A stretch of DNA of 64,000 nt from Patescibacteria group bacterium (lineage in GTDB: Bacteria > Patescibacteriota > Patescibacteriia > UBA9934). Below the pieces are notes generated by a model. It saw only the letters and a program-made list of their open reading frames with translations, was not told where the DNA came from and ran no database searches. How positions within the stretch are numbered: the first letter of the stretch is position 1; every line of letters starts with the position of its first letter. Of the stretch, positions 1 through 64,000 are shown in pieces. The translations under genes were made by a program, and so were the position numbers. The stretch is taken from assembly GCA_038064675.1 (NCBI GenBank), contig JBBTSM010000001.1, forward strand, positions 40,446-104,445. The letters are read 5' to 3'.

Positions 1-831
1 CGTCGCGACACCGGCCCGGCCATGGGGTTCGCTGCCGCCGTTCTTTCGCTTCGCGACGCCGATGAGCCAATGATGTTCATTCCGGCGGATCATTACATTC
101 GCGATGTTGAACGATTTCTTACTGTTCTTCGGACTGCCGATGAGCTGGTTCGTGAGAAAGGTGTGCTCGTAGACATTGCGATTCCGCCAACCTTCCCATC
201 AACAGCGTTGGGATACACAAAGATTGGCACCACGATCGACAACCGCAACGGCGTTGCGATTTTTGCATTCGCCGGGCACACGGAAAAACCGCCGTACGAT
301 ATTGCCAAGAAGTACCTCGAAGACGGTTCGTACTTGTGGCACGCGAATTACTACACCTGGACGCCGGCAAAGTTCTTAGAGGCATTCCAAAAATACGCGC
401 CGGAGATGAGCGAAGGGCTTCTTGCATTGCGCGAAGCGTACGCAGGTGGCGATCTCGACCGCGTCACCGAGATCTACTCGATGCTTCCAGGGAAGTCGTT
501 CGACTACGCCATTGCAGAAAAGATTGATCACGATCAAGTACAGATTCTTCGCGGCGACTTCGGCTGGAGCGACATCGGCACGTGGGACGTTCTGCATGAT
601 CGGCTCTCTGATCAAGGTGGCAACGTCGTAAAGGGGAATGCGATCGTCAAGAATACAAATGGATCATTGGTGTACGCGTCCGGCGATCGTCTTGTTGCCG
701 CCTTCGGCTTGCAGGACGTCGTCATCGTGGACACTCCCGATGCGCTTTTGGTATGCAACAAGCGCTCAGCAGAACAGCTCAAAGACTTGCTTGCCGAGAT
801 TCGGGAGAAGACGGGGGACGTGTACTTGTAA
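1..831 (+). CDS. Mannose-1-phosphate guanylyltransferase (ManC/GDP-mannose pyrophosphorylase), C-terminal part; 5' end truncated by the window edge
   Basis: Reading frame is open to position 1. ManC-like motifs PADHYI..D and FGWSDIGTWDVL are present. The N-terminal GGxGTRL nucleotide-binding motif is absent, so the gene starts upstream of the window. Confidence 0.6.
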   Translation, partial: RRDTGPAMGFAAAVLSLRDADEPMMFIPADHYIRDVERFLTVLRTADELVREKGVLVDIAIPPTFPSTALGYTKIGTTIDNRNGVAIFAFAGHTEKPPYDIAKKYLEDGSYLWHANYYTWTPAKFLEAFQKYAPEMSEGLLALREAYAGGDLDRVTEIYSMLPGKSFDYAIAEKIDHDQVQILRGDFGWSDIGTWDVLHDRLSDQGGNVVKGNAIVKNTNGSLVYASGDRLVAAFGLQDVVIVDTPDALLVCNKRSAEQLKDLLAEIREKTGDVYL

Positions 832-847
832 TCCTGGTTCCAAGATT

Positions 848-890
848 CCCCTCCGTCATTGCGAGGAGGGTAATCCCGACGCGGCAATCT
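848..890 (+). repeat. Short intergenic repeat module (TCCGTCATTGCGAGGAGGGTAATCCCGACGCGGCAATC) beginning 17 nt after a stop codon
   Basis: Near-identical to 2087-2128. Shares the GGGTAATCCCGA(C/T)CGC core with 12609-12630 and 19155-19176. Confidence 0.7.
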
Positions 891-996
891 AGGTTTCTTC
901 AGTCATCCTGAGCGAAGCGAAGGATCTGAGCGTCGATAACCTACGAGAGATGCTTCACTCCGTTCAGCATGACGAAACGGTCTTATCTTCTCCACT

Positions 997-2073
997 ATGC
1001 CAACCTATTCCTGGGAACGCCGATCAATGAATCCATTTAAGGGAAAAGTGCAGCTGCTCGCCATCCTCATCGGTGGCGTCATCATCGTGGTTGGATTCTT
1101 TGCGGCCATGTTCGCTGGCCGAGCGTGGTTTGCGCACCCAGCGCCAGGGTTTGAAGGTGCATCCAACGCGAGTGTTTCTTTGGAGGTAAAGCCTGGTGAC
1201 AACTTCGGCGTCATCGCATCTGAGCTGAAGCAGGACGGCGTCATTGATTCTGCGCTTGCGCTTCGGTTCTACGCGCGCGTTTTTGATTCATCGACTATCT
1301 ATCCGGGAACGTACACGATTCTTCGCGATTCGAGTTATCAGGACATCCTGGCTGTTCTTCATCAGATCGAATCGAACGTCGTCCGCATCACGATCCCAGA
1401 AGGATTCTCGCTTGTCGATATGGGTGTGCGCATTCAGAAGTTCTTGCCGAGCATTACCACCGAAGCATGGAATGCTGCGGTCGGTACCAGCGGAACCGCA
1501 TCGGCAAACGCATTCATCGCGTCGTCGATGAAGCCGGAAGGAGTCGATCTTGAAGGATATCTTTTTCCAGACACGTACGAGTTCTCCAAAGACGCCACGG
1601 CGGATCAGATTGCGAACATCATGATCGATGCCATGAAACGTCATATCGATGATCTCGGTGCCCCTACTGGCGATGCCGTGGGCATGAGCACGCACGAGAT
1701 GCTCACGTTGGCCTCGATTGTAGAAAAGGAAGTTCGCACCGCAGAAACCATGAAGAATGTCGCAGATGTATTTTTGAAGCGCATCGCGATTGGCATGCCG
1801 TTGCAGTCCGATGCAACGATCAATTACATTATCGACGGCGACAATCCAAGCCCGTTGTATTCCGACCTCGAAGTGGAATCCCCGTACAACACATACAAGC
1901 ACGCAGGGCTTCCGCCGGGCCCAATCTCGGCCCCAGGCCTGAACGCCCTCACCGCCGTCTTCCACCCAACGTCGAATGACTACTACTACTTCCTCACCAC
2001 CGACGCTGGCGATATCTACTACGCGAAAACGTACGATCAACATTTAGCAAACAAGGCGAACCACCTCAAATAA
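997..2073 (+). CDS. mltG: Endolytic murein transglycosylase MltG (YceG-like); alternative start at 1027
   Basis: N-terminal TM helix. C-terminal YceG signature GLPPGPISAPG...YYYFLTTDAGDIYYAKTYDQH. Confidence 0.8.
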   Translation: MPTYSWERRSMNPFKGKVQLLAILIGGVIIVVGFFAAMFAGRAWFAHPAPGFEGASNASVSLEVKPGDNFGVIASELKQDGVIDSALALRFYARVFDSSTIYPGTYTILRDSSYQDILAVLHQIESNVVRITIPEGFSLVDMGVRIQKFLPSITTEAWNAAVGTSGTASANAFIASSMKPEGVDLEGYLFPDTYEFSKDATADQIANIMIDAMKRHIDDLGAPTGDAVGMSTHEMLTLASIVEKEVRTAETMKNVADVFLKRIAIGMPLQSDATINYIIDGDNPSPLYSDLEVESPYNTYKHAGLPPGPISAPGLNALTAVFHPTSNDYYYFLTTDAGDIYYAKTYDQHLANKANHLK

Positions 2074-2085
2074 TATCTCTTTCTA

Positions 2086-2185
2086 TTCCGTCATTGCGAG
2101 GAGGGTAATCCCGACGCGGCAATCCAGATGAGCCTAGATTGCCACGTCGAGCGATTACGCTCTCCTCGCAATGACGGAGGTGAAT
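2086..2185 (+). repeat. Long imperfect inverted repeat (about 40-bp arms, loop CAGATGAGCCTAG) built from the same repeat module; hairpin/MITE-like element that probably also terminates mltG
   Basis: Left arm CCGTCATTGCGAGGAGGGTAATCCCGACGCGGCAATC. Right arm is its near reverse complement, GATTGCCACGTCGAGCGATTACGCTCTCCTCGCAATGACGG. Confidence 0.7.
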
Positions 2186-2198
2186 TGAACTCAACTCT

Positions 2199-3116
2199 AT
2201 GTTCACAATGCTCTTCACGATCATCGGTCTCGCAGCCTTCGAAGTGGTTTCCAGTATCGACAACGCCGTCATTAACGCCGAGGTGTTGCAGACCATGAGT
2301 CCCAAAGCGCGACGGTGGTTTCTTATTTGGGGAATGCTCTTCGCCGTTGTTGCGGTTCGTGGCTTGCTCCCGTGGCTGATTGTGTGGGGCGTTATGCCGG
2401 ATCTTGGTCCGATCGGTGCTTTAATGTCGACGATGAGCAGCGATCCGTTGGTGCATCTTGCGGTGGAGAAGGCAGCGCCAGTGTTGTTTGCCGGGGGAGG
2501 CACGTTCTTGTTGTTCCTGTTCTTCCATTGGTTGTTCCTTGAAGAAAAGCACTTCGGCCTTCCGCACGAAAAGTTTTTCGCACGCCAAGGCCTGTGGTTC
2601 TACGCCGTCGTCTCTATTCTCTTGGCATTCATCGTGTGGACGTCACTCTCCATTGAGCCATTCATGGCATTCGGTGCCGTGATTGGATCAACCGCATTCT
2701 TTATTACCCACGGATTCAAAGACAACGCCGAGCGTGCAGAAAAAGAACTCCTCTCCGGCAACACCAAACGCAGCGACATCAGCAAGATTTTATATCTTGA
2801 AGCCATCGACACGACTTTTTCAATCGACGGCGTTCTGGGCGCCTTCGCCTTCACCCTCTCCGTCCCCCTCATCCTCATCGGCAACGGCATCGGCGCCCTG
2901 GTTGTGCGCCAACTCACCGTAAGCAACATCGAAACGATCAAAAAATACATCTACCTCAAAAACGGCGCGATGTACTCATTACTTATCCTGGGCATCATGA
3001 TGATGTGCGAAGCCTTCGGCATCCACCTCCCACAATGGGGAGCTCCATTGGCGACGGTACTGATCCTGGCGGCTGCGGTGGTGAAGAGTAGAAGGAAGAT
3101 GTTGGAAGCTGGGTAA
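2199..3116 (+). CDS. TerC/Alx-family integral membrane protein
   Basis: Multiple TM helices. SIDNAVINAEVL and FSIDGVLGAFAF motifs typical of the TerC family. Confidence 0.6.
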   Translation: MFTMLFTIIGLAAFEVVSSIDNAVINAEVLQTMSPKARRWFLIWGMLFAVVAVRGLLPWLIVWGVMPDLGPIGALMSTMSSDPLVHLAVEKAAPVLFAGGGTFLLFLFFHWLFLEEKHFGLPHEKFFARQGLWFYAVVSILLAFIVWTSLSIEPFMAFGAVIGSTAFFITHGFKDNAERAEKELLSGNTKRSDISKILYLEAIDTTFSIDGVLGAFAFTLSVPLILIGNGIGALVVRQLTVSNIETIKKYIYLKNGAMYSLLILGIMMMCEAFGIHLPQWGAPLATVLILAAAVVKSRRKMLEAG

Positions 3117-3225
3117 AGTTGGTTTTGACGTTTTAACTTATTGGGGATAGTTTTTTCAATTTTCGGCTGATATAGTAAGATCACTGCGCTATTAAAGTGT
3201 TAATTGGGCGTAAGCTTTGGCTCCC

Positions 3226-3984
3226 ATGACTTCTGATTCTATTGAGCTTCTCGGAAAACTTATTCTCGCTTTTCTTGCGTTATTTGGAGGAAAGGAGCTT
3301 TTTAATAAAATAATCTTTCAAAGGATCGAAAAGGGTGAGCGTATTGGTCGAGATAAGGTAGTTAACAATTACTACAATGTCTCGAGAGTCGGAGATCCTG
3401 ATCTGCTGCTAAGCGAATCGTCCGTCCCTTCGCGTGAACCGGTGTCTGGGGATGATGGTGACCTGGTCCCAGGTGCACTGAAAATTTTAGCAGATGCAGA
3501 CGGCTCTATCATTTTAGTATCGAGCGATATTGAAAAAGTGATCGACTTTTTTGAAAGGGTTTTTAAAGAGAACGGAAATTGGAGAAACGGTCACTGTTTG
3601 ATTATGGGCGCACTCTTTGCGCTAATTTCCCAGAGACATCGAAACCTTGAGTGGCAAGAACATTGCGCCAGCTCTCTCCGTGAACTTTTTCATCAGTGGA
3701 AGGGAAGTGAAGGTTTGATTGTTTCTGCTTTTACCAAAATAAGGCCAAAGGGGGCGAATAACTTTCCAACAGCAAAGAATGGTAGGGATCTGTATGCTAG
3801 GATGCGTTGGTACTATGAATTTTTCTCTTCGATATGTCATCATCACCATCCGGACGCTCTAGTGGCATTGAAATCCATTCGAGACGATAGGGAGATAAAA
3901 GATATATCCGACGATTTGTTTAACAAGACAGTGGCAATGTTTTTTTATGAGATGGTAGGATTCATTAGACTTACAGGAGTATGA
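3226..3984 (+). CDS. Hypothetical protein with an N-terminal hydrophobic helix; first gene of the AT-rich island
   Basis: ATG at 3226 (the track start at 3217 is TTG). No recognisable motifs. Its stop overlaps the next gene's start (ATGA at 3981-3984). GC is much lower than the flanks. Confidence 0.5.
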   Translation: MTSDSIELLGKLILAFLALFGGKELFNKIIFQRIEKGERIGRDKVVNNYYNVSRVGDPDLLLSESSVPSREPVSGDDGDLVPGALKILADADGSIILVSSDIEKVIDFFERVFKENGNWRNGHCLIMGALFALISQRHRNLEWQEHCASSLRELFHQWKGSEGLIVSAFTKIRPKGANNFPTAKNGRDLYARMRWYYEFFSSICHHHHPDALVALKSIRDDREIKDISDDLFNKTVAMFFYEMVGFIRLTGV

Positions 3985-6920
3985 AACAATTAGAATTACA
4001 TAACGCGATTGACGGGTTTTTCAGAAGCGATATCAAGCTAGCTAATCTTCAATTTGCGCAAAGTTTATTGCAGAATGAAGACTCGCGGCGTTATTTTTTC
4101 GACCAAGCCAATGAAGTATGGCTTCAATGGCTTTGGGATTTCGGATTTCTTGACGCGATTAAGGGAGGGGCGAATACCGCACCTAGAGGTGTATATCGGC
4201 TTCCCGAACTCGGCTACCTCGAGAAAATTTGTAAGATAAATCCGGTCGGAGTTTCAAAGATCATTGAATCGGTAGAGATTTCCGAAGACAATTGTAGTCC
4301 GGAAGTATTATTGAGTTTTTTAAGGATTATCGGGACTTTTCCGGTTGAACAAATTGTACCGCTCATCGATAAGATTCTATCGGAACGATGGGTTTATTTA
4401 ATGCGAGATTCAGATAGGTCGAGTTACGATTTTGAAGTGATTGTAAAAGTATTAGTGGAAAAGAAAGAGAGCGTTGGTTTGTTAAAGTTATCTCAAGCCC
4501 TTTTGACTTTAAAGGATGAGGACGATATACGAGCAAAAAACGGAGATTTTGGAAGAGACGATTTTTTCTGCGTCAAAGATATTGATGAGTCGGGTATTTT
4601 TAGTGCGCTTATTACTATTGATGAGCATTATTTAACTGCTGCACTTAAAGTTACTACGGATACCATGGCGGCTATCATTAAGATGTCAGAAGCAGATGAA
4701 GGGGGAGTCTTTGAGTATAAGGATGCATTTGGCTTATATGACGTTGATTTTTTTAATCTAGATTTTGAGGGTGGCCATACGGGCTCATATCGCGCGAATG
4801 AAAAAAACTTTGTTACAACTATAAAGGTTCTTGCCGAGAGTGAGATGAACAAGAAATCTACAGGCGACGAAGATAAGAGGTCTGTTCTTGATCTTATAGA
4901 TAATATTCCTTCGAGTCGTCTGGTGTGGAGATTGCGATTATTTGTGCTAGCGCAGCAACCTCTTTTGTTTAAGAGTGAACTTAAAGATTCGTTCTTTAGG
5001 TTGTTTGAAGGTAAAAATGATTACGATATAGAGGGTGGCGCAGAATACAAGCAAGCTTTAAAAATTTGTTTCCCCCTTTTAGACGAAGATGATCAACGGC
5101 TTTATGTTGCGAATGTCATAAATTATTTTGTAAAAAAAGCGAAAGATAATCCAGAACAGAAATGGCACAAACAAACCGGATATGAAATTCTTTCGACCGT
5201 TTTTGTTGATTTAAATGGAGCGGAGAAACAAAAGGCTGCAGAGGTTTTTGGAAAGGAATTAGATGCGGAATATGTTCCGGAGCCGTCAATCGGTCGAATG
5301 AGGTCCGGTACCGTCATATATCAAGCACCAGATGAATTAGAGAAATATACAATTAAAGAAATCATATCGAGATTAAAAACAAATTGGACGCCAGAAAGAT
5401 TATCTGAAGAGTTCAAGAGTGAAGATTATTTCCGGCCTAGAGGAGCCGAGGGGCTTTGCGAGTCTATAAAACAGGATGTAAAGAAGCGTACTGCTGACTA
5501 TCTCAATAATATTGAACTCTTCTTTGATCGTGAGAATATTCATCCTTCGTATATTCACTCATTGCTGCGCGGTATTGAAGAGATGCTCCGTAACGATCAG
5601 AGTCTTAGCTTTGAGCAAATCGAAAATGTATTTGGATTGTTCGGGCTGATAAAGATAAGTGGGGAGAGGGCGCCTTTTAAGGGTAGTGACGATAAGTCCT
5701 GGCTCGCAGATTGGATTGGGGTTCACAGTGTTGCTGTGGATGTTCTTCTTCACATTCTCAGAGATAAGACATACAGGGGGGAAAAGCATGAGGGTTCCCG
5801 TCCTTGGGTTCTTTCATTCCTTTCTTATCTCTTCACCGTTAATGGCAGCCCCTCAAGGGATGACGAAGGCCCTGAATCTAGTGAGCCGTATTCCGTCGCA
5901 ATCAATTCCGTACGAGGCAGGGCGTATGAGGCATTTGTTGTGTTGGTAGAGAACGACGGAAAGACACTAAGGGAAGATGTGAAGCCTGTATATCGAGCGA
6001 TACTTTGTGACGAATCCCTTGCGGTGAGGTTCGTCATTGGTCGCTATCTAGCCTCGTTTTATTTTCGTGACATTGATTTCGTTCGGGGTCTTTTTGCTGA
6101 AATCTTTCCTAAAGATGACTCAGAGAAAAAGGATATTTATCTCGCAAGTTGGGAGGGCTATCTTTCCAACGTTCTATACCAGAAGCTATTTATTGATCTC
6201 GGAAGCTTCTATGATCATGCGATAGCGCTGAGTCCCTCTGAATATACGAAGAGAAAATACTCAACCGGATTGGATGAGGCTCTAGGCGTGCATCTTGCGC
6301 TTGCATTTATCTACTTCGGGTTGGATATTGAAAATGATCCTTTGCTTGTTAAATTTTGGAGCATCGAGAATCCAAAAAGGCATCAGGAGTTTATATCGTT
6401 TATCGGTCGTACATGTTTGACTCAAGATGGTGCCGGGGACAGGTGGTTTAAAGAGAATAAGGTCGATAAAGAAAGACTGATAGCGTTTTGGAGCTGGGCG
6501 GTGGGGCATGTTACTGAGCCTGAAGCCTTGTCTGGTTTCGGTTTCTGGGTGAATCAGGATCACGAGATTCTGGATGACAGTTTTGTTGCAGAGAAGATGG
6601 CGGAGACACTCAAGAAATCAAATGGTGAAATAGATTGGGACTACGGTCTCTTGAGACGATTGCCGGCGCTTGCTGCAAAAAATAGTGATTCGACATTGGA
6701 GATCATTGAACATCTTCTGTTGGGTAACGATGGTAGGCTTAACCCAAATCGGCGTGTTCCATTCTTTAGTCTCGATGGAGAAATAAGAGAATCTCTTGGT
6801 GTAATTTATGACGGCAGTGATGCTGCAATGAAAGTAAGGGTTTCCGATCTGATTAGCAGACTTATTACAGAAGGTAGCAGCATGTTCTGGGGGTTGAAGG
6901 AGGTGATAAAGGAGGCTTAA
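3981..6920 (+). CDS. Large hypothetical protein (979 aa), predicted mostly alpha-helical, no recognisable catalytic motifs
   Basis: Long uninterrupted ORF with an AGGAG RBS at 3975-3979. Translationally coupled to the upstream gene. AT-rich codon usage unlike the surrounding genes. Confidence 0.6.
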   Translation: MKQLELHNAIDGFFRSDIKLANLQFAQSLLQNEDSRRYFFDQANEVWLQWLWDFGFLDAIKGGANTAPRGVYRLPELGYLEKICKINPVGVSKIIESVEISEDNCSPEVLLSFLRIIGTFPVEQIVPLIDKILSERWVYLMRDSDRSSYDFEVIVKVLVEKKESVGLLKLSQALLTLKDEDDIRAKNGDFGRDDFFCVKDIDESGIFSALITIDEHYLTAALKVTTDTMAAIIKMSEADEGGVFEYKDAFGLYDVDFFNLDFEGGHTGSYRANEKNFVTTIKVLAESEMNKKSTGDEDKRSVLDLIDNIPSSRLVWRLRLFVLAQQPLLFKSELKDSFFRLFEGKNDYDIEGGAEYKQALKICFPLLDEDDQRLYVANVINYFVKKAKDNPEQKWHKQTGYEILSTVFVDLNGAEKQKAAEVFGKELDAEYVPEPSIGRMRSGTVIYQAPDELEKYTIKEIISRLKTNWTPERLSEEFKSEDYFRPRGAEGLCESIKQDVKKRTADYLNNIELFFDRENIHPSYIHSLLRGIEEMLRNDQSLSFEQIENVFGLFGLIKISGERAPFKGSDDKSWLADWIGVHSVAVDVLLHILRDKTYRGEKHEGSRPWVLSFLSYLFTVNGSPSRDDEGPESSEPYSVAINSVRGRAYEAFVVLVENDGKTLREDVKPVYRAILCDESLAVRFVIGRYLASFYFRDIDFVRGLFAEIFPKDDSEKKDIYLASWEGYLSNVLYQKLFIDLGSFYDHAIALSPSEYTKRKYSTGLDEALGVHLALAFIYFGLDIENDPLLVKFWSIENPKRHQEFISFIGRTCLTQDGAGDRWFKENKVDKERLIAFWSWAVGHVTEPEALSGFGFWVNQDHEILDDSFVAEKMAETLKKSNGEIDWDYGLLRRLPALAAKNSDSTLEIIEHLLLGNDGRLNPNRRVPFFSLDGEIRESLGVIYDGSDAAMKVRVSDLISRLITEGSSMFWGLKEVIKEA

Positions 6921-7022
6921 TCGGAGGTTAAACCGGTCGCCCCTGCAGAGATGTAGAGCGATCAGTACCTATCCACCTTCCTCCTTGTCACCATACTGAA
7001 TGGGCTACATTATGAGGTATCT

Positions 7023-7379
7023 ATGGAAAGGAATATTGATTTAACGGGGGTCGCTAAGGATATCGTGGCGTTTCGGGATGAGAGAGATTGGAAGCAATTT
7101 CATAATTTGAAGGATTTGGCGATTTCGTTGGTGTTAGAAGCGGGGGAGGTACTTGAGCATTTTCAGTGGAAGAATGCGGAGGAAATGGCTGCACATGTGC
7201 AGTCGCATAAGGAGGATGTGGCGGATGAGCTTTCTGATACGCTGTATTGGATTTTGCTCATGGCAAATGATCTGAATATCGATCTTGTTGCTGCGTTGGA
7301 GAAGAAGATGGAAAAGAATCGCGCGAAGTATCCGGCGGATAAGGCGAAGGGGAACCATAAGAAATACACAGAACTTTAA
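7023..7379 (+). CDS. MazG-like nucleoside triphosphate pyrophosphohydrolase (small all-alpha NTP-PPase, COG1694-like)
   Basis: EAGEVLEHFQWK...ELSDTLYWILLMANDLNIDL matches the metal-binding EExxE/D helix pair of MazG-type NTP-PPases. Confidence 0.75.
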   Translation: MERNIDLTGVAKDIVAFRDERDWKQFHNLKDLAISLVLEAGEVLEHFQWKNAEEMAAHVQSHKEDVADELSDTLYWILLMANDLNIDLVAALEKKMEKNRAKYPADKAKGNHKKYTEL

Positions 7380-7381
7380 AT

Positions 7382-8938
7382 ATGTTAGACATTAAGACTT
7401 TTCCATTTTCAGAAAGCGGCATCCAGCAAATGCGAAAGTCGCCAAATGCAATCGATTGGCCGATTGTGTATTTGATTGAAAACGGGAAGGATTTATATGT
7501 TGGCGAGACAATTCACGCGAGCGCGCGAACAAAGCAGCATCTTGAAAACCCAGAACGTAAAACATTGAAAACGATTCATGTCATTTCTGATGATGAATTT
7601 AATAAATCAGCAACTCTAGATGCAGAATCTTCGCTCATAGAATACTTTGCGGCTGATGGAAAGTATTCTCTTCAGAATGGGAATGGTGGATTACAAAATC
7701 ACGACTATTTTGATCGTGAAAAATACCAAGCAAAGTTTGAGGTTCTTTGGGAGAAGTTGCGAGAAATGCATATTGCGCAACATAGTCTTTTTCATATCCG
7801 TAATACTGATCTTTTTAAATATTCTCCGTACAAAACGCTTACAGATGATCAATACTTCTTGGCAACGTATCTTCTCGCCGATCTGACTGCGGATGTTGAG
7901 CGGAGATATCTTATTCATGGTGGTCCTGGAACGGGGAAAACGATTCTTGCAATCTATATTGTTAAGCAGCTCGTCGAACAAGGAAAAAAGAATGTTGCAC
8001 TGGTCATTGCGATGACTTCGTTGCGGAATACGCTAAAGAAAGTTTTTCGAGCAGTTCCTGGCCTCCGGTCAGACATGGTCATTGGACCAAATGATGTAAC
8101 AAAGCGTCACTACGATACGTTGATTGTTGATGAAGCTCACAGGCTTCGTCGAAGGAGAAATATCCCAAATTATGCATCGTTTGATCAGACCAATAAGCGA
8201 TTTGGATTAGGTACTGAAGGAACAGAATTGGATTGGATTTCTCGTTCCGCAAAACAAGTCATTTTGTTTTTTGATGAAAATCAATCGGTTCGACCGTCAG
8301 ATATTCCTGTTGAAGTTATAAAGAGCTCAGCAGAGACGCATTTCCGTTTAAGCGCACAAATTCGAGTGCAGGGCGGAGAGGAGTACATACATTTTGTTGA
8401 TAATATTCTTGAGGTAAAGCCGGCGGAATATGTGCAGGTCGCAAAATATGATTTTCAAATTTTTGAAGATATTTCTGAGATGATTCGCGAGTTGAAAGAA
8501 AAGGAAAAGATTCACGGTCTTTGTCGATTGGTCGCTGGATATGCTTGGGAGTGGGTTTCTCGGGACGATGCTAAGACGCCGGATATCATAATTGGCAATA
8601 CGAAGCTTTTTTGGAATAGCACAATTCAGGACTGGGTAAACTCTCCAAATGCCATAAATGAAGTTGGATGCATCCACACAATTCAGGGATATGATTTAAA
8701 TTATGCGGGAGTGATCGTTGGACCAGAAGTAACGTTTGACGCATCACGTAATTGTATAGTGATTAAGAAAGAAGAATATCGTGATGCCAACGGGTATCGT
8801 GGAATCGTAGATCAAGAAGAATTAAAGCGATACATCATTAATATTTACAAAACATTATTGACTCGGGGGATTCTGGGAACGTATGTCTATATCGTTGACC
8901 CCGATCTTCGAAGGTACTTTCAATCCACCCTTCGATAA
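7382..8938 (+). CDS. GIY-YIG nuclease domain fused to a DUF2075-type (Schlafen-like) P-loop ATPase/helicase
   Basis: N-terminal VYLIENGKDLYVGET...R..H (GIY-YIG-like). Walker A GGPGTGKT and Walker B LIVDEAHRL. DUF2075-like C-terminal region. Starts 2 nt after the MazG-like stop. Confidence 0.7.
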   Translation: MLDIKTFPFSESGIQQMRKSPNAIDWPIVYLIENGKDLYVGETIHASARTKQHLENPERKTLKTIHVISDDEFNKSATLDAESSLIEYFAADGKYSLQNGNGGLQNHDYFDREKYQAKFEVLWEKLREMHIAQHSLFHIRNTDLFKYSPYKTLTDDQYFLATYLLADLTADVERRYLIHGGPGTGKTILAIYIVKQLVEQGKKNVALVIAMTSLRNTLKKVFRAVPGLRSDMVIGPNDVTKRHYDTLIVDEAHRLRRRRNIPNYASFDQTNKRFGLGTEGTELDWISRSAKQVILFFDENQSVRPSDIPVEVIKSSAETHFRLSAQIRVQGGEEYIHFVDNILEVKPAEYVQVAKYDFQIFEDISEMIRELKEKEKIHGLCRLVAGYAWEWVSRDDAKTPDIIIGNTKLFWNSTIQDWVNSPNAINEVGCIHTIQGYDLNYAGVIVGPEVTFDASRNCIVIKKEEYRDANGYRGIVDQEELKRYIINIYKTLLTRGILGTYVYIVDPDLRRYFQSTLR

Positions 8939-8953
8939 AACTATTTTTTTGAA

Positions 8954-9410
8954 TATGCCCATTGAAACCCCAAAATTGAATCCTGCAGAAGTGAAGGTTC
9001 CTGCTGTTGAGACAGAACCGGGTTCTCGGGTGATAACAATTGCCGTGCACGCAAGGGAGCAGAAAAAGCGAGAGGCGCTTGTGGAGGAAGGTGTTGTGAT
9101 TGTTGAGGAACCGGGAGCGTTGAGCCAGGAATTGGAGGATGCTCGGAGGGATCGTGAGGCGGCGGAAGCGAGGGAGCTTGCTCGGCGGGAAAAGTTTTTT
9201 GCGGATCTTGTTGCAAAGTTTCCGGAGCTGACGGATGTGCAGCGCAATGCGGTGCGTGCAACAATGGAACGGGAGAGCTCGCGAACGTGGTCTAATTATG
9301 ATGGCACGGATACCACGATTAAGCGTATTTCAATCGAGGGTGACGTGTTAACTATCGTGTTTGATATTGAGGAAATGGGTATGCGCATCGACGAAAAAGT
9401 TTGCTTCTAG
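8954..9410 (+). CDS. Hypothetical protein with a charged, coiled-coil-like middle region
   Basis: ORF with ATG at 8954. Its stop TAG is directly followed by the ATG of the next gene. Confidence 0.45.
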
Positions 9411-9965
9411 ATGCTTCACGCCGAGCATATCCCGTACGTTCTTCGTCGCAAGCGCTTTTCGCGGGTGCTGCGGTTTGCGGTACATGCGGATGGACGGTTG
9501 GTGGTTACAGCACCAGTTCTCATCGGGAAGCGCACCATCGAAAAGATGATTGCGGAGAAGAGGGAATGGATTTTGGAGAAACTCGAGATTGCAAGAAAGA
9601 ACGCGAAGCCGGTGGCGCCGAAGAGGACGAAGAAGGAGATCGCCGATGATAAAGATCGCGCATTGGCGTTGATTCGAGATCGGATCGAGCATTTCAACCT
9701 TGTGTATCGATTATCGTGGAAACGGATTGCAATACGGAATCAGAAGACGAGATGGGGGAGTTGTTCGCGGAAGGGGAATTTGAATTTCAATTATAAGATT
9801 GCATTGTTGCCGCCGCATCTTGCGGACTACATCATCGTTCACGAACTCTGCCACTTGGCGCAGATGAATCATTCGAAAAAGTTTTGGGAACTGGTTGCGC
9901 AGACCATTCCAGATTGGCGAGGTCGGCGAAATGAGATTCGGGAGCACGAGATTCGATTGCGATGA
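9411..9965 (+). CDS. DUF45/YgjP-family (SprT/WLM-like) zinc metallohydrolase
   Basis: HExxH motif IIVHELCHLAQMNHS near the C-terminus. The family is typically about 180 aa. Confidence 0.7.
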   Translation: MLHAEHIPYVLRRKRFSRVLRFAVHADGRLVVTAPVLIGKRTIEKMIAEKREWILEKLEIARKNAKPVAPKRTKKEIADDKDRALALIRDRIEHFNLVYRLSWKRIAIRNQKTRWGSCSRKGNLNFNYKIALLPPHLADYIIVHELCHLAQMNHSKKFWELVAQTIPDWRGRRNEIREHEIRLR

Positions 9966-10228
9966 GTATGCCAACATGGTTCGTATACATGGTGCGCTGT
10001 GGCGATGGGAGTCTCTATACGGGGATCGCTATTGATGTTGTAAAGCGAATCGCGTTGCACAACGCGGGGAAAGGGGCGAAGTACACCAGAGCAAGATTGC
10101 CCGTGGTGCTTGTGTGGAGTGCGGCAATGAAGAGCGCGACCGATGCGCGAAAGGCGGAGGTGGATGTGAAGCGATTGTCGAAGAAAGAAAAAGAACAATT
10201 AATAGGTTTGCACGTGCGCCGTGGCTAA
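9962..10228 (+). CDS. Small GIY-YIG nuclease family protein (YhbQ/COG2827-like)
   Basis: FVYMVRCGDGSLYTGIAIDVVKRIALHNAGKGAKYTR is a canonical GIY-YIG core. Overlaps the upstream gene at ATGA. Confidence 0.75.
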   Translation: MSMPTWFVYMVRCGDGSLYTGIAIDVVKRIALHNAGKGAKYTRARLPVVLVWSAAMKSATDARKAEVDVKRLSKKEKEQLIGLHVRRG

Positions 10229-12401
10229 GGTTCCCGTCCCCGATAATTTCGGATACACTTCCTTCGCTATGAAAGACTTTGTTCTCTCCAACCAGCACGC
10301 CTCGCCGAATCTTCATATTGACTATCAGGCGGAGTTGAATGAGGAGCAGTATCGCGTGGTTTCTGGCGGTGGTGGGCCGATGCTGGTACTTGCGGGTGCG
10401 GGGAGTGGAAAAACGAGAACCATTACCTATCGTGTGGCGTGGTTGCTCGAACACGGTACGCCAGTGGAGAACATGTTGTTGCTCACGTTTACGAACAAAG
10501 CGGCAAAAGAAATGATGGCGCGCGTGGAAGGATTGCTTCGCGCATATCCAACAGGATTGTGGTCTGGAACCTTTCACTCCATCGCAAACCGCATGTTGCG
10601 CATGTACGGCGCGTACACTGGCTTCGGGAGCGATTTTTCCATTTTGGACGAGGAAGATGCGAACGATTTGATGAAGATGTGTATCAAGGAGCTGAAGATC
10701 GACACGAAGGGGCGACGATTCCCGAGTGTTGGAGTGTTGCGCGGACTCTTGTCGTACGCCAACAACGCTCGTCGATCGCTTCAGTCGGTGCTGAACGACC
10801 GCGCAGAACATTTCGCGGGAATTCTTCACGAGGTGACGGCGGTTGCAGAGCGATACGCATCCGCAAAACGCACAGCGAAGGCGATGGACTTTGATGATCT
10901 CTTGCTCGAGCTCCTCAAGCTTCTTCGTGAAAACGAATCCGTTCGCACGCAATTGGCCAATCGTTTTCAATTCGTGCTCGTGGATGAGTTCCAGGACACG
11001 AACATTATTCAGTCCGACATCGTCGATCTTCTTTCGTCCGGCCATCGGAATCTTCTCGTTGTTGGCGACGACGCACAGAGTATTTACTCCTTCCGCGCCG
11101 CAGAAATTAGGAACATTCTTGATTTTCAGAAACGGTATCCGGATGCGCAATCGTATCGATTGGTGATGAATTATCGCTCCACGCCGGAGATTCTTGCGGT
11201 TGCGAACGCTGTCATCTCGAATAACAGCGAGCAGTTCGCGAAAGAACTGGTGTCGGCCAAGTCTTCTGGAGAAAAGCCAAACATTGTTCCGGCGAACGAT
11301 GCACGAGAAGAAGCGCAGTATGTTGTTGAACAGATTTTGAAGCTGATCGATGAGGGAATCGAGCTCCAGGGAATCGCGGTGCTGTTCCGTGCAGCGTTTC
11401 ACTCGCAAGCTCTGGAATTCGAGCTGATGAAGCGGGGGATTGCGTACGAATATCGTGGCGGAATGAAGTTTTTTGAACGCGCCCACATCAAGGATGCCGT
11501 TGCGCATCTTCGGCTGCTTCGAAACGGTCACGACCTTGTTGCATGGGCCAGAGCGCTGCAGATTCAACCTGGTCTTGGCATTACCACAAGCCAGAAGATT
11601 GCGGAAACGATGAGTCAGTACGACTCTGCCCGCGATGCCATTGAGGCGCCGATGAAACTTTCTCCTCGGGTACAGTCTGGATTTGCCGGAACACGATCGA
11701 TTCTCCGCATGATGTTTGCTGCACCGCTGCCGTCGGAGGCTGTGCGCGCATTTGCAAATCACGAATCGTACCGGCTGTATCTTGAAGCCGAATATCCGAA
11801 TGCGCGTGAACGGGTTGAAGACTTGGATCAGCTCGCGGTGTTTGCGGAGCAGTATCGCGATCTTGGTGCATTCTTAGACGCGATGACGTTGGCTGGCGAT
11901 TTCGCGGGAAGGATCGATGATGCGGAATCGGGAGCCCGTGAAGAGTCCGATCGAAACAAACTTATCTTGTCGACGATTCACCAGGCGAAGGGACTGGAGT
12001 GGGATGCGGTGTTCGTACTGCACTGTGCGCAAGGAACGTTCCCGAGTGATCGAAGCATGGGGCAGTCGCGGGAAATCGAAGAAGAGCGACGACTGTTCTA
12101 CGTTGCGGCGACGCGAGCGCGGTCGAAGCTATATTTCACGTATCCAATGACGACCGGGTATGAATCGGTTGAGCTTCGTCAGCAGTCCATGTTTCTTGAT
12201 GAGATTCCGTTCGGCATGGCGGAAACCGTGCGTTTACGTCGCGCAATGCCAGCTTGGAGCATGTCGTCGTCGTACAGTACGCCAACCTCGTCTCGCCATC
12301 GTGCGCACGACGAGTTTGAAGAGCCCACAATCGTTCTCGACGACATGGGGGAGAAAATGGTAAAAAAGAGTGCACCTGGTTCGTTTCTCGGCGATCATTA
12401 A
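10221..12401 (+). CDS. UvrD/PcrA-family SF1 DNA helicase (GTG start at 10221; alternative ATG at 10269)
   Basis: LNEEQYRVV...GPMLVLAGAGSGKT (Walker A), DEFQDT (Walker B) and typical UvrD motifs through VAATRAR. Confidence 0.9.
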   Translation: MAKVPVPDNFGYTSFAMKDFVLSNQHASPNLHIDYQAELNEEQYRVVSGGGGPMLVLAGAGSGKTRTITYRVAWLLEHGTPVENMLLLTFTNKAAKEMMARVEGLLRAYPTGLWSGTFHSIANRMLRMYGAYTGFGSDFSILDEEDANDLMKMCIKELKIDTKGRRFPSVGVLRGLLSYANNARRSLQSVLNDRAEHFAGILHEVTAVAERYASAKRTAKAMDFDDLLLELLKLLRENESVRTQLANRFQFVLVDEFQDTNIIQSDIVDLLSSGHRNLLVVGDDAQSIYSFRAAEIRNILDFQKRYPDAQSYRLVMNYRSTPEILAVANAVISNNSEQFAKELVSAKSSGEKPNIVPANDAREEAQYVVEQILKLIDEGIELQGIAVLFRAAFHSQALEFELMKRGIAYEYRGGMKFFERAHIKDAVAHLRLLRNGHDLVAWARALQIQPGLGITTSQKIAETMSQYDSARDAIEAPMKLSPRVQSGFAGTRSILRMMFAAPLPSEAVRAFANHESYRLYLEAEYPNARERVEDLDQLAVFAEQYRDLGAFLDAMTLAGDFAGRIDDAESGAREESDRNKLILSTIHQAKGLEWDAVFVLHCAQGTFPSDRSMGQSREIEEERRLFYVAATRARSKLYFTYPMTTGYESVELRQQSMFLDEIPFGMAETVRLRRAMPAWSMSSSYSTPTSSRHRAHDEFEEPTIVLDDMGEKMVKKSAPGSFLGDH

Positions 12402-12402
12402 T

Positions 12403-12659
12403 TTTTCCGTCATCCCCGCGTAGGCGGGGATCCAGTATCATTGCAAGCTGGTGGCTCGGATATACATTCTTTTGCACTCCGCGCGAATCCCCGACGCTGC
12501 AACGTCTCGTTTGCACTCGACTGCAGCTGAGGGGCGCGTGCTCGTTGGAAGAATGTATCCTCTCCACTGGCGCTCGCGATGTCAGTCTCACTCGCCCAAT
12601 TTGCTCAAGGGTAATCCCGATCGCCCAAGCGCAGCGATCGCTCATCTTTCCTCTCCACT
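12403..12659 (+). repeat. Modular intergenic repeat of about 257 bp, copy A: TTCCGTCAT + palindrome ATCCCCGCGTAGGCGGGGAT + conserved body + GGGTAATCCCGATCGCCC tail. It fills the whole uvrD / malic-enzyme spacer
   Basis: High identity along its full length to 18932-19202 and partly to 24052-24195. Confidence 0.85.
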
Positions 12660-13808
12660 ATGTCCAATCACGACTACGCACAGCGTTCGATGGATGCGCA
12701 TAAGCTTCATGCCGGGAAATGGGCTATTACAAGCGTGATGCCGCTCGAAACTGCGGACGATTTGAGTATTGCGTACACGCCTGGAGTTGCTGCGCCGTGT
12801 TTGGCAATTGCGGCGGATCCGTTGGCTGCATATGATTTGACGATGAAAGGGCGCGCTGTTGCTGTTGTATCCGACGGATCGTCCGTGCTCGGGCTTGGCA
12901 ACATTGGCCCGATGGCGGGATTGCCAGTAATGGAAGGGAAAGCGGTATTGTATAAAAAGTACGCAAACATTGATGCGGTGCCGATCGTCCTTGCAAGTCA
13001 GAATGCGGACGAAATTATCGAGGCCGTGCGCATGATTGCACCAACATTTGGTGGAATTCATTTGGAAGACATTGCCGCACCGGCATGTTTCGAAATTGAA
13101 CAGCGGTTGAGCGAGATGCTCGACATCCCAGTCATGCACGACGATCAGCACGCAACAGCAATCGTTGCGCTTGCGGGGTTGATGAACGCGGCGAAAGTTG
13201 TTGGTCGATCGTTGGAATCCATGAACGTTGTGGTGAACGGTGCCGGTGCCGCGGGAATCGCTATCACATATCTGTTTATCGATGCCGGGGTTGCCAATGT
13301 GATTCTCGTCGATTCTAAGGGCGTTATTGGTCATCATCGATCTGACCTTTCGGGCCAGAAAGCGATCCTCGTTGCATTAACAAACACATATGGAGTGCAG
13401 GGCGGGCTCGCAGAAGCAATGCAGGGAACAGACGTGTTTGTTGGCGTAAGCAAGCCGAATCTTGTCTCGCAAGACATGGTGAAGTCTATGGCGCCAAATC
13501 CAATCATCTTCGCGCTCGCAAATCCGGTTCCAGAAATTGCGTACGACGACGCGAAGGCTGCCGGTGCTGCTGTCATCGCCACCGGGCGTAGTGATTATCC
13601 AAATCAAATCAACAATGTCCTTGTGTATCCAGGATTGTTCCGCGGATTGCTCAATCGCCGAGCAAGTAAGCTGACGAGTGTCATGAAAATTGCTGCCGCA
13701 ACGGCGTTGGCGGGTATGGTTCCAGAACCAACGGCAGAGAATATCATTCCAAGGATTATTGAGACGAATCCAGCGGAGGCAATTGCGAAAGCCATCGAAA
13801 GCGTATGA
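12660..13808 (+). CDS. NAD(P)-dependent malic enzyme (short, prokaryotic type)
   Basis: Malic enzyme motifs DDQHATAIV and VVNGAGAAGIA (Rossmann). Confidence 0.9.
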   Translation: MSNHDYAQRSMDAHKLHAGKWAITSVMPLETADDLSIAYTPGVAAPCLAIAADPLAAYDLTMKGRAVAVVSDGSSVLGLGNIGPMAGLPVMEGKAVLYKKYANIDAVPIVLASQNADEIIEAVRMIAPTFGGIHLEDIAAPACFEIEQRLSEMLDIPVMHDDQHATAIVALAGLMNAAKVVGRSLESMNVVVNGAGAAGIAITYLFIDAGVANVILVDSKGVIGHHRSDLSGQKAILVALTNTYGVQGGLAEAMQGTDVFVGVSKPNLVSQDMVKSMAPNPIIFALANPVPEIAYDDAKAAGAAVIATGRSDYPNQINNVLVYPGLFRGLLNRRASKLTSVMKIAAATALAGMVPEPTAENIIPRIIETNPAEAIAKAIESV

Positions 13809-14341
13809 GACAGCAAAGCTTCAGGCATCGTGGTGCGAAAAGCTCCGGAATCGGGGGAAGTATTTTGCTGATTATCGCAGCAGTGGTTGGAGTATTTGTG
13901 GTGTATCAACTTATTCTGTGGTTCCGTTCGAGTAGTGCAAAGACGATCGCGAACGATGTGGTTACCGCGGCGGTTGATACGGTTGATGCAAAAGCATCTT
14001 TGACGACGTCACTTAACAGTACTGCAGTGCTGAAGGTATCCGATGGGTCGTCGGCTGGAACTGTTGTGCGTTCGGGAACGGTAGAGGTGCCGTCGTACAG
14101 TCTTGTAGCGAATCTTGTTGCCCTTGCTCCAGATACGATGTACGAGGCATGGCTTGTGAAGGATGGCCTTGCCGACGTGAAGAGTGTTGGAGCGTTGAAC
14201 CCACGTGCGGACGGAAGTTGGGCCGCAACATTTAGCGCGAAAGATCCGTTGGACTATCCAACGATCGTCATCATGCTCGAGCCGAATGATGGGGATGCTG
14301 AGCCATCGGGGAACCGTATTGCTGAAGGAAGATTTGAATAA
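13805..14341 (+). CDS. Single-pass membrane protein with an extracytoplasmic anti-sigma-K factor RskA-like C-terminal domain
   Basis: N-terminal TM helix. YEAWLVKDG...G.LNPRADGSWAATF pattern resembles the RskA C-terminal domain. No sigma factor gene is adjacent. Confidence 0.4.
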   Translation: MRQQSFRHRGAKSSGIGGSILLIIAAVVGVFVVYQLILWFRSSSAKTIANDVVTAAVDTVDAKASLTTSLNSTAVLKVSDGSSAGTVVRSGTVEVPSYSLVANLVALAPDTMYEAWLVKDGLADVKSVGALNPRADGSWAATFSAKDPLDYPTIVIMLEPNDGDAEPSGNRIAEGRFE

Positions 14342-14350
14342 TTACTGCCT

Positions 14351-15559
14351 ATGACTATCGGTGTTCTGGGGGCTGGATACGTGGGGCTGGCAACAGCAGC
14401 GAGTTTTGCAGCGCGTGGCTTTGCGGTGGTGTGCGCCGACATCGACGAGAAGAAGATCGCGAAACTTCAGATTGGCGAGCTTCCATTTTTTGAGGAGGGA
14501 ATGGGCGACGTGTTCGCGACGGCATCGACTCCCGTGACTTTTACTACCAATCTCGAGAGCGCGTGTCTGTGCGATATAGTCTTTTGCTGCGTGGGAACGC
14601 CGAGCGCAGCTGACGGATCGGCGGATCTTTCGTTTGTGCGATCGGTCGCAAAAACCTGCGCCGACATCGCGCCAAATGCAGTATTTGTTCTGAAGTCGAC
14701 GGTTCCTCCGGGAACGTCGAGGTCGATTTCAGAATTTGTAGACGGAAAACTGCGTATTGCGGCAAATCCAGAATTTTTACGCGAAGGAAACGCAGTGCAA
14801 GACGCGCTGAATCCAACACGAGTGGTCATTGGGGCTGATGACGAATCGGTTTCATTGATTCTTGCCGATCTGTACAAGGATGTTGGTGCACCAATTGTTT
14901 CCACAAACACGGTGACTGCCGAGATGATTAAGTACGCGTCGAATAGCTTCCTCGCGACGAAGATCAGTTTTATTAACGACATCGCGAACCTCTGCGATGT
15001 GATTGGTGCCGATGTGCAATCTGTTGCAACAGGCATGGGGCTCGACGATCGTATCGGTGCAAAGTTTTTGCAGCCTGGGCCTGGATACGGCGGGAGTTGT
15101 TTTCCTAAAGATGTGCGAGCACTGATGCATCTTGGACAATCGGTGAAGGTGCCACTGCGTATCCTTGAAGCAACAACTGCGATTAATGCGGATCGTCAGC
15201 GATTGCCGTACCGTCAGCTTGTCGAGCATCTTGTGGATTTGAAAGGAAAGCGTATCGCTGTGTGGGGGCTTGCGTTTAAGCCGGGTACCGATGATGTCCG
15301 CGACGCTCCTGCACTCGGATTGTTGCGCCGGTGTATGGCGGACGAGGCAGACCTCGTTGCTTTTGATCCATTGGTTCGATCGCTCCCATCAGAATTCGGT
15401 GAAGTCGAGATGGCATCAAGCGCAGCTGATTCGCTCCGTGGAGCTGATGCAGTGGTGATTATGACCGATTGGCCCGAATTTTCCGCCGTTGAGCGTGTCG
15501 AGATTCTGAAAACTCTGCGAGGGGACTGTGTAATCGACCCACGATACGTTCTTCGATGA
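14351..15559 (+). CDS. ugd: UDP-glucose 6-dehydrogenase
   Basis: IGVLGAGYVGL Rossmann motif. Catalytic GGSCFPKD motif. Confidence 0.9.
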   Translation: MTIGVLGAGYVGLATAASFAARGFAVVCADIDEKKIAKLQIGELPFFEEGMGDVFATASTPVTFTTNLESACLCDIVFCCVGTPSAADGSADLSFVRSVAKTCADIAPNAVFVLKSTVPPGTSRSISEFVDGKLRIAANPEFLREGNAVQDALNPTRVVIGADDESVSLILADLYKDVGAPIVSTNTVTAEMIKYASNSFLATKISFINDIANLCDVIGADVQSVATGMGLDDRIGAKFLQPGPGYGGSCFPKDVRALMHLGQSVKVPLRILEATTAINADRQRLPYRQLVEHLVDLKGKRIAVWGLAFKPGTDDVRDAPALGLLRRCMADEADLVAFDPLVRSLPSEFGEVEMASSAADSLRGADAVVIMTDWPEFSAVERVEILKTLRGDCVIDPRYVLR

Positions 15560-15565
15560 GGTATA

Positions 15566-16318
15566 ATGAGGTCGTCTATGGCGCTGCTTCGTAGGTCCTC
15601 TTCAAAATCCTCGGGAGACAAATGTCGTTTTCCATTAAGCGATCAAGAACGCGCCCAAAGCGAGCAGAGCGGGCTTGTTCCTCATGCATCAGAAATTACC
15701 TGGCGCGTGTTTCGGATCATGGCAGAAATTGTTGAAGGGTTTCAGCTGCTCACGCGAACTACGCGTGAGGTTTCCGTATTTGGCTCGTCGCGATGTGCGC
15801 CGTCGAGCCATTGGTACAAAGAGTCGTATGCACTCGGAGTATTGTTGGGAAAGAATGGTTTCACTGTTGTGACTGGCGGAGGCCCAGGCATCATGGAGGC
15901 GGCGAATAAGGGCGCTTTTGAAAACGGGGCGCAATCGGTAGGCTTGAATATTGAGCTTTCTCATGAGCAACGACTGAATCCGTACGTTACGCTTTCGCAC
16001 GGCTTTCATTACTTCTTTACGCGAAAAGTGATGCTTGTGGCGGCGGCGCAGGCGTATGTTGTGTTCCCTGGAGGTTTTGGAACATTGGATGAGCTTTTTG
16101 AGCTGTTAACATTGGTCCAAACGGGGAAATCGAGCAAAATGCCCATTGTGCTCGTGGGAAAGGATCATTGGGCGCCGCTGATTGCTTGGCTCGAGAGTAG
16201 CGTGTACGGTACGCAGGACGCTATTGATCCGGGCGACTTGCGCCTATTTACTGTGGTAGACTCCGCAAACGAAGCATTCGATATTGTTTCCAAATCCCCA
16301 GAGCGCCACCTATTCTAG
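15566..16318 (+). CDS. LOG-family protein (TIGR00730; cytokinin riboside 5'-monophosphate phosphoribohydrolase-like / lysine decarboxylase-like)
   Basis: GGGPGIMEAANKGA and PGGFGTLDELFE motifs. Long-type N-terminal extension WRVFRIMAEIVEGFQLL. Confidence 0.8.
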   Translation: MRSSMALLRRSSSKSSGDKCRFPLSDQERAQSEQSGLVPHASEITWRVFRIMAEIVEGFQLLTRTTREVSVFGSSRCAPSSHWYKESYALGVLLGKNGFTVVTGGGPGIMEAANKGAFENGAQSVGLNIELSHEQRLNPYVTLSHGFHYFFTRKVMLVAAAQAYVVFPGGFGTLDELFELLTLVQTGKSSKMPIVLVGKDHWAPLIAWLESSVYGTQDAIDPGDLRLFTVVDSANEAFDIVSKSPERHLF

Positions 16319-16324
16319 ACGATT

Positions 16325-17899
16325 ATGTACGAACGATTAGCGAAACTTGCGTCCGGTTTGAAGCATCGCGAAAGCGTTGTTGCTGCGGCAAATGGTGAAG
16401 AGACTATCGAGGTGAGCGTTCCTGCGTCTACCGCGGCATCCATTTACGAGAAAGTTCGCAATACACTCGATTATCAAGAGGAACATCTGCTTCGTCGTAA
16501 TGCTATTGAACGCATTCTTCGACGATACCGCGGGGGAGGGGAATCACCAGATCGTATGGCGAGTGAGTTGTTGAAGGAGCTTGTTTGGGCGAAGTACTTG
16601 CCGAACAAGACTATTCCATTATCGCTCGGGAACACGATCGCGATTATTTTGGGAAAGTACGAACCGTTGTTTGCGGCGGTTATGGCGGTAAAGGCGAATC
16701 GTGAGCGTTTAAATAATTGGCTTCTGGATGTTGTTGCAACAGAGGTGGAATACACCCTCGCGCCACCGATGGCCGACGAGGCAATGGCGAGTTTTATGTA
16801 TGAGGAGATGCGCTCGCGTATTGATTGGGATCCAAAATTTGGATTGAGCGACGAGACGAAGGATTTGCGATTGTATACCGCGATTCACCGCACGCTTTTA
16901 AAGAGTAATGCCGCGACGCTGCGATTCCGATTGCTCACGCTCTATTACCCAACATGGGCTGGCGCGCAAGCAACATCGGCGTTGAGCGACGAGCTTGCGG
17001 CGAACATCGTTCGTGTTATTGAAACGATCGAAACAGAAATTTTCCATCCACTTACGGATCGATTGTCTCGTGTGCTTCGTCGAAAGGCGGGGATTTTCCG
17101 CGTATTGCGTGATGCGTTTATTCACGCAAAGGATTCGTCGAAATTACTCAACGACGCGGGCGCACTCGATGACGCGGTGAAAGAATCGCTCCATCATCGT
17201 ACGGATGATTTCCGAATTCGTTTGCGCCGAACTGTTGTTCGAACGGTGCTCTTCTTGTTTATCACCAAGATGTTGCTCGCATTGGTGCTTGAAGTGCCTT
17301 ACGATTTGTTTATTGTGCAGGACGCATCGTGGTATCCGTTGTTGGTGAACATTACGTTCCATCCGCTTTTTCTTGCGTTGATCGGTTTGACAGTGACGAT
17401 CCCGGAGAAGAAGAACGTAGAAGACTACCAGGCTGCTGTTCGGGCCATCGCGGTTGGCGCGCAGCACCAGCTCCTCACGGTTCGGGTGAAGCGCGAAACG
17501 CGCGGTGCGTGGTTCAATGTCTTCTTGGTGCTGTACGCCCTGCTCTTTATTGTGGTGTTTGGCGTTATCGCGTCTATTCTTCGTGGATTCGGTTTTCATG
17601 CGTTATCGATCGGGCTTTTCGTGTTCTTCCTTTCTTTAGTCACGTTCTTCGGAATTCGTATTCGATCGTCCACCAAGGATGTGGTGGCTTCGGATGCACG
17701 AAACGGATTCATCGGCACCGCATTCGATATTGTGCTCTTGCCGATTGTTCGCGCTGGAGCATGGCTCTCGATTCGCGTGGCGAAGATTAACGTGTTCATC
17801 TATTTCTTCGACTTCATTGTGGAGGCTCCTCTGAAGGTTGCGATTGAGTTCGTCGAGAGCTGGCTGACGTTTGTGAGGGAAAAAAAGGAAGAGATTTAA
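16325..17899 (+). CDS. Hypothetical polytopic membrane protein (524 aa)
   Basis: Soluble N-terminal half followed by several TM helices. No recognisable motifs. Confidence 0.5.
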   Translation: MYERLAKLASGLKHRESVVAAANGEETIEVSVPASTAASIYEKVRNTLDYQEEHLLRRNAIERILRRYRGGGESPDRMASELLKELVWAKYLPNKTIPLSLGNTIAIILGKYEPLFAAVMAVKANRERLNNWLLDVVATEVEYTLAPPMADEAMASFMYEEMRSRIDWDPKFGLSDETKDLRLYTAIHRTLLKSNAATLRFRLLTLYYPTWAGAQATSALSDELAANIVRVIETIETEIFHPLTDRLSRVLRRKAGIFRVLRDAFIHAKDSSKLLNDAGALDDAVKESLHHRTDDFRIRLRRTVVRTVLFLFITKMLLALVLEVPYDLFIVQDASWYPLLVNITFHPLFLALIGLTVTIPEKKNVEDYQAAVRAIAVGAQHQLLTVRVKRETRGAWFNVFLVLYALLFIVVFGVIASILRGFGFHALSIGLFVFFLSLVTFFGIRIRSSTKDVVASDARNGFIGTAFDIVLLPIVRAGAWLSIRVAKINVFIYFFDFIVEAPLKVAIEFVESWLTFVREKKEEI

Positions 17900-17915
17900 G
17901 TGGTAGAATACAGGC

Positions 17916-18926
17916 ATGAACGAACGAAGGCATCGCGTGCGGGGGTTGCGCGAAGCTGTGGCATTTGCTGCGGTGTGTTTGGTGACGTTTGTGGCAATGA
18001 CGTGTATCGGTGTTGTTATTCTTTTTCGTCCTGGCGCAGACAAGCTTGGTGTGACGTTCTCGAGTTCGTATTCACAGGATTTGGATTTGGATCCCGAGGA
18101 GGTTTTTACGGCGCTCGTGAGCGACCTTGGTGCGAAACGTGTTCGCATTCCAGTGTATTGGAGCGATCAGGAAACTGCTCCCGGAGTGTACGATTTTTCT
18201 GCGCTGGATTCGTTGATGCGGATTGCTGATGCGCATGGGACAGAAGTGACGCTCGCTATTGGCATGAAGGTTCCACGGTGGCCGGAGTGTTACTTGCCAC
18301 TATTTGTGAACGGTATGAACGATGAGGAACTCAATGCAGCGGTGTATCGGTATGATCAGGCGTTGATTAGTTATGCAAAGACGTATCCTGCGTTGGCGCG
18401 TTGGCAGGTGGAAAATGAGCCATTGTTCCCATATGGCAATTGTCCAAGGCCGTCGCTTGAACGTCTCACACGCGAGGTTTCTTTAGTTCGTGCGCTCGAT
18501 ACCGCACATCCCGTTATGCTGACTGTGAGCGGCGAACAAGAGCCATGGCTTGATGTATCCAGCATCGCAGACACGATTGGGGTAAGTATGTATCGGTTTG
18601 CGTACAACGACGTGCTTGGCGCTGTCGCGTTTCCGTACGGCCCGCTGTACTACCGTGTTCACGCCATCATTACCAAGTTTTTCGCGAAGGATGTGATTAT
18701 TTCTGAGCTGCAAATGGAGCCGTGGTTTACCGACGATCCACAAAAGCCGGAATCGATGGTTGTTCCGTTTACCGTCGACGATTTCGTTGATCACATGGAT
18801 TTTGTGAAACGAACGGGAATCCACGAAGTGTTGCTTTGGGGTGCGGAGTGGTGGTATTACCAGAAGGTTCATGGTGATCCTTCGCTCTGGAATATTGCAA
18901 AACAGACGTTCTCTGAGTCGAAATAA
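17916..18926 (+). CDS. Membrane-anchored glycoside hydrolase, GH5/clan GH-A-like
   Basis: N-terminal TM helix. Acid/base motif VENEP. Nucleophile motif IISELQ (ITE-like). Confidence 0.6.
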   Translation: MNERRHRVRGLREAVAFAAVCLVTFVAMTCIGVVILFRPGADKLGVTFSSSYSQDLDLDPEEVFTALVSDLGAKRVRIPVYWSDQETAPGVYDFSALDSLMRIADAHGTEVTLAIGMKVPRWPECYLPLFVNGMNDEELNAAVYRYDQALISYAKTYPALARWQVENEPLFPYGNCPRPSLERLTREVSLVRALDTAHPVMLTVSGEQEPWLDVSSIADTIGVSMYRFAYNDVLGAVAFPYGPLYYRVHAIITKFFAKDVIISELQMEPWFTDDPQKPESMVVPFTVDDFVDHMDFVKRTGIHEVLLWGAEWWYYQKVHGDPSLWNIAKQTFSESK

Positions 18927-18931
18927 TATTC

Positions 18932-19202
18932 TTCCGTCATCACTTTTCCTTAGTCATCCCCGCGCAGGCGGGGATCCAGAATTCATCGCGAGCTGGTGGC
19001 TCGGGTACATGTTTCTTCACTGTGCGTGAACGCCATCACGCCGTAACGTCTCGCTTGCGCTCGACTACTGCTGGATGGGTGCACTGCTCGTCGCGAAACA
19101 CGCACCCTCGCCACTGGCGATCGCGATATTCATCTCACTCGCTCAATTCGCTCAAGGGTAATCCCGATCGCCCGCGCGTAGCGCTCGCTCATCCATCTTT
19201 CT
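18932..19202 (+). repeat. Modular intergenic repeat of about 270 bp, copy B (TTCCGTCAT ... GTCATCCCCGCGCAGGCGGGGATCCAG ... GGGTAATCCCGATCGCCC); fills the GH5 / trmH spacer
   Basis: Aligns with 12403-12659 along its length. Begins 6 nt after a stop and ends at the next start codon. Confidence 0.85.
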
Positions 19203-19880
19203 ATGCTCACACCAGCTCAAGAAAAACTCTTACAGCAGCTCACCACCAAGCGGGGCAGACGTGAGGCGGAAATGTTTGTGATTGAGGGAGAAAAGTTTGT
19301 TCGCGACGCTGGCGGACTGGTGGAGTTTACGTTTACGCCTGCCGATACCACGAGATTCGCGGAGTACGTTTCCACGGAAACGCCCCAGGCATTTGCTGCT
19401 GTTGCTCGTATTCCAAAAGTCACAATGAAACGGTTTGCGGAATCGGCAACAATTGTTGTGCTCGATGGCGTGCAGGATCCAGGAAATGTTGGAACCATTT
19501 TGCGTGCTGCGCTCGGATTTGGTGCGAGTGTTCTCCTTGTAGAGTCTGCGGAGGTGACGAATCCAAAGGTGGTGCGCGCATCGGCGAGTGCAATTTTGCG
19601 AACACCGTGGATGACCGTGGCCCGAGAAGACGCTGGTGCAATTATTGCATCATTTCACAGGCCAGTGTATCGGCTTGAGTTGCGCGACGGTGCGGTGCTG
19701 CCGGACGAAATTCGCATAGAGCCGTGCGTGGTTGTTGCGGGCAGCGAAGGGAAGGGAATTACGCTTCCTGTTGCGGGAACATCTGTAGCAATTCCACATA
19801 ATCCAGCGCTCGAATCGCTGAACGTTGGTGTTGCAACGTCAATTATTTTGTATGAACGCTCCAAGCAAATCACCGTTTAG
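19203..19880 (+). CDS. SpoU/TrmH-family RNA 2'-O-methyltransferase
   Basis: VLDGVQDPGNVGTILR, GSEGKG and ESLNV motifs of the SPOUT class. Confidence 0.8.
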   Translation: MLTPAQEKLLQQLTTKRGRREAEMFVIEGEKFVRDAGGLVEFTFTPADTTRFAEYVSTETPQAFAAVARIPKVTMKRFAESATIVVLDGVQDPGNVGTILRAALGFGASVLLVESAEVTNPKVVRASASAILRTPWMTVAREDAGAIIASFHRPVYRLELRDGAVLPDEIRIEPCVVVAGSEGKGITLPVAGTSVAIPHNPALESLNVGVATSIILYERSKQITV

Positions 19881-21057
19881 TGTTTTGCAGCAGCATGGCG
19901 CTGCGCGACGGGGCACCTTGAATACCATGCACGGCGTCGTAGAAACGCCGGTGTTTATGCCGATCGCCACGGCTGGTGCGTTAAAGACGTTGTTGCCAAG
20001 CGAGGTGACGAATCTTGGCGCGTCGATTATTTTGGGGAACACGTATCACCTTTTGCTTCGCCCGGGCGAAGAGGAATTGAAGAAGCTCGGCGGCGTTCGA
20101 TCATTTATGCATTGGGACGGTCCGTTGCTGACGGATAGTGGGGGATACCAAGTGTTTAGTTTGTCCAAGTTGAATAAGACAGACGACGATGGCGTAACGT
20201 TTCAGTCACATATCGACGGGAGTTCGCATCGGCTTACTGCGGAACGATCGATGGAAATTCAAGATGCAATTGGTTCGTCCATTCGCATGCAGTTCGACGA
20301 CGTCGCGGCAGGAAATTCGACTCGCGATCGGTACACGGAAGCGATGGAACGATCGCTCCGTTGGGCCGCGCGATCGAAGGCAAAATTTAATGAACTTGTT
20401 TCCACGACAACCCTCCCCCTTACGAAGGGGGAGTTGGAGGGGGTCCGACCATTACTCTTTGGCATCATCCAAGGTGGCACACACCTCGATCTTCGCGCGC
20501 GATCGCTTCAGGGCCTTACTGATATCGGCTTTGATGGATACGCGATTGGCGGACTTTCTGTTGGCGAATCGCGTGAGGACGCATTTCGTATTGTGCGATC
20601 GTTGGCAAAAGAAATGCCAACGGATCGGCCACGATATTTTATGGGCGGTGGAATGCCAGAAGAAATTGTTGCGTATGTTTCGTTTGGTGTGGACATGTTC
20701 GATTGTGTGTTGCCTACACGCAACGCTCGGCACGGATCGTTGTTTGTCTGGAAGGGAAATCCAAAGGATGCAGTTCGCGAGGCGTTTACTCGGGCAATGG
20801 ACGGCGCGGCAGATTTTCGTATCGCGGAAGCGTTGTACGAAAAGATCCAAATCACGAACGAACGATTTACTGCCGACGAAACACCGATTGATTTCTGGAA
20901 TGACGCTGAAACGTCAAAAACGTTTTCTCGGGCGTATCTGCGTCATCTTTTTAAAACCGGTGAAACGCTCGGACTTCGGCTGGCAACACTGCAAAATCTG
21001 GGCTTTTATCTGAGAATGATGGAGGAACTTCGTGAATGCACAGCGAATCCCTTGTGA
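19852..21057 (+). CDS. tgt: Queuine tRNA-ribosyltransferase carrying a roughly 15-aa in-frame insertion (TTLPLTKGELEGVRP)
   Basis: Aligns with E. coli Tgt from GVVETPVFMP through MFDCVLPTRNARHG. The insertion sits before the FGIIQGG block, where E. coli has only GNKNA. Confidence 0.9.
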   Translation: MNAPSKSPFSVLQQHGAARRGTLNTMHGVVETPVFMPIATAGALKTLLPSEVTNLGASIILGNTYHLLLRPGEEELKKLGGVRSFMHWDGPLLTDSGGYQVFSLSKLNKTDDDGVTFQSHIDGSSHRLTAERSMEIQDAIGSSIRMQFDDVAAGNSTRDRYTEAMERSLRWAARSKAKFNELVSTTTLPLTKGELEGVRPLLFGIIQGGTHLDLRARSLQGLTDIGFDGYAIGGLSVGESREDAFRIVRSLAKEMPTDRPRYFMGGGMPEEIVAYVSFGVDMFDCVLPTRNARHGSLFVWKGNPKDAVREAFTRAMDGAADFRIAEALYEKIQITNERFTADETPIDFWNDAETSKTFSRAYLRHLFKTGETLGLRLATLQNLGFYLRMMEELRECTANPL

Positions 21058-21089
21058 AAACTCTGAATTTTGCCTAGAATGCTCGCACT

Positions 21090-23087
21090 ATGAATCGTAC
21101 CGCGATTGGTGCATTTTTCCTTGTAGTGTTCGCTGTAGGCGCCGGTGTCCTGTCCTTTCCGAAAGAATGGAATGGTGCAATGGCTGCAATGAAGGACAAG
21201 GTAGGTTTTCACCTTCCGTATGTTCCGGAAAACGACTTTACCCTTGGTTTAGACCTGAAGGGCGGTGCACACTTGGTGTATGAGGCCGACATGTCGTCCA
21301 TCGACGAAGCTGAACGCGAAACCGCGCTTGGTGGAGTGCGCGATGTGGTGGAACGTCGTGTGAACGCATTCGGTGTTGCAGAACCAATTGTCCAAACGAA
21401 CATCGCCGACGGTCACTACCGTGTGTTGGTGGATCTTCCTGGCGTTACCGACGTGAAAGATGCAATTGCGCAGATTGGTGAAACGCCGGTGCTGGCCTTC
21501 CGTACGCCAATTACCGACGTGAGCACCACGCCAACTGCTGAACAGCAGCAGCAAATTGACGACGCGCAGAAGACTGAGCGTGTTGCTGCGCTTGCGGTGA
21601 TGGATCGCGCACTTGCCGGCGAAGACTTTGCAGCGCTCGCAAAAGAATATTCCATTGATGCAACCACTAAGGATATCGGCGGATATGTTGGGTTTGTTGT
21701 TGCCGACGACGCAGAATACGACGGGCTTGTGACACAGTTCGAAAAGGGCCGTACGAAGTTCGGTGTCGTCAATGGCTTGTACGAAGGCACAAGCACAATG
21801 CATATCGTGAAGTACATCAGCAAGAAAACAGAATCTGAGCCACGGATCTCACACATTCTCATTTGTTACGCTGGCGCTCCAAGCTGTACGCAGTCACGAA
21901 CAAAGGAAGAGGCACTCGCGCTTGCAACACAGCTTCAGGCAGAAGCAACAACAAAAAACTTTGCTGATTTGGCAAAAACGAATTCCGACGATGGTGGGAG
22001 CAAGGATGTTGGCGGAGACGTTGGATATGTTACGCGAGGCAAAATGGTGAAGCCATTTGAAGACGCCGCATATGCAACGCGCGATACCAAAATTTCCGCT
22101 GTGGTGGAATCAGAATATGGTTATCATATTTTGTATCGTGTCGGTTCCCGTCCATCACGTAGCTACGAAATTGCGCAGATCGAAATGCCTTGGACGACCG
22201 CATCTGACATTTTGACGGTGGATCCTTGGAAGAATACAGAACTTTCTGGAAAGGATGTGAAGCACGCATCGGTGGCGTTCGATCAGACTACTGGTGCGCC
22301 GTACATCGTGCTCGATTTCAATGAAAACGGTACGCAACTGTTCGGTGAACTCACAAAAGATAATGTTGGAAAAGTCATCGGCATTTTCTTGGACGGTCAG
22401 CCAATCACCACGCCTGTTGTTCAAGAGCCAATCTACGGCGGTCAGGCTTCTATCACTGGAAGCTTCACTATCGCTGAGGCGAAGCTGCTTGCACAGCGGT
22501 TGAACGCTGGAGCATTGCCAGTGCCAATTTCGGTGGTCAGCCAGCAGACTATTGGTCCAGCGCTTGGAACTGCATCGCTTGATCTGAGCGTGAAAGCGGG
22601 CCTCATCGGGTTCCTTCTTGTTGCGCTGTTCGTGATTGGATACTACCGCCTTCCTGGCGTGGTCGCCGTTGGTGCTCTTGGCGTATACGCCTTGATCAAC
22701 TTGGCGCTCTTCAAGATTCTCGGCGTTACCATCACCTTGTCTGGTATTGCTGGATTCATCTTCTCCCTGGGTATTGCGGTGGACGCGAACGTGCTCATCT
22801 TTGAGCGCCTGAAGGAAGAGCTTCGCAATGGTCGCGATCTCCCAACGGCAATGGAGGAAGCCTTCCGCCGTGCATGGCCTTCGATTCGCGACGGTAACGC
22901 AACGACGCTTATCGCGACCGGAATTCTGTACACGATGACATCTGGTTCGGTTCGTGGATTCGCGCTCACCTTGGCGCTTGGTGTGTTCGTGTCGTTGTTC
23001 TGCGCGTTCGTGGTGTCGCGCTTTGTTCTTCGTCGTCTTGCGCGTATGCCAAAACTGCGAAAGTCGTTCTTCTTCCTTGGTCTCTAA
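21090..23087 (+). CDS. secD: Protein translocase subunit SecD with two tandem parvulin-type PPIase domains inserted in the periplasmic P1 region
   Basis: N-terminal TM helix. P1-base motifs LGLDLKGGAHLVY and FLDGQPITTPVV. C-terminal 6-TM bundle. In between lie two PpiC-like domains (..FAALAKEYS.D...GGYVGF.., and HILICYAG...FADLAKTNSDDGGSKDVGGDVGYVTRGKMVKPFEDAAYA...EYGYHILYRV). Confidence 0.85.
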   Translation: MNRTAIGAFFLVVFAVGAGVLSFPKEWNGAMAAMKDKVGFHLPYVPENDFTLGLDLKGGAHLVYEADMSSIDEAERETALGGVRDVVERRVNAFGVAEPIVQTNIADGHYRVLVDLPGVTDVKDAIAQIGETPVLAFRTPITDVSTTPTAEQQQQIDDAQKTERVAALAVMDRALAGEDFAALAKEYSIDATTKDIGGYVGFVVADDAEYDGLVTQFEKGRTKFGVVNGLYEGTSTMHIVKYISKKTESEPRISHILICYAGAPSCTQSRTKEEALALATQLQAEATTKNFADLAKTNSDDGGSKDVGGDVGYVTRGKMVKPFEDAAYATRDTKISAVVESEYGYHILYRVGSRPSRSYEIAQIEMPWTTASDILTVDPWKNTELSGKDVKHASVAFDQTTGAPYIVLDFNENGTQLFGELTKDNVGKVIGIFLDGQPITTPVVQEPIYGGQASITGSFTIAEAKLLAQRLNAGALPVPISVVSQQTIGPALGTASLDLSVKAGLIGFLLVALFVIGYYRLPGVVAVGALGVYALINLALFKILGVTITLSGIAGFIFSLGIAVDANVLIFERLKEELRNGRDLPTAMEEAFRRAWPSIRDGNATTLIATGILYTMTSGSVRGFALTLALGVFVSLFCAFVVSRFVLRRLARMPKLRKSFFFLGL

Positions 23088-23091
23088 TCCT

Positions 23092-23994
23092 ATGAAACTC
23101 TCCTTAAACGTTATCGGCCGTTCAAAACTGTGGTTGGCGATCTCTGGCGGCATCATTGTTGCTGCGTTCATTGCGCTGTTCACATACGGACTGAATTTCG
23201 GCATTGATTTCACCGGTGGAAGCTTACTTCAGGTGAACGCGCCGACTGCAACGGTTGAGTTGTTGCGCGACGCAGTAACGACTGCGGGATTTGAGCCTGT
23301 GGTTCAGCAAGGTGAGGGTGACGCGTACTTTGTTCGTCTTGCACCAGTGACAGAAGAGCAACACCAAACTATTCTCACCGCGGTGAAATCGGTTTCTCCT
23401 GATGCAACGGAAATCCGTTTCGATACCGTTGGTCCGGTGATCGGCGGCGAGCTTGAGAATGCTTCGTTGAAGGCAACCGCATTGATGCTCCTTCTCATTA
23501 CACTCTACGTTGCTTGGGCATTCCGCAAAGTGACCCGTCCAGTTGCGTCGTGGAAATACGGCGTGGTTACGATGATCGCGGCGTTTCACGACGTGATTAT
23601 TCCGCTCGGCGTGTTCGCGATTCTTGGTCATTACTTTGGATACCAGGTGGATATGGCCTTCGTCGCGGCAGTGCTGACGATTCTCGGATACTCCATTAAC
23701 GACACCATCGTGGTTCTGGACCGAACGCGTGAGAACCTTATCCGTCATCGTCATGGCGATGCGTCGTTCGGCGACATTGTGAATAAGAGTGTTTTGGAAA
23801 CTATCGCGCGTTCATTGAACACCACATTCGCAACGCTGCTCCCACTTCTCGCGGTATTCATTGTTGGCGGATCAACCACTCGTCCATTCGTTCTCGCGCT
23901 CATCATCGGTATGCTTTCCGGAGCATATTCATCTATCTTCGTCGCAAGCCCACTGCTCGTGGAATGGGAGAAATGGAGAGCGCATCGGACCTAA
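23092..23994 (+). CDS. secF: Protein translocase subunit SecF
   Basis: Starts 5 nt after the secD stop. FGIDFTGGSLLQV and conserved SecF TM motifs. Confidence 0.9.
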   Translation: MKLSLNVIGRSKLWLAISGGIIVAAFIALFTYGLNFGIDFTGGSLLQVNAPTATVELLRDAVTTAGFEPVVQQGEGDAYFVRLAPVTEEQHQTILTAVKSVSPDATEIRFDTVGPVIGGELENASLKATALMLLLITLYVAWAFRKVTRPVASWKYGVVTMIAAFHDVIIPLGVFAILGHYFGYQVDMAFVAAVLTILGYSINDTIVVLDRTRENLIRHRHGDASFGDIVNKSVLETIARSLNTTFATLLPLLAVFIVGGSTTRPFVLALIIGMLSGAYSSIFVASPLLVEWEKWRAHRT

Positions 23995-24051
23995 AAATTC
24001 CTCAGAATCAAAGCGAGCTCGAAAGGGCTCGTTTTGATTTGGTAACCTTTA

Positions 24052-24195
24052 CATCGCGAGCTGGTGGCTCGGATACATTCTTCTGCACTCCGCGCGAATC
24101 CCCTACGCTGCGACGTCTCGCTGATGCTCGACTGCAGCTGTGGGGCGGCGTGCTCGTTGGAAGAATGTATCCTCACCACTGGCGTTCGCGATGAC
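24052..24195 (+). repeat. Modular intergenic repeat, partial copy C (central body only); downstream of secF
   Basis: CATCGCGAGCTGGTGGCTCGGATACATTCTT...GTGCTCGTTGGAAGAATGTATCCTC.CCACTGGCG.TCGCGATG is collinear with 12436-12590. Confidence 0.8.
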
Positions 24196-24374
24196 TCGGT
24201 TCGACTTGGAGCGGCGTGCTATAATTCAACGGACAGGACTTCCTTATTTGAGGCTAGTTTCGATGAACGAGGAGCAAAGATCGCGAGGCGTACTTCACGG
24301 TACGTTGAGCGATTTTGCGACGAAGTGAGTCGAAAATAGACCAAATGAGGAAGTGCTAAAGGACTTTATCGCCT

Positions 24375-25865
24375 ATGATTGGCATCGCCATCCACCTCCC
24401 AAACGCTGTCGTGCACTACCTGAATGTCACGCCTTTTCCTCTCATGATGACGCAGGCATTGCTGCTCGTGGGTTGGGTTCCAATTCTTGGCGTGATTATT
24501 TGGGGTTTAACGCACATCTGGTTGGATTTTAAGCAAGGAATTTACAGCAAGTCCTTAAAATGGGTGCTTCTTGAGGTGAATGTTCCGCAGGACGCGATCA
24601 ATACGCCAAAAGGCATGGAGAACTTCTTCATGAACCTTTCAGGTGTGAAATCTGGCATTACCTGGCGCGAAATTTGGCTGCTTGGAAAAGAGCAGGCGTC
24701 GTTTAGTTTTGAAATCGTCAGCAACGAAGGGCGCATTCAGTTCCTCATCCGCACGATTGATAAATACCGTGATTTGGTTGAAGCGGCATTGTACGCACAG
24801 TATCCAGAAGCACAGTTCACGGAAGTTCCTGACTACGTCATGCAAATTCCAAAGGAATATCCAAACAATGAATACGACGTGTTTGGCGGTGAATTGGCGT
24901 TGTCGAATAAGTCGTATTTTCCAATCCGTACGTTCGAAGATTTTGAGCATCAGGGTGAGAAAGATTTTCGATTCAAGGATCCATTGCTGCCAATCATCGA
25001 AATGATGGGGAAAATGCGAGAGAAAGAGCACTACTGGATCCAGTTTGTTATTCGTCCGCCAGAGGATCAGCATTGGACGAAAGATGGTATCGCCTACTTG
25101 AACAAGATGATGGGCAAGGAGGAGAAGCATAAGCCGGGGTTCATGGATTCTTTGTCGGAGAACGCGCTGTGGCTTCCAAAGGGTATCGCGTCGCAGTTGA
25201 TTGGTTTTGGTGGCGCTCCGGGCGACCATAAGGAAGAAAAGAAGGACGACTTCCGTATGTTCCGCATGACGCCGCAGGAACGATTGATGCTCGATGCTGT
25301 GGCAGAAAAGATTTCCAAAGTTGGCTGGAAAACAAAGATTCGTTACTTATATGCCGGTCCAAAAACTGCGTTCCGTAAGGGATTGATGGCGAGTTCTATG
25401 AAGGGCATGTGGGCAGTATTTACGAACCAGAATCTCAATGGATTAAGTTTGCACGGTCCTGCCGTGCCAAAGGACGATTACTTCTGGCAAGCATGGCAGA
25501 TGCCGCAGAAACAAAAGAACCTTGTTTCTCGATTCCAGCGTCGTAGTGGTGGCGAAGGTGGAAGTTGGCAAATGTTGAATACCGTGGAGCTCGCAACGCT
25601 CTTTCACTTCCCAGCGGCAGATGCGCGTACGCCGGTGCTTTCTACCACCGGAGCCCGTCGTGCTGAAGCGCCAAGTACATTGCAGGTCGCGATGCACGAC
25701 GAACCGCAGCTTCAGAATTGGAAGCTTCAGAATGCGGATGCCAAGGAAGAAGAGCGCGTCCAAAGTCTTCCTATTGCTCCGCTCAGCGTTCCAACGCCAG
25801 TGTCTCCTACTGAACATACGTTGCCGCATGAGCCCGACGATGTTCCGCCGAATCTCCCGATGTAA
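24375..25865 (+). CDS. Hypothetical membrane protein (two N-terminal TM helices plus a large soluble domain); probable partner of the downstream ATPase
   Basis: Its stop is 6 nt before the ATPase start. No recognisable motifs. Confidence 0.55.
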   Translation: MIGIAIHLPNAVVHYLNVTPFPLMMTQALLLVGWVPILGVIIWGLTHIWLDFKQGIYSKSLKWVLLEVNVPQDAINTPKGMENFFMNLSGVKSGITWREIWLLGKEQASFSFEIVSNEGRIQFLIRTIDKYRDLVEAALYAQYPEAQFTEVPDYVMQIPKEYPNNEYDVFGGELALSNKSYFPIRTFEDFEHQGEKDFRFKDPLLPIIEMMGKMREKEHYWIQFVIRPPEDQHWTKDGIAYLNKMMGKEEKHKPGFMDSLSENALWLPKGIASQLIGFGGAPGDHKEEKKDDFRMFRMTPQERLMLDAVAEKISKVGWKTKIRYLYAGPKTAFRKGLMASSMKGMWAVFTNQNLNGLSLHGPAVPKDDYFWQAWQMPQKQKNLVSRFQRRSGGEGGSWQMLNTVELATLFHFPAADARTPVLSTTGARRAEAPSTLQVAMHDEPQLQNWKLQNADAKEEERVQSLPIAPLSVPTPVSPTEHTLPHEPDDVPPNLPM

Positions 25866-25871
25866 TTCGCT

Positions 25872-27863
25872 ATGCGCTACGAACACGACCACGAGAAGGA
25901 CATTGTCTATTTTGGCCAAACCAACTTCCGCAATCAAATGCGGAGGTTTGGCATTAAAACCGATGATCGCCGTCGCCACATGTACATTGTGGGAAAAACG
26001 GGTATGGGAAAAACGGTACTTCTCGAAAACATGATTCTTGCGGATATTTACGCTGGCCACGGCTGTGCGTACATCGATCCGCACGGAGACACAGTTCAAA
26101 AGATTCTCGACTATATTCCATCGTGGCGCATTAACGACGTGGTGTATTTCAATCCAGCGGACGGTGATTTTCCTGTTGCGTTCAACATGTTGGAGAAAAC
26201 GGAGGGTTGGGAGAACGTAAAGGATTACAACGCAAAGGTCATGTATGGGCTTCTTTCGATTTTTAAGAAGGTGTGGGAGAACGTGTGGAGTGCCCGCATG
26301 GAATACATTCTGCAGTACACGATTCTTGCGTTGCTTGATACTCCAGGCACGACGCTGCTTGGTATCAACCGCATGCTGTCCGATAAGGAATATCGCACAG
26401 AGATCGTCCAAAACGTGAAGGATCCAATGGTTCAGGCATTTTGGTTGAAGGAATTTGCGCAGTACGACGTAAAATTTGCCGCAGAGGCTTCCGCGCCAAT
26501 TCAAAACAAGGTTGGTCAATTTCTCGCATCAACGATGATGCGAAACATTGTTGCGCAATCAAAATCGTCGTTCAACTTCCGCGAAGTGATGGATGGACAG
26601 AGGATTCTGCTCATCAACCTGTCGAAAGGTCAGATTGGTGAGGACGCGATGCGTATTCTTGGTGGTATGTTGATTACAAAAATCTACATGTCTGCCATGG
26701 AACGCGTGAATATTCGCGACGAAAACGAGCGCGTAGATTTTTATTTGTACGTTGATGAATTCCAGAACTTTGCCACGGAATCGTTTGCGGACATTTTGTC
26801 AGAAGCTCGAAAATATCGTCTCAATCTCATTATCGCCCATCAGTACATCGCTCAGCTTGATAGCATGACGTCTACCGCAGTTCGGGATGCGGTGTTCGGT
26901 AACGTCGGAACAATGATTACGTTCCGTATTGGTGCGAAGGATGCAGAATTCTTGGAAAGTGAGTTCATGCCTCGATTCACGCCAGAGGATCTTATCAACC
27001 TTGCAAAGTGGAATATCTATTTGAAACTGATGATTGATGGTGTGAGTAGCCAGCCGTTCTCTGCAGCGACGCTTCCGCCAATCGGTCAGCGAACGGGAAG
27101 TGAGGAAAAGGTCATCGAACAATCACGTGAACGATTTGGTGGAAATCGGAAGATGATTGAGGAACATGTGATGACATGGAGCGGATTTAATCCAGATCTC
27201 GATGTTGGCGAAGCGTTTGCAAAGGTTGCTGCAGAAAAGAAAGAAGCGAAGAAGGCCCGATTCGCTCACGAGTACACCTGTGCTCGTTGTGGAAAATTAT
27301 TTACGTTGCCAGTGGAGCTTGATAAGAGCCGTCCAATCTACTGCGACGATTGTCATGCCCTCATGGTGGAAGAGCGGAAGAAGAAGGGATCATCGAAGCC
27401 ACCGCAAGGAAAGCAATACCCACCTGAGCCACCGAAGATATCGGCGAGCGAAATGGTTGTTATTCCCACGCCTGGAGAGGCATTACTAGAATCGTTACCG
27501 CCGCGACCCGAGGCTCCGCCGGCTCCTGAGGCTCTCGTCGCCGATCGCACCGAACTCAAAAGTACACCGAACGACGGCCATACGCATAAGCTTGTTCCTG
27601 TCGTTCCTCCTGCGCCCCGACCACAGCCTGCGCCGTCGATTCCTCGGTCTGCAGCTTCGGCGCCAACCGTGCCTACTGCAGAGGGTCAGCCGGCAAAGAA
27701 AAAGCGTCGTCGAAAAAAGAAGTCGTCTGGACTTGGTTCATCGATGTCGCCAATCCCGGTGCCTGTGCCAAAGCCAGCACAAGATCCTGTTGCTGCGGCG
27801 ATGTCTGCCGGACCGGTTCCAACCCCTGTCGCTCCTGGCGAGCGAATCAGTTTCGATTCATAA
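25872..27863 (+). CDS. TraD/VirD4-like (type IV coupling protein family) P-loop ATPase with a C-terminal C4 zinc ribbon and a Pro/Ala-rich basic tail
   Basis: Walker A YIVGKTGMGKT. Walker B LYVDEFQNF. Zinc ribbon CARCGKLFTLPVELDKSRPIYCDDCH. KKKRRRKKK tail. Confidence 0.75.
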   Translation: MRYEHDHEKDIVYFGQTNFRNQMRRFGIKTDDRRRHMYIVGKTGMGKTVLLENMILADIYAGHGCAYIDPHGDTVQKILDYIPSWRINDVVYFNPADGDFPVAFNMLEKTEGWENVKDYNAKVMYGLLSIFKKVWENVWSARMEYILQYTILALLDTPGTTLLGINRMLSDKEYRTEIVQNVKDPMVQAFWLKEFAQYDVKFAAEASAPIQNKVGQFLASTMMRNIVAQSKSSFNFREVMDGQRILLINLSKGQIGEDAMRILGGMLITKIYMSAMERVNIRDENERVDFYLYVDEFQNFATESFADILSEARKYRLNLIIAHQYIAQLDSMTSTAVRDAVFGNVGTMITFRIGAKDAEFLESEFMPRFTPEDLINLAKWNIYLKLMIDGVSSQPFSAATLPPIGQRTGSEEKVIEQSRERFGGNRKMIEEHVMTWSGFNPDLDVGEAFAKVAAEKKEAKKARFAHEYTCARCGKLFTLPVELDKSRPIYCDDCHALMVEERKKKGSSKPPQGKQYPPEPPKISASEMVVIPTPGEALLESLPPRPEAPPAPEALVADRTELKSTPNDGHTHKLVPVVPPAPRPQPAPSIPRSAASAPTVPTAEGQPAKKKRRRKKKSSGLGSSMSPIPVPVPKPAQDPVAAAMSAGPVPTPVAPGERISFDS

Positions 27864-27872
27864 TTCTCTTGT

Positions 27873-28646
27873 ATGGCGGTGATTTCCGCACTCGTTCTTG
27901 GGCTTGTTGAGGGAATCACCGAGTTCTTGCCCGTGTCATCGACCGGTCATCTCATTCTCTTCAACGAATGGTTTTCGTTCGCGCCGGAGTTTACGAAGAT
28001 GTTCGATATTGTGATTCAGCTTGGGGCGATTCTTGCGGTGCTCGTGGTTTTTTCGAAGCGGGTACTTCCTCGAACGCCATCGAATCTGAAACTCTGGAAA
28101 CGGTTTACGGTCTCGGTAATTCCAGCGCTTGTTATTGGAGCTTTGTTCGGATCAGCGATCCAGAAGGCACTGTTCAATCCAACGGTTGTTGCGATTGCGC
28201 TTATTGTTGGCGGCGTATTTTTGCTGGTCGCTGAGCGCTTTCGTCCAAAGCAGACAATTACTGATCTTGGACAGATGAGTTACGGAAAAGCGTTTGCGAT
28301 TGGTTGTATTCAGTGCTTCGCCTTCATTCCGGGAACTTCGCGATCTGCCGCGACCATCATTGGCGCGATGTTTCTTGGAGCTTCAAGAACCGCGGCAACG
28401 GAATACTCGTTTTTTCTTGCGGTGCCGACCATTGCGGCAGCATCGGCGTATTCTTTATTGAAGACTCCAGTCACGCTGAGCGGAAATGATTTCGCCATAC
28501 TCACGATCGGATTCGTGACTGCATTCGCCTCCGCTCTCGTCGTTATTCGATTATTTCTCCAATATATTCGGAATAAAACATTCGCTCCGTTCGCATATTA
28601 CCGAATTGTGCTTGGCATCGTCGTCCTGATCTTCTTTGCCCGATAG
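27873..28646 (+). CDS. uppP: Undecaprenyl-diphosphate phosphatase
   Basis: UppP/BacA signature EFLPVSSTGHLIL and polytopic membrane topology. Confidence 0.9.
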   Translation: MAVISALVLGLVEGITEFLPVSSTGHLILFNEWFSFAPEFTKMFDIVIQLGAILAVLVVFSKRVLPRTPSNLKLWKRFTVSVIPALVIGALFGSAIQKALFNPTVVAIALIVGGVFLLVAERFRPKQTITDLGQMSYGKAFAIGCIQCFAFIPGTSRSAATIIGAMFLGASRTAATEYSFFLAVPTIAAASAYSLLKTPVTLSGNDFAILTIGFVTAFASALVVIRLFLQYIRNKTFAPFAYYRIVLGIVVLIFFAR

Positions 28647-28672
28647 TTCATTTTCGAGTACCGTAGCCGCGT

Positions 28673-29533
28673 ATGTCTACCCCCGTTGTTCGCGAATCTG
28701 CAGTCTGGAGCGATATCGCGCTCTTGGATTCTGGAAATTTTGAAAAGTGCGAACGCTACGGCGATATTGTGATGGTACGTCCAGAACCGCAGGCGCTGTG
28801 GGATGTTGGGAATCCTTCAGTGTGGCAGTCTGCGCATTTGGCGTATAAGCGCCAAGGCCGCGAAGGGGAATGGACTATTCATAAATCCGTTCCAGAATCG
28901 TGGAACGTTTCGTGGGAAAATCTTACGTTCCGCATTCGTCCAACGTCGTTTAAGCACACGGGGCTTTTTCCAGAACAGGCGAGCAACTGGAAGTGGATTC
29001 GTGAGAACGTGAAGCCCGGAATGACGGTGTTGAATCTTTTTGGGTACACCGGTGGTGCAACATTGGCCGCGGCAAGCGTCGGCGCTGACGTAACGCATTG
29101 TGATGCGAGCAAGCCGGTGGTAACGTGGGGCAAGGAGAATGCCGAGCTCTCTGGACTCGGTGCTGCACCGATTCGATGGATCGTCGACGATGTACAAAAG
29201 TTCGTTTCGCGTGAGATTCGAAGAGGAAATTTTTACGACGTCATCATGCTTGACCCGCCGGCATTTGGTCGCGGGCCAGAAGGGGAGCTTTGGCAGTTTG
29301 AAGAGCATCTGCCAGCGTTGCTTGCAGACTGTGCGAAGTTATTGAAGCCAGAATCCGGGATGCTTTTGCTTAATGCGTATTCTCTGGGGTTCCCAGCGTT
29401 AGCTCTCGAAAATCTCGTTCGCACGACGATGCCGTTTGTGAAGAATATTGCCGCGGTCGAATTAACTTTAAAAGAAGAATCTCCTCGTGCCTTCGAGCTT
29501 CCAACCGGAATTGTTATTCGTGCAACGTGGTAA
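28673..29533 (+). CDS. Class I SAM-dependent (rRNA) methyltransferase, RlmI/COG1092-like
   Basis: SAM-binding motif LFGYTGGATLAAA, acidic loop DAS and catalytic-region motif DPPAFG. Confidence 0.7.
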   Translation: MSTPVVRESAVWSDIALLDSGNFEKCERYGDIVMVRPEPQALWDVGNPSVWQSAHLAYKRQGREGEWTIHKSVPESWNVSWENLTFRIRPTSFKHTGLFPEQASNWKWIRENVKPGMTVLNLFGYTGGATLAAASVGADVTHCDASKPVVTWGKENAELSGLGAAPIRWIVDDVQKFVSREIRRGNFYDVIMLDPPAFGRGPEGELWQFEEHLPALLADCAKLLKPESGMLLLNAYSLGFPALALENLVRTTMPFVKNIAAVELTLKEESPRAFELPTGIVIRATW

Positions 29534-29589
29534 GGCGATGTTGATAATCGATGGCCCGGAATCAATCGTTTTGATACGATCAAAGGACT

Positions 29590-30033
29590 ATGACCGACGA
29601 CGAAAAAATCCAGCTTGGCGCGGTGCTCGAAATCGTCCAGTCCATGCAGAAGACCATGGTCGCAATGCAGGATGATATTGGGGCAATTCAGGGCGTTATG
29701 GCCACGAAGGATGATCTCAAGAATTTCGCCACGAAAGATGACCTTAAGAATTTTGCTACGAAAGGCGACCTTAAGAATTTTGCCACGAAGGATGACGTTA
29801 CTGATATTCGGGGCGATATTGCGGCCATTAAGGAAGATGTTGAGTTCCTTAAAGACAGTGTGGCTACGAAGGATGATCTCGGCAGTCTCAAATCCGAGGT
29901 TTTCGAACACATCGATGGCTTTGCGCAGCAGAACCAGAAGTTCGATATCGAGTTGGTTGCGGCAAGGTCCCAGTTCAATCGGGTAGAAGAACGTGTGGAG
30001 GTTTTAGAATTGAAAGCGGGGATTGGGGCGTAA
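29590..30033 (+). CDS. Small coiled-coil protein with 9-aa tandem repeats (ATKDDLKNF x3+)
   Basis: ORF with three and a half perfect 27-bp DNA repeats at 29701-29808. Confidence 0.5.
   Translation: MTDDEKIQLGAVLEIVQSMQKTMVAMQDDIGAIQGVMATKDDLKNFATKDDLKNFATKGDLKNFATKDDVTDIRGDIAAIKEDVEFLKDSVATKDDLGSLKSEVFEHIDGFAQQNQKFDIELVAARSQFNRVEERVEVLELKAGIGA
29701..29808 (+). repeat. 27-bp in-frame tandem repeat (3.5 units)
   Basis: GCCACGAAGGATGATCTCAAGAATTTC / GCCACGAAAGATGACCTTAAGAATTTT / GCTACGAAAGGCGACCTTAAGAATTTT / partial unit. Confidence 0.9.
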
Positions 30034-30610
30034 TATGAATAATGACATCGTTTTAGACATCGAAACACAGAACACGTTTGAGGAAGTTGGCGGATATTTT
30101 ACCGATAAGCTCAAGGTTTCCATTGTTGTTGCGTATTACTACGCCACGGATACGTACGAATCGTATTTGGAGCACGAGCTCCCGTTGATGTTTAAGAATC
30201 TGGAAACCGGCGGGAGAATTATCGGCTACAACTCGATCGGTTTCGATATGCCGGTGTTGAATAATTATTATGCTGGCGATCTTTTGAAATTACCCCAGCT
30301 CGATATTTTGAAGGAGATCGAAAAGTCTCTTGGGTACCGTATTAAGCTTGACGACGTTGCCGCTGCCACGATCGGAACCCGGAAATCGAGTCATGGTCTA
30401 CAGGCTGTTGCGTGGTGGAAAGAGGGGAAGATCGAGGAAATCCGTGAATATTGTCAGCAAGATGTGAAAGTCACAAAAGAGGTATACGAATTCGGCCTGA
30501 AAAATGGATATGTTTTGTTCGATGACCGATCTGGCGAGCGTCGGCTAATTCCGGTGAATTTCACGCCGGTTCCAGAGAAGACCGTCGTGAACCTCACCAT
30601 GGGTTTCTAG
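30023..30610 (+). CDS. RNase H-like / DnaQ-type 3'-5' exonuclease domain protein
   Basis: LDIETQNTFEE (Exo I-like DxE) and YNSIGFDMPVL (Exo II-like) motifs. Overlaps the upstream gene by 11 nt. Confidence 0.5.
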   Translation: MGRNMNNDIVLDIETQNTFEEVGGYFTDKLKVSIVVAYYYATDTYESYLEHELPLMFKNLETGGRIIGYNSIGFDMPVLNNYYAGDLLKLPQLDILKEIEKSLGYRIKLDDVAAATIGTRKSSHGLQAVAWWKEGKIEEIREYCQQDVKVTKEVYEFGLKNGYVLFDDRSGERRLIPVNFTPVPEKTVVNLTMGF

Positions 30611-30642
30611 GAAGTTATCCCCGTGGATATGTTCTCTTGACC

Positions 30643-30686
30643 GCGCTCCGGAACACTCCGGAGCGTGTTTTTTCTTTGTTTTTTTT
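30643..30686 (+). terminator. Rho-independent terminator (GCGCTCCGGA-ACAC-TCCGGAGCG followed by a T-run)
   Basis: GC hairpin followed by TTTTTTCTTTGTTTTTTTT. Confidence 0.8.
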
Positions 30687-30744
30687 GGGTGCAGAATTTA
30701 CAACGGCGTTATCCACTTTTTCTGCGGAGTGCTGAACTGCGTAC

Positions 30745-30790
30745 CACTAGATGTAGTGCTATACTCGCCAATGCACCACAAGCGATTGTG
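30745..30790 (+). promoter_or_regulatory. Two palindromic NrdR-box-like operators (CACTAGATGTAGTG and CACAAGCGATTGTG, centres 32 bp apart) flanking a TATACT -10 element upstream of nrdJ
   Basis: Both are 14-bp palindromes with CAC..GTG ends, resembling the NrdR consensus acaCwAtATaTwGtgt. The spacing equals three helical turns. Confidence 0.45.
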
Positions 30791-30898
30791 TTGCGTCGTC
30801 GATAGGAGGAATCCACCCAGATTCTTCTTCTGGGATTTTTTGTCTCAAATTCGCGACCAATTGTATTTCATTTATTTAGTTCAACGCCGAACGCTTCT

Positions 30899-33800
30899 AT
30901 GTCAGCATCTATTGTGAAGGAGGGCGCAGTGAAAACGAACGACGCGGATGTCACATCTGCCGTCTACGGCTACATGACGTCGGTGAAGGAAGTGATTAAA
31001 CGCGATGGAACGCATGCGGCGTTTTCTTCGGAGAAGCTCGAGCGTTCAGTGATCCAATCATTGATCGCGGCAGGATTTAAAGAAAAAGATCTTCCACGCT
31101 ACGTGAATCGTATTACTGGAAATATTCTTTCCCGTATCCAGCGACGATTCGATGGCCATACCACGCCAACGTCGGGAATTATTCGAGAAATGGTCGCGGT
31201 CGCTCTTATCGACAATAACCTCGTGCACGTTGCTCGCATCTACTTGTCCTATCGAAAATCTGATGTCGTTGTTGCTGCTGAGCAGTACGGAAAGGGTATC
31301 TCGATGGATCGGTATTTCACCAAGGAAGGTGTTCACCCATACGATCTTTTGAAATGGGAAAAGCGCACCGCAAGTATCACGAATGAAAAGGGGGCAGTTG
31401 TTTTTGAACAAAAGGATATTGAAGTGCCAAGCACGTGGAGTCAAACATCAGTGAACATCGTTGCGCAGAAGTATTTCCGCGGAAAAGTCGGTACACCGGA
31501 GCGCGAAACGTCCATGAAGCAGCTCATGAGCCGCGTTGCCGTCACGATGGCGAACTGGGGTCGTAAGGACGGCTATTTTGCAACGAAGAATGATGCACAG
31601 GTGTTTGAGGATGAATTGACCTGGATTTTGGTAAATCAAATGGCGGCATTTAACTCGCCAGTGTGGTTTAACGTTGGTATCAATCCGCATCCGCAGTGTT
31701 CAGCGTGTTTCATCAACAGTGTTGAGGATGACATGCGTTCGATTCTTCATCTCACCGCCACAGAGAGCATGTTGTTCAAGCAAGGCTCTGGAACCGGATC
31801 AAACCTTTCGAACCTCCGTTCCACACAGGAATATCTTGGTGGAAGCAATGGCCGATCATCAGGTCCAGTGAGCTTTATGAAGGGTCTCGATTCCTTCGCG
31901 GGTATTGTGAAGTCTGGCGGAAAGACCCGCCGTGCCGCAAAAATGGTGATTTTGAACGTCGGCCACCCAGACATCATGACGTTCATTGAGTGTAAAGCAA
32001 AAGAGGAGCGCAAGGCTTGGACGTTGGTAGATGCTGGCTACGATAGTGGCATGGACGGCGAAGCATATGGATCTATCTACTTCCAGAACGCAAACAACTC
32101 GGTGCGTGTGACGGATGACTTTATGCGTGCGGTGGAAATGGATGGTGAATGGGTAACGCACGAGGTAACGACGGGCAAGCCATCTTTGACGTACAAGGCA
32201 CGTGATGTGATGCGCAGTATGGCGGAATGTGCATGGCAGTGCGGCGATCCTGGTATTCAGTACGATACGACGAGCAACCGCTGGCACACGTCAAAGAACA
32301 CGGGCCGCATCAACGCGAGCAACCCATGTTCCGAATACATGTTCTTGGACGACACCGCATGTAACTTGTCGTCGCTCAACTTGATGAAGTTCCGCAAGGA
32401 AGTGAATGGCGTCATGGAATTTGATGTCCCTTCTTTCATTCGTGCAGCAAAGGTGATGATCACGGCGATGGAAATTACGGTCGGAAATTCGAGCTACCCA
32501 ACGCCATCCATTGAGCAGAATAGCCACGACTTCCGCCCACTCGGCATTGGTTTCGCAAACCTTGGTGCGCTCTTGATGAGCCGCGGCGTTGCGTACGATT
32601 CTGACGAAGGTCGCAACATCGCTGGTGGAATTATGTCGTTGCTTTCGGGCTGTACGTACGAACAGAGCGCACATATTGCAGAGAAGATTGGCGCGTTTAC
32701 CGGCTTCGAGCTGAACAAAGAGCCATGTATGGAAGTGATGCGCATGCATCGCGACGCAACATACGCGATGAATCTTGAGGCATTGCCGGCAGACATTGCT
32801 GCTGCTGCGCGAACCGCGTGGGACAACGTTGTTACAGAAGGCGACAAGCACGGTTTGCGCAATGCACAGATTTCCGTGCTCGCGCCAACAGGAACCATCG
32901 CGTTTTTAATGGACTGTGATACCACAGGAATTGAACCAGACATCGCCATCGTCAAATACAAGTGGTTAGTGGGTGGCGGTATGCTCAAGATGGTGAACCA
33001 GACGGTTCCAGAAGCATTGACGCGTTTGAACTACAGTGCAGACGAGCGCAAGGCGATCCTCGAATTTATCGACAAGCAAGACACCATCGAAGGCGCACCA
33101 TTCGTAAAACCTGAGCATCTCCCTGTCTTTGATTGCGCGTTTAAGGCGAAGAACGGTGTTCGTTCGATTCACTATATGGGCCATCTTCGTATGATGGCTG
33201 CCGTGCAGCCGTTTATTTCTGGCGCAATCAGCAAAACGGTAAACATGCCAAACGAGGCAACGGTTGAAGAGATTGAAAGGGTGTACATGGAAGGCTGGAA
33301 GATGGGCTTGAAAGCGATCGCCATTTATCGCGATGGCAGCAAGCGTCAGCAGGCGCTCACCACAAGTAAGGAAAAGGATTCGGGAAAGATGAACGCGGAT
33401 TTGAAGGCTGAGGGCAAAGGGCAAGGGGCAGAGGTTTCAACGGTGAAAGTTGCTCCGATTGCGGAAAACGTAAACGCACCACGTCGTCGTCGCTTGCCAG
33501 ATGAGCGTCGTGCAATTAACCACAAGTTCTTGGTTGGTGGGCACAAGGGATTCATTACGGTTGGGTTGTACGACGACGGCACGCCAGGCGAGATGTTCAT
33601 TACCATGGCGAAGGAAGGATCCGTGATCAGCGGTTTGATGGATGCATTCGCGACATCCATCTCCATCGGTTTGCAGTACGGTGTGCCAATTCAGGTGCTC
33701 GTAAACAAGTTCGTACACATGCGCTTTGAGCCATCCGGATTCACGAACAATCCAAACATTCGCATCGCAAAATCCATCGTGGACTACATCTTCCGCTGGA

Positions 33801-34129
33801 TGGCACTCAAGTTCCTTTCGCCACAGGAGCAGATCGCTGTCGGCATCAACGTCGTTCCAGCAATCGGCGATTCCATCGTTGCCGATCGCGCAACGGATTC
33901 TGCGGTATCTCCAGCACAGGCCACGGAGCTCCAGCCAACCATCTTCGCTACAGCTTCAGACGCAAACCCAGCGATGACTCCTGGCACAGCGCCACAGAAA
34001 TCATCCCTCACCTCCACCTTCAACAACACCGCCGACGCTCCAGCCTGCGACACCTGCGGCAACATCATGGTGCGCAACGCAGCGTGCTACAAATGCTTGA
34101 ACTGCGGCAGCACGAGCGGATGCTCCTGA
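30899..34129 (+). CDS. nrdJ: Class II (adenosylcobalamin-dependent) ribonucleotide reductase with an N-terminal ATP-cone and a C-terminal zinc ribbon
   Basis: ATP-cone VIKRDGTHAAFSSEKL. Active-site block NPCSEYMFLDD. C-terminal CDTCGNIMVRNAACYKCLNCG. Start codon uncertain (ATG at 30899 or 30974). Confidence 0.85.
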   Translation: MSASIVKEGAVKTNDADVTSAVYGYMTSVKEVIKRDGTHAAFSSEKLERSVIQSLIAAGFKEKDLPRYVNRITGNILSRIQRRFDGHTTPTSGIIREMVAVALIDNNLVHVARIYLSYRKSDVVVAAEQYGKGISMDRYFTKEGVHPYDLLKWEKRTASITNEKGAVVFEQKDIEVPSTWSQTSVNIVAQKYFRGKVGTPERETSMKQLMSRVAVTMANWGRKDGYFATKNDAQVFEDELTWILVNQMAAFNSPVWFNVGINPHPQCSACFINSVEDDMRSILHLTATESMLFKQGSGTGSNLSNLRSTQEYLGGSNGRSSGPVSFMKGLDSFAGIVKSGGKTRRAAKMVILNVGHPDIMTFIECKAKEERKAWTLVDAGYDSGMDGEAYGSIYFQNANNSVRVTDDFMRAVEMDGEWVTHEVTTGKPSLTYKARDVMRSMAECAWQCGDPGIQYDTTSNRWHTSKNTGRINASNPCSEYMFLDDTACNLSSLNLMKFRKEVNGVMEFDVPSFIRAAKVMITAMEITVGNSSYPTPSIEQNSHDFRPLGIGFANLGALLMSRGVAYDSDEGRNIAGGIMSLLSGCTYEQSAHIAEKIGAFTGFELNKEPCMEVMRMHRDATYAMNLEALPADIAAAARTAWDNVVTEGDKHGLRNAQISVLAPTGTIAFLMDCDTTGIEPDIAIVKYKWLVGGGMLKMVNQTVPEALTRLNYSADERKAILEFIDKQDTIEGAPFVKPEHLPVFDCAFKAKNGVRSIHYMGHLRMMAAVQPFISGAISKTVNMPNEATVEEIERVYMEGWKMGLKAIAIYRDGSKRQQALTTSKEKDSGKMNADLKAEGKGQGAEVSTVKVAPIAENVNAPRRRRLPDERRAINHKFLVGGHKGFITVGLYDDGTPGEMFITMAKEGSVISGLMDAFATSISIGLQYGVPIQVLVNKFVHMRFEPSGFTNNPNIRIAKSIVDYIFRWMALKFLSPQEQIAVGINVVPAIGDSIVADRATDSAVSPAQATELQPTIFATASDANPAMTPGTAPQKSSLTSTFNNTADAPACDTCGNIMVRNAACYKCLNCGSTSGCS

Positions 34130-34135
34130 TTGGTT

Positions 34136-34546
34136 ATGTTGCCCGTTGCACAAAAAGCGTTGCTCATTGATGAGGACGGAAGAGTCCTTGTTCTGAAGAG
34201 CACCGATCCAGACGGATATGGAAATCATTGGGATTTTCCGGGAGGACGAATGGAAGAAGGTGAATCGCCACTCGAAACGCTTGATCGAGAAATTCAGGAA
34301 GAGGTCGGAATGAAAATCGACGTGAATGCGGCAAAGCTTTTTCACGTCGGTTGGTACAAGGGATTCGGCGATCGAGCACAGGAAAATGTTTACAAAACAT
34401 TTTGGATAGTTCCAGTTTCGAATGTGAGCGCTACATTGTCCTGGGAACACCAACAATTTTTCTGGTTTCAAATTGCTGATCTCCCAGACGATTTCGTAGG
34501 CCCGTATCGTGCGATCGTTGATCGATATCAGAAGTCGATATCTTAA
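34136..34546 (+). CDS. NUDIX hydrolase
   Basis: Nudix box GGRMEEGESPLETLDREIQEEVG. The track start at 34130 is TTG; ATG lies at 34136. Confidence 0.8.
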   Translation: MLPVAQKALLIDEDGRVLVLKSTDPDGYGNHWDFPGGRMEEGESPLETLDREIQEEVGMKIDVNAAKLFHVGWYKGFGDRAQENVYKTFWIVPVSNVSATLSWEHQQFFWFQIADLPDDFVGPYRAIVDRYQKSIS

Positions 34547-34597
34547 AATAACAACGAACCAGCCCCGCGAAGGGCTGGTTCGTCTTGTGTTGTTTTT

Positions 34598-35179
34598 ATG
34601 CCCGATAAACCAATCCTCGACGAACGTATTAAAGGCCGGCAAGGCTACGGGCTCATTCAGCTCATTCATGGTCATGGGAAGGGAAAAACGACGGCGGCGT
34701 TGGGGCAGGCCGTGAGGTGTGCAGGGGCGGGGAAGAGGGTGTTGATTGTGTATTTTGATAAGGGAGGGACGACGCATTATTCGGAACGGGCGATTATCGA
34801 TCTGATCGATGGCATCGATTATGTCGCCACTGGTCGCGATCGGATCGATCCGGTGACGAATCGATTTGATTTTTCTATCAACGATCTCGATCGGAGCGAG
34901 GCGGAGCGGGGAATCGATCTCGCGAAGGCGGCGATGATGTCTGGAGAGTACGACTTGGTGATTCTCGATGAAATCAATTCCACGCAGAACCTTGGGATGC
35001 TTTCGGTGGAATCGGTGCTCGACGCGTTGCGATCCAAGGGCGAGAATGTGGAGGTGATTTTGACGGGGCGCAACCCTGCGCAAGAGTTTCTCGATGCCGC
35101 GCATCTTGTTACAGAAATGCAATTACAAAGGCATTATTTCTATTCTGGTGTTTCAGCAAGGGAGGGATTAGATTTCTAA
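34598..35179 (+). CDS. cobO: Cob(I)alamin/cob(I)yrinic acid a,c-diamide adenosyltransferase (CobO/CobA/BtuR family)
   Basis: IQLIHGHGKGKTTAALGQAVRCAGAGKRVLIVYFDKGG is the characteristic P-loop block of CobA/BtuR. Confidence 0.8.
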   Translation: MPDKPILDERIKGRQGYGLIQLIHGHGKGKTTAALGQAVRCAGAGKRVLIVYFDKGGTTHYSERAIIDLIDGIDYVATGRDRIDPVTNRFDFSINDLDRSEAERGIDLAKAAMMSGEYDLVILDEINSTQNLGMLSVESVLDALRSKGENVEVILTGRNPAQEFLDAAHLVTEMQLQRHYFYSGVSAREGLDF

Positions 35180-35725
35180 TTGGCTGAAAATGGGAATTTC
35201 GTGTATGTTCTTTTTCTGTTGTGGATACGTGTACCCTCGGGTTCTCTAGAGCCGGGTATACTGATCCCGACCATTGTTGCCATCATCAAATTTTTTATGA
35301 CCATTGCTGAGATTGTTGCCGCGCTTCAAGAAGGAAATGACGTTATTGTTCGCGACAAAACCTTTCATACGCGTTCTTTGGAGACGGTGATTCTTGATTC
35401 CGGCGAGAATGTGTTTTGGGCATACGGCGATGCGGGAATTTGGCTTTCGGTAGATCCAGGTGGGGAAGAGATTATGCAGTTCGAGGATATTAATGAAGAG
35501 TTGGAGCCTGAAGACGATGTGGTGGTGTACGGGGGAAACGACTTTGAATTCTCATACGAAGGTTCTGCAACATTGAAAGACGATGACACTGCCGCGATGT
35601 ACACCTTCCGCGAATTTGAAAGCGCCGACGGCCGACGGATCCGCCTTACCACAGACGAGGGAAATGGCGACACGACGGTATCGTCTGGCGCGGTGGTTAC
35701 AGAAGAGGAAATTCAGGAGGCATAA
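35180..35725 (+). CDS. Hypothetical acidic protein (true start possibly at the internal Met near 35297)
   Basis: ORF only. Asp/Glu-rich C-terminal half. Confidence 0.35.
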   Translation: MAENGNFVYVLFLLWIRVPSGSLEPGILIPTIVAIIKFFMTIAEIVAALQEGNDVIVRDKTFHTRSLETVILDSGENVFWAYGDAGIWLSVDPGGEEIMQFEDINEELEPEDDVVVYGGNDFEFSYEGSATLKDDDTAAMYTFREFESADGRRIRLTTDEGNGDTTVSSGAVVTEEEIQEA

Positions 35726-35770
35726 ACAGAACAAGGACGCTTCGGCGTCCTTTTTTGTTATACTTCCCTT

Positions 35771-37744
35771 ATGGTCACTCTCCGTGAACGCGATGGTGGA
35801 ACATATGGGAAACGCCTCCGAATGTTGCGAGGTGTTCTTTTTGCTGTCTTTGGCGTGATTTGGATCCGATTATTCGTGCTTCAGGTGGTTTCTGCCCAGT
35901 TTTATCAAGACATCGCCAACGGGAAATATTCGCTGTACGAAGAGCTGGTTCCAGAACGCGGCAAGATCACCGTTCACGATTTTGATGATTCTACGCCATA
36001 CGACGTGGCAACGAACGAGCCTCGAGCGGTAGTGACTGCGGATCCTCGAAAAATCACGGACGCGACCGACGCGGGTAAACGCATCGCGCAGGCGTTGGGA
36101 TGGGAAGGTGTAGACGAATACGATCGCTACGCGCTGATCGCGAGCCTTGAGGCTCAAGGAAAACAGGACGAAGCCGACTCGCTCCGATCATTGACGGCAT
36201 GTGCTCCCCTTACGAAGGCGCTCGACGAGCCTGAGTTGGGCGAGGAGAGCGTAGTTGGAGGGGGTGTCGACTCCGATGTTGCCGATGTCACTCCGACCCC
36301 ACCCCCCGAACCCGTCGCGGAGTCCGATGAATGCCTTCAGGAAGACGCGAACGTCAAAAAGATTACTGATCTTATCGCGCGTCTTGGAAAGCACGACGAT
36401 CCATATGAGCCGGTCGCCGAGGGTGTCGATGCAGAATCGCTTGATCGGTTGTTGGCTCTGAACATCGACGGCATTTCATATGTCCTCAAGGATTCGCGAT
36501 CGTATCCAGAAAAGGGATTCGGTGGCCATGTACTCGGATTTGTGGGAAAGGACGATTCGGATAACCCAGTGGGGAATTATGGGCTGGAGGGATACTTTAA
36601 TGATTTTCTTTCAGGAAAGCCGGGGGAGATTTCATCTCAGCTCGCGAGTAGAGCATATACCCCAGCGATTGACGGTGGTTCGTTAATGCTGACGATTGAT
36701 CGCACGGTGCAGTACACCGCATGCAAGATGCTTCGCGACGGTGTGCAGCAATATCATGCCGATACCGGCGTGCTCGTTATTGTGGAGCCATCTACGGGAA
36801 GAATCCTCGCGATGTGCGGCAGTCCAGATTTTGACCCAGCAGAGTATTCGAAAGTCGGAAGCATTTCTGATTTTAATAACCAGGCAGTTTTTACGCCGTA
36901 CGAACCGGGATCGATTTTTAAACCGTTTACGCTTGCGGCAGGTATTGATACGGGCGCAATTACGCCAAATACAATTTTCGACGATCCTGGATTTGTAAAA
37001 CTTGATGACCGAACCATTCGCAACGCGCTCCAGAAGTCGTATGGAAAGATTACGATGACCCAGGGTCTTGAAGAATCGGTGAACACCGCAATGGTGTATG
37101 CCATGCAGCGCACCGGAAAAGACACGTTTACGCAGTACGTCAAAAACTTTGGATTTGGAACGCTCACAGGTATCACGCTGAACACAGAAGTTTCAGGAAC
37201 CGTTGCGTTGCTCGATGAACCAGGAATTGTGTATGCCGGCACCGCGAGTTTCGGGCAAGGCATCACAGCAACTCCACTACAGGTTGTGATGGGCTATGCC
37301 GCAATCGCGAACGGCGGAGCGTTGATGGTTCCACAAATTGTGGATCAGATGGAATATTCCGACGGCACCATTGATAAAAAACTGCCAGTAAAAATTCGTC
37401 AGGTTATCGACGCAAAGACTGCGGCCACGGTTGGGGGAATGCTCGTGTCTGTGGTGGAGAATGGCCATGGAAAGCGCGCATCGGTTCCGGGATATTGGAT
37501 TGCAGGTAAAACGGGAACCGCGCAGATTGCTGAAAACGGTGGATATTCAGAGACTGCGTTTAATGGATCGTTTGCAGGATTTGGTCCTGTTGAAGATCCA
37601 AAATTTGCGATGATCGTAAAGCTTTCCAATCCAAAGACCGTCTCCAACCTTGGTGTAGCATGGGGCGAGGCAACTGCCGCTCCAGTGTTTGGTGAAATCG
37701 CAAAGTTCCTTATGCAGTACTACCGCATTCCACCGACGAGGTAG
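35771..37744 (+). CDS. Penicillin-binding protein (class B transpeptidase, PBP2/FtsI-like) with an in-frame repeat-element insertion
   Basis: N-terminal TM helix. SxxK (GSIFKPF), SxN (ESVNTA) and KTGT (AGKTGTAQ) motifs. Insertion APLTKALDEPELGEESVVGGGVDSD... at 36204-36266. Confidence 0.85.
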   Translation: MVTLRERDGGTYGKRLRMLRGVLFAVFGVIWIRLFVLQVVSAQFYQDIANGKYSLYEELVPERGKITVHDFDDSTPYDVATNEPRAVVTADPRKITDATDAGKRIAQALGWEGVDEYDRYALIASLEAQGKQDEADSLRSLTACAPLTKALDEPELGEESVVGGGVDSDVADVTPTPPPEPVAESDECLQEDANVKKITDLIARLGKHDDPYEPVAEGVDAESLDRLLALNIDGISYVLKDSRSYPEKGFGGHVLGFVGKDDSDNPVGNYGLEGYFNDFLSGKPGEISSQLASRAYTPAIDGGSLMLTIDRTVQYTACKMLRDGVQQYHADTGVLVIVEPSTGRILAMCGSPDFDPAEYSKVGSISDFNNQAVFTPYEPGSIFKPFTLAAGIDTGAITPNTIFDDPGFVKLDDRTIRNALQKSYGKITMTQGLEESVNTAMVYAMQRTGKDTFTQYVKNFGFGTLTGITLNTEVSGTVALLDEPGIVYAGTASFGQGITATPLQVVMGYAAIANGGALMVPQIVDQMEYSDGTIDKKLPVKIRQVIDAKTAATVGGMLVSVVENGHGKRASVPGYWIAGKTGTAQIAENGGYSETAFNGSFAGFGPVEDPKFAMIVKLSNPKTVSNLGVAWGEATAAPVFGEIAKFLMQYYRIPPTR

Positions 37745-37756
37745 TCCGTGACAAAG

Positions 37757-37920
37757 CCCTCCCCTTACGAAGGCGCTCGACGAGCTGAAGCGGGTGAGGA
37801 GAGTGAGTTAGGAGGGGTCTGATCGTGAAGTGACCTTGGATGGATGTGATGAGAACGGCAGGAGTGACGCATTATCGGCGACGCTCGTCGAGCCTGAGTT
37901 GGGCGAGGAGGGTGAGGGGT
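37757..37920 (+). repeat. Two intergenic copies of the CCCTCCCCTTACGAAGG / CGCTCG(A/T)CGAGC CTGAGTTGGGCGAGGAG repeat unit also found inside the PBP gene
   Basis: 37757-37820 and 37878-37920 match 36204-36266. Confidence 0.8.
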
Positions 37921-38294
37921 ATTCGATTTCAAACAGGGTGTTTTGTTAACGCAACTCATTTGCGTTAAGAAAACGCTGGTCGATTGTAGCGATCTGCGTG
38001 GTCGGCGATAATGCCAGTTACGATCATTGATCGTGTATTTCTGAAATCGATTTCATTGTTTCTCGATTTCCGGCTCAGATCACATTGTGTTGCTCAGTTT
38101 TAAAGCCTCAAAATTCGAGGGTATCGATTCCTGCCGCAGTACCTCGCACTCCCGGAGTTCACGAGCCCCCTCCTTCTCCCCCATCCCCATCCGGGGACAA
38201 GTAAATGGGGGAGGGCTATCACCATCCCGTCACAACCCCTCAAAGGGTCAGTTGAGGTTCACTTTTCCCCCATTTTCCCCTACACTGCCTGCAT

Positions 38295-39584
38295 ATGAAA
38301 CCCATCGTTATTCGCGTCCTTCGATACTTAGCCAAGCGGCAAATCGCTCAGTTTCACCCAATGGTGATTGCGGTCACGGGAAGCGTGGGGAAGACGAGCA
38401 CCAAGAATGCGATTGCGATTGCGCTGGGTGCAGCATTCGATGTGCGAACGGCGAATAAAAACTACAACAACGAGTTTGGTGTGCCATTGGCGATTATGGG
38501 GGAGATGAGCCCGGGCAAGAATGTGTGGGAGTGGCTGAAGCTTTTTGTACGTCAGTACAACGTGAAGAAATTTCCAACGCATCTTGTTTTGGAATACGGC
38601 GCCGATCGCCCTGGCGACATTCAAGCGTCGTGTGATATTGCCAAGCCGGATGTTGCGGTGATTACGGCAATCTCACCGGTGCATGCATCAAACTACACGA
38701 ACTTCGGCGCGCTTGCGGACGAGAAGGCAACGCTCGGTGACAATGTGAAAGAAGACGGATTGGTCATTTTGAATGCGGACGATCAGACGGTGAACCTCAT
38801 GCGCGATCGCTTCACAGCAACAACGGCAACGTACGGAAAGTCGGGCCGACAGGCGAACATCAAAGATATTTACGTGAAGACGGTACTTAATGACCATTAT
38901 GTGCTGAATGATGTCGCAGTACTGACGAAGGCAGCAATCGAGATTGATGGCGAAACGGTGGACTTGAAGCTTCCGAATTGTTTGGGCGACACGCCGGTGT
39001 TCGCGTGTGCTGCAGCGCTTCTCGTTGCTAAGCATTGCGACGTTCCGTTGAAGAAGGCTGCGAAAGCGCTGAATGAGTCGTTTGCTCCCGCACCTGGGCG
39101 CCTTCGACCGCTTGCCGGGGTGAAAGGCTCGTTGATCCTCGACGATACATACAACGCTGCTCCAGCATCTACCATCGCCGCACTCGACGCTCTCACATTG
39201 TTTACGGCGGATCGACCGGGAAGCCGGCGAATCGCCGCGCTGGGAAAGATGGCAGAGCTTGGGCAATATTCCGAAGCCGAGCATGCAGCAGTCGGTCGTC
39301 GAGTTTCTGAAGTTGCTGATATCTTTGTTGCTACTGGAAGTGAAATGCAGGGTGCCGCCGATGAAGCTGAGCGCATGGGAATGAAGCTGTCGTCAGTAGT
39401 TCGTGTGCACGACGCAGTGGAGGCTGGCCGATGGCTTGATGCGAATGTGAAAGAAGGCGATATCGTCCTCGTGAAAGGCTCCCAAAGTGCGCGCATGGAA
39501 AAAGCGACAAAAGATATCGTCGCAGAGCCGTTGCGCGCATCGGAGCTTTTGGTGCGACAAGAAAAGTATTGGCTGAAGAATTAG
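38295..39584 (+). CDS. murF: Mur ligase family protein, MurF-like (UDP-MurNAc-tripeptide--D-Ala-D-Ala ligase)
   Basis: ATP-binding VIAVTGSVGKTSTK. Mur ligase middle and C-terminal motifs. Confidence 0.8.
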   Translation: MKPIVIRVLRYLAKRQIAQFHPMVIAVTGSVGKTSTKNAIAIALGAAFDVRTANKNYNNEFGVPLAIMGEMSPGKNVWEWLKLFVRQYNVKKFPTHLVLEYGADRPGDIQASCDIAKPDVAVITAISPVHASNYTNFGALADEKATLGDNVKEDGLVILNADDQTVNLMRDRFTATTATYGKSGRQANIKDIYVKTVLNDHYVLNDVAVLTKAAIEIDGETVDLKLPNCLGDTPVFACAAALLVAKHCDVPLKKAAKALNESFAPAPGRLRPLAGVKGSLILDDTYNAAPASTIAALDALTLFTADRPGSRRIAALGKMAELGQYSEAEHAAVGRRVSEVADIFVATGSEMQGAADEAERMGMKLSSVVRVHDAVEAGRWLDANVKEGDIVLVKGSQSARMEKATKDIVAEPLRASELLVRQEKYWLKN

Positions 39585-39586
39585 CT

Positions 39587-40183
39587 ATGCAACTCACGAC
39601 CGACATTGATCTTGTTATTTCCACGCTGAAATCCGGCGGTGTCGTTGTGTATCCAACGGAAACAACGTATGGAATTGGTTGCGATGCAACGAACGTTGCG
39701 GCGGTTGATAGGATTTTTGCGATAAAGGGACGCCCGCAGGCAAAGGGTGTCACTGCGTTGTTGCCAAAGAACGAATGGGGTGATCGAATCGGTTTAGTGT
39801 GGCCACCGGCCCTTCGAGAGCTCGCAGAGAAGCACTGGCCTGGCGCACTGAACGTTGTGTTGCCGGCGGCTGCTCCGTCGGAGATTGTTCCAGCGTATCT
39901 TACGAACGGCACGCTCGCTGTTCGTCGATCGAGTCATCCTGTCGCGAACGCTCTTGTCGATGCACTTGGTGTTCCGTTGGTTTCGACCAGCGCGAATATT
40001 TCGGGAGAGCCGGAGTTATATAGTGCGAAGGAGATCTTTGATCGGTTCAGCGGAGAAGCTATTCAACCGGACGTTATTTTCGATGCTGGTGAATTACCAA
40101 AACGCGCGCCGTCCACATTGATTGTTTGGGACGACGCGCGTGGTGTTGTGGTGTTGCGGCAAGGAGAAATACAGGTATTTTAA
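39587..40183 (+). CDS. tsaC: L-threonylcarbamoyladenylate synthase (YrdC/TsaC family)
   Basis: VVVYPTETTYGIGCDATN and SANISGEP motifs. ATG at 39587 (the track start at 39569 is TTG inside murF). Confidence 0.85.
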   Translation: MQLTTDIDLVISTLKSGGVVVYPTETTYGIGCDATNVAAVDRIFAIKGRPQAKGVTALLPKNEWGDRIGLVWPPALRELAEKHWPGALNVVLPAAAPSEIVPAYLTNGTLAVRRSSHPVANALVDALGVPLVSTSANISGEPELYSAKEIFDRFSGEAIQPDVIFDAGELPKRAPSTLIVWDDARGVVVLRQGEIQVF

Positions 40184-40689
40184 TCATTATAGAGAAGCCC
40201 GGTGATCTTTGATCCGCTTCCCCAAATTCTGTTGAATGTTTCTTCGCGATGATCTTTTGACGACGTGTTTTGTATGGTTGTTTCTGGGTTGAGTATCAGT
40301 TGTCGAAGGTTCGATCGCGTTCCAATATATATCTCACTGAGTCCGGTGATAAATTGACCGGCCGTTGGATCGATGATGATATCGGTGTCGGGCGTGAGAC
40401 CTTTTACAACAAGATACGCATGATTCGGGTGATATTCACTCGTTGTATCATCGGAAGTTGCCAATCGAATTCCGGGAATTTTTTCAACAAGCAACGAGCC
40501 GACTTCGTTGGCTATTGTTGCACAGTGCGCGCGCGTTCTGCATTCTTTTATCCGTTCTGCCGCAAATGCACTCAAATGTTCCCTAGATTGATCTACTGCC
40601 GAGCGCACGTTTTCAACTTCATAGTGCTTCACTTCTGGCGTGAGTGGTCGATTCTCAGAAAAATCCCATGTTGGAAAGTCTTTGTTCAT
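40180..40689 (-). CDS. Hypothetical protein (169 aa)
   Basis: ORF convergent with tsaC. No recognisable motifs. Confidence 0.45.
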   Translation of the reverse strand: MNKDFPTWDFSENRPLTPEVKHYEVENVRSAVDQSREHLSAFAAERIKECRTRAHCATIANEVGSLLVEKIPGIRLATSDDTTSEYHPNHAYLVVKGLTPDTDIIIDPTAGQFITGLSEIYIGTRSNLRQLILNPETTIQNTSSKDHREETFNRIWGSGSKITGLLYND

Positions 40690-40727
40690 AGAATACGTAG
40701 CTTGTGTGTAATTATACAGCTACCGCA

Positions 40728-42551
40728 TCAATCCACGGTTACGGCTTTTGCGAGGTTGCGAGGACGATCTGGGTTGATGCCCTTGAGAACGGCGAGTTCG
40801 TAGGCGAGGATTTGCATCGGGATGTTCGCAACAAGTCCAGTGAGGGCACCGTTTTTTGGAACAATGATCGTTTCTGTTGCCACACGTTCTGCGAGTTTTG
40901 GATTGTCCGTGATGATAATCGTTCGCGCGCCGCGAGCTCGTACTTCTTCTGCTGCCGTTCGCATCAGCTGGCCGTGTTGGTCGTCGAAAATGCACAGAAT
41001 GACTGGCGTGTTTTCTTCGATGAGCGCGAATGGTCCGTGCTTGAGCGCGCCGCCAGCGTAGCCTTCAGCGTGAAGATAGGTGATCTCTTTGATCTTGAGT
41101 GCTCCTTCGCGAGCGATACTCTCGCACGGCCCTTTGCCGAGGACGAAACAGTGTTCAGCATCCACGAGTGTCTTGGCGATCTCCTTACACGCCTCGCGAG
41201 TGTTCAGCGCGATTTTTACGAGCGTTGGCAGGCGACGAAGTTCGTCAATGAGATACTTGCGTCGCTCAACCTCTGTTCCTCGATGCATGCTAAACCATGC
41301 GGCGATCATTTCGAGTGCGACGACTTGCGTGCTGAAGGCTTTTGTTGACGCAACCGCGTGTTCGCGACCAGCGTTGAGGTACACTCCGCATTTTGTACTC
41401 CGTGCAATCAACGAACCGACCGCATTCACCACGGAGAATGTTGGTACGCCGCGATCTTGAGCGATGACGAGCGCACGATGGGTGTCCTTGGTTTCGCCCG
41501 ATTGTGAAATGACGAGAAGGCCTGCGCCGTGCGGAGCAAAGTGATGCTCAGTGATCTCTGAGGCATCGACCACTTGAACTGTGTCGAACGCCTTGATGGC
41601 ACGCATGCCCAGTGCGCCGTACATTCCGGCGTGGAGCGATGTTCCGCATGCGGCGATGACAAGATGCTTAATACCGAGAAGCGTTTCTTTGTTGCGCTCC
41701 AATCCACCAAGTTTAATATCAAAATCCGTTGGAATACGTGCGCCGTGGTTGAGGGTTCGTGCCAACGCATCCGGCTGTTCCATGATTTCTTTGATGGTCC
41801 AGTGTTCGAATGGAGCGGGGGAGAGCTCGATGACTTCTTCTGGTGCGAGCTCGACTCTTGAGGTATCGAGCGTGGTGCCTTCGGGGGTGATGAGGGCGAA
41901 CTCGCCATTTTGGAGCGCGATGAATTCGCGGGTGTGATTATTGAACGCCGATGGTTCGCTTGCAACATACATCGTTCCTTTGCCAACGCCGACGACGAGG
42001 GGGCTGCCGTTTCGAGCCGCAAGAATCGTGTTCGGCATCAGTGGCGATACAACCGCGACCCCCCACGTGCCTTCCAGTTTGGCGAGCGCGTGTTTCATTG
42101 CAACGTCCAGCGGTTCTCCATCGTCCAGGTACTTTCCGATGAGCTGTGCGATAACCTCCGTATCAGTTTGCGATTTGAAAATAATTCCCGTCGCCTCAAG
42201 ATCGGCTTTGAGCTTGTGTGCGTTTTCGATGATGCCGTTATGAACAAGCGTGAGGCGATTCTTCATGTCCGAATGCGGATGGGCATTTGCGTCGGTTTTT
42301 CCGCCATGGGTTGCCCAGCGGGTATGGCCGATGCCGAAACGATTCCCCACATGGTCGGGCAAATGTTCCCGAAGTCGAGCGATGGCATCTGGGGCAACGC
42401 CGCTCGCAAACTTCGTCGTAACGATAATGCCATTGTCGGAAACCGTGGCCACACCAGCAGAATCGTATCCGCGACTCTCCAGGATCGAAAGCCCGTCAAC
42501 GATTATGCTGACACTATCTGTATCGCCTACAACCCCGATAATTCCACACAT
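40728..42551 (-). CDS. glmS: Glutamine--fructose-6-phosphate aminotransferase (isomerising)
   Basis: Start set at MCGIIG (catalytic N-terminal Cys). Two SIS domains. C-terminal ...PRNLAKAVTVD. Confidence 0.95.
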   Translation of the reverse strand: MCGIIGVVGDTDSVSIIVDGLSILESRGYDSAGVATVSDNGIIVTTKFASGVAPDAIARLREHLPDHVGNRFGIGHTRWATHGGKTDANAHPHSDMKNRLTLVHNGIIENAHKLKADLEATGIIFKSQTDTEVIAQLIGKYLDDGEPLDVAMKHALAKLEGTWGVAVVSPLMPNTILAARNGSPLVVGVGKGTMYVASEPSAFNNHTREFIALQNGEFALITPEGTTLDTSRVELAPEEVIELSPAPFEHWTIKEIMEQPDALARTLNHGARIPTDFDIKLGGLERNKETLLGIKHLVIAACGTSLHAGMYGALGMRAIKAFDTVQVVDASEITEHHFAPHGAGLLVISQSGETKDTHRALVIAQDRGVPTFSVVNAVGSLIARSTKCGVYLNAGREHAVASTKAFSTQVVALEMIAAWFSMHRGTEVERRKYLIDELRRLPTLVKIALNTREACKEIAKTLVDAEHCFVLGKGPCESIAREGALKIKEITYLHAEGYAGGALKHGPFALIEENTPVILCIFDDQHGQLMRTAAEEVRARGARTIIITDNPKLAERVATETIIVPKNGALTGLVANIPMQILAYELAVLKGINPDRPRNLAKAVTVD

Positions 42552-42689
42552 ACTCTTTTGTTTATGGATAGAACGATCACCTGACAATAGTCCCGTCGAA
42601 AATGTAGAGCAAGTCTGTCTGAGGATAAGTTGACGGACGTAATTGGTTGAACATAAAGCGATTCGTCGTGTGCCGAGCGTGCTAAAATT

Positions 42690-42995
42690 TTGGATATGAT
42701 GAATGATGAATTGCGGATTCAGGTTGACGAGGCGGTAGAGGCACGACTTCCGAGGGATTTCTACAGGGTTTTTGAGCGATTAGAGCCGAACCTTTCCAGC
42801 CTTACGCCAGCCGACGCCGGGCGGCTGCGCGAAGCAACGTCTCGAATGTTTAACATGACAACAGTCGGCTTGGACGAGCACGATCGGGCCACGATGGGCC
42901 GGCTTCGGCGATGGTGGGAGCAGCCGAATGAAGGGAACAGGGAAATAAAACGCGGATTTTCAGCAGTGATTGCGGGACTTTTTGGCAGAAGGTAG
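42690..42995 (+). CDS. Hypothetical protein (101 aa)
   Basis: ORF only. Confidence 0.4.
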   Translation: MDMMNDELRIQVDEAVEARLPRDFYRVFERLEPNLSSLTPADAGRLREATSRMFNMTTVGLDEHDRATMGRLRRWWEQPNEGNREIKRGFSAVIAGLFGRR

Positions 42996-43026
42996 AGAAG
43001 GGTCGTTTCTATTGAAAAAGCAGAAT

Positions 43027-43494
43027 ATGGCTACCTACACCAACATGGAGATGGAGCTTTGGCGGGAGCTGCAAGACTTTGCGGAAAAAGCGTCTGGCGA
43101 AAGAAAAACACGCGTAGCTGCTTGTTTGGTTTGGCCAAGCGGACGAAAAGTTTTTGGTGCGAACCGTCTCTTGGATGGTCACGGCCTGACCGAGCAAGAG
43201 ATTACAGACCGAGTGAGACCCAAGTTTTATGACGCCATGAAGTGTGGCGAGCCAGATGCAATCGACAAGGCCATAGAGTTGGGGCTGGATCTTGGAGATG
43301 CAAAGCTCTACTCTCTCTTGTTTCCATGTCCGCGCTGCGCAGAAAAGATCGCGAAGACCGGTATTAGAACCATTGTCGCTCTTCATCATCGGACAAACCA
43401 TAACGGCAATTTTGATAACCCTTTAGAAGATTCTCGGAAAATGTTTGATAGCGTTGGTATACAGTACGACATCGGCGAGCCTGATGGGCGATAG
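43027..43494 (+). CDS. Cytidine/deoxycytidylate deaminase-like zinc-binding protein (divergent)
   Basis: PCPRCAEKIAKTGIRTIV matches the PCxxCA...GI..VV zinc-ligand block of CDA-fold deaminases. No clean HAE motif was seen. Confidence 0.45.
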   Translation: MATYTNMEMELWRELQDFAEKASGERKTRVAACLVWPSGRKVFGANRLLDGHGLTEQEITDRVRPKFYDAMKCGEPDAIDKAIELGLDLGDAKLYSLLFPCPRCAEKIAKTGIRTIVALHHRTNHNGNFDNPLEDSRKMFDSVGIQYDIGEPDGR

Positions 43495-43515
43495 AGAATA
43501 ACACTCACATAAGAA

Positions 43516-43540
43516 AAACCACCTCGCTATGAGGTGGTTT
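43516..43540. terminator. Bidirectional rho-independent terminator (AACCACCTC-loop-GAGGTGGTT flanked by A- and T-runs)
   Basis: Perfect 9-bp stem. Serves the + strand gene and the - strand tRNA. Confidence 0.8.
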
Positions 43541-43543
43541 TTC

Positions 43544-43618
43544 TGGTGACTCCACGGAGAATCGAACTCCGATTAGAGGCTTGAGAAGCCCCTGTCCTAA
43601 CCGTTAGACGATGGAGCC
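43544..43618 (-). tRNA. tRNA-Glu (anticodon CTC), CCA encoded
   Basis: Reverse complement folds as a cloverleaf: acceptor GGCTCCA/TGGAGTC, anticodon loop TTCTCAA, T-loop GTTCGATTC, 3' ACCA. Confidence 0.9.
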
Positions 43619-43750
43619 GAAAATTGCAGGAGGAGCGTATCAAAAAACACAGAGTATGGCAACGAACCGCCCCAACAACAAACCCCGCGCTGAGAACAAC
43701 GGTCATCCTCAGCGTGAGGGTCGTTGTCTCGCACGGGGCGAGAACTGCGG

Positions 43751-44353
43751 TCACGGCTTCATCCGTCGTTGCACACGGCTGATGAGGAAGATCATGCCCG
43801 AGGTGGTAGGGATCGTCCGGGCGAGGTAGATCCACGAATATGTGTCGTCACGCACCCACGCGGGGTACAGGGCGCACAAATTCGCGGACAGCACGCAGCA
43901 CCAGAAGAAGATCGGTTCCGTCACACGCTCGGCATTCCACAGCCGTCGAGCGGTCGCGAAGTACGCGATGAGGCCGATGCACTGAACGAGGATATAGGAG
44001 ATGAGGGCGTTCTTGGTGATGAACCAGAACACGACCACTCCTGCGCCTCCCGCAAGGCACAGTCGCTGCACGCGGTCGAAGGCTACTGTGAGGGTGCCAC
44101 GCCGCCTGTTGAGCTGGATGATGTGGTACAGAATGTACACGACGTTCAGCGTACCCGTCGGGACGGCGATGTTGCCCGTCCACGATTTGCTTGGACTTTG
44201 CCAGTACATCCAGCACGAGAGGGTCATCATGACCATCATGAGCACCCACGCCGCGGGCACGGGGTTGGTCTCCTTGTTCTGAGCGCGGCGAACGTAGTCC
44301 ACCGCAGAAATCAGCATGAGCATTGCTGTTACCAGCACGGCTGCTTCGTACAC
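43751..44353 (-). CDS. Hypothetical polytopic membrane protein, strongly GC3-biased
   Basis: Four to five TM helices. Codon usage distinct from neighbouring genes. Followed by a large hairpin terminator at 43672-43735. Confidence 0.55.
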   Translation of the reverse strand: MYEAAVLVTAMLMLISAVDYVRRAQNKETNPVPAAWVLMMVMMTLSCWMYWQSPSKSWTGNIAVPTGTLNVVYILYHIIQLNRRRGTLTVAFDRVQRLCLAGGAGVVVFWFITKNALISYILVQCIGLIAYFATARRLWNAERVTEPIFFWCCVLSANLCALYPAWVRDDTYSWIYLARTIPTTSGMIFLISRVQRRMKP

Positions 44354-44529
44354 GGTGAAACTCCTTGAAAGAACCGGCTTGCCCTGCCGATAGGGTTGTC
44401 TTGCGACACGTCAAAGTAGCATCTAGACGCTGCCTTGTCCATGTTGATTCCAATAAAACAACAAACCCCGTGCTGAGAACGACAGCGTTCCCAGTAGAGG
44501 GGGCTTGTCGTCTCGCGCGGGGCGAGGAG

Positions 44530-44892
44530 TCACAAGTTGACGATGTTCGGACGGACCTTCTCCAGATCTGCGTGCTCGATGAAGAGGATGCTGGCGGGAG
44601 CCATACCCATCTTGTAGAGCGCGATCCCACGATCGGATTCCGAGCAGAGCATGGGATAGCCGCCAAACAGACACGGACGAACGGTGACTCCGTTTCCGCC
44701 CTGGTAGTAGACGGCATCCTCACACACCTCCTTGGAGGGTTGGGCCATCACCGAGGTCCGCCAGTTGGTGTCCGTGACATTGGCGCAGGCCATCTCGATC
44801 TGCTGGTCGAGCACCGGGTCGTCGCCCTTGGTGTAGCCACAGCCGAGAGCGAAGAAGAACATGAAGACCGCGAAGGCGACGAGAATACGCAT
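44530..44892 (-). CDS. Small Cys-rich lipoprotein (lipobox LGC), GC3-biased
   Basis: Signal peptide MRILVAFAVFMFFFALGCGY. Six cysteines. Paralogous terminator hairpin at 44466-44525. Confidence 0.5.
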   Translation of the reverse strand: MRILVAFAVFMFFFALGCGYTKGDDPVLDQQIEMACANVTDTNWRTSVMAQPSKEVCEDAVYYQGGNGVTVRPCLFGGYPMLCSESDRGIALYKMGMAPASILFIEHADLEKVRPNIVNL

Positions 44893-45143
44893 GGGAGTGA
44901 TCCGGGTGCGGGGTGAAGTCTTGGAGCTTTTGAGCCTTGCGACGAAGCAGAATAACACAAAACCGCCATTTTGTCCATATGTCTAGCGGCGGTTTCTGAA
45001 CTTTTTTGGCTATGTTGGAACAACAACCTCTCCGAAGTTAAACCGAAGCAGGGCTAGCTTTTCGTTCACCAAAAACATCACCCAGCAATGGGTGGTCTTT
45101 TTGTGGAGTTTGTCGCGAGGGCACATGGCGTATACTTAGTGAT

Positions 45144-46178
45144 ATGTCGGTATTCTTTTTCCTTATCTTTTGCGTGTCGCTTCCCGCGTTTTTGGTGGGA
45201 ATGATTGTTCCGGCGGTGTTTAGTAGGTTCTTCAAAGAAGGTGTAACGCGGGGAAAAATCGCCAAACTGTTGGGTGCGATCATGTTCGGTTCGTTGTTTG
45301 CAAGCATCGCGATGGCTACGCCAATTGCGCCATCGACGTCGGATGATGGGGCTTACGACGTAGCAGTGGTCGAAGACACGGTGCCGAACATTGATGCTGA
45401 TGTTTTGGATGCGGAAAACGGCGTTGTTGAGGATGGGAATTCATCGAGAGTTCGTGCGACTGTAGTGAGCGTTGTTGACGGAGATACCGTAAAGGTCGAT
45501 ATCGCCGGTATTCGCGAGACGATTCGGATCATCGGCATCAACACGCCGGAGACGGTGGATCCGCGTAAGCCGGTGGAATGTTTTGGAAAGGAGGCGTCGG
45601 CGAGAGCGAAGGAATTGCTTACAAGCCAGACGATCGAACTCGAGGCCGATGCCACACAGGGTGAACAAGATAAATACGGACGATTGTTGCGCTACGTTTT
45701 TCTGCCGGATGGATCGAATTTCGGGAAGACGATGATCACTGAAGGGTTTGCGTACGAGTACACGTATTCCACGCCGTACAGTTATCAGCAGGAATACAAG
45801 GACGCGCAGGCTGATGCCACAAAGAACGAGCGTGGACTCTGGGCGAGTGGGGCGTGTAATGACGGATCCGAGACATTGGATACTCCGACGTCGACCGTGG
45901 AGCCGACATCCACATCGAATTCGACAGTTGCGCCAGCGGTAGAAGCTCCCGTTACGCCGTCAGAGCCGAGCGCTGCTTCGAATCCCGCCGATTCTGTGCC
46001 GTCGACGCCTCCGAGTTCGAGCTGTTCGTGTTCTTCCAACACCTACAACTGTTCGGATTTTTCTACGCATGCCGCCGCTCAGGCCGTCTACGATTGTTGC
46101 ATGGCACAGGTTGGTTCCGATATTCATCGTTTGGATGGGAATGATAACGATGGGCTCGCGTGTGAAAGTTTGAGGTGA
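45144..46178 (+). CDS. Secreted thermonuclease (SNase/micrococcal nuclease homologue) with an S/T/P-rich linker and a C-terminal Excalibur calcium-binding domain
   Basis: SNase motifs VVDGDTVKV...IRIIGINTPE...KYGRLLRYVF...GLWAS. Excalibur DGNDNDGLACE. Confidence 0.85.
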   Translation: MSVFFFLIFCVSLPAFLVGMIVPAVFSRFFKEGVTRGKIAKLLGAIMFGSLFASIAMATPIAPSTSDDGAYDVAVVEDTVPNIDADVLDAENGVVEDGNSSRVRATVVSVVDGDTVKVDIAGIRETIRIIGINTPETVDPRKPVECFGKEASARAKELLTSQTIELEADATQGEQDKYGRLLRYVFLPDGSNFGKTMITEGFAYEYTYSTPYSYQQEYKDAQADATKNERGLWASGACNDGSETLDTPTSTVEPTSTSNSTVAPAVEAPVTPSEPSAASNPADSVPSTPPSSSCSCSSNTYNCSDFSTHAAAQAVYDCCMAQVGSDIHRLDGNDNDGLACESLR

Positions 46179-46184
46179 AGCACA

Positions 46185-47075
46185 TTACTCACCCGAGAGC
46201 GTTTCGTCTTTTGCCCATCCCGTCCGCTCTTCACGAGGCAATCGGGTGATGGAGTACGAAATTGGTTCATCTGGATCCACGGTTCTGGCAATCCATGGCG
46301 TCTTTATTGCTTCCTTAATGAAATCGGTGATTGATCCGTCTTTGGTGTACGGAGGATTCGTGTTTGGAATCGCGAGCTCTTCAAAGGTATCGATGCCGCC
46401 GGATGCAATGCAGCCGTTGGAAAGTGTGACAGCGAAACTCATTGTAAGTTCGGCTGCGTCTTCCGGCACGGCAACAATTGACCCGAATGGGTGAACGTAG
46501 CCGTGAGCATTCGGTGGAATAGTAAACGTGGATCCTGGCGTGAGGTCGTGAAGGTACGATCCCCAGTCATTCGAATTCGTCCCATCGGTAAGGAGCTGCA
46601 CGCCGTTGATGTCGGATGTGAGAATGGTGCGAGTAGTGCTTGTGCGATCTGCGGATTCCGATCGGTAGCTGAGTTCGAGACGGGTAATTGTTGCGCTGCA
46701 TGCTGCATCGCTTACATTTGCAATCGCCAACCATGCCGCCGCAGCAGGATTCGTTTCTGAATATCCCGTCCATTGCTGTGTGCCACACTCGTCCGGCGCA
46801 TGTGTCGGTTTCGCTTTCCCGCAGTTTGGCGCAACCACTTTTGCAATTTCCGATGATGTCGATTGTGATTCGATCTGGTTTACATTGACGGGAAGATCGG
46901 GACTTCCGGAAACAACGATTTCGGTGGATGTTTCGCTAGCCATCTGTATTGTATTTGAAAACATCTTTTCCGCGGAAATGCCAAAACCCGCAAATACTAA
47001 ACTCGCCGCAGCAATGTGCAGATGATAGCGTTTCTTGGTTTTGACCCGACGAGTATGTTTCCCGGACGTCCTCAT
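46185..47075 (-). CDS. Hypothetical secreted/anchored protein
   Basis: Basic N-terminus plus a hydrophobic helix. Start set at MRTSGKH. Confidence 0.45.
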   Translation of the reverse strand: MRTSGKHTRRVKTKKRYHLHIAAASLVFAGFGISAEKMFSNTIQMASETSTEIVVSGSPDLPVNVNQIESQSTSSEIAKVVAPNCGKAKPTHAPDECGTQQWTGYSETNPAAAAWLAIANVSDAACSATITRLELSYRSESADRTSTTRTILTSDINGVQLLTDGTNSNDWGSYLHDLTPGSTFTIPPNAHGYVHPFGSIVAVPEDAAELTMSFAVTLSNGCIASGGIDTFEELAIPNTNPPYTKDGSITDFIKEAIKTPWIARTVDPDEPISYSITRLPREERTGWAKDETLSGE

Positions 47076-47094
47076 ACGCCTCAACTCTATCATC

Positions 47095-47634
47095 TCACCG
47101 AAAAAGGTCGATAATCTTTGTCCCCAATGCATTCGCGACAACGGCAACGGCAGATGTTATGGCGGTGATGACGAGAAAAATGAATGCGACAAGCGGATCT
47201 TTGTGGAGTGAAAGCGCTAAAAGCGCGGTGCTGCCGTAGGTAATCGTTGCGAGTCCTATGAGCGCGAAGAGAGATTTTTGTGCCGTCCACTTCCATTGAA
47301 TGTTGAATTTCCAATGGATGAGCGGTTCAATGAGGCTCATTACTACACAGAACACCGTGTAGGCAACGAGAAACGGTTGAATGAGGTTGATCTGAACGGA
47401 AACGTGAAGGTTTGGGAGCGCGGATGCGATGGCCGCAAAGAGACGATTTCCGAGGTCTGGATTCCACGAGAGTGCAAGGCCAAGTATCGCCACGAACGCC
47501 AAACACACACCGAACAATTGCAAAATAATCGCTGGCACCGTCAAAAACCACACGCCGTATCCCACAACGGCCCTTGCAATGAAGAACACGGGCGAACTGC
47601 GTTGGGCTTGTTGCATATGGGGGAAGTATAGCAA
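47095..47634 (-). CDS. Hypothetical membrane protein (five TM helices)
   Basis: Hydrophobic ORF. Confidence 0.45.
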   Translation of the reverse strand: MLYFPHMQQAQRSSPVFFIARAVVGYGVWFLTVPAIILQLFGVCLAFVAILGLALSWNPDLGNRLFAAIASALPNLHVSVQINLIQPFLVAYTVFCVVMSLIEPLIHWKFNIQWKWTAQKSLFALIGLATITYGSTALLALSLHKDPLVAFIFLVITAITSAVAVVANALGTKIIDLFR

Positions 47635-47692
47635 GACAGACGTTTTGTTTTTGTGTACATTAGGAGAATCACACTCGAATATCTTTCGCTAT

Positions 47693-48721
47693 ATGAAATG
47701 CCATTTCTTCAATGACTATTCTGAAGGTGCGCATCCGCGAATTCTCGAGGCTTTGCAGCGTTGTAATGATTCTCAAGAGACGGGATACGGCGAAGACTCG
47801 TTTTCACTGCAGGCTGCGTTGATCCTAAAATCGAAGATGGGTACTGCCGACGTGGACGTTCATTTCCTTTCTGCTGGCACGCAGGCGAATTTCATTGCGA
47901 TGGCGGCGATGTTGCGACCGTACGAATCGGTGATCGCTGCGGATTCGGGACATATCGCCGTGCATGAGGCTGGTGCGGTCGAATCGACCGGACACAAGAT
48001 CAATACTATCGCGGTCGCTCAGGGGAAGCTCACACCGAAAGACATTCAAGGCGTTGTTGATTCGCATACCGACGAACACATGGTAAAACCGCGAGTCGTG
48101 TTTATTTCGCAGGCCACCGAGGTCGGAACGATCTACGCAAAGGCCGAGCTTGAGGTAATATCGAACGTGTGTAAGAAGAATGATTTGTATCTTTACGTTG
48201 ATGGCGCACGTTTAGGATCGGCGCTGATGAGTGAGAGATCCGATGTGACAATCTCTGACATCGCGCAATTCGCTGATATGTTTTACATCGGTGGTACAAA
48301 GAACGGTGCGTTGCTTGGCGAAGCAATGGTGATTGTGAATCCGGTGCTGAAAAAAGATTTTCGATACTTCCTCAAGCAACGCGGCGCACTTTTGGCGAAG
48401 GGCCGAGTTCTTGGTGTGCAATTCGTCGAGCTCTTCATCGACGACTTGTATTTCGATCTTGCGAAACACGCGAATGCAATGGCAAAAAAATTGAGTGATG
48501 GTATCGTGGCGTTGGGGCATTCCTTCTTGGCGGATTCTTCGACCAATCAGATTTTCCCAATTCTGCCGAATGCACTTATTGAGAAGATGAAGGTTGATTA
48601 TGGATTTTACGTTTGGGGGAAGATCGATGCAGACCATTCGTCCATCCGTCTCGTTGCATCCTGGGCCACGAAAGAGTCTGCAGTTGATGAATTCCTTACT
48701 GATCTCCGTACCAGATCGTAG
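47693..48721 (+). CDS. Low-specificity L-threonine aldolase (PLP-dependent)
   Basis: FNDYSEGAHPRILEAL N-terminus and GGTKNG PLP-lysine block. Start at MKCHFF. Confidence 0.85.
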   Translation: MKCHFFNDYSEGAHPRILEALQRCNDSQETGYGEDSFSLQAALILKSKMGTADVDVHFLSAGTQANFIAMAAMLRPYESVIAADSGHIAVHEAGAVESTGHKINTIAVAQGKLTPKDIQGVVDSHTDEHMVKPRVVFISQATEVGTIYAKAELEVISNVCKKNDLYLYVDGARLGSALMSERSDVTISDIAQFADMFYIGGTKNGALLGEAMVIVNPVLKKDFRYFLKQRGALLAKGRVLGVQFVELFIDDLYFDLAKHANAMAKKLSDGIVALGHSFLADSSTNQIFPILPNALIEKMKVDYGFYVWGKIDADHSSIRLVASWATKESAVDEFLTDLRTRS

Positions 48722-48747
48722 TAGATGATCTGGTATACTCATGCTAT

Positions 48748-49089
48748 ATGTTTGGACTCCTTCAGCCAGCGTTTCGATATGATCCGACTCTTCTTTCCAA
48801 AACAGAGCCAGGGAATAAACGTTGGCGTTATGAGGGGAAGACGGTGGTGTTTGGACCTGAATATGCGGCGGGAATTTTAGACGAGGAACGAATGCTTTTA
48901 CGAACAGACCGGTCGGCCGAGGGAGCGGGACTTGCGTCAGGGATGCTTGGCATAACGGCGCATGAACTTCGTGAAACATTTCCAGAAGCAGTTCGTGATG
49001 CAAAGGTATTTCAATACACTGAAGAAAAAATCGACGAGATTTTTCGCAAGGCCCCGCTGCGTGAGTCGCAGATGCCAAAGATCCGATGA
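48748..49089 (+). CDS. Hypothetical protein (113 aa)
   Basis: ORF only. Confidence 0.4.
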   Translation: MFGLLQPAFRYDPTLLSKTEPGNKRWRYEGKTVVFGPEYAAGILDEERMLLRTDRSAEGAGLASGMLGITAHELRETFPEAVRDAKVFQYTEEKIDEIFRKAPLRESQMPKIR

Positions 49090-49195
49090 TTTTATTTCAG
49101 GTCTATTATGTAGAAATCGGGACAATTTCAGATGTTTGATATACTTCACACAAGGAAATGATCTGATCTTTTGATTCGTTTTTATCGATGTATGT

Positions 49196-50278
49196 ATGCC
49201 GAAATTTGAACAATTAATGGGCGCAATGAAAAATACGGATTCTGAAGGTTCAGACGCGAGGATGGTGCCCGAGGGCCCGCACTGGGGACTTCCTCGTGAT
49301 GTTGATATCGATCACGAGGATCTTCGAGAGGAAGAAATCGAACGGCGTCGAGAGTTTTTGGGCGCAGCATGGGAAGAGATTTTGAGCTCAATAAACGGAC
49401 CAAAAAAAGGAATCGAACAAGGCCGGTTGGAGGAAATTTTGGATGCTGCATCGGGCCTCTCTTTGGAAAAGAAGGAAGTGGCCGGTGGGGTGAACGATTT
49501 GTTGTTCACTCTCCGAAATTTGCTCAGCGAAGACGACGAAACTCGTGGACTTGGTGAAATCCGGATTGCATGCCATACGCACCTTTGGGAAGTGGATAAT
49601 GAATCGTCGAGCAATTTTTCGCGATCCGTAATCTTGATGGCGTTCGATCATTTTCAGGAAGCATACGAGAACTATCTTTTCACGGGAACGTTTCGCAAAG
49701 AGGGGGAGGATTATTATGTGCGCGAGCTTGTCGAAGAGTTTGTGCGCACGAATGGTGCAGCTGTTCTCGAAACTCGTGAGGACGCGATATATGTTCAAGC
49801 GGTGTATGCGGCGATTCGAGCCATGGGATATGTTGGTATTCAGCCAGAGACATTGCTCAAGAAGAAAACTCCAACAATTGAGGTACGAACGGATATTTCC
49901 GGGGTTTCGGACGAACAACTTCTTCAAAAAATTCAGCGCGCACCAATGTTCAGTCGAGATGGATCCGATCGTGTGCTTGGAATGGATCAGGGCCACGACG
50001 TTTTGGGAATCGTTTTATATAGTGAACAACGCCCAACGTTGCTTCCAGCCTTTGCTGACGCGTTAGCCGCGGTTAAACAGTCAGGAAGGCTTACGAATGA
50101 AGCAAGAAAAGCAAAGAGCCTTGGCGAATTAATGCGCCTCTCACGAGGAAAACTGTATTTCAATAATGGAATTACGAGCGGTCGATACTGGCGCTATGCA
50201 TATCAAACATCGGAGAGAATTGATGCTCCATGGGAAGAGGCTATTATCGGATGGCACGACAATGACGGCGACGAATAG
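49196..50278 (+). CDS. Hypothetical protein (360 aa)
   Basis: ORF only. Confidence 0.5.
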   Translation: MPKFEQLMGAMKNTDSEGSDARMVPEGPHWGLPRDVDIDHEDLREEEIERRREFLGAAWEEILSSINGPKKGIEQGRLEEILDAASGLSLEKKEVAGGVNDLLFTLRNLLSEDDETRGLGEIRIACHTHLWEVDNESSSNFSRSVILMAFDHFQEAYENYLFTGTFRKEGEDYYVRELVEEFVRTNGAAVLETREDAIYVQAVYAAIRAMGYVGIQPETLLKKKTPTIEVRTDISGVSDEQLLQKIQRAPMFSRDGSDRVLGMDQGHDVLGIVLYSEQRPTLLPAFADALAAVKQSGRLTNEARKAKSLGELMRLSRGKLYFNNGITSGRYWRYAYQTSERIDAPWEEAIIGWHDNDGDE

Positions 50279-50301
50279 CGAATATAGATTCCCAATTGGT
50301 T

Positions 50302-51966
50302 ATGATCAACTCCCTCTTTCTCGAAATCGCGGCGGTCATGATGACTGCGGGGTTGTTTTCGCTCATCGCGTATAAGTTAAGGCAGCCGTTGATTATCGCG
50401 TACATCGCCACGGGAATCGTGGTGGGGCCGGGGTTGTTCAATCTTGCGCATTCGGTGGATGTGTTCGAAACGATGTCGAGTATTGGTATTGCGTTCCTGC
50501 TGTTCATCGTTGGATTAAATCTCAACTGGCGCAACGTCAAAGATGTTGGTCGCGTTGCGCTTATCGCCGGATCGGCACAGGTCATTATCACATCCATCAT
50601 CGGCACAAGCATCGCGCTTGCGCTCAGCGTTCCGTTGCCAACGGCGATTTTTCTTGGTGTCGCATTCTCCTTCTCGTCCACAATCATCATCGTAAAGCTG
50701 CTCACGGATAAGGAGGATCTCGACCGCTTGTACGGCCGCATTGCCGTGGGAATGCTCATCGTTCAAGACATTATCGCAATGCTCATCCTTCTCGTTCTTT
50801 CTGCGATGCACGACGGACAAGACTTGCGCGCGATTCTTACCTTCTCGCTGGGCAAGGGGCTGGTGACGATGTTTGTATTGTGGTTGCTTGCAAAGCTCGT
50901 CGTGCCAAAAGTGTTTTCCTATGCTGCAAAAAGTCAGGAGTTGCTGTTCTTGATTGCACTCGGGTGGTGTTTTGCTGTTGCAAGCGCGCTGCAGTATTTC
51001 GGGTTCGGTATCGAGAGCGGTGCGTTGCTTGCCGGTGTTTCACTTGCAGGAACAGGATTTCAGCATGAGATTGAAGCGAAGATTCGCTCTCTGCGCGATT
51101 TCTTCCTCATCATTTTCTTCATTGTTCTTGGTACGCACCTTACGCTTGGTGCATTTGATCATGTGATCATTCCGGCGCTGGTGCTGAGCGCATATGTGCT
51201 GATCGGTAATCCGCTCATTGCACAATTCATCATGCGATTCATGGGCTACCATTCGCGCACTGCGTTTCTTGCCGGAACCACCGTGGCGCAGATTAGCGAG
51301 TTCTCATTCATCATGCTCGCAGCCGGAATCGCTGGCGGGTTTGTGTTGCCAGAAGCAATGACGCTCGCCACGATCGTTGGACTCATCACTATTGCAGGGT
51401 CGTCCTATCTCGTCGCATATAACGAAAGTATTTATGAAAAGCTTTCCGTATTCTTTCCGTCGAAGAAACACGAACACGACGACGTGAAGCACACGGGAAG
51501 TGATGTTGTGCTTCTTGGGTACGATCGGATGGGCCTTGAGATCCTTCCGAAAATTGAGGAGATGACGGACGAATATCGCATCATCGATTTCAATCCTGCC
51601 GTGGTTGAACGCTTACTTGTAGACGGCAAGCCGGTGATGTACGGCGATGTGGGCAGTGAAGATGTGCTGATGATGGCGCATGTAGATAAGGCGAAACTCG
51701 TCATTTCAACGATTCCCGACATGAGCGTGAACGATGCGATTCTCGATTTCTTCCGTCATCGTCATAGCAAAGCATCGATTGTCGTTACCGTGAAGTCGTC
51801 GCAAGATGCCAAGCGATGCTATGATTTAGGTGCAACGTTTGTGATTGTGCCGAGTATTCTTTCCGGTGAACGATTTGGCGAGTTTTTGGCGAAACGGAAG
51901 GAAAAGAAGACGGCATGGAGTACGTTGGCAAAAACGTACATGCACTGGGTAAGTGATCGTGGATAA
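50302..51966 (+). CDS. Kef-type cation:proton antiporter (CPA2) with a C-terminal RCK/TrkA-N domain
   Basis: Roughly 12 TM helices, then a Rossmann motif VVLLGYDRMG. Confidence 0.85.
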   Translation: MINSLFLEIAAVMMTAGLFSLIAYKLRQPLIIAYIATGIVVGPGLFNLAHSVDVFETMSSIGIAFLLFIVGLNLNWRNVKDVGRVALIAGSAQVIITSIIGTSIALALSVPLPTAIFLGVAFSFSSTIIIVKLLTDKEDLDRLYGRIAVGMLIVQDIIAMLILLVLSAMHDGQDLRAILTFSLGKGLVTMFVLWLLAKLVVPKVFSYAAKSQELLFLIALGWCFAVASALQYFGFGIESGALLAGVSLAGTGFQHEIEAKIRSLRDFFLIIFFIVLGTHLTLGAFDHVIIPALVLSAYVLIGNPLIAQFIMRFMGYHSRTAFLAGTTVAQISEFSFIMLAAGIAGGFVLPEAMTLATIVGLITIAGSSYLVAYNESIYEKLSVFFPSKKHEHDDVKHTGSDVVLLGYDRMGLEILPKIEEMTDEYRIIDFNPAVVERLLVDGKPVMYGDVGSEDVLMMAHVDKAKLVISTIPDMSVNDAILDFFRHRHSKASIVVTVKSSQDAKRCYDLGATFVIVPSILSGERFGEFLAKRKEKKTAWSTLAKTYMHWVSDRG

Positions 51967-51975
51967 TATTTTTCT

Positions 51976-52809
51976 ATGGTGATGATGAAATTTGAAGGTC
52001 CATCCATTGGCGTTCACCACGACACCGCACCGCCGCTCGTGTTGCAGAAACCTCGCATGAGTATGAGTGATCGTTTTGCTGCACGGATTGCCGAACAGGG
52101 CGGATCCAAGGACGTTGTTGATGCATCGGTGAATACTGCCGAGGACGACCGTGTTGCTGAGCAGATCCGCGCGATCAATGAAAAGACAGCGGTGGCGAGC
52201 ATGTCATCTGCGGAATCGATTCCAGTTGCAGCGGTCGAGGTTCCGGTTGAGGCTGCGCCAGAAGCTGCGGTGGAGGCTGCTCCTGAGAAGAGCGCCGAGC
52301 AGCTCGCAGCGGAAGATAAAGCGATGCGTGAAAAAGCGATGGTACGTGCTGCAGAGATTCGTCGAGCGAAGATTACGAAGATTCAAACGCAGGAAAAGCT
52401 TGTAACGGCGCGATCGGTGCTCATGAAGATGGCTGACGCTGTTCCGATGGTAACGAAGATGGAACGGCCACCAATGCCGAGCATCGATCAGATGCAGAAG
52501 ATTGAGATTCCGGGATTCGGCGAAGCGATGGTGCTTTCGGTGGATCCAGATTCGCAGGTGATGTATTTCGCCACACCGGCTGAGCGAAGTAAGGTTGATG
52601 CGATGCTCGTGAAAGACGAAGGAATGAGTTCCATGAAGGCGGCGAATTTCGAAAATGTGATTGCCGTCACTCCAGATCAGGCCCGGCAGTACATCGCGGC
52701 GGCAAATGCAAAGCGACAATTTTTCACCAGTGAAGGAACGATCCCTTCGGAGGAAGTTGCAGCAAATACTCCAAATCACCTTGAAAACCGATACAGCGTT
52801 GCGGCATAG
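51976..52809 (+). CDS. Hypothetical Ala/Glu-rich protein
   Basis: ORF only. Confidence 0.45.
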   Translation: MVMMKFEGPSIGVHHDTAPPLVLQKPRMSMSDRFAARIAEQGGSKDVVDASVNTAEDDRVAEQIRAINEKTAVASMSSAESIPVAAVEVPVEAAPEAAVEAAPEKSAEQLAAEDKAMREKAMVRAAEIRRAKITKIQTQEKLVTARSVLMKMADAVPMVTKMERPPMPSIDQMQKIEIPGFGEAMVLSVDPDSQVMYFATPAERSKVDAMLVKDEGMSSMKAANFENVIAVTPDQARQYIAAANAKRQFFTSEGTIPSEEVAANTPNHLENRYSVAA

Positions 52810-52835
52810 GGTGAACAAGAAACACACGGCTGGCG

Positions 52836-52864
52836 TTGACCATTCGTGTGTTTTGGCCTATACT
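52836..52864 (+). promoter_or_regulatory. Sigma-70-type promoter (TTGACC-17-TATACT)
   Basis: Near-consensus hexamers with 17-bp spacing. AGGAGG RBS at 52877-52882. Confidence 0.6.
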
Positions 52865-52886
52865 CGCATTCCATTCAGGAGGCAGC

Positions 52887-53429
52887 ATGAGTGCTGCAAA
52901 ATTTCGTGTCGAACGCGCATCCGTGCCGATTGAACCGCTCAGCCCTGTTGTTCGGGCGGTGTCGTACCCTCCGGACTGCACCATCTGGGTGCCCGACGTG
53001 ATGGACGGCATTGTTCACTACAACATGGGTGCTCGGAAACCCAAGGAGCGAGGAAGGCGCTGGACTCGGAAGATCGTTCTCCGGCCGGAACAGGGGCAGA
53101 ATACTGAGGCATCGCGTCATGGGGGGAAAAAACACAATCGGGTGGCGACGTTTTTCTTTTTTCAGGGGGAGGTGCTCCGGATCGCTATGGTGAATTCCAA
53201 CGATCCGCAGTGTCGATTCCGGGATCACGGCCCTCGTTCGGTGCTTTCTCTGCACAACGATGACCTCGTTACGAGGATGACGGTGATGGCCGACAACATT
53301 CTTACTCGGGGCATCCCGAGTTTGGATGGCACGGTGGTGGTCGTCACCTGGAACCAGCTTCGCCAGATGGAACGCTTCCGCCACGTGGCTGTAGTGCCGA
53401 ACCTCACCATCACCTGGCCGTCCGCTTGA
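52887..53429 (+). CDS. Orphan hypothetical protein (180 aa) with atypical CGG-rich codon usage; a protein-coding call is uncertain
   Basis: Strong promoter, RBS and ATG, with a hairpin terminator at 53450-53479. No recognisable motifs. Confidence 0.35.
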   Translation: MSAAKFRVERASVPIEPLSPVVRAVSYPPDCTIWVPDVMDGIVHYNMGARKPKERGRRWTRKIVLRPEQGQNTEASRHGGKKHNRVATFFFFQGEVLRIAMVNSNDPQCRFRDHGPRSVLSLHNDDLVTRMTVMADNILTRGIPSLDGTVVVVTWNQLRQMERFRHVAVVPNLTITWPSA

Positions 53430-53449
53430 TGCGGCGCTGCCGCTACGCG

Positions 53450-53479
53450 CACCTCGAACCCTGACGTGGGATCGAGGTG
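53450..53479 (+). terminator. Hairpin (CACCTCGAACCC-TGACGT-GGGATCGAGGTG) followed by TTGCCGTTTCTGG
   Basis: 12-bp stem with one mismatch. Confidence 0.5.
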
Positions 53480-53779
53480 TTGCCGTTTCTGGGGAAAAAG
53501 AAACTGATCTTGGAATGGGTTGTGACGGAGCGACAGCGAGACTGACAGTATTCGTGGCCCGGCATGCTGGATTTTCGAATTGGCGAGTGTCAAGTCCGCT
53601 TTACACTCTTTTGATAGAAAACCCCAATGAAAATGCGTATGGATGTGTAAAGACCTCTTTACACTCGTGGATCGGGAAATCGAGCATGCCCTCCTCGCCG
53701 ATGATGCCGGTTCATCGCAATTCCTATCACAACCCACTAAAAGATCAGTTCAGGGCTCACCCCTGGGGACAAATTTCTT

Positions 53780-53820
53780 TTGACACTTTTTTGTTAGCAC
53801 TCTATACTACCGAGTGCTAA
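53780..53820 (+). promoter_or_regulatory. hrcA promoter (TTGACA-17-TATACT) overlapping a perfect CIRCE operator (TTAGCACTC-N9-GAGTGCTAA at 53794-53820)
   Basis: Exact CIRCE consensus with a 9-nt spacer containing the -10 hexamer, 20 nt upstream of hrcA. Confidence 0.9.
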
Positions 53821-53839
53821 TTGAGCGTTCTCAGGCCCT

Positions 53840-54535
53840 ATGAACACGCGTCAATCTCATATTTTACAGCTCGTGGTGGACGAATACGTCCGGACGGCTG
53901 AGCCAGTCAGTTCCCAGGCTCTTTGCGCTGGGTTCGATCTGGATTGTTCTCCGGCCACGGTCCGAAACGACATGATGGCGCTGGAAGAAGAAGGGCATTT
54001 GTATCAACCCCACACGTCATCTGGCAGAGTTCCCACGGAAGAAGGCTATCGGTACTACCTAGCCAACGTGGTGCAAGCCAAGCAGCCGAAGGTCGCTACC
54101 GAGCTCCGAAGCGCGATGGAGGAGATTCGATCGCTTGAATCGAAAATCCAATTCCTCGGGCGCCGACTTGCCGATCTTTCCGGGGATGCCGTCATCGTCA
54201 CCAATGAACATCAAACGTCGGCCCTCGGCGTGGCAAACCTTCTGCGAAAGCCGGATTTCAAGGAGGACAACATGCTCCTCGCGTTGGCCGAAGACATCGA
54301 GCGCCTTGAGCGCGATGCCACCAGCGTGATGAACGTTGCCCCGAGCGAGGTCCGAATCCTTCTCGGCGAAGAAAGCCCCATGGGCAAACGCCTCGCCACC
54401 GTCATCGTCCGCCACCAGTTACCAAACGGCGAAATCGGCGTCCTCAGTATCGTAGGTCCTCTGCGAATGAACTACGCAAGAAACGTTGCTCTCCTTTCCG
54501 AAGCAAAAAGAATTTTAGAAGAAAATGATTTGTAA
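53840..54535 (+). CDS. hrcA: Heat-inducible transcription repressor HrcA (short form)
   Basis: N-terminal wHTH ILQLVVDEYVRTAEPVSSQAL. Sits in the CIRCE/dnaK operon context. Confidence 0.85.
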   Translation: MNTRQSHILQLVVDEYVRTAEPVSSQALCAGFDLDCSPATVRNDMMALEEEGHLYQPHTSSGRVPTEEGYRYYLANVVQAKQPKVATELRSAMEEIRSLESKIQFLGRRLADLSGDAVIVTNEHQTSALGVANLLRKPDFKEDNMLLALAEDIERLERDATSVMNVAPSEVRILLGEESPMGKRLATVIVRHQLPNGEIGVLSIVGPLRMNYARNVALLSEAKRILEENDL

Positions 54536-54538
54536 ATT

Positions 54539-55114
54539 ATGACGGACGAAGAATTGAAAGACGAAGAGGGCAAAGGGCAGGGGGCAGAGGAATCCGTCAT
54601 CCCAAATGACTCTGGTCATCCCCGCGCAGGCGGGGATCCATCATCGGACCTCGAAGCTCTCCAGCAGAAATGCGCCGAATACCTTCACGGCTGGAAGCGT
54701 GCCCTCGCAGACTACGAAAATCTGCAAAAGCAAAACTCCAGCGCTCGTGACGACGACCGCCGACGCGTTCGATCGAATTTGGCGGAGGATCTGCTCCCCG
54801 TCGTCGACAACTTCGGCTACGTCACCAAGCACGTCCCCGACATCACCGCTTGTCCCGACGACTTTAAGAAAAAGTTCGACACCTGGTTCCAAGGCATCGG
54901 CCACATCGAACGCCAATTCGCGGAAGCGATGAAGAACATGGGAGTTGAGGCGATCCCAAGTGTCGGAACCATCTTCGACCCAAACCTCCACGAAAGTGGT
55001 GGCTCACGATCGGAGCCTGGAAAGAAAGAACACGAGATCATCGAGGAACTCATCAAAGGCTGGAAGATCGGTGACGTCGTGTTGCGACCTGCAAAAGTAA
55101 TCGTTAATGAATAA
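54539..55114 (+). CDS. grpE: Nucleotide exchange factor GrpE (N-terminal region contains a palindromic repeat unit in frame)
   Basis: Coiled-coil plus a C-terminal beta domain. Lies upstream of dnaK. Confidence 0.85.
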
Positions 55115-55118
55115 TTCT

Positions 55119-57023
55119 ATGTCAAAGATCCTCGGAATCGATTTAGGGACAACAAACTCGTGTGTGGCAATTATGGAAGGCGGACAGCCGAAGGTGTTGG
55201 AGAATAAGGAGGGAATGCGAACCACGCCATCCATTATCGCGGTTGCGAAGAATGGGGAGCGACTTGTTGGACAGCCAGCAAAGCGACAGGCGGTGACGAA
55301 CCCGAAGAATACGTTGTACTCGATTAAGCGATTGATCGGTCGACGGTTTAGTGATGAGGAAGTTCAGCGCGATATTAAGTTGATGCCGTTTGCGATTGTT
55401 GCTCGCGGCGAGGGAATCGCGATCAAGATGGGCGATAAGGATTTTTCGCCACAAGAAATCGCGGCGATGGTGCTTGGAAAATTGAAAGCAGATGCAGAAG
55501 AGAAGCTCGGTGAGAAGGTTTCCGAGGCTGTCATTACTGTTCCTGCGTACTTCGACGACGCGCAGCGTCAGGCAACCAAGGATGCTGGTGAAATCGCCGG
55601 TCTCAAGGTGCTTCGCATTATCAACGAGCCAACGGCTGCTGCGCTTGCGTACGGTTTTGATAAGAAAGTTGGACAGAAAATCGTTGTGTACGATCTTGGT
55701 GGAGGAACGTTCGATGTGTCCGTGCTCGACGTGAGCGAAGGAACCGTTGAGGTGCTCGCAACCAACGGCGATACGCATCTTGGAGGCGATGACTTCGATC
55801 TGACGATCATGAAGTGGATTCTTGATGAGTTTAAGAAGCTCGAAGGAATTGATCTTTCTGGTGACGCACTCGCAATGCAGCGTATTAAGGACGCGGCAGA
55901 GCGCGCAAAGATTGAGTTGTCGACTGCGCAGACCACCGAAATCAACCAGCCGTTTATTACGTCTGGTGCTGAAGGGCCGAAGCACTTGGTGATGAGCCTT
56001 TCACGCGCAAAGCTGGAGGAACTTGTTGGCGGACTCGTCGATAAAACGATGGAGCCAGTGAAGAAAGCGCTTGCAGATGCAAAGATGGATGCAAAGAGCA
56101 TCGGCGAAATCGTTATGGTCGGTGGTATGACTCGCATGCCACTCGTCCTTACAAAGGTTGAAGCATTCTTTGGCAAGAAGCCAAACGTAACGGTGAATCC
56201 AGATGAAGTGGTTGCTGTCGGAGCTGCGGTTCAGGCTGGTGTGATGCAAGGCGATGTGAAGGATGTGCTTCTTCTCGATGTTGCACCGCTCTCCCTTGGA
56301 ATCGAAACCATGGGAAGCGTGTTCACGAAACTCATCGATCGCAACACCACCATCCCGACCAGCAAGTCGCAGGTGTTCTCGACCGCGGCAGATAATCAGC
56401 CAGCCGTCACGATTCGCGTTGGCCAGGGTGAGCGCCCAATGTTTAACGACAACAAAGTGCTTGGTCAGTTCGATCTTTCCGGCATTCCACCAGCACCACG
56501 TGGCGTTCCGCAGATTGAAGTGAAGTTCGATATTGATGCGAACGGCATTCTGCACGTGTCGGCGACCGACAAGGCAAGCGGAAAAGCGCAGACGATCACG
56601 ATCACCTCATCGAGCGGTCTCTCGAAAGAGGAAATCGAAAAGATGAAGGCGGATGCAGAAAGTCACGCTACCGAGGATAAGCAGAAGCAGGAGTTGATCG
56701 AGGCGCGTAACATCGCTGATACCATGGTATACACCGTGGAGAAGATGCTCGTCGATAATAAAGAGAAAGTTTCTGAAGAAGACAAGAAAATTCTCGAGGA
56801 AAAGATGGAAGCCGTGAAGAAGGTAAAGGACACGGACGATCTTGCAGCGATCAAAGCTGCTGGAGACGATCTTTCGAAAGAGGCTCAGCGTGTTGGTGGT
56901 GCGATGTACGCGAAGGACGACGCTGCGAAGAATGCAGAAGCTGGTGCAGCACCAGAAGCAGAATCGACGGCGAAAGATGCAGAATTCACGGAGAAGAAAG
57001 ATGACGATGCAGCACAAAGCTAA
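55119..57023 (+). CDS. dnaK: Chaperone DnaK (Hsp70)
   Basis: [25 protein letters not shown] and the C-terminal lid. Start set at MSKIL. Confidence 0.97.
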
Positions 57024-57034
57024 GTTGTAATTCC

Positions 57035-57056
57035 AGGCGGGGTTTGTGCCCCGCCT
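57035..57056 (+). terminator. Rho-independent terminator after dnaK (GGCGGGG-TTTGTG-CCCCGCC + TTTC)
   Basis: GC-rich hairpin 12 nt after the stop. Confidence 0.7.
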
Positions 57057-57066
57057 TTCGGCTGAT

Positions 57067-57549
57067 ATGACGGAGGTTTACACAAAAATTCTCGCACTTC
57101 TTGATTCACGAAACGTGAAATACGAGACTGAGCATCACGAAACCACCATTACTAGCCAAGATGCCGCGAGAATTCGCAACGTTTCCTTGCATGCCGGAGC
57201 AAAAGCGTTGGTGATTCGGGGCAATAAGACGAAGCAGTATTGGTTGTTCGTTATGCCGGCGGATTTGCGCCTGAGTAGTGCGAAAGTCACGGCGATTATT
57301 GGCGAGAAGTTCAGTTTTGCACCAGAGCCAGAGGCGGTGACAGGCTGTGTTCGTGGAAGCGTTCCGCCGCTTGGATCGATGATCGGCCTGAAGACGTATT
57401 GCGACAAGCGCCTGGCAGAGAACGAGATTATTCACTTCAACGCCGGGAGTCTGACAGATTCGGTCACAATGCAGTACACTGACTATCTCGCAATCGAGAA
57501 ACCGGAGTTAGTCGATATTACTGAGACTGCTGCCGATAACGCAATATGA
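57067..57549 (+). CDS. ybaK: YbaK/ProX-family aminoacyl-tRNA deacylase
   Basis: HAGAKALVIRG and GSVPPLG motifs of the YbaK/EbsC editing domain. Confidence 0.75.
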   Translation: MTEVYTKILALLDSRNVKYETEHHETTITSQDAARIRNVSLHAGAKALVIRGNKTKQYWLFVMPADLRLSSAKVTAIIGEKFSFAPEPEAVTGCVRGSVPPLGSMIGLKTYCDKRLAENEIIHFNAGSLTDSVTMQYTDYLAIEKPELVDITETAADNAI

Positions 57550-57572
57550 ACTCCGCAAGATCCTGAACGCGT

Positions 57573-58055
57573 GTGAAGGATCTCGACCGTGCCCACATGG
57601 AACCATCGAAACATCTGATAGAGGCCCTTCGCATTCGCTCAGGGTCTGTTGCCTACCTAACTTCCTCTATGACCACGAACAAAGAATACGCACTGCTCTG
57701 CGAGTTCGCGACACAATCCACAAACGGATTGAACAGCTTCATGCACGTGTTTGACCGCACGATGTTCCCAGCAGGCGAATCGCCGGTGCTTCGCGGATTC
57801 CTTGCCATGCGGCTGACGCATCTTCCAGAGGCTTCGAACGTCGAGGTGTACGTCACCGATGGATCGAATACGTTGGTGGAAAAAGGAACAATGTTTAAGC
57901 AACAGATCAAAGGACCGAACGCGAACCTTCTTGTCCGCATTGGGGGCATGACGGTACCAAAGGCGGGGGAGTATCGCATCTGGTCGCGCGTGGATGGATC
58001 GGAGCCGTTGGAGCTGTGTACGTGGTATGCGGAAGAGAAAGCGAAAGTCGCGTAA
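57573..58055 (+). CDS. Hypothetical protein (160 aa)
   Basis: ORF only. Confidence 0.4.
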   Translation: MKDLDRAHMEPSKHLIEALRIRSGSVAYLTSSMTTNKEYALLCEFATQSTNGLNSFMHVFDRTMFPAGESPVLRGFLAMRLTHLPEASNVEVYVTDGSNTLVEKGTMFKQQIKGPNANLLVRIGGMTVPKAGEYRIWSRVDGSEPLELCTWYAEEKAKVA

Positions 58056-58071
58056 CCCTCGAAGCCTTTTT

Positions 58072-58260
58072 ATGAAAATCCTCGATCGCATTAGGCTCAT
58101 GTTTGTGAAAGACGGCTCGCCCGACGAAAAGCGTCCGGACGACATGACATCCAAAAAGATGTCGGAAGCGATGTGCGCAATCGGCGACAAATGTTGCCAG
58201 GCGCCATCGGCGGAATCGAAATCCTGTTGCGGCGAGGATTGCGACTGTGATTGCAAATAA
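58072..58260 (+). CDS. Small Cys-rich (metallothionein-like / metal-binding) protein
   Basis: 62 aa with 10 Cys, including CC, CCGEDCDCDC. Confidence 0.4.
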   Translation: MKILDRIRLMFVKDGSPDEKRPDDMTSKKMSEAMCAIGDKCCQAPSAESKSCCGEDCDCDCK

Positions 58261-58429
58261 TATGGGAGAGCGTTGGCGAAAATTTACATCAGGAACACTG
58301 AAAACCATGCTCGCAGGTTTTTTGTACGTTCTCACTCTTCCTGCGGTGCGGAATTGGTTGATGAACTTACTGCTCGGCAAACGAAAAGCGAATCAGAAAG
58401 TGATCGACGTTGAGGCGAAGAAGGAATAA
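58247..58429 (+). CDS. Small membrane protein (60 aa)
   Basis: ORF with one TM helix. Confidence 0.3.
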   Translation: MIANNMGERWRKFTSGTLKTMLAGFLYVLTLPAVRNWLMNLLLGKRKANQKVIDVEAKKE

Positions 58430-58436
58430 GGCGATT

Positions 58437-59513
58437 ATGGCTGGTAAAGATTTCTACAAAGTTCTCGGAGTTGAAAAGTCTGCATCGCAAGACGATATTA
58501 AGCGTGCGTTTCGAAAACTGGCGCATGAGCACCATCCGGATAAGGGTGGAAAGGAAGAGAAGTTTAAGGAAATTAACGAGGCGTATCAAGCATTGGGCGA
58601 TGAGCAGAAGCGCGCGCAGTACGATCAATTTGGTTCCGCAGCGTTCGATGGAAGTGGCGGAGGAAATCCGTTTGGTGGTGGTAATCCATTCGGCGGAGGC
58701 GGAGGATTTGATTTTAGTGGTGCGGGGTTCGAGGATCTCGGCGACATTCTTGGTGGAATGTTTGGTGGCGGTGGCCGTCAGCAACGCGAGCCAAAGGGGG
58801 GGGATCTTGAGATTGGTATTCGGTTGAAATTTTCAGAAGCTGTGTTCGGTGTGGAGAAAGAAATTCCACTGACGAAGCATTCAAAATGTCCGCGATGCGC
58901 GGGAACGGCGGCAGAGCCTGGAACGAAAATGAAAACGTGTACGACGTGCGACGGAAAAGGATTCCGGGTAGTAATGCAGCGCACCATGCTTGGCGCGATG
59001 CAGATGAAAGCGGCGTGTGCGGAGTGCCACGGTCGCGGTGAGAAGCCGGAGAAGGATTGTACGGAGTGTCATGGCAAAGGCGCAGTTCACGGTCGAACAA
59101 CAGTTCGTTTCGATATCCCAGCTGGCGTGGACGACGGCATGAGCGTTCGCGTTCGTGGTGAAGGCGAAAGTATTGGTGCGCAAGGCGAGTCGGGAGATTT
59201 GTATCTGCGCCTTCGTGTTGAACCGGATCCGCGATTCAAGCGCGATGGGTTTACGATTTATGTCACAAAGAACATCGGCTTTACGCAGGCTGCGCTCGGC
59301 GACACGGTAGATGTTGATACGGTTGATGGAAAGGTTGAGGTGAAGATTCCACAGGGAACGCAGAGTGGTGATGAGCTTCGATTGCGAGGAAAAGGCGTGC
59401 CGAATAACCGTGGTCGTGGGGATCAGATTGTGATTGTGAAAGTGATTACGCCAACGAAGCTTGATAAGCGAATGCAAGAGTTGTTGAAGGAGATGAACTT
59501 GCGAGAAAAATAG
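58437..59513 (+). CDS. dnaJ: Chaperone DnaJ (J domain, G/F region, zinc-finger CxxCxGxG repeats, C-terminal domains)
   Basis: DFYKVLGV...HPDK J domain, four CxxCxG motifs, and an AAGGAA RBS. Confidence 0.95.
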   Translation: MAGKDFYKVLGVEKSASQDDIKRAFRKLAHEHHPDKGGKEEKFKEINEAYQALGDEQKRAQYDQFGSAAFDGSGGGNPFGGGNPFGGGGGFDFSGAGFEDLGDILGGMFGGGGRQQREPKGGDLEIGIRLKFSEAVFGVEKEIPLTKHSKCPRCAGTAAEPGTKMKTCTTCDGKGFRVVMQRTMLGAMQMKAACAECHGRGEKPEKDCTECHGKGAVHGRTTVRFDIPAGVDDGMSVRVRGEGESIGAQGESGDLYLRLRVEPDPRFKRDGFTIYVTKNIGFTQAALGDTVDVDTVDGKVEVKIPQGTQSGDELRLRGKGVPNNRGRGDQIVIVKVITPTKLDKRMQELLKEMNLREK

Positions 59514-59520
59514 AACGCGG

Positions 59521-60027
59521 GTGATGCGATATACTGTTCGCAGTATGTCTTTTGATTACTCCTCGTTGTTCGTGTTCGATGCAATGATCGCCGCGGGTGT
59601 TATCGCGGCCTCCTTCCTTTTTGTCTATACGATCGGTCGGTATTCCATTGTGCCGACGATTGCTGCACTTGGTATGGGTGCGACGTTTGCAGCACTCGCC
59701 CCGTTTGTGGGGCGCGTTCCCGGAATAAGCGCTTGGCCAGCGTATCAGCAGCACATTCTCATCTTTGCGCTCATGACGATCGCTGCATGTTTTGTTTTTC
59801 GAAGACATTCATACTTCGAGCCAAGCGCTATGCCGAGCAAGATTGAACTCGCAATGTGCGCAGTGCTTATTGCCGGATTCATTCTGGCGGTTCTTGGATC
59901 GTTTCTCCCTGCCGATGTGGTTACGGCACTCTCGCCGCATATGAAGCTTCTTTTCGTCGATGACATTCAAAGAACGTTGTGGTTGGTTGCTCCGGTGGCC
60001 GTTTTTGCTTTCATGAAGGGGCGATAA
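59521..60027 (+). CDS. Hypothetical membrane protein (five TM helices)
   Basis: Hydrophobic ORF. Confidence 0.45.
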   Translation: MMRYTVRSMSFDYSSLFVFDAMIAAGVIAASFLFVYTIGRYSIVPTIAALGMGATFAALAPFVGRVPGISAWPAYQQHILIFALMTIAACFVFRRHSYFEPSAMPSKIELAMCAVLIAGFILAVLGSFLPADVVTALSPHMKLLFVDDIQRTLWLVAPVAVFAFMKGR

Positions 60028-60084
60028 AAACCATCCTCAGGGCGGCTCGCCGAGCGGCGATTTCCAGGCTACAATCGGGGCACT

Positions 60085-61731
60085 ATGGCCGAAACGCTTT
60101 ACCGAAAATACCGTCCACAGTGCTTTGCGGATGTTGCGGAACAGGAGCACGTTTTACGAACAATTCAGCAGCAGTTGGCAAAGAATACGGTTGCACATGC
60201 GTATCTGTTTTCTGGTCCACGCGGGACGGGAAAAACGACTATCGCCCGATTGCTCGCGAAGGCGCTCAACTGCGAGAACCGCAAGGCGGGGGAGTCGGAG
60301 CCGTGTAACACGTGTTCCTCGTGTACCGACTTTGCGTCGGGCAGATTCATGTCGTGCATCGAGATCGACGCCGCATCGCAAACTGGCGTCGACAATGTTC
60401 GCGATAACATCATCGAGAACGCGCGCTTCGCTCCAAGCCGCGGGTCGTTCAAGGTATTTATTCTCGACGAAGTTCACATGCTTTCCGGTTCGTCATTCAA
60501 CGCGTTATTGAAGACGCTCGAAGAACCGCCGGCACATGCTATTTTCATTCTCGCAACAACCGAGCTTCATAAAATCCCCGCAACCATCGCGTCACGCTGC
60601 CAGCGTTTCGAGTTTCATCGCGTGCCGCCAGTAGTGATGATGCCGCGCCTGAAGAAGATTTCGGAAGCCGAGGGCTTCACGATCGACGACGATGTTCTTG
60701 CGCAGATTGCTCGCTTGAGTGAGGGCTGTTTGCGCGACGCAGAAAGTTTGCTCGGGCAAGTGCTCGCGCTGGGTGAAAAGAACGTCACACTCGCGGTGGC
60801 CTCGTTGGTATTGCCGATGACGAATATTGCCGTTGTTACCGATATCGTCGATGCAGTTGCGGTGAATGATGCGCAAAAGGCGCTGAAAATTGTCGGAACA
60901 TTTGTTGCTGACGGGGGTTCGATAAAACATCTCATCGAAGAGCTTCTTGAATACGTTCGTACGGTGATGTTCGCCGCATTCGGCGACACCACGATGGATG
61001 CGTACGACACGAAGACCGTTGAGCGATTGCGCGCAGCGGGATCGGTATTCGGAGTTTCTCGATCTCAAATGTTCCTCGACGCGCTGTTGTCCGCAAGAAC
61101 GCGATCGAGCTTGCCGGCAATCCCGCAGATCCCACTTGAGATTGCGATTTTGGATGTGTGTTCACCTCCCCCCGACCCCCTCCTTCGAAAGGAGGGGGAG
61201 AGGTCGGCGACATCGCTCCCCCTTACGAAGGGGGAGTCGGAGGGGGTGAAGAGAGCGATTGCCGCTCCCGCCGCCCGAGTGATTCCTGTCCTTCCTCCGT
61301 CACGTGTCATCGAAGAGCCAGCCACCCCAGACGCACCGATTCGATACGACTTTGCACCAATTCAGCAAATGGAATCTGTTGTTGCGGATCAGCCGTCGGG
61401 ATTAGCAGAAGCGCCAATCTTTCCCCTCGAGGAAATCGTGAACAAATGGGAACGGTGTATCGCGATCATCGCAGAAGACAACGTGGCACTTCCGCTCGTT
61501 CTTCGTGGCGCTGTTCCGGTGAAGGTTGAAGGATCGGTGGTGACGATTTCCTGTGCGTACGCGTTTCACGCCGATGCATTGAAAGAAGCAAAAGCAAGAA
61601 CGCTCGTTGAAGATGCGATTGAAAAAGTATTGCAACAGCGCGTAACAATCGTTTCCGTTCATGTTCCCGTAAAAGAAACGAGCGACGCAGTAACAGACTT
61701 CGTCAGTCAGCTCGGCGGGTCTCTTGCATAA
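60085..61731 (+). CDS. dnaX: DNA polymerase III subunit gamma/tau, with two palindromic repeat units inserted in frame in the linker after domain III
   Basis: AHAYLFSGPRGTGKTT, zinc module CxxC...C, ILDEVHMLS and SRCQRF motifs. Insertion SPPPDPLLRKEGERSATSLPLTKGESEGV at 61165-61248. Confidence 0.9.
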   Translation: MAETLYRKYRPQCFADVAEQEHVLRTIQQQLAKNTVAHAYLFSGPRGTGKTTIARLLAKALNCENRKAGESEPCNTCSSCTDFASGRFMSCIEIDAASQTGVDNVRDNIIENARFAPSRGSFKVFILDEVHMLSGSSFNALLKTLEEPPAHAIFILATTELHKIPATIASRCQRFEFHRVPPVVMMPRLKKISEAEGFTIDDDVLAQIARLSEGCLRDAESLLGQVLALGEKNVTLAVASLVLPMTNIAVVTDIVDAVAVNDAQKALKIVGTFVADGGSIKHLIEELLEYVRTVMFAAFGDTTMDAYDTKTVERLRAAGSVFGVSRSQMFLDALLSARTRSSLPAIPQIPLEIAILDVCSPPPDPLLRKEGERSATSLPLTKGESEGVKRAIAAPAARVIPVLPPSRVIEEPATPDAPIRYDFAPIQQMESVVADQPSGLAEAPIFPLEEIVNKWERCIAIIAEDNVALPLVLRGAVPVKVEGSVVTISCAYAFHADALKEAKARTLVEDAIEKVLQQRVTIVSVHVPVKETSDAVTDFVSQLGGSLA

Positions 61732-61735
61732 TCGA

Positions 61736-62104
61736 TTACGCGAGGTGGGTCTGTGACTCGAAGTATGCGCGAGCTCGATTCACGTCGTCTGCAACTTTCT
61801 TGCGCATGGCTTCTTCGCCGGTCCAGGGAACGAGTTCCGAGAGTTTTGATCGGACATCCACACTCAATCGTGTGCCATAAAGGTCGCTGGTGAAGTCGAA
61901 GAGATGCACTTCGAATTTTCCACGCCGGTCAGCATCGAAGCAGATGAGTGCTTCAAAATGCTCGTCGCCCCACGTCGCATAGCCGGCATACACGCCAGGG
62001 GCAAGATCTGGACGTTCAAGCAGCGAAAGATTCGCGGTAGGGATTCCATATCCCTCACCGGCAAATCCATCACCATGAATGACATTTCCCGTGAGCATTG
62101 CCAT
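61736..62104 (-). CDS. Monofunctional riboflavin kinase
   Basis: GYGIPTANL, GVYA and EVHLFDF..DLYG motifs of the RibF C-terminal kinase domain. Start uncertain (62104, 62098 or 62125). Confidence 0.75.
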   Translation of the reverse strand: MAMLTGNVIHGDGFAGEGYGIPTANLSLLERPDLAPGVYAGYATWGDEHFEALICFDADRRGKFEVHLFDFTSDLYGTRLSVDVRSKLSELVPWTGEEAMRKKVADDVNRARAYFESQTHLA

Positions 62105-62133
62105 AGTGAATTCACTGTAGCACAAACAAAAAT

Positions 62134-62151
62134 ACCCGGAAATGACCGGGT
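62134..62151 (-). terminator. Hairpin ACCCGG-AAATGA-CCGGGT with a T-run on the minus strand
   Basis: Lies downstream of the 62164-63114 minus-strand gene. Confidence 0.55.
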
Positions 62152-62163
62152 ATTCTTGTAAAA

Positions 62164-63114
62164 CTAGTGTGACGCGGACTCTCCTGAGGAGTCGCTGGAT
62201 CCGCCCGAGCTATCACTATCCGATGAATCTTCGCTGTCGGTTGATGAATCTTCTGTTTGCGTGTCTTCAGTAACCGTGTCTTGATTTTTTGAGTCTCCAT
62301 TGTCTTCTATTTCATCTGTATTGTCGTCTTGCGTAGCGGTGTCGTTCGCTTCTTCTGAAGCGTCGTCGACTTCTGCGACGTCTGGCACCTCGGTATGATC
62401 TTCTTCCTTTACATGTTTTGGACGAAGGTCGTCGATAATGCCCTGAAGAACATCGATTGCTGCTTGATTGTCCACCTTCGTGAGTGCGAGTGCGACACCG
62501 AGACGCTTTTCAATGTCGTCAACCTGCAACGCATGTTCCTTGAGAACTTTTTCCTTGTCTGCATCTAATGCGGCATCAATTTCCGTTGCCGATCCGTCTT
62601 GTTCTTCGCGGAATAGGTTGCCATCTGAATCTTCGAGAACGGTTCCTTCTGGAATCTCTCCGTCTTCAAGCGGAGCGCCAACGGTAAAACTGGACCAGAA
62701 TGCCTCAGAAACATCATCAACGCGGCTGCTCCAGTCGTCGCCGTAGAGGTTCTTTGCGGTATCTTCGTCGGGAATTTCTCGGAGGACACCGTCACTTTCA
62801 ACGGCATACACCGAAGGATCGCTTGGAATTTTTACCAAACGTGTTCCCGCTTGATACACTAGGCGATCGCCGATAGGAAACGATGCAAGGTCGTCGCATG
62901 AAATCGTCTTCACGGTGCTGAAATCTGAATACCAACTGAGATACATTTTCTCGTTCGGGAACACGTACCGATCCCCGTCGTCGGCGATGTAGTACACCGA
63001 TGAGAAATCCGGACACTTCACCAAATCATTTGCTCCAGCGGCAAACGCGCGATGTGCGGGGAATGAGGACGAAAGGAGTGCCGCGAGTGCGACGAAGGAA
63101 AGGACTTTGTTCAT
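62164..63114 (-). CDS. Secreted acidic protein with an Asp/Ser/Glu-rich C-terminal tail
   Basis: Signal peptide MNKVLSFVALAALLSSSFPAHRAFA. Low-complexity SDSEDSSDSDSS tail. Confidence 0.5.
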   Translation of the reverse strand: MNKVLSFVALAALLSSSFPAHRAFAAGANDLVKCPDFSSVYYIADDGDRYVFPNEKMYLSWYSDFSTVKTISCDDLASFPIGDRLVYQAGTRLVKIPSDPSVYAVESDGVLREIPDEDTAKNLYGDDWSSRVDDVSEAFWSSFTVGAPLEDGEIPEGTVLEDSDGNLFREEQDGSATEIDAALDADKEKVLKEHALQVDDIEKRLGVALALTKVDNQAAIDVLQGIIDDLRPKHVKEEDHTEVPDVAEVDDASEEANDTATQDDNTDEIEDNGDSKNQDTVTEDTQTEDSSTDSEDSSDSDSSGGSSDSSGESASH

Positions 63115-63128
63115 ATGCATGAAGTATA

Positions 63129-63929
63129 TCATTTTTCTCTGTAGATTCTTGCGGAGCCGTCGAGAAGCGTGAGATCGATCGATTGGGTAATCATCGACTC
63201 CTCGTTGTGCTCTGCTCGTTCAATTGCGCCCAGAACTGGCATGACAATCTGCGAATGACCAATGAGTGTGTCGGTGGATCCGTTGGGGAACGTCATCACG
63301 CCGGCGGCGTTGCAATACACGAGCGCAGCGTTCGTTTCCACCGACCTCGCAATACACAGCGCGTCGAGCAACTGTTCTTCTGATCGTGGATTGTATTCTG
63401 CCATCGATTCCGCAATTTCGCGATACCAGTAGCTCGGACAGTAAACGATTTGTACGCCTTGTTTCCTTATCCGTTCGAAGATTTCTGGGAACAGCACGTC
63501 CCAACAAATGACGATTCCGGCGCGACCGAACCGCGTTTCGAATACGGGAGCGTCGGTTCCTGGATTAAGGAATCGATACTCGGCGGGGTAAAGATGATTC
63601 TTGCGGTAGGTCCCGAGAACATTACCTTCAAAGTCGATGTAATAACTCGTGTTGAAGTTTCCTTCCTCCGTTTTCTCCATTACTGATCCTGTCACGATAT
63701 CGATCGCGTACTTTTTTGCCAACGATCGGAACCGATCACGAACCGTACGATCGGTATCGAGCTTCGTCAGATCACCAAAGATTGATGCGGTGATGCAGTC
63801 TTCTGGAAAGACAACAACATCTGCTAAATCGGATTTTGCACGTTGGATGAATTCTTCGATGCGTGTGAAGTTTGCTTCGGTGTCGAGGTGCGTAATACGA
63901 AATTGAACAACGGCAATACGTGGATGCAT
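63129..63929 (-). CDS. Carbon-nitrogen hydrolase (nitrilase superfamily) protein
   Basis: Catalytic triad context FPED (Glu), a Lys block, and GIVICWD (Cys). Confidence 0.8.
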   Translation of the reverse strand: MHPRIAVVQFRITHLDTEANFTRIEEFIQRAKSDLADVVVFPEDCITASIFGDLTKLDTDRTVRDRFRSLAKKYAIDIVTGSVMEKTEEGNFNTSYYIDFEGNVLGTYRKNHLYPAEYRFLNPGTDAPVFETRFGRAGIVICWDVLFPEIFERIRKQGVQIVYCPSYWYREIAESMAEYNPRSEEQLLDALCIARSVETNAALVYCNAAGVMTFPNGSTDTLIGHSQIVMPVLGAIERAEHNEESMITQSIDLTLLDGSARIYREK

Positions 63930-64000
63930 AAAAATGGTTAAGAAATAAAACCTATTTCTTAACGCATCTTCGGTGGTTCAAAAATCGTTTGGCTAATCAT

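Follow-up and report, generated by a model that had tools for sequence, protein, structure and literature searches.

The segment at 61163–61248 of the window (the whole 64-kb stretch of DNA analysed here) lies in frame in dnaX and is a real, non-random sequence feature. Taken as a whole, it is probably best explained as one composite copy of the dispersed, G/C-rich BoxC/PIT/"intrastrand triplex" repeat, which has been known since the 1990s and to which, to our knowledge, neither an origin nor a spreading mechanism nor a function has been assigned. In DnaX, the element is most likely baggage, either neutral or slightly costly, and not a frameshift signal.

Architecture of the repeat in dnaX and its copies in the window

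When re-reading the sequence, we found both palindromic units where an earlier, sequence-only reading had placed them. The location inside the dnaX ORF also held, and the start of the segment was corrected from 61165 to 61163. A third, mirror-repeat arm, which is defining for the family, had been missed in that reading. The features are as follows.

60085–61731, plus strand: dnaX, the tau-like clamp-loader subunit of DNA polymerase III, 548 aa, the host gene (from the ORF list)
61163–61248, no strand: putative composite repeat, an inverted pair B(-)+A(+) of intrastrand-triplex-type motifs (supported by RNA folding and by the B+A order in other phyla)
61163–61198, minus strand: B-type unit CCCCCTCCTT-TCG-AAGGAGGGGG-TCG-GGGGGAGGTG, 9/10 triplets allowed; in plus-strand coordinates, arms at 61176–61185 and 61189–61198 and mirror arm at 61163–61172
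61199–61215, no strand: spacer AGAGGTCGGCGACATCG of 17 nt between the units, whose GGTCG pairs with CGACC at 61173–61177
61216–61248, plus strand: A-type unit with Y arm 61216–61224, loop ACG, R arm 61228–61236, loop TCG and mirror G-rich arm 61240–61248, 8/9 triplets allowed
20413–20445, plus strand: second A-type unit, in frame in tgt, TLPLTKGELEGV, with the same core as dnaX unit 2 and 8/9 triplets allowed
38166–38213, minus strand: fourth family unit, between ORFs, with a stem of 7 without mismatch and a 24-nt first loop in which a small hairpin is nested

On the plus strand, the hairpin of unit 1 reads CCCCCTCCTT-CGA-AAGGAGGGGG (61176–61198) and unit 2 reads CTCCCCCTT-ACG-AAGGGGGAG-TCG-GAGGGGGTG (61216–61248). 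Within a unit, a 3-nt loop separates a pyrimidine arm from the purine arm that follows it, and a second 3-nt loop leads to a G-rich arm, the mirror of the purine arm. The stems comprise 9+9 nt with loop ACG in the A unit and 10+10 nt with loop TCG in the B unit; the units are 33–38 nt each, and the pair is 86 nt. Because the G-rich arm mirrors the purine arm of the Y/R hairpin, a unit is predicted to be able to fold, as single-stranded DNA, into a purine-motif triplex, for which G.G-C, A.A-T and T.A-T were taken as allowed triplets. Unit 1 is a diverged, inverted copy of the unit 2 architecture. The two are the B and A subtypes of a single family, arranged as a stereotyped inverted pair, and not the two different palindrome types at one site that had been proposed.

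A purpose-written triplex-motif finder (stem 8, at most one bad triplet) returned three motifs in the 64 kb, namely the tgt unit, dnaX unit 2 on the plus strand and dnaX unit 1 on the minus strand, versus none in 30 dinucleotide shuffles. Folding of 61163–61248 as RNA, a check proposed with the sequence-only reading, gave one long imperfect hairpin of -62.7 kcal/mol with a z-score of -4.0, which none of 200 shuffles equalled (ViennaRNA, Watson-Crick pairing only).

Of the four intact units in the window, three are located in frame within ORFs. The 21-nt hairpin of unit 2 recurs exactly at 20413–20433 in tgt (none expected from 100 shuffles), which bears out the claim that unit 2 and the tgt insertion are of the same family. 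The same claim had been made for a "PBP insertion" (approximately 36250–36310); this segment folds no better than shuffles (z -0.07) and was missed by the motif finder, and we rejected it as an intact copy and regard it as merely a degenerate remnant. The tgt unit corresponds to 11 extra residues relative to Z. mobilis TGT and is missing from all 41 closest orthologs. Compared with the empty site in locus L123, the tgt DNA shows a clean gain of 30 nt, and the unit was gained recently. Between the filled and the empty site there was no target-site duplication, and the MITE combination of terminal inverted repeats and a duplicated target was not found for this 33-nt unit. A candidate target motif, CGAC, which precedes the Y arm by 8 nt in four copies from Patescibacteria, was dropped because the empty tgt site already contains it and it does not hold generally across the phyla.

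The element would be gained or lost by a DNA-level process, and in coding DNA it would persist only if it is stop-free, keeps the frame and sits in a permissive loop or linker. Five of the six reading frames through the A unit are open, and the net gain in tgt is 30 nt.

Turnover of units in the DnaX linker

The domains found in DnaX with Pfam were DNA_pol3_delta2, AAA, DNAX_ATPase_lid and DNA_pol3_gamma3 (domain III, residues 249–368), and its orthologs in Patescibacteria are annotated "DNA polymerase III subunit gamma/tau" in the BLASTP listing. The composite repeat is translated in frame as ...SPPPDPLLRKEGERSATSLPLTKGESEGV..., approximately residues 360–388, directly past domain III. In the AlphaFold model, the pLDDT is approximately 60 at residues 361–370, where the insert starts, and below 50 at residues 369–441. 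The Pfam and ortholog comparisons agreed with the earlier placement of in-frame repeat elements in the variable linker past domain III. This linker is hypervariable, is modelled with low confidence and is probably disordered. It is unlikely that the insert is an assembly artefact, since an identical DnaX protein is encoded on three contigs, two of which come from independent replicate assemblies (ERZ1292628 and ERZ1292630), and the protein cluster is also recorded from NCBI (longest contig 177,680 bases).

The units come and go in the dnaX linker. They are missing from the closest orthologs (P0002–P0006, 88–90% identical in the BLASTP listing), as the ortholog alignment proposed earlier has now shown. 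When ortholog linkers were read at the DNA level, six of nine carried triplex-type units, of differing variants and orientations; L005 and L127 had single units, and L006 had the nested-hairpin variant seen at 38166–38213.

The sequence-only reading had suggested repeated targeting of this site. Recurrent occupancy of the linker was confirmed by the six occupied orthologs; two separate hits in the present dnaX were not. Two independent insertions of different palindromic mobile elements at one permissive site would be in line with the differing stem sequences of the two hairpins and with the varied linker units among orthologs, including the two loci with single units, from which it follows that single units can occur in this linker. 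However, the B(-)+A(+) pair recurs with the same subtypes, order and orientation in unrelated genomes, namely in Andersenbacteria, Magasanikbacteria and Gammaproteobacteria, and the two dnaX units share one architecture. In E. coli, the inverted BoxC/TMECO pairs always combine type A with type B, and their loops are less conserved than their stems (PMC4666352). Since the same pair is found in unrelated genomes and the E. coli pairs are always A+B, the pairing looks like a property of the family. The sequence comparison thus favours a single composite element over two independent hits, the latter of which we regard as unlikely.

The structure could instead be under selection at dnaX, as a replication or transcription pause or as an element of mRNA stability or processing. 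Along with the occupancy of six of nine linkers, it agrees with this explanation that the stems diverge between dnaX orthologs while the complementarity of hairpin and mirror arm is retained, and that the linker motifs are the only ones within approximately 20 kb around dnaX in L004 and L006. Against it, orthologs of 88–90% identity have no unit at all, which means that the unit is dispensable in dnaX; the same units are found in numerous other genes as well as intergenically, and the PIT elements of E. coli were reported to have neither promoter nor terminator activity (PMC4666352). Selection of this kind is quite improbable. As a point against the reading as neutral baggage, the pair in the window and in orthologs P0007, P0008, P0009 and P0015 could go back to a single old insertion that has been retained for a reason specific to dnaX.

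A programmed frameshift or pause site had also been suggested for testing. In E. coli, the gamma product ends just past domain III of DnaX, and the -1 frameshift site of dnaX consists of A AAA AAG with a downstream stem-loop and an upstream SD. A recoding or pausing signal in the present dnaX would give a shorter gamma-like product, either in this manner or by transcriptional slippage as in Thermus. The repeat resembles the E. coli site in that it shares the gene and, approximately, the position past domain III, can form a very stable long hairpin in the mRNA and contains SD-like AAGGAGG motifs; in addition, the +1 frame meets a stop at 61247–61249, directly past unit 2. Unlike the E. coli site, it lacks a slippery heptamer and an immediate -1 stop, and close orthologs do not conserve it. 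The sole in-frame heptamer of the X_XXY_YYZ type is G_GGA_AAA at 60228, located approximately 900 nt upstream; A runs are absent, and the -1 frame runs for 95–120 codons before it meets a stop. With neither a slippery site nor a quick -1 stop, the sequence gives no support to a programmed frameshift. As for the TGA that follows unit 2, it does not belong to the element, since the tgt copy and L005 lack it; the element itself is present in many unrelated genes and entirely missing from the closest orthologs. Thus, we consider recoding or pausing to be extremely unlikely. For DnaX, the result points to a tolerated linker expansion that is not evidence of recoding, and the practical message is modest.

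Distribution of the family and relation to known repeats

The repeat core was found in at least 116 stretches from Planctomycetota, Gamma- and Deltaproteobacteria, Bacteroidota, Cyanobacteria, Nitrospirae, Abditibacteriales and Patescibacteria. The A-unit core is identical, with sharp boundaries, in at least 128 copies across many phyla. Among the matches listed, 128 aligned copies showed invariant stems, variable NNN and NN positions and conserved flanks (YCT on the 5' side and T on the 3' side). The mirror arm covaries with the stem: among the matches listed, loci from many phyla displayed at least ten stem variants, each with the matching mirror arm. Where a mirror repeat can be distinguished from a direct repeat, the mirror repeat prevailed, with counts of 27/54 versus 0/54 for the arms AAGGAGGG and AGGAGGGG, and 30 versus 6 for AAGGGGAG; approximately 50% is the ceiling for the mirror score because each palindrome is counted on both strands. 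A proposed second RNA helix, in which the G-box pairs with a downstream C-rich box, was rejected, as the box is the mirror arm of an inverted neighbour unit.

In-frame copies were observed in the genes for UvrA, PolA, MnmG, ArgRS, a class I aaRS, LepA, GH116 and a MeaB-MCM fusion. Such residence in essential genes adds 10–30 residues to loops and linkers, and it is of relevance for protein annotation, for protein insertions in candidate phyla and for alignment-based phylogenomics. Viral contigs in IMG/VR gave one match to the element, indicating that it is not phage-borne. The Rfam search of the dnaX and 38-kb regions in E-value mode returned only miRNA-like hairpin noise (best 25.3 bits versus a gathering score of 137), and the search of 12 foreign loci at the gathering threshold returned nothing beyond tRNAs.

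The units were compared with the class II intrastrand triplex motifs, which consist of a Y arm, a loop, an R arm, a 3-nt loop and a reverse-Hoogsteen arm (Holder 2015, PMC4666352); the earlier work on BoxC/PIT to which that paper refers is by Bachellier (1990s) and Hoyne (2000). Both A and B units have a Y/R hairpin with stems of approximately 8–10 nt and a short loop, followed after a loop of 1–6 nt by an antiparallel, mirror G-rich third arm of 8–10 nt (allowed triplets 8/9 in A, 9/10 in B and 8/9 in tgt). In common with BoxC/PIT/TMECO, they are G/C-rich, with conserved stems and variable loops, exist in many dispersed copies with local instability of presence and absence, and form inverted pairs of two subtypes. 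Judged by this architecture, the units in the window belong to the class II kind, the triplex itself being predicted. The TMECO single strand has been shown to be a triplex by CD and NMR, whereas double-stranded DNA gave no triplex, and DMS footprinting in vivo revealed none either (PMC4666352).

The TMECO consensus CCCTCNCCC N3-6 GGGNGAGGG N3 GGGNGAGGG had no match in the 64-kb window, the stems here being CTCCCCCTT and CCCCCTCCTT instead of CCCTCNCCC, and it was matched exactly in five foreign loci that also hold an A unit. The units in the window are therefore a different sequence variant of the TMECO architecture. The family also departs from the E. coli motif, reported as "always intergenic" (PMC4666352), through its in-frame copies in dnaX and tgt and in further housekeeping genes. 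Earlier reports covered TMECO in proteobacteria and G/C-rich motifs in cyanobacteria (PMC4666352); in contrast, the motif is found here in Patescibacteria, Planctomycetota, Bacteroidota and others, which extends the range of the family.

Peptides are also added at permissive sites of conserved protein-coding genes by in-frame palindromic repeats in Rickettsia. These Rickettsia palindromic elements (RPE), which Ogata et al. are said to have described in 2000, are reportedly approximately 100–150 bp in length and confined to Rickettsia and close relatives; PMC1779305 also touches on this subject. By description, the present repeat differs from the RPE in its units of 33–38 nt (86 nt as a pair), its cross-phylum distribution and its mirror arm.

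DUF559 nuclease genes beside the repeats

All-against-all clustering of ORFs in 116 motif-centred loci, among the matches listed, identified DUF559 as the sole recurrent neighbour family, and all six DUF559 genes in the motif-centred loci had a motif within 77 nt. In one locus (L059), the DUF559 gene is bracketed by a 162-nt direct repeat with three hairpins in each copy. We then took an independent set of 80 loci, chosen by protein similarity only (a profile search built on three DUF559 sequences). A motif was present within 150 nt in 58 of the 80 loci and in one of 30 control ORFs, and the motif density was 5.07 per kb near DUF559 versus 0.14 per kb far from it, a 36-fold enrichment. This link sets the present result apart from the TMECO report, in which there was no nuclease link. 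DUF559 matched PDB 3HRL (an endonuclease-like protein) and, weakly, 3R3P (a mobile intron protein); it is a small nuclease with a Vsr-like PD-(D/E)xK fold, and D/E...K and FRRQ residues are conserved in its alignment. As a point against the link, neither the 64-kb window nor the 10 kb beyond contained a DUF559 homolog.

The situation resembles that of REP/REPIN-RAYT, where short palindromic repeats in inverted doublets fold as a long hairpin, many orphan copies accompany a single-copy enzyme gene bracketed by repeats, and copy number appears tied to the presence of the gene. None of the 128 aligned copies, among the matches listed, carried a GTAG or CGTC tag, and no flanked gene for a Y1 HUH transposase was found in the 116 loci, among the matches listed, where DUF559 was the sole repeat-adjacent family. 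In contrast with REP/RAYT, the present repeats have a third mirror arm and copies inside genes (REPs being extragenic by definition), and the DUF559 fold is PD-(D/E)xK and not Y1 HUH. By analogy with RAYT genes bracketed by REPs, the DUF559 nuclease, whose genes are bracketed by motifs, may maintain or spread the family, which we hold to be nearly as probable as its opposite. Against such a step, the gene might target or land in motif clusters instead of spreading them, and Holder et al. saw no transposase or integrase close to the E. coli motifs (PMC4666352). More broadly, we put forward tentatively, and with somewhat less than even confidence, that BoxC/PIT/triplex repeats and DUF559 (YcjD-like, Vsr-fold) nucleases may form a cross-phylum system, not recognised before, in which a nuclease is paired with a non-autonomous repeat and orphan repeats enter essential genes in frame. 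If true, this would parallel RAYT/REPIN on a different enzyme fold and with a three-armed (hairpin plus mirror arm) DNA structure.

The E. coli strains behind the TMECO counts were sorted by our own phylogroup assignments. The counts per strain were 13–30 in A, B1 and C, 1–2 in B2 (with no entry for 536) and 6–15 in D, E and F. The DUF559 gene ycjD was reported to be present in phylogroups A, B1 and C (PMC12817139), and its absence from B2 is taken from the same paper. TMECO counts in E. coli thus follow the presence of ycjD, a correlation that is carried by few independent evolutionary events and confounded by phylogeny. The E. coli ycjD gene and TMECO #9 are 168 nt apart, a duplicated 3' fragment of ycjD lying in between, and the clustering of DUF559/ycjD with the motifs makes the old, descriptive BoxC/PIT puzzle experimentally approachable in E. 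coli K-12.

The repeat pair in dnaX

The sequence-only reading had described two palindromes in the linker of the clamp-loader gene dnaX, and both were recovered as given, reading in frame directly after domain III.

dnaX and its repeat units
60085–61731: dnaX ORF, 548 aa, with the usual clamp-loader domains; Pfam domain III extends to about residue 368
Unit 1 (B-type), minus strand: CCCCCTCCTT-TCG-AAGGAGGGGG-TCG-GGGGGAGGTG
Unit 2 (A-type), plus strand: CTCCCCCTT-ACG-AAGGGGGAG-TCG-GAGGGGGTG

In both units, the hairpin is followed by a G-rich segment that mirrors the purine arm, with the terminal A answered by T, so that G.G-C, A.A-T and T.A-T triplets would form if this third arm folded antiparallel to the purine arm. 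Allowed triplets numbered 8/9 in unit 2, 9/10 in unit 1 and 8/9 in a copy in tgt. Chance hardly accounts for the palindromes: an exact duplicate of the 21-nt unit 2 hairpin lies in tgt at 20413, where shuffles gave an expectation of 0, and a three-armed motif finder returned three matches in 64 kb versus none in 30 dinucleotide shuffles.

The folding check proposed with the sequence-only reading showed that 61150–61265, as a single strand, folds into one long, imperfectly paired hairpin (−62.7 kcal/mol, z = −4.0); the reason is that unit 1 repeats unit 2 in inverted orientation, with divergence. The two units thus share one architecture, and the earlier view of two different palindrome types was mistaken. 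The B(−)+A(+) pair recurs in Andersenbacteria, Magasanikbacteria and Gammaproteobacteria with order and subtypes unchanged, which argues that the dnaX feature is probably a single composite element rather than two separate hits. In Escherichia coli K-12, five inverted pairs are described, each always of type A plus type B (PMC4666352).

The window belongs to a contig assembled from a groundwater metagenome (Hainich well H41; ENA ERZ1292628, 149.6 kb). Three contigs encode the identical DnaX protein, two of them being independent replicate assemblies, and the cluster of this protein is also found in NCBI as Patescibacteria group bacterium (longest contig, 177,680 bases); more distant orthologs in the same listing bear the name Candidatus Uhrbacteria.

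Occupancy of the dnaX linker

Alignment of 41 orthologs showed that both length and sequence are hypervariable in the segment from ...PLEIA to ...RYDF, also for the closest orthologs (86–90% identical overall in the BLASTP listing), and that close orthologs do without the element. AlphaFold pLDDT was below 50 for residues 369–441 and averaged approximately 60 for residues 361–370 at the start of the insert, between a confident domain III (last long helix ending at 359) and a confident C-terminal domain (445–545). Read as DNA, six of the nine linkers contained units, in agreement with the proposed repeated use of a permissive site by in-frame repeats.

Contents of the nine dnaX linkers
Window: B(−)+A(+)
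L006 and L126: (−)(+) pair of other variants, one in L006 having a nested hairpin identical to window 38166–38213
L004: decayed (−) unit and an A unit with arms and loop identical to those of the window, differing only in the 2-nt spacer
L005: single A(+) unit, one mismatch
L127: single A(−) unit
L003 and L124: no units
L125: a different hairpin repeat (IPAQAGIH)

The repeat in L125 (approximately 7160–7190; linker of ortholog P0016, also found in P0013) is the palindrome CCCCGC-GCAG-GCGGGG, translated as IPAQAGIH or IPAMAGIH, and indicates that the dnaX linker accepts more than one repeat family. In a rough NJ tree, bearers and non-bearers did not separate within the tight clade formed by the closest orthologs, which fits the instability reported for class II motifs (PMC4666352). 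The linker pattern may reflect either an old insertion that was lost several times or several separate gains.

The suggestion that the element acts as a programmed frameshift site found no support, and we consider recoding here highly improbable. The sole in-frame X_XXY_YYZ heptamer of dnaX lies at 60228, in the P-loop, the gene has no A run, and a ribosome shifting to the −1 frame at any point of the element would meet no stop for 95–120 codons. The +1 frame does stop at 61247–61249, but this TGA is not part of the element, and the close orthologs that lack the element also speak against recoding.

The repeat family across genes and genomes

A scan with the A-unit core, using one genome per species, returned at least 116 stretches. 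Among the matches listed, the core was found in Planctomycetota (including the isolate Aquisphaera insulae), Gamma- and Deltaproteobacteria (including Marinomonas aquiplantarum), Bacteroidota, Cyanobacteria, Nitrospirae, Abditibacteriales and several Patescibacteria lineages. The 128 copies in these matches have YCT-CCCCCTT-NNN-AAGGGGGAG-NN-GGAGGGGG-T in common, with unrelated flanks and variable loops that tend to be genome-specific. At least 10 further stem variants occur in the same loci, and in each the downstream G-rich arm obeys the mirror rule. For distinguishable arms, mirror exceeded direct repeats by 27/54 versus 0/54 (two arms; the ceiling for the mirror score is half, because every palindrome is scored on both strands) and by 30 versus 6 (third arm). 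Judged from the sequences, this three-way covariation is the signature expected of a class II intrastrand triplex motif (BoxC or PIT element), which is laid out as pyrimidine arm, loop, purine arm, 3-nt loop and reverse-Hoogsteen arm (Holder et al. 2015, PMC4666352). That study counted 3610 copies of the E. coli motif, TMECO, across 262 proteobacterial genomes, with many G/C-rich motifs in cyanobacteria, and loops less conserved than stems. The window has no exact match to the TMECO consensus, which does occur in five of the foreign loci (Andersenbacteria and Gemmatales among them). This makes the dnaX units new in sequence, as a variant, and in context, the architecture of the repeat being already known.

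In Gemmatales (including L045, L054, L068, L081, L108 and L119), the opposite-strand purine arm runs into a start codon (AAGGGGGAGAGAATG...), which places the motif in 5′ leaders with the purine arm positioned as a Shine-Dalgarno sequence would be. Approximately 25 nt away there is a conserved AACCCCACCCA box.

Whereas the E. coli motif is reported as always intergenic (PMC4666352), three of the four intact units of the window lie inside ORFs. The tgt copy adds 11 residues relative to Zymomonas mobilis TGT and was not found in the 41 closest orthologs; compared with the empty site of a relative (TGT 88% identical), it is a clean 30-nt gain with no visible target duplication. As read from the sequence, the A unit has five of six frames open, most commonly translated as LPLxKGExEGV or, inverted, PLxLPLxKGE. 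In-frame residence in essential genes across phyla is unreported as far as the searchable literature shows.

In-frame A units in other proteins
UvrA: Aquisphaera, and L122
PolA: between exonuclease domains
MnmG
ArgRS of another Hainich MAG: between N-terminal and catalytic domains
Class I aaRS
LepA: between G domain and domain 2
GH116 enzyme
MeaB-MCM fusion

The window TGT (tgt, 19852–21057; residues approximately 303–331 and 340–350) lacks the zinc-site CxCxxC motif, having DFWNDAETSKTFSRAYLRHL at the position of DSECHCAVCQKFSRAYIHHL in Z. mobilis TGT, and carries an extra segment of approximately 28 residues ahead of that region.

The sequence-only reading had placed insertions in tgt and a PBP gene in the same family. 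The exact 21-nt copy bears this out for tgt but not for the PBP segment, which the motif finder did not detect and which folds no better than shuffles.

Features around the PBP gene
36250–36310: GTTGGAGGGGGTG ... CACTCCGACCCCACCCCCCGA, within the PBP2/FtsI-like ORF 35771–37744; resembles a pair reduced to its two outer mirror arms by loss of the hairpins
37756–37815 and 37890–37925: decayed motif remnants, by eye, in the same 550-nt gap as the next feature
38166–38213, minus strand: fourth intact motif, in the gap that separates the PBP gene from the next ORF (38295–39584); its first loop has a nested CCCC-ATCC-GGGG hairpin, the nested variant of the L006 dnaX linker

DUF559 nuclease genes beside the motifs

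Clustering of all ORFs in the at least 116 motif-centred loci gave, among the matches listed, a sole recurrent neighbour, an ORF of 123–145 aa of the DUF559 (Vsr-like PD-(D/E)xK) family. The motif hairpin lay 0–77 nt from this ORF in all six instances (L015, L039, L048, L059, L064 and L082); in the Magasanikbacteria locus (L059), a 162-nt direct repeat with three hairpins on each side brackets the gene. As an independent test, 80 metagenomic loci (L130–L209) were picked solely by DUF559 protein similarity. In 58 of these, a class II motif lay no more than 150 nt from the DUF559 match, and motif density was 5.07 per kb near the match versus 0.14 farther off; for other ORFs of these loci, a motif was near 1 of 30 (0.11 per kb). 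The layout is stereotyped, with a (+) unit approximately 20–50 nt upstream and a (−) unit approximately 8–20 nt downstream of the gene, mirror arms towards it; often, an additional unit of the other subtype lies further out, making each flank a (−)(+) pair as in dnaX.

This tight association is unreported as far as the searchable literature shows: no link to repeats was found in that mentioning DUF559, and Holder et al. found no mobility functions near the motifs (PMC4666352). Against the PDB, DUF559 matched 3HRL, an endonuclease-like protein (E = 1.3e-18), and weakly 3R3P, a mobile-intron protein (E = 1.2e-3). The motif-bracketed genes resemble RAYT genes bracketed by REPs, and by this analogy the nuclease may be a key to how the repeat family works. 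The causal direction and the biochemistry are inferred, and this genome may or may not carry a DUF559 gene, no homolog being found in the window or 10 kb beyond.

Two loci showed further arrangements. In L177 (97–2068), a tandem array of alternating (+)/(−) motifs with a period of approximately 102 nt adjoins a DUF559 gene. In L064 (3466–3828, minus strand), an in-frame DUF559 domain separates the MeaB part from the methylmalonyl-CoA mutase part in an ORF of 1302 codons stop-to-stop, which also has an in-frame A unit at codon 205.

The E. coli K-12 DUF559 gene ycjD lies 168 nt from TMECO #9 (Holder Table 1; region L129, 3200–3761). The 3′ end of ycjD is overlapped by a degenerate motif, and a duplicated fragment of the ycjD 3′ part separates the gene from TMECO #9. 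A 2026 study assigns ycjD to phylogroups A, B1 and C; in assemblies that carry eef, it reports this operon at the ycjD site, the examples shown being B2, D and E (PMC12817139). The ycjD region was present at ≥80% coverage in 3377 of 5426 complete E. coli genomes. In the TMECO counts per genome, strains are grouped by our own phylogroup assignments. The counts (13–30 versus 1–2) follow the presence of ycjD by phylogroup.

TMECO copies per genome (Holder supplementary counts, PMC4666352)
A, B1 and C strains: 13–30
D, E and F strains: 6–15
B2 strains: 1–2 (strain 536 without entry)
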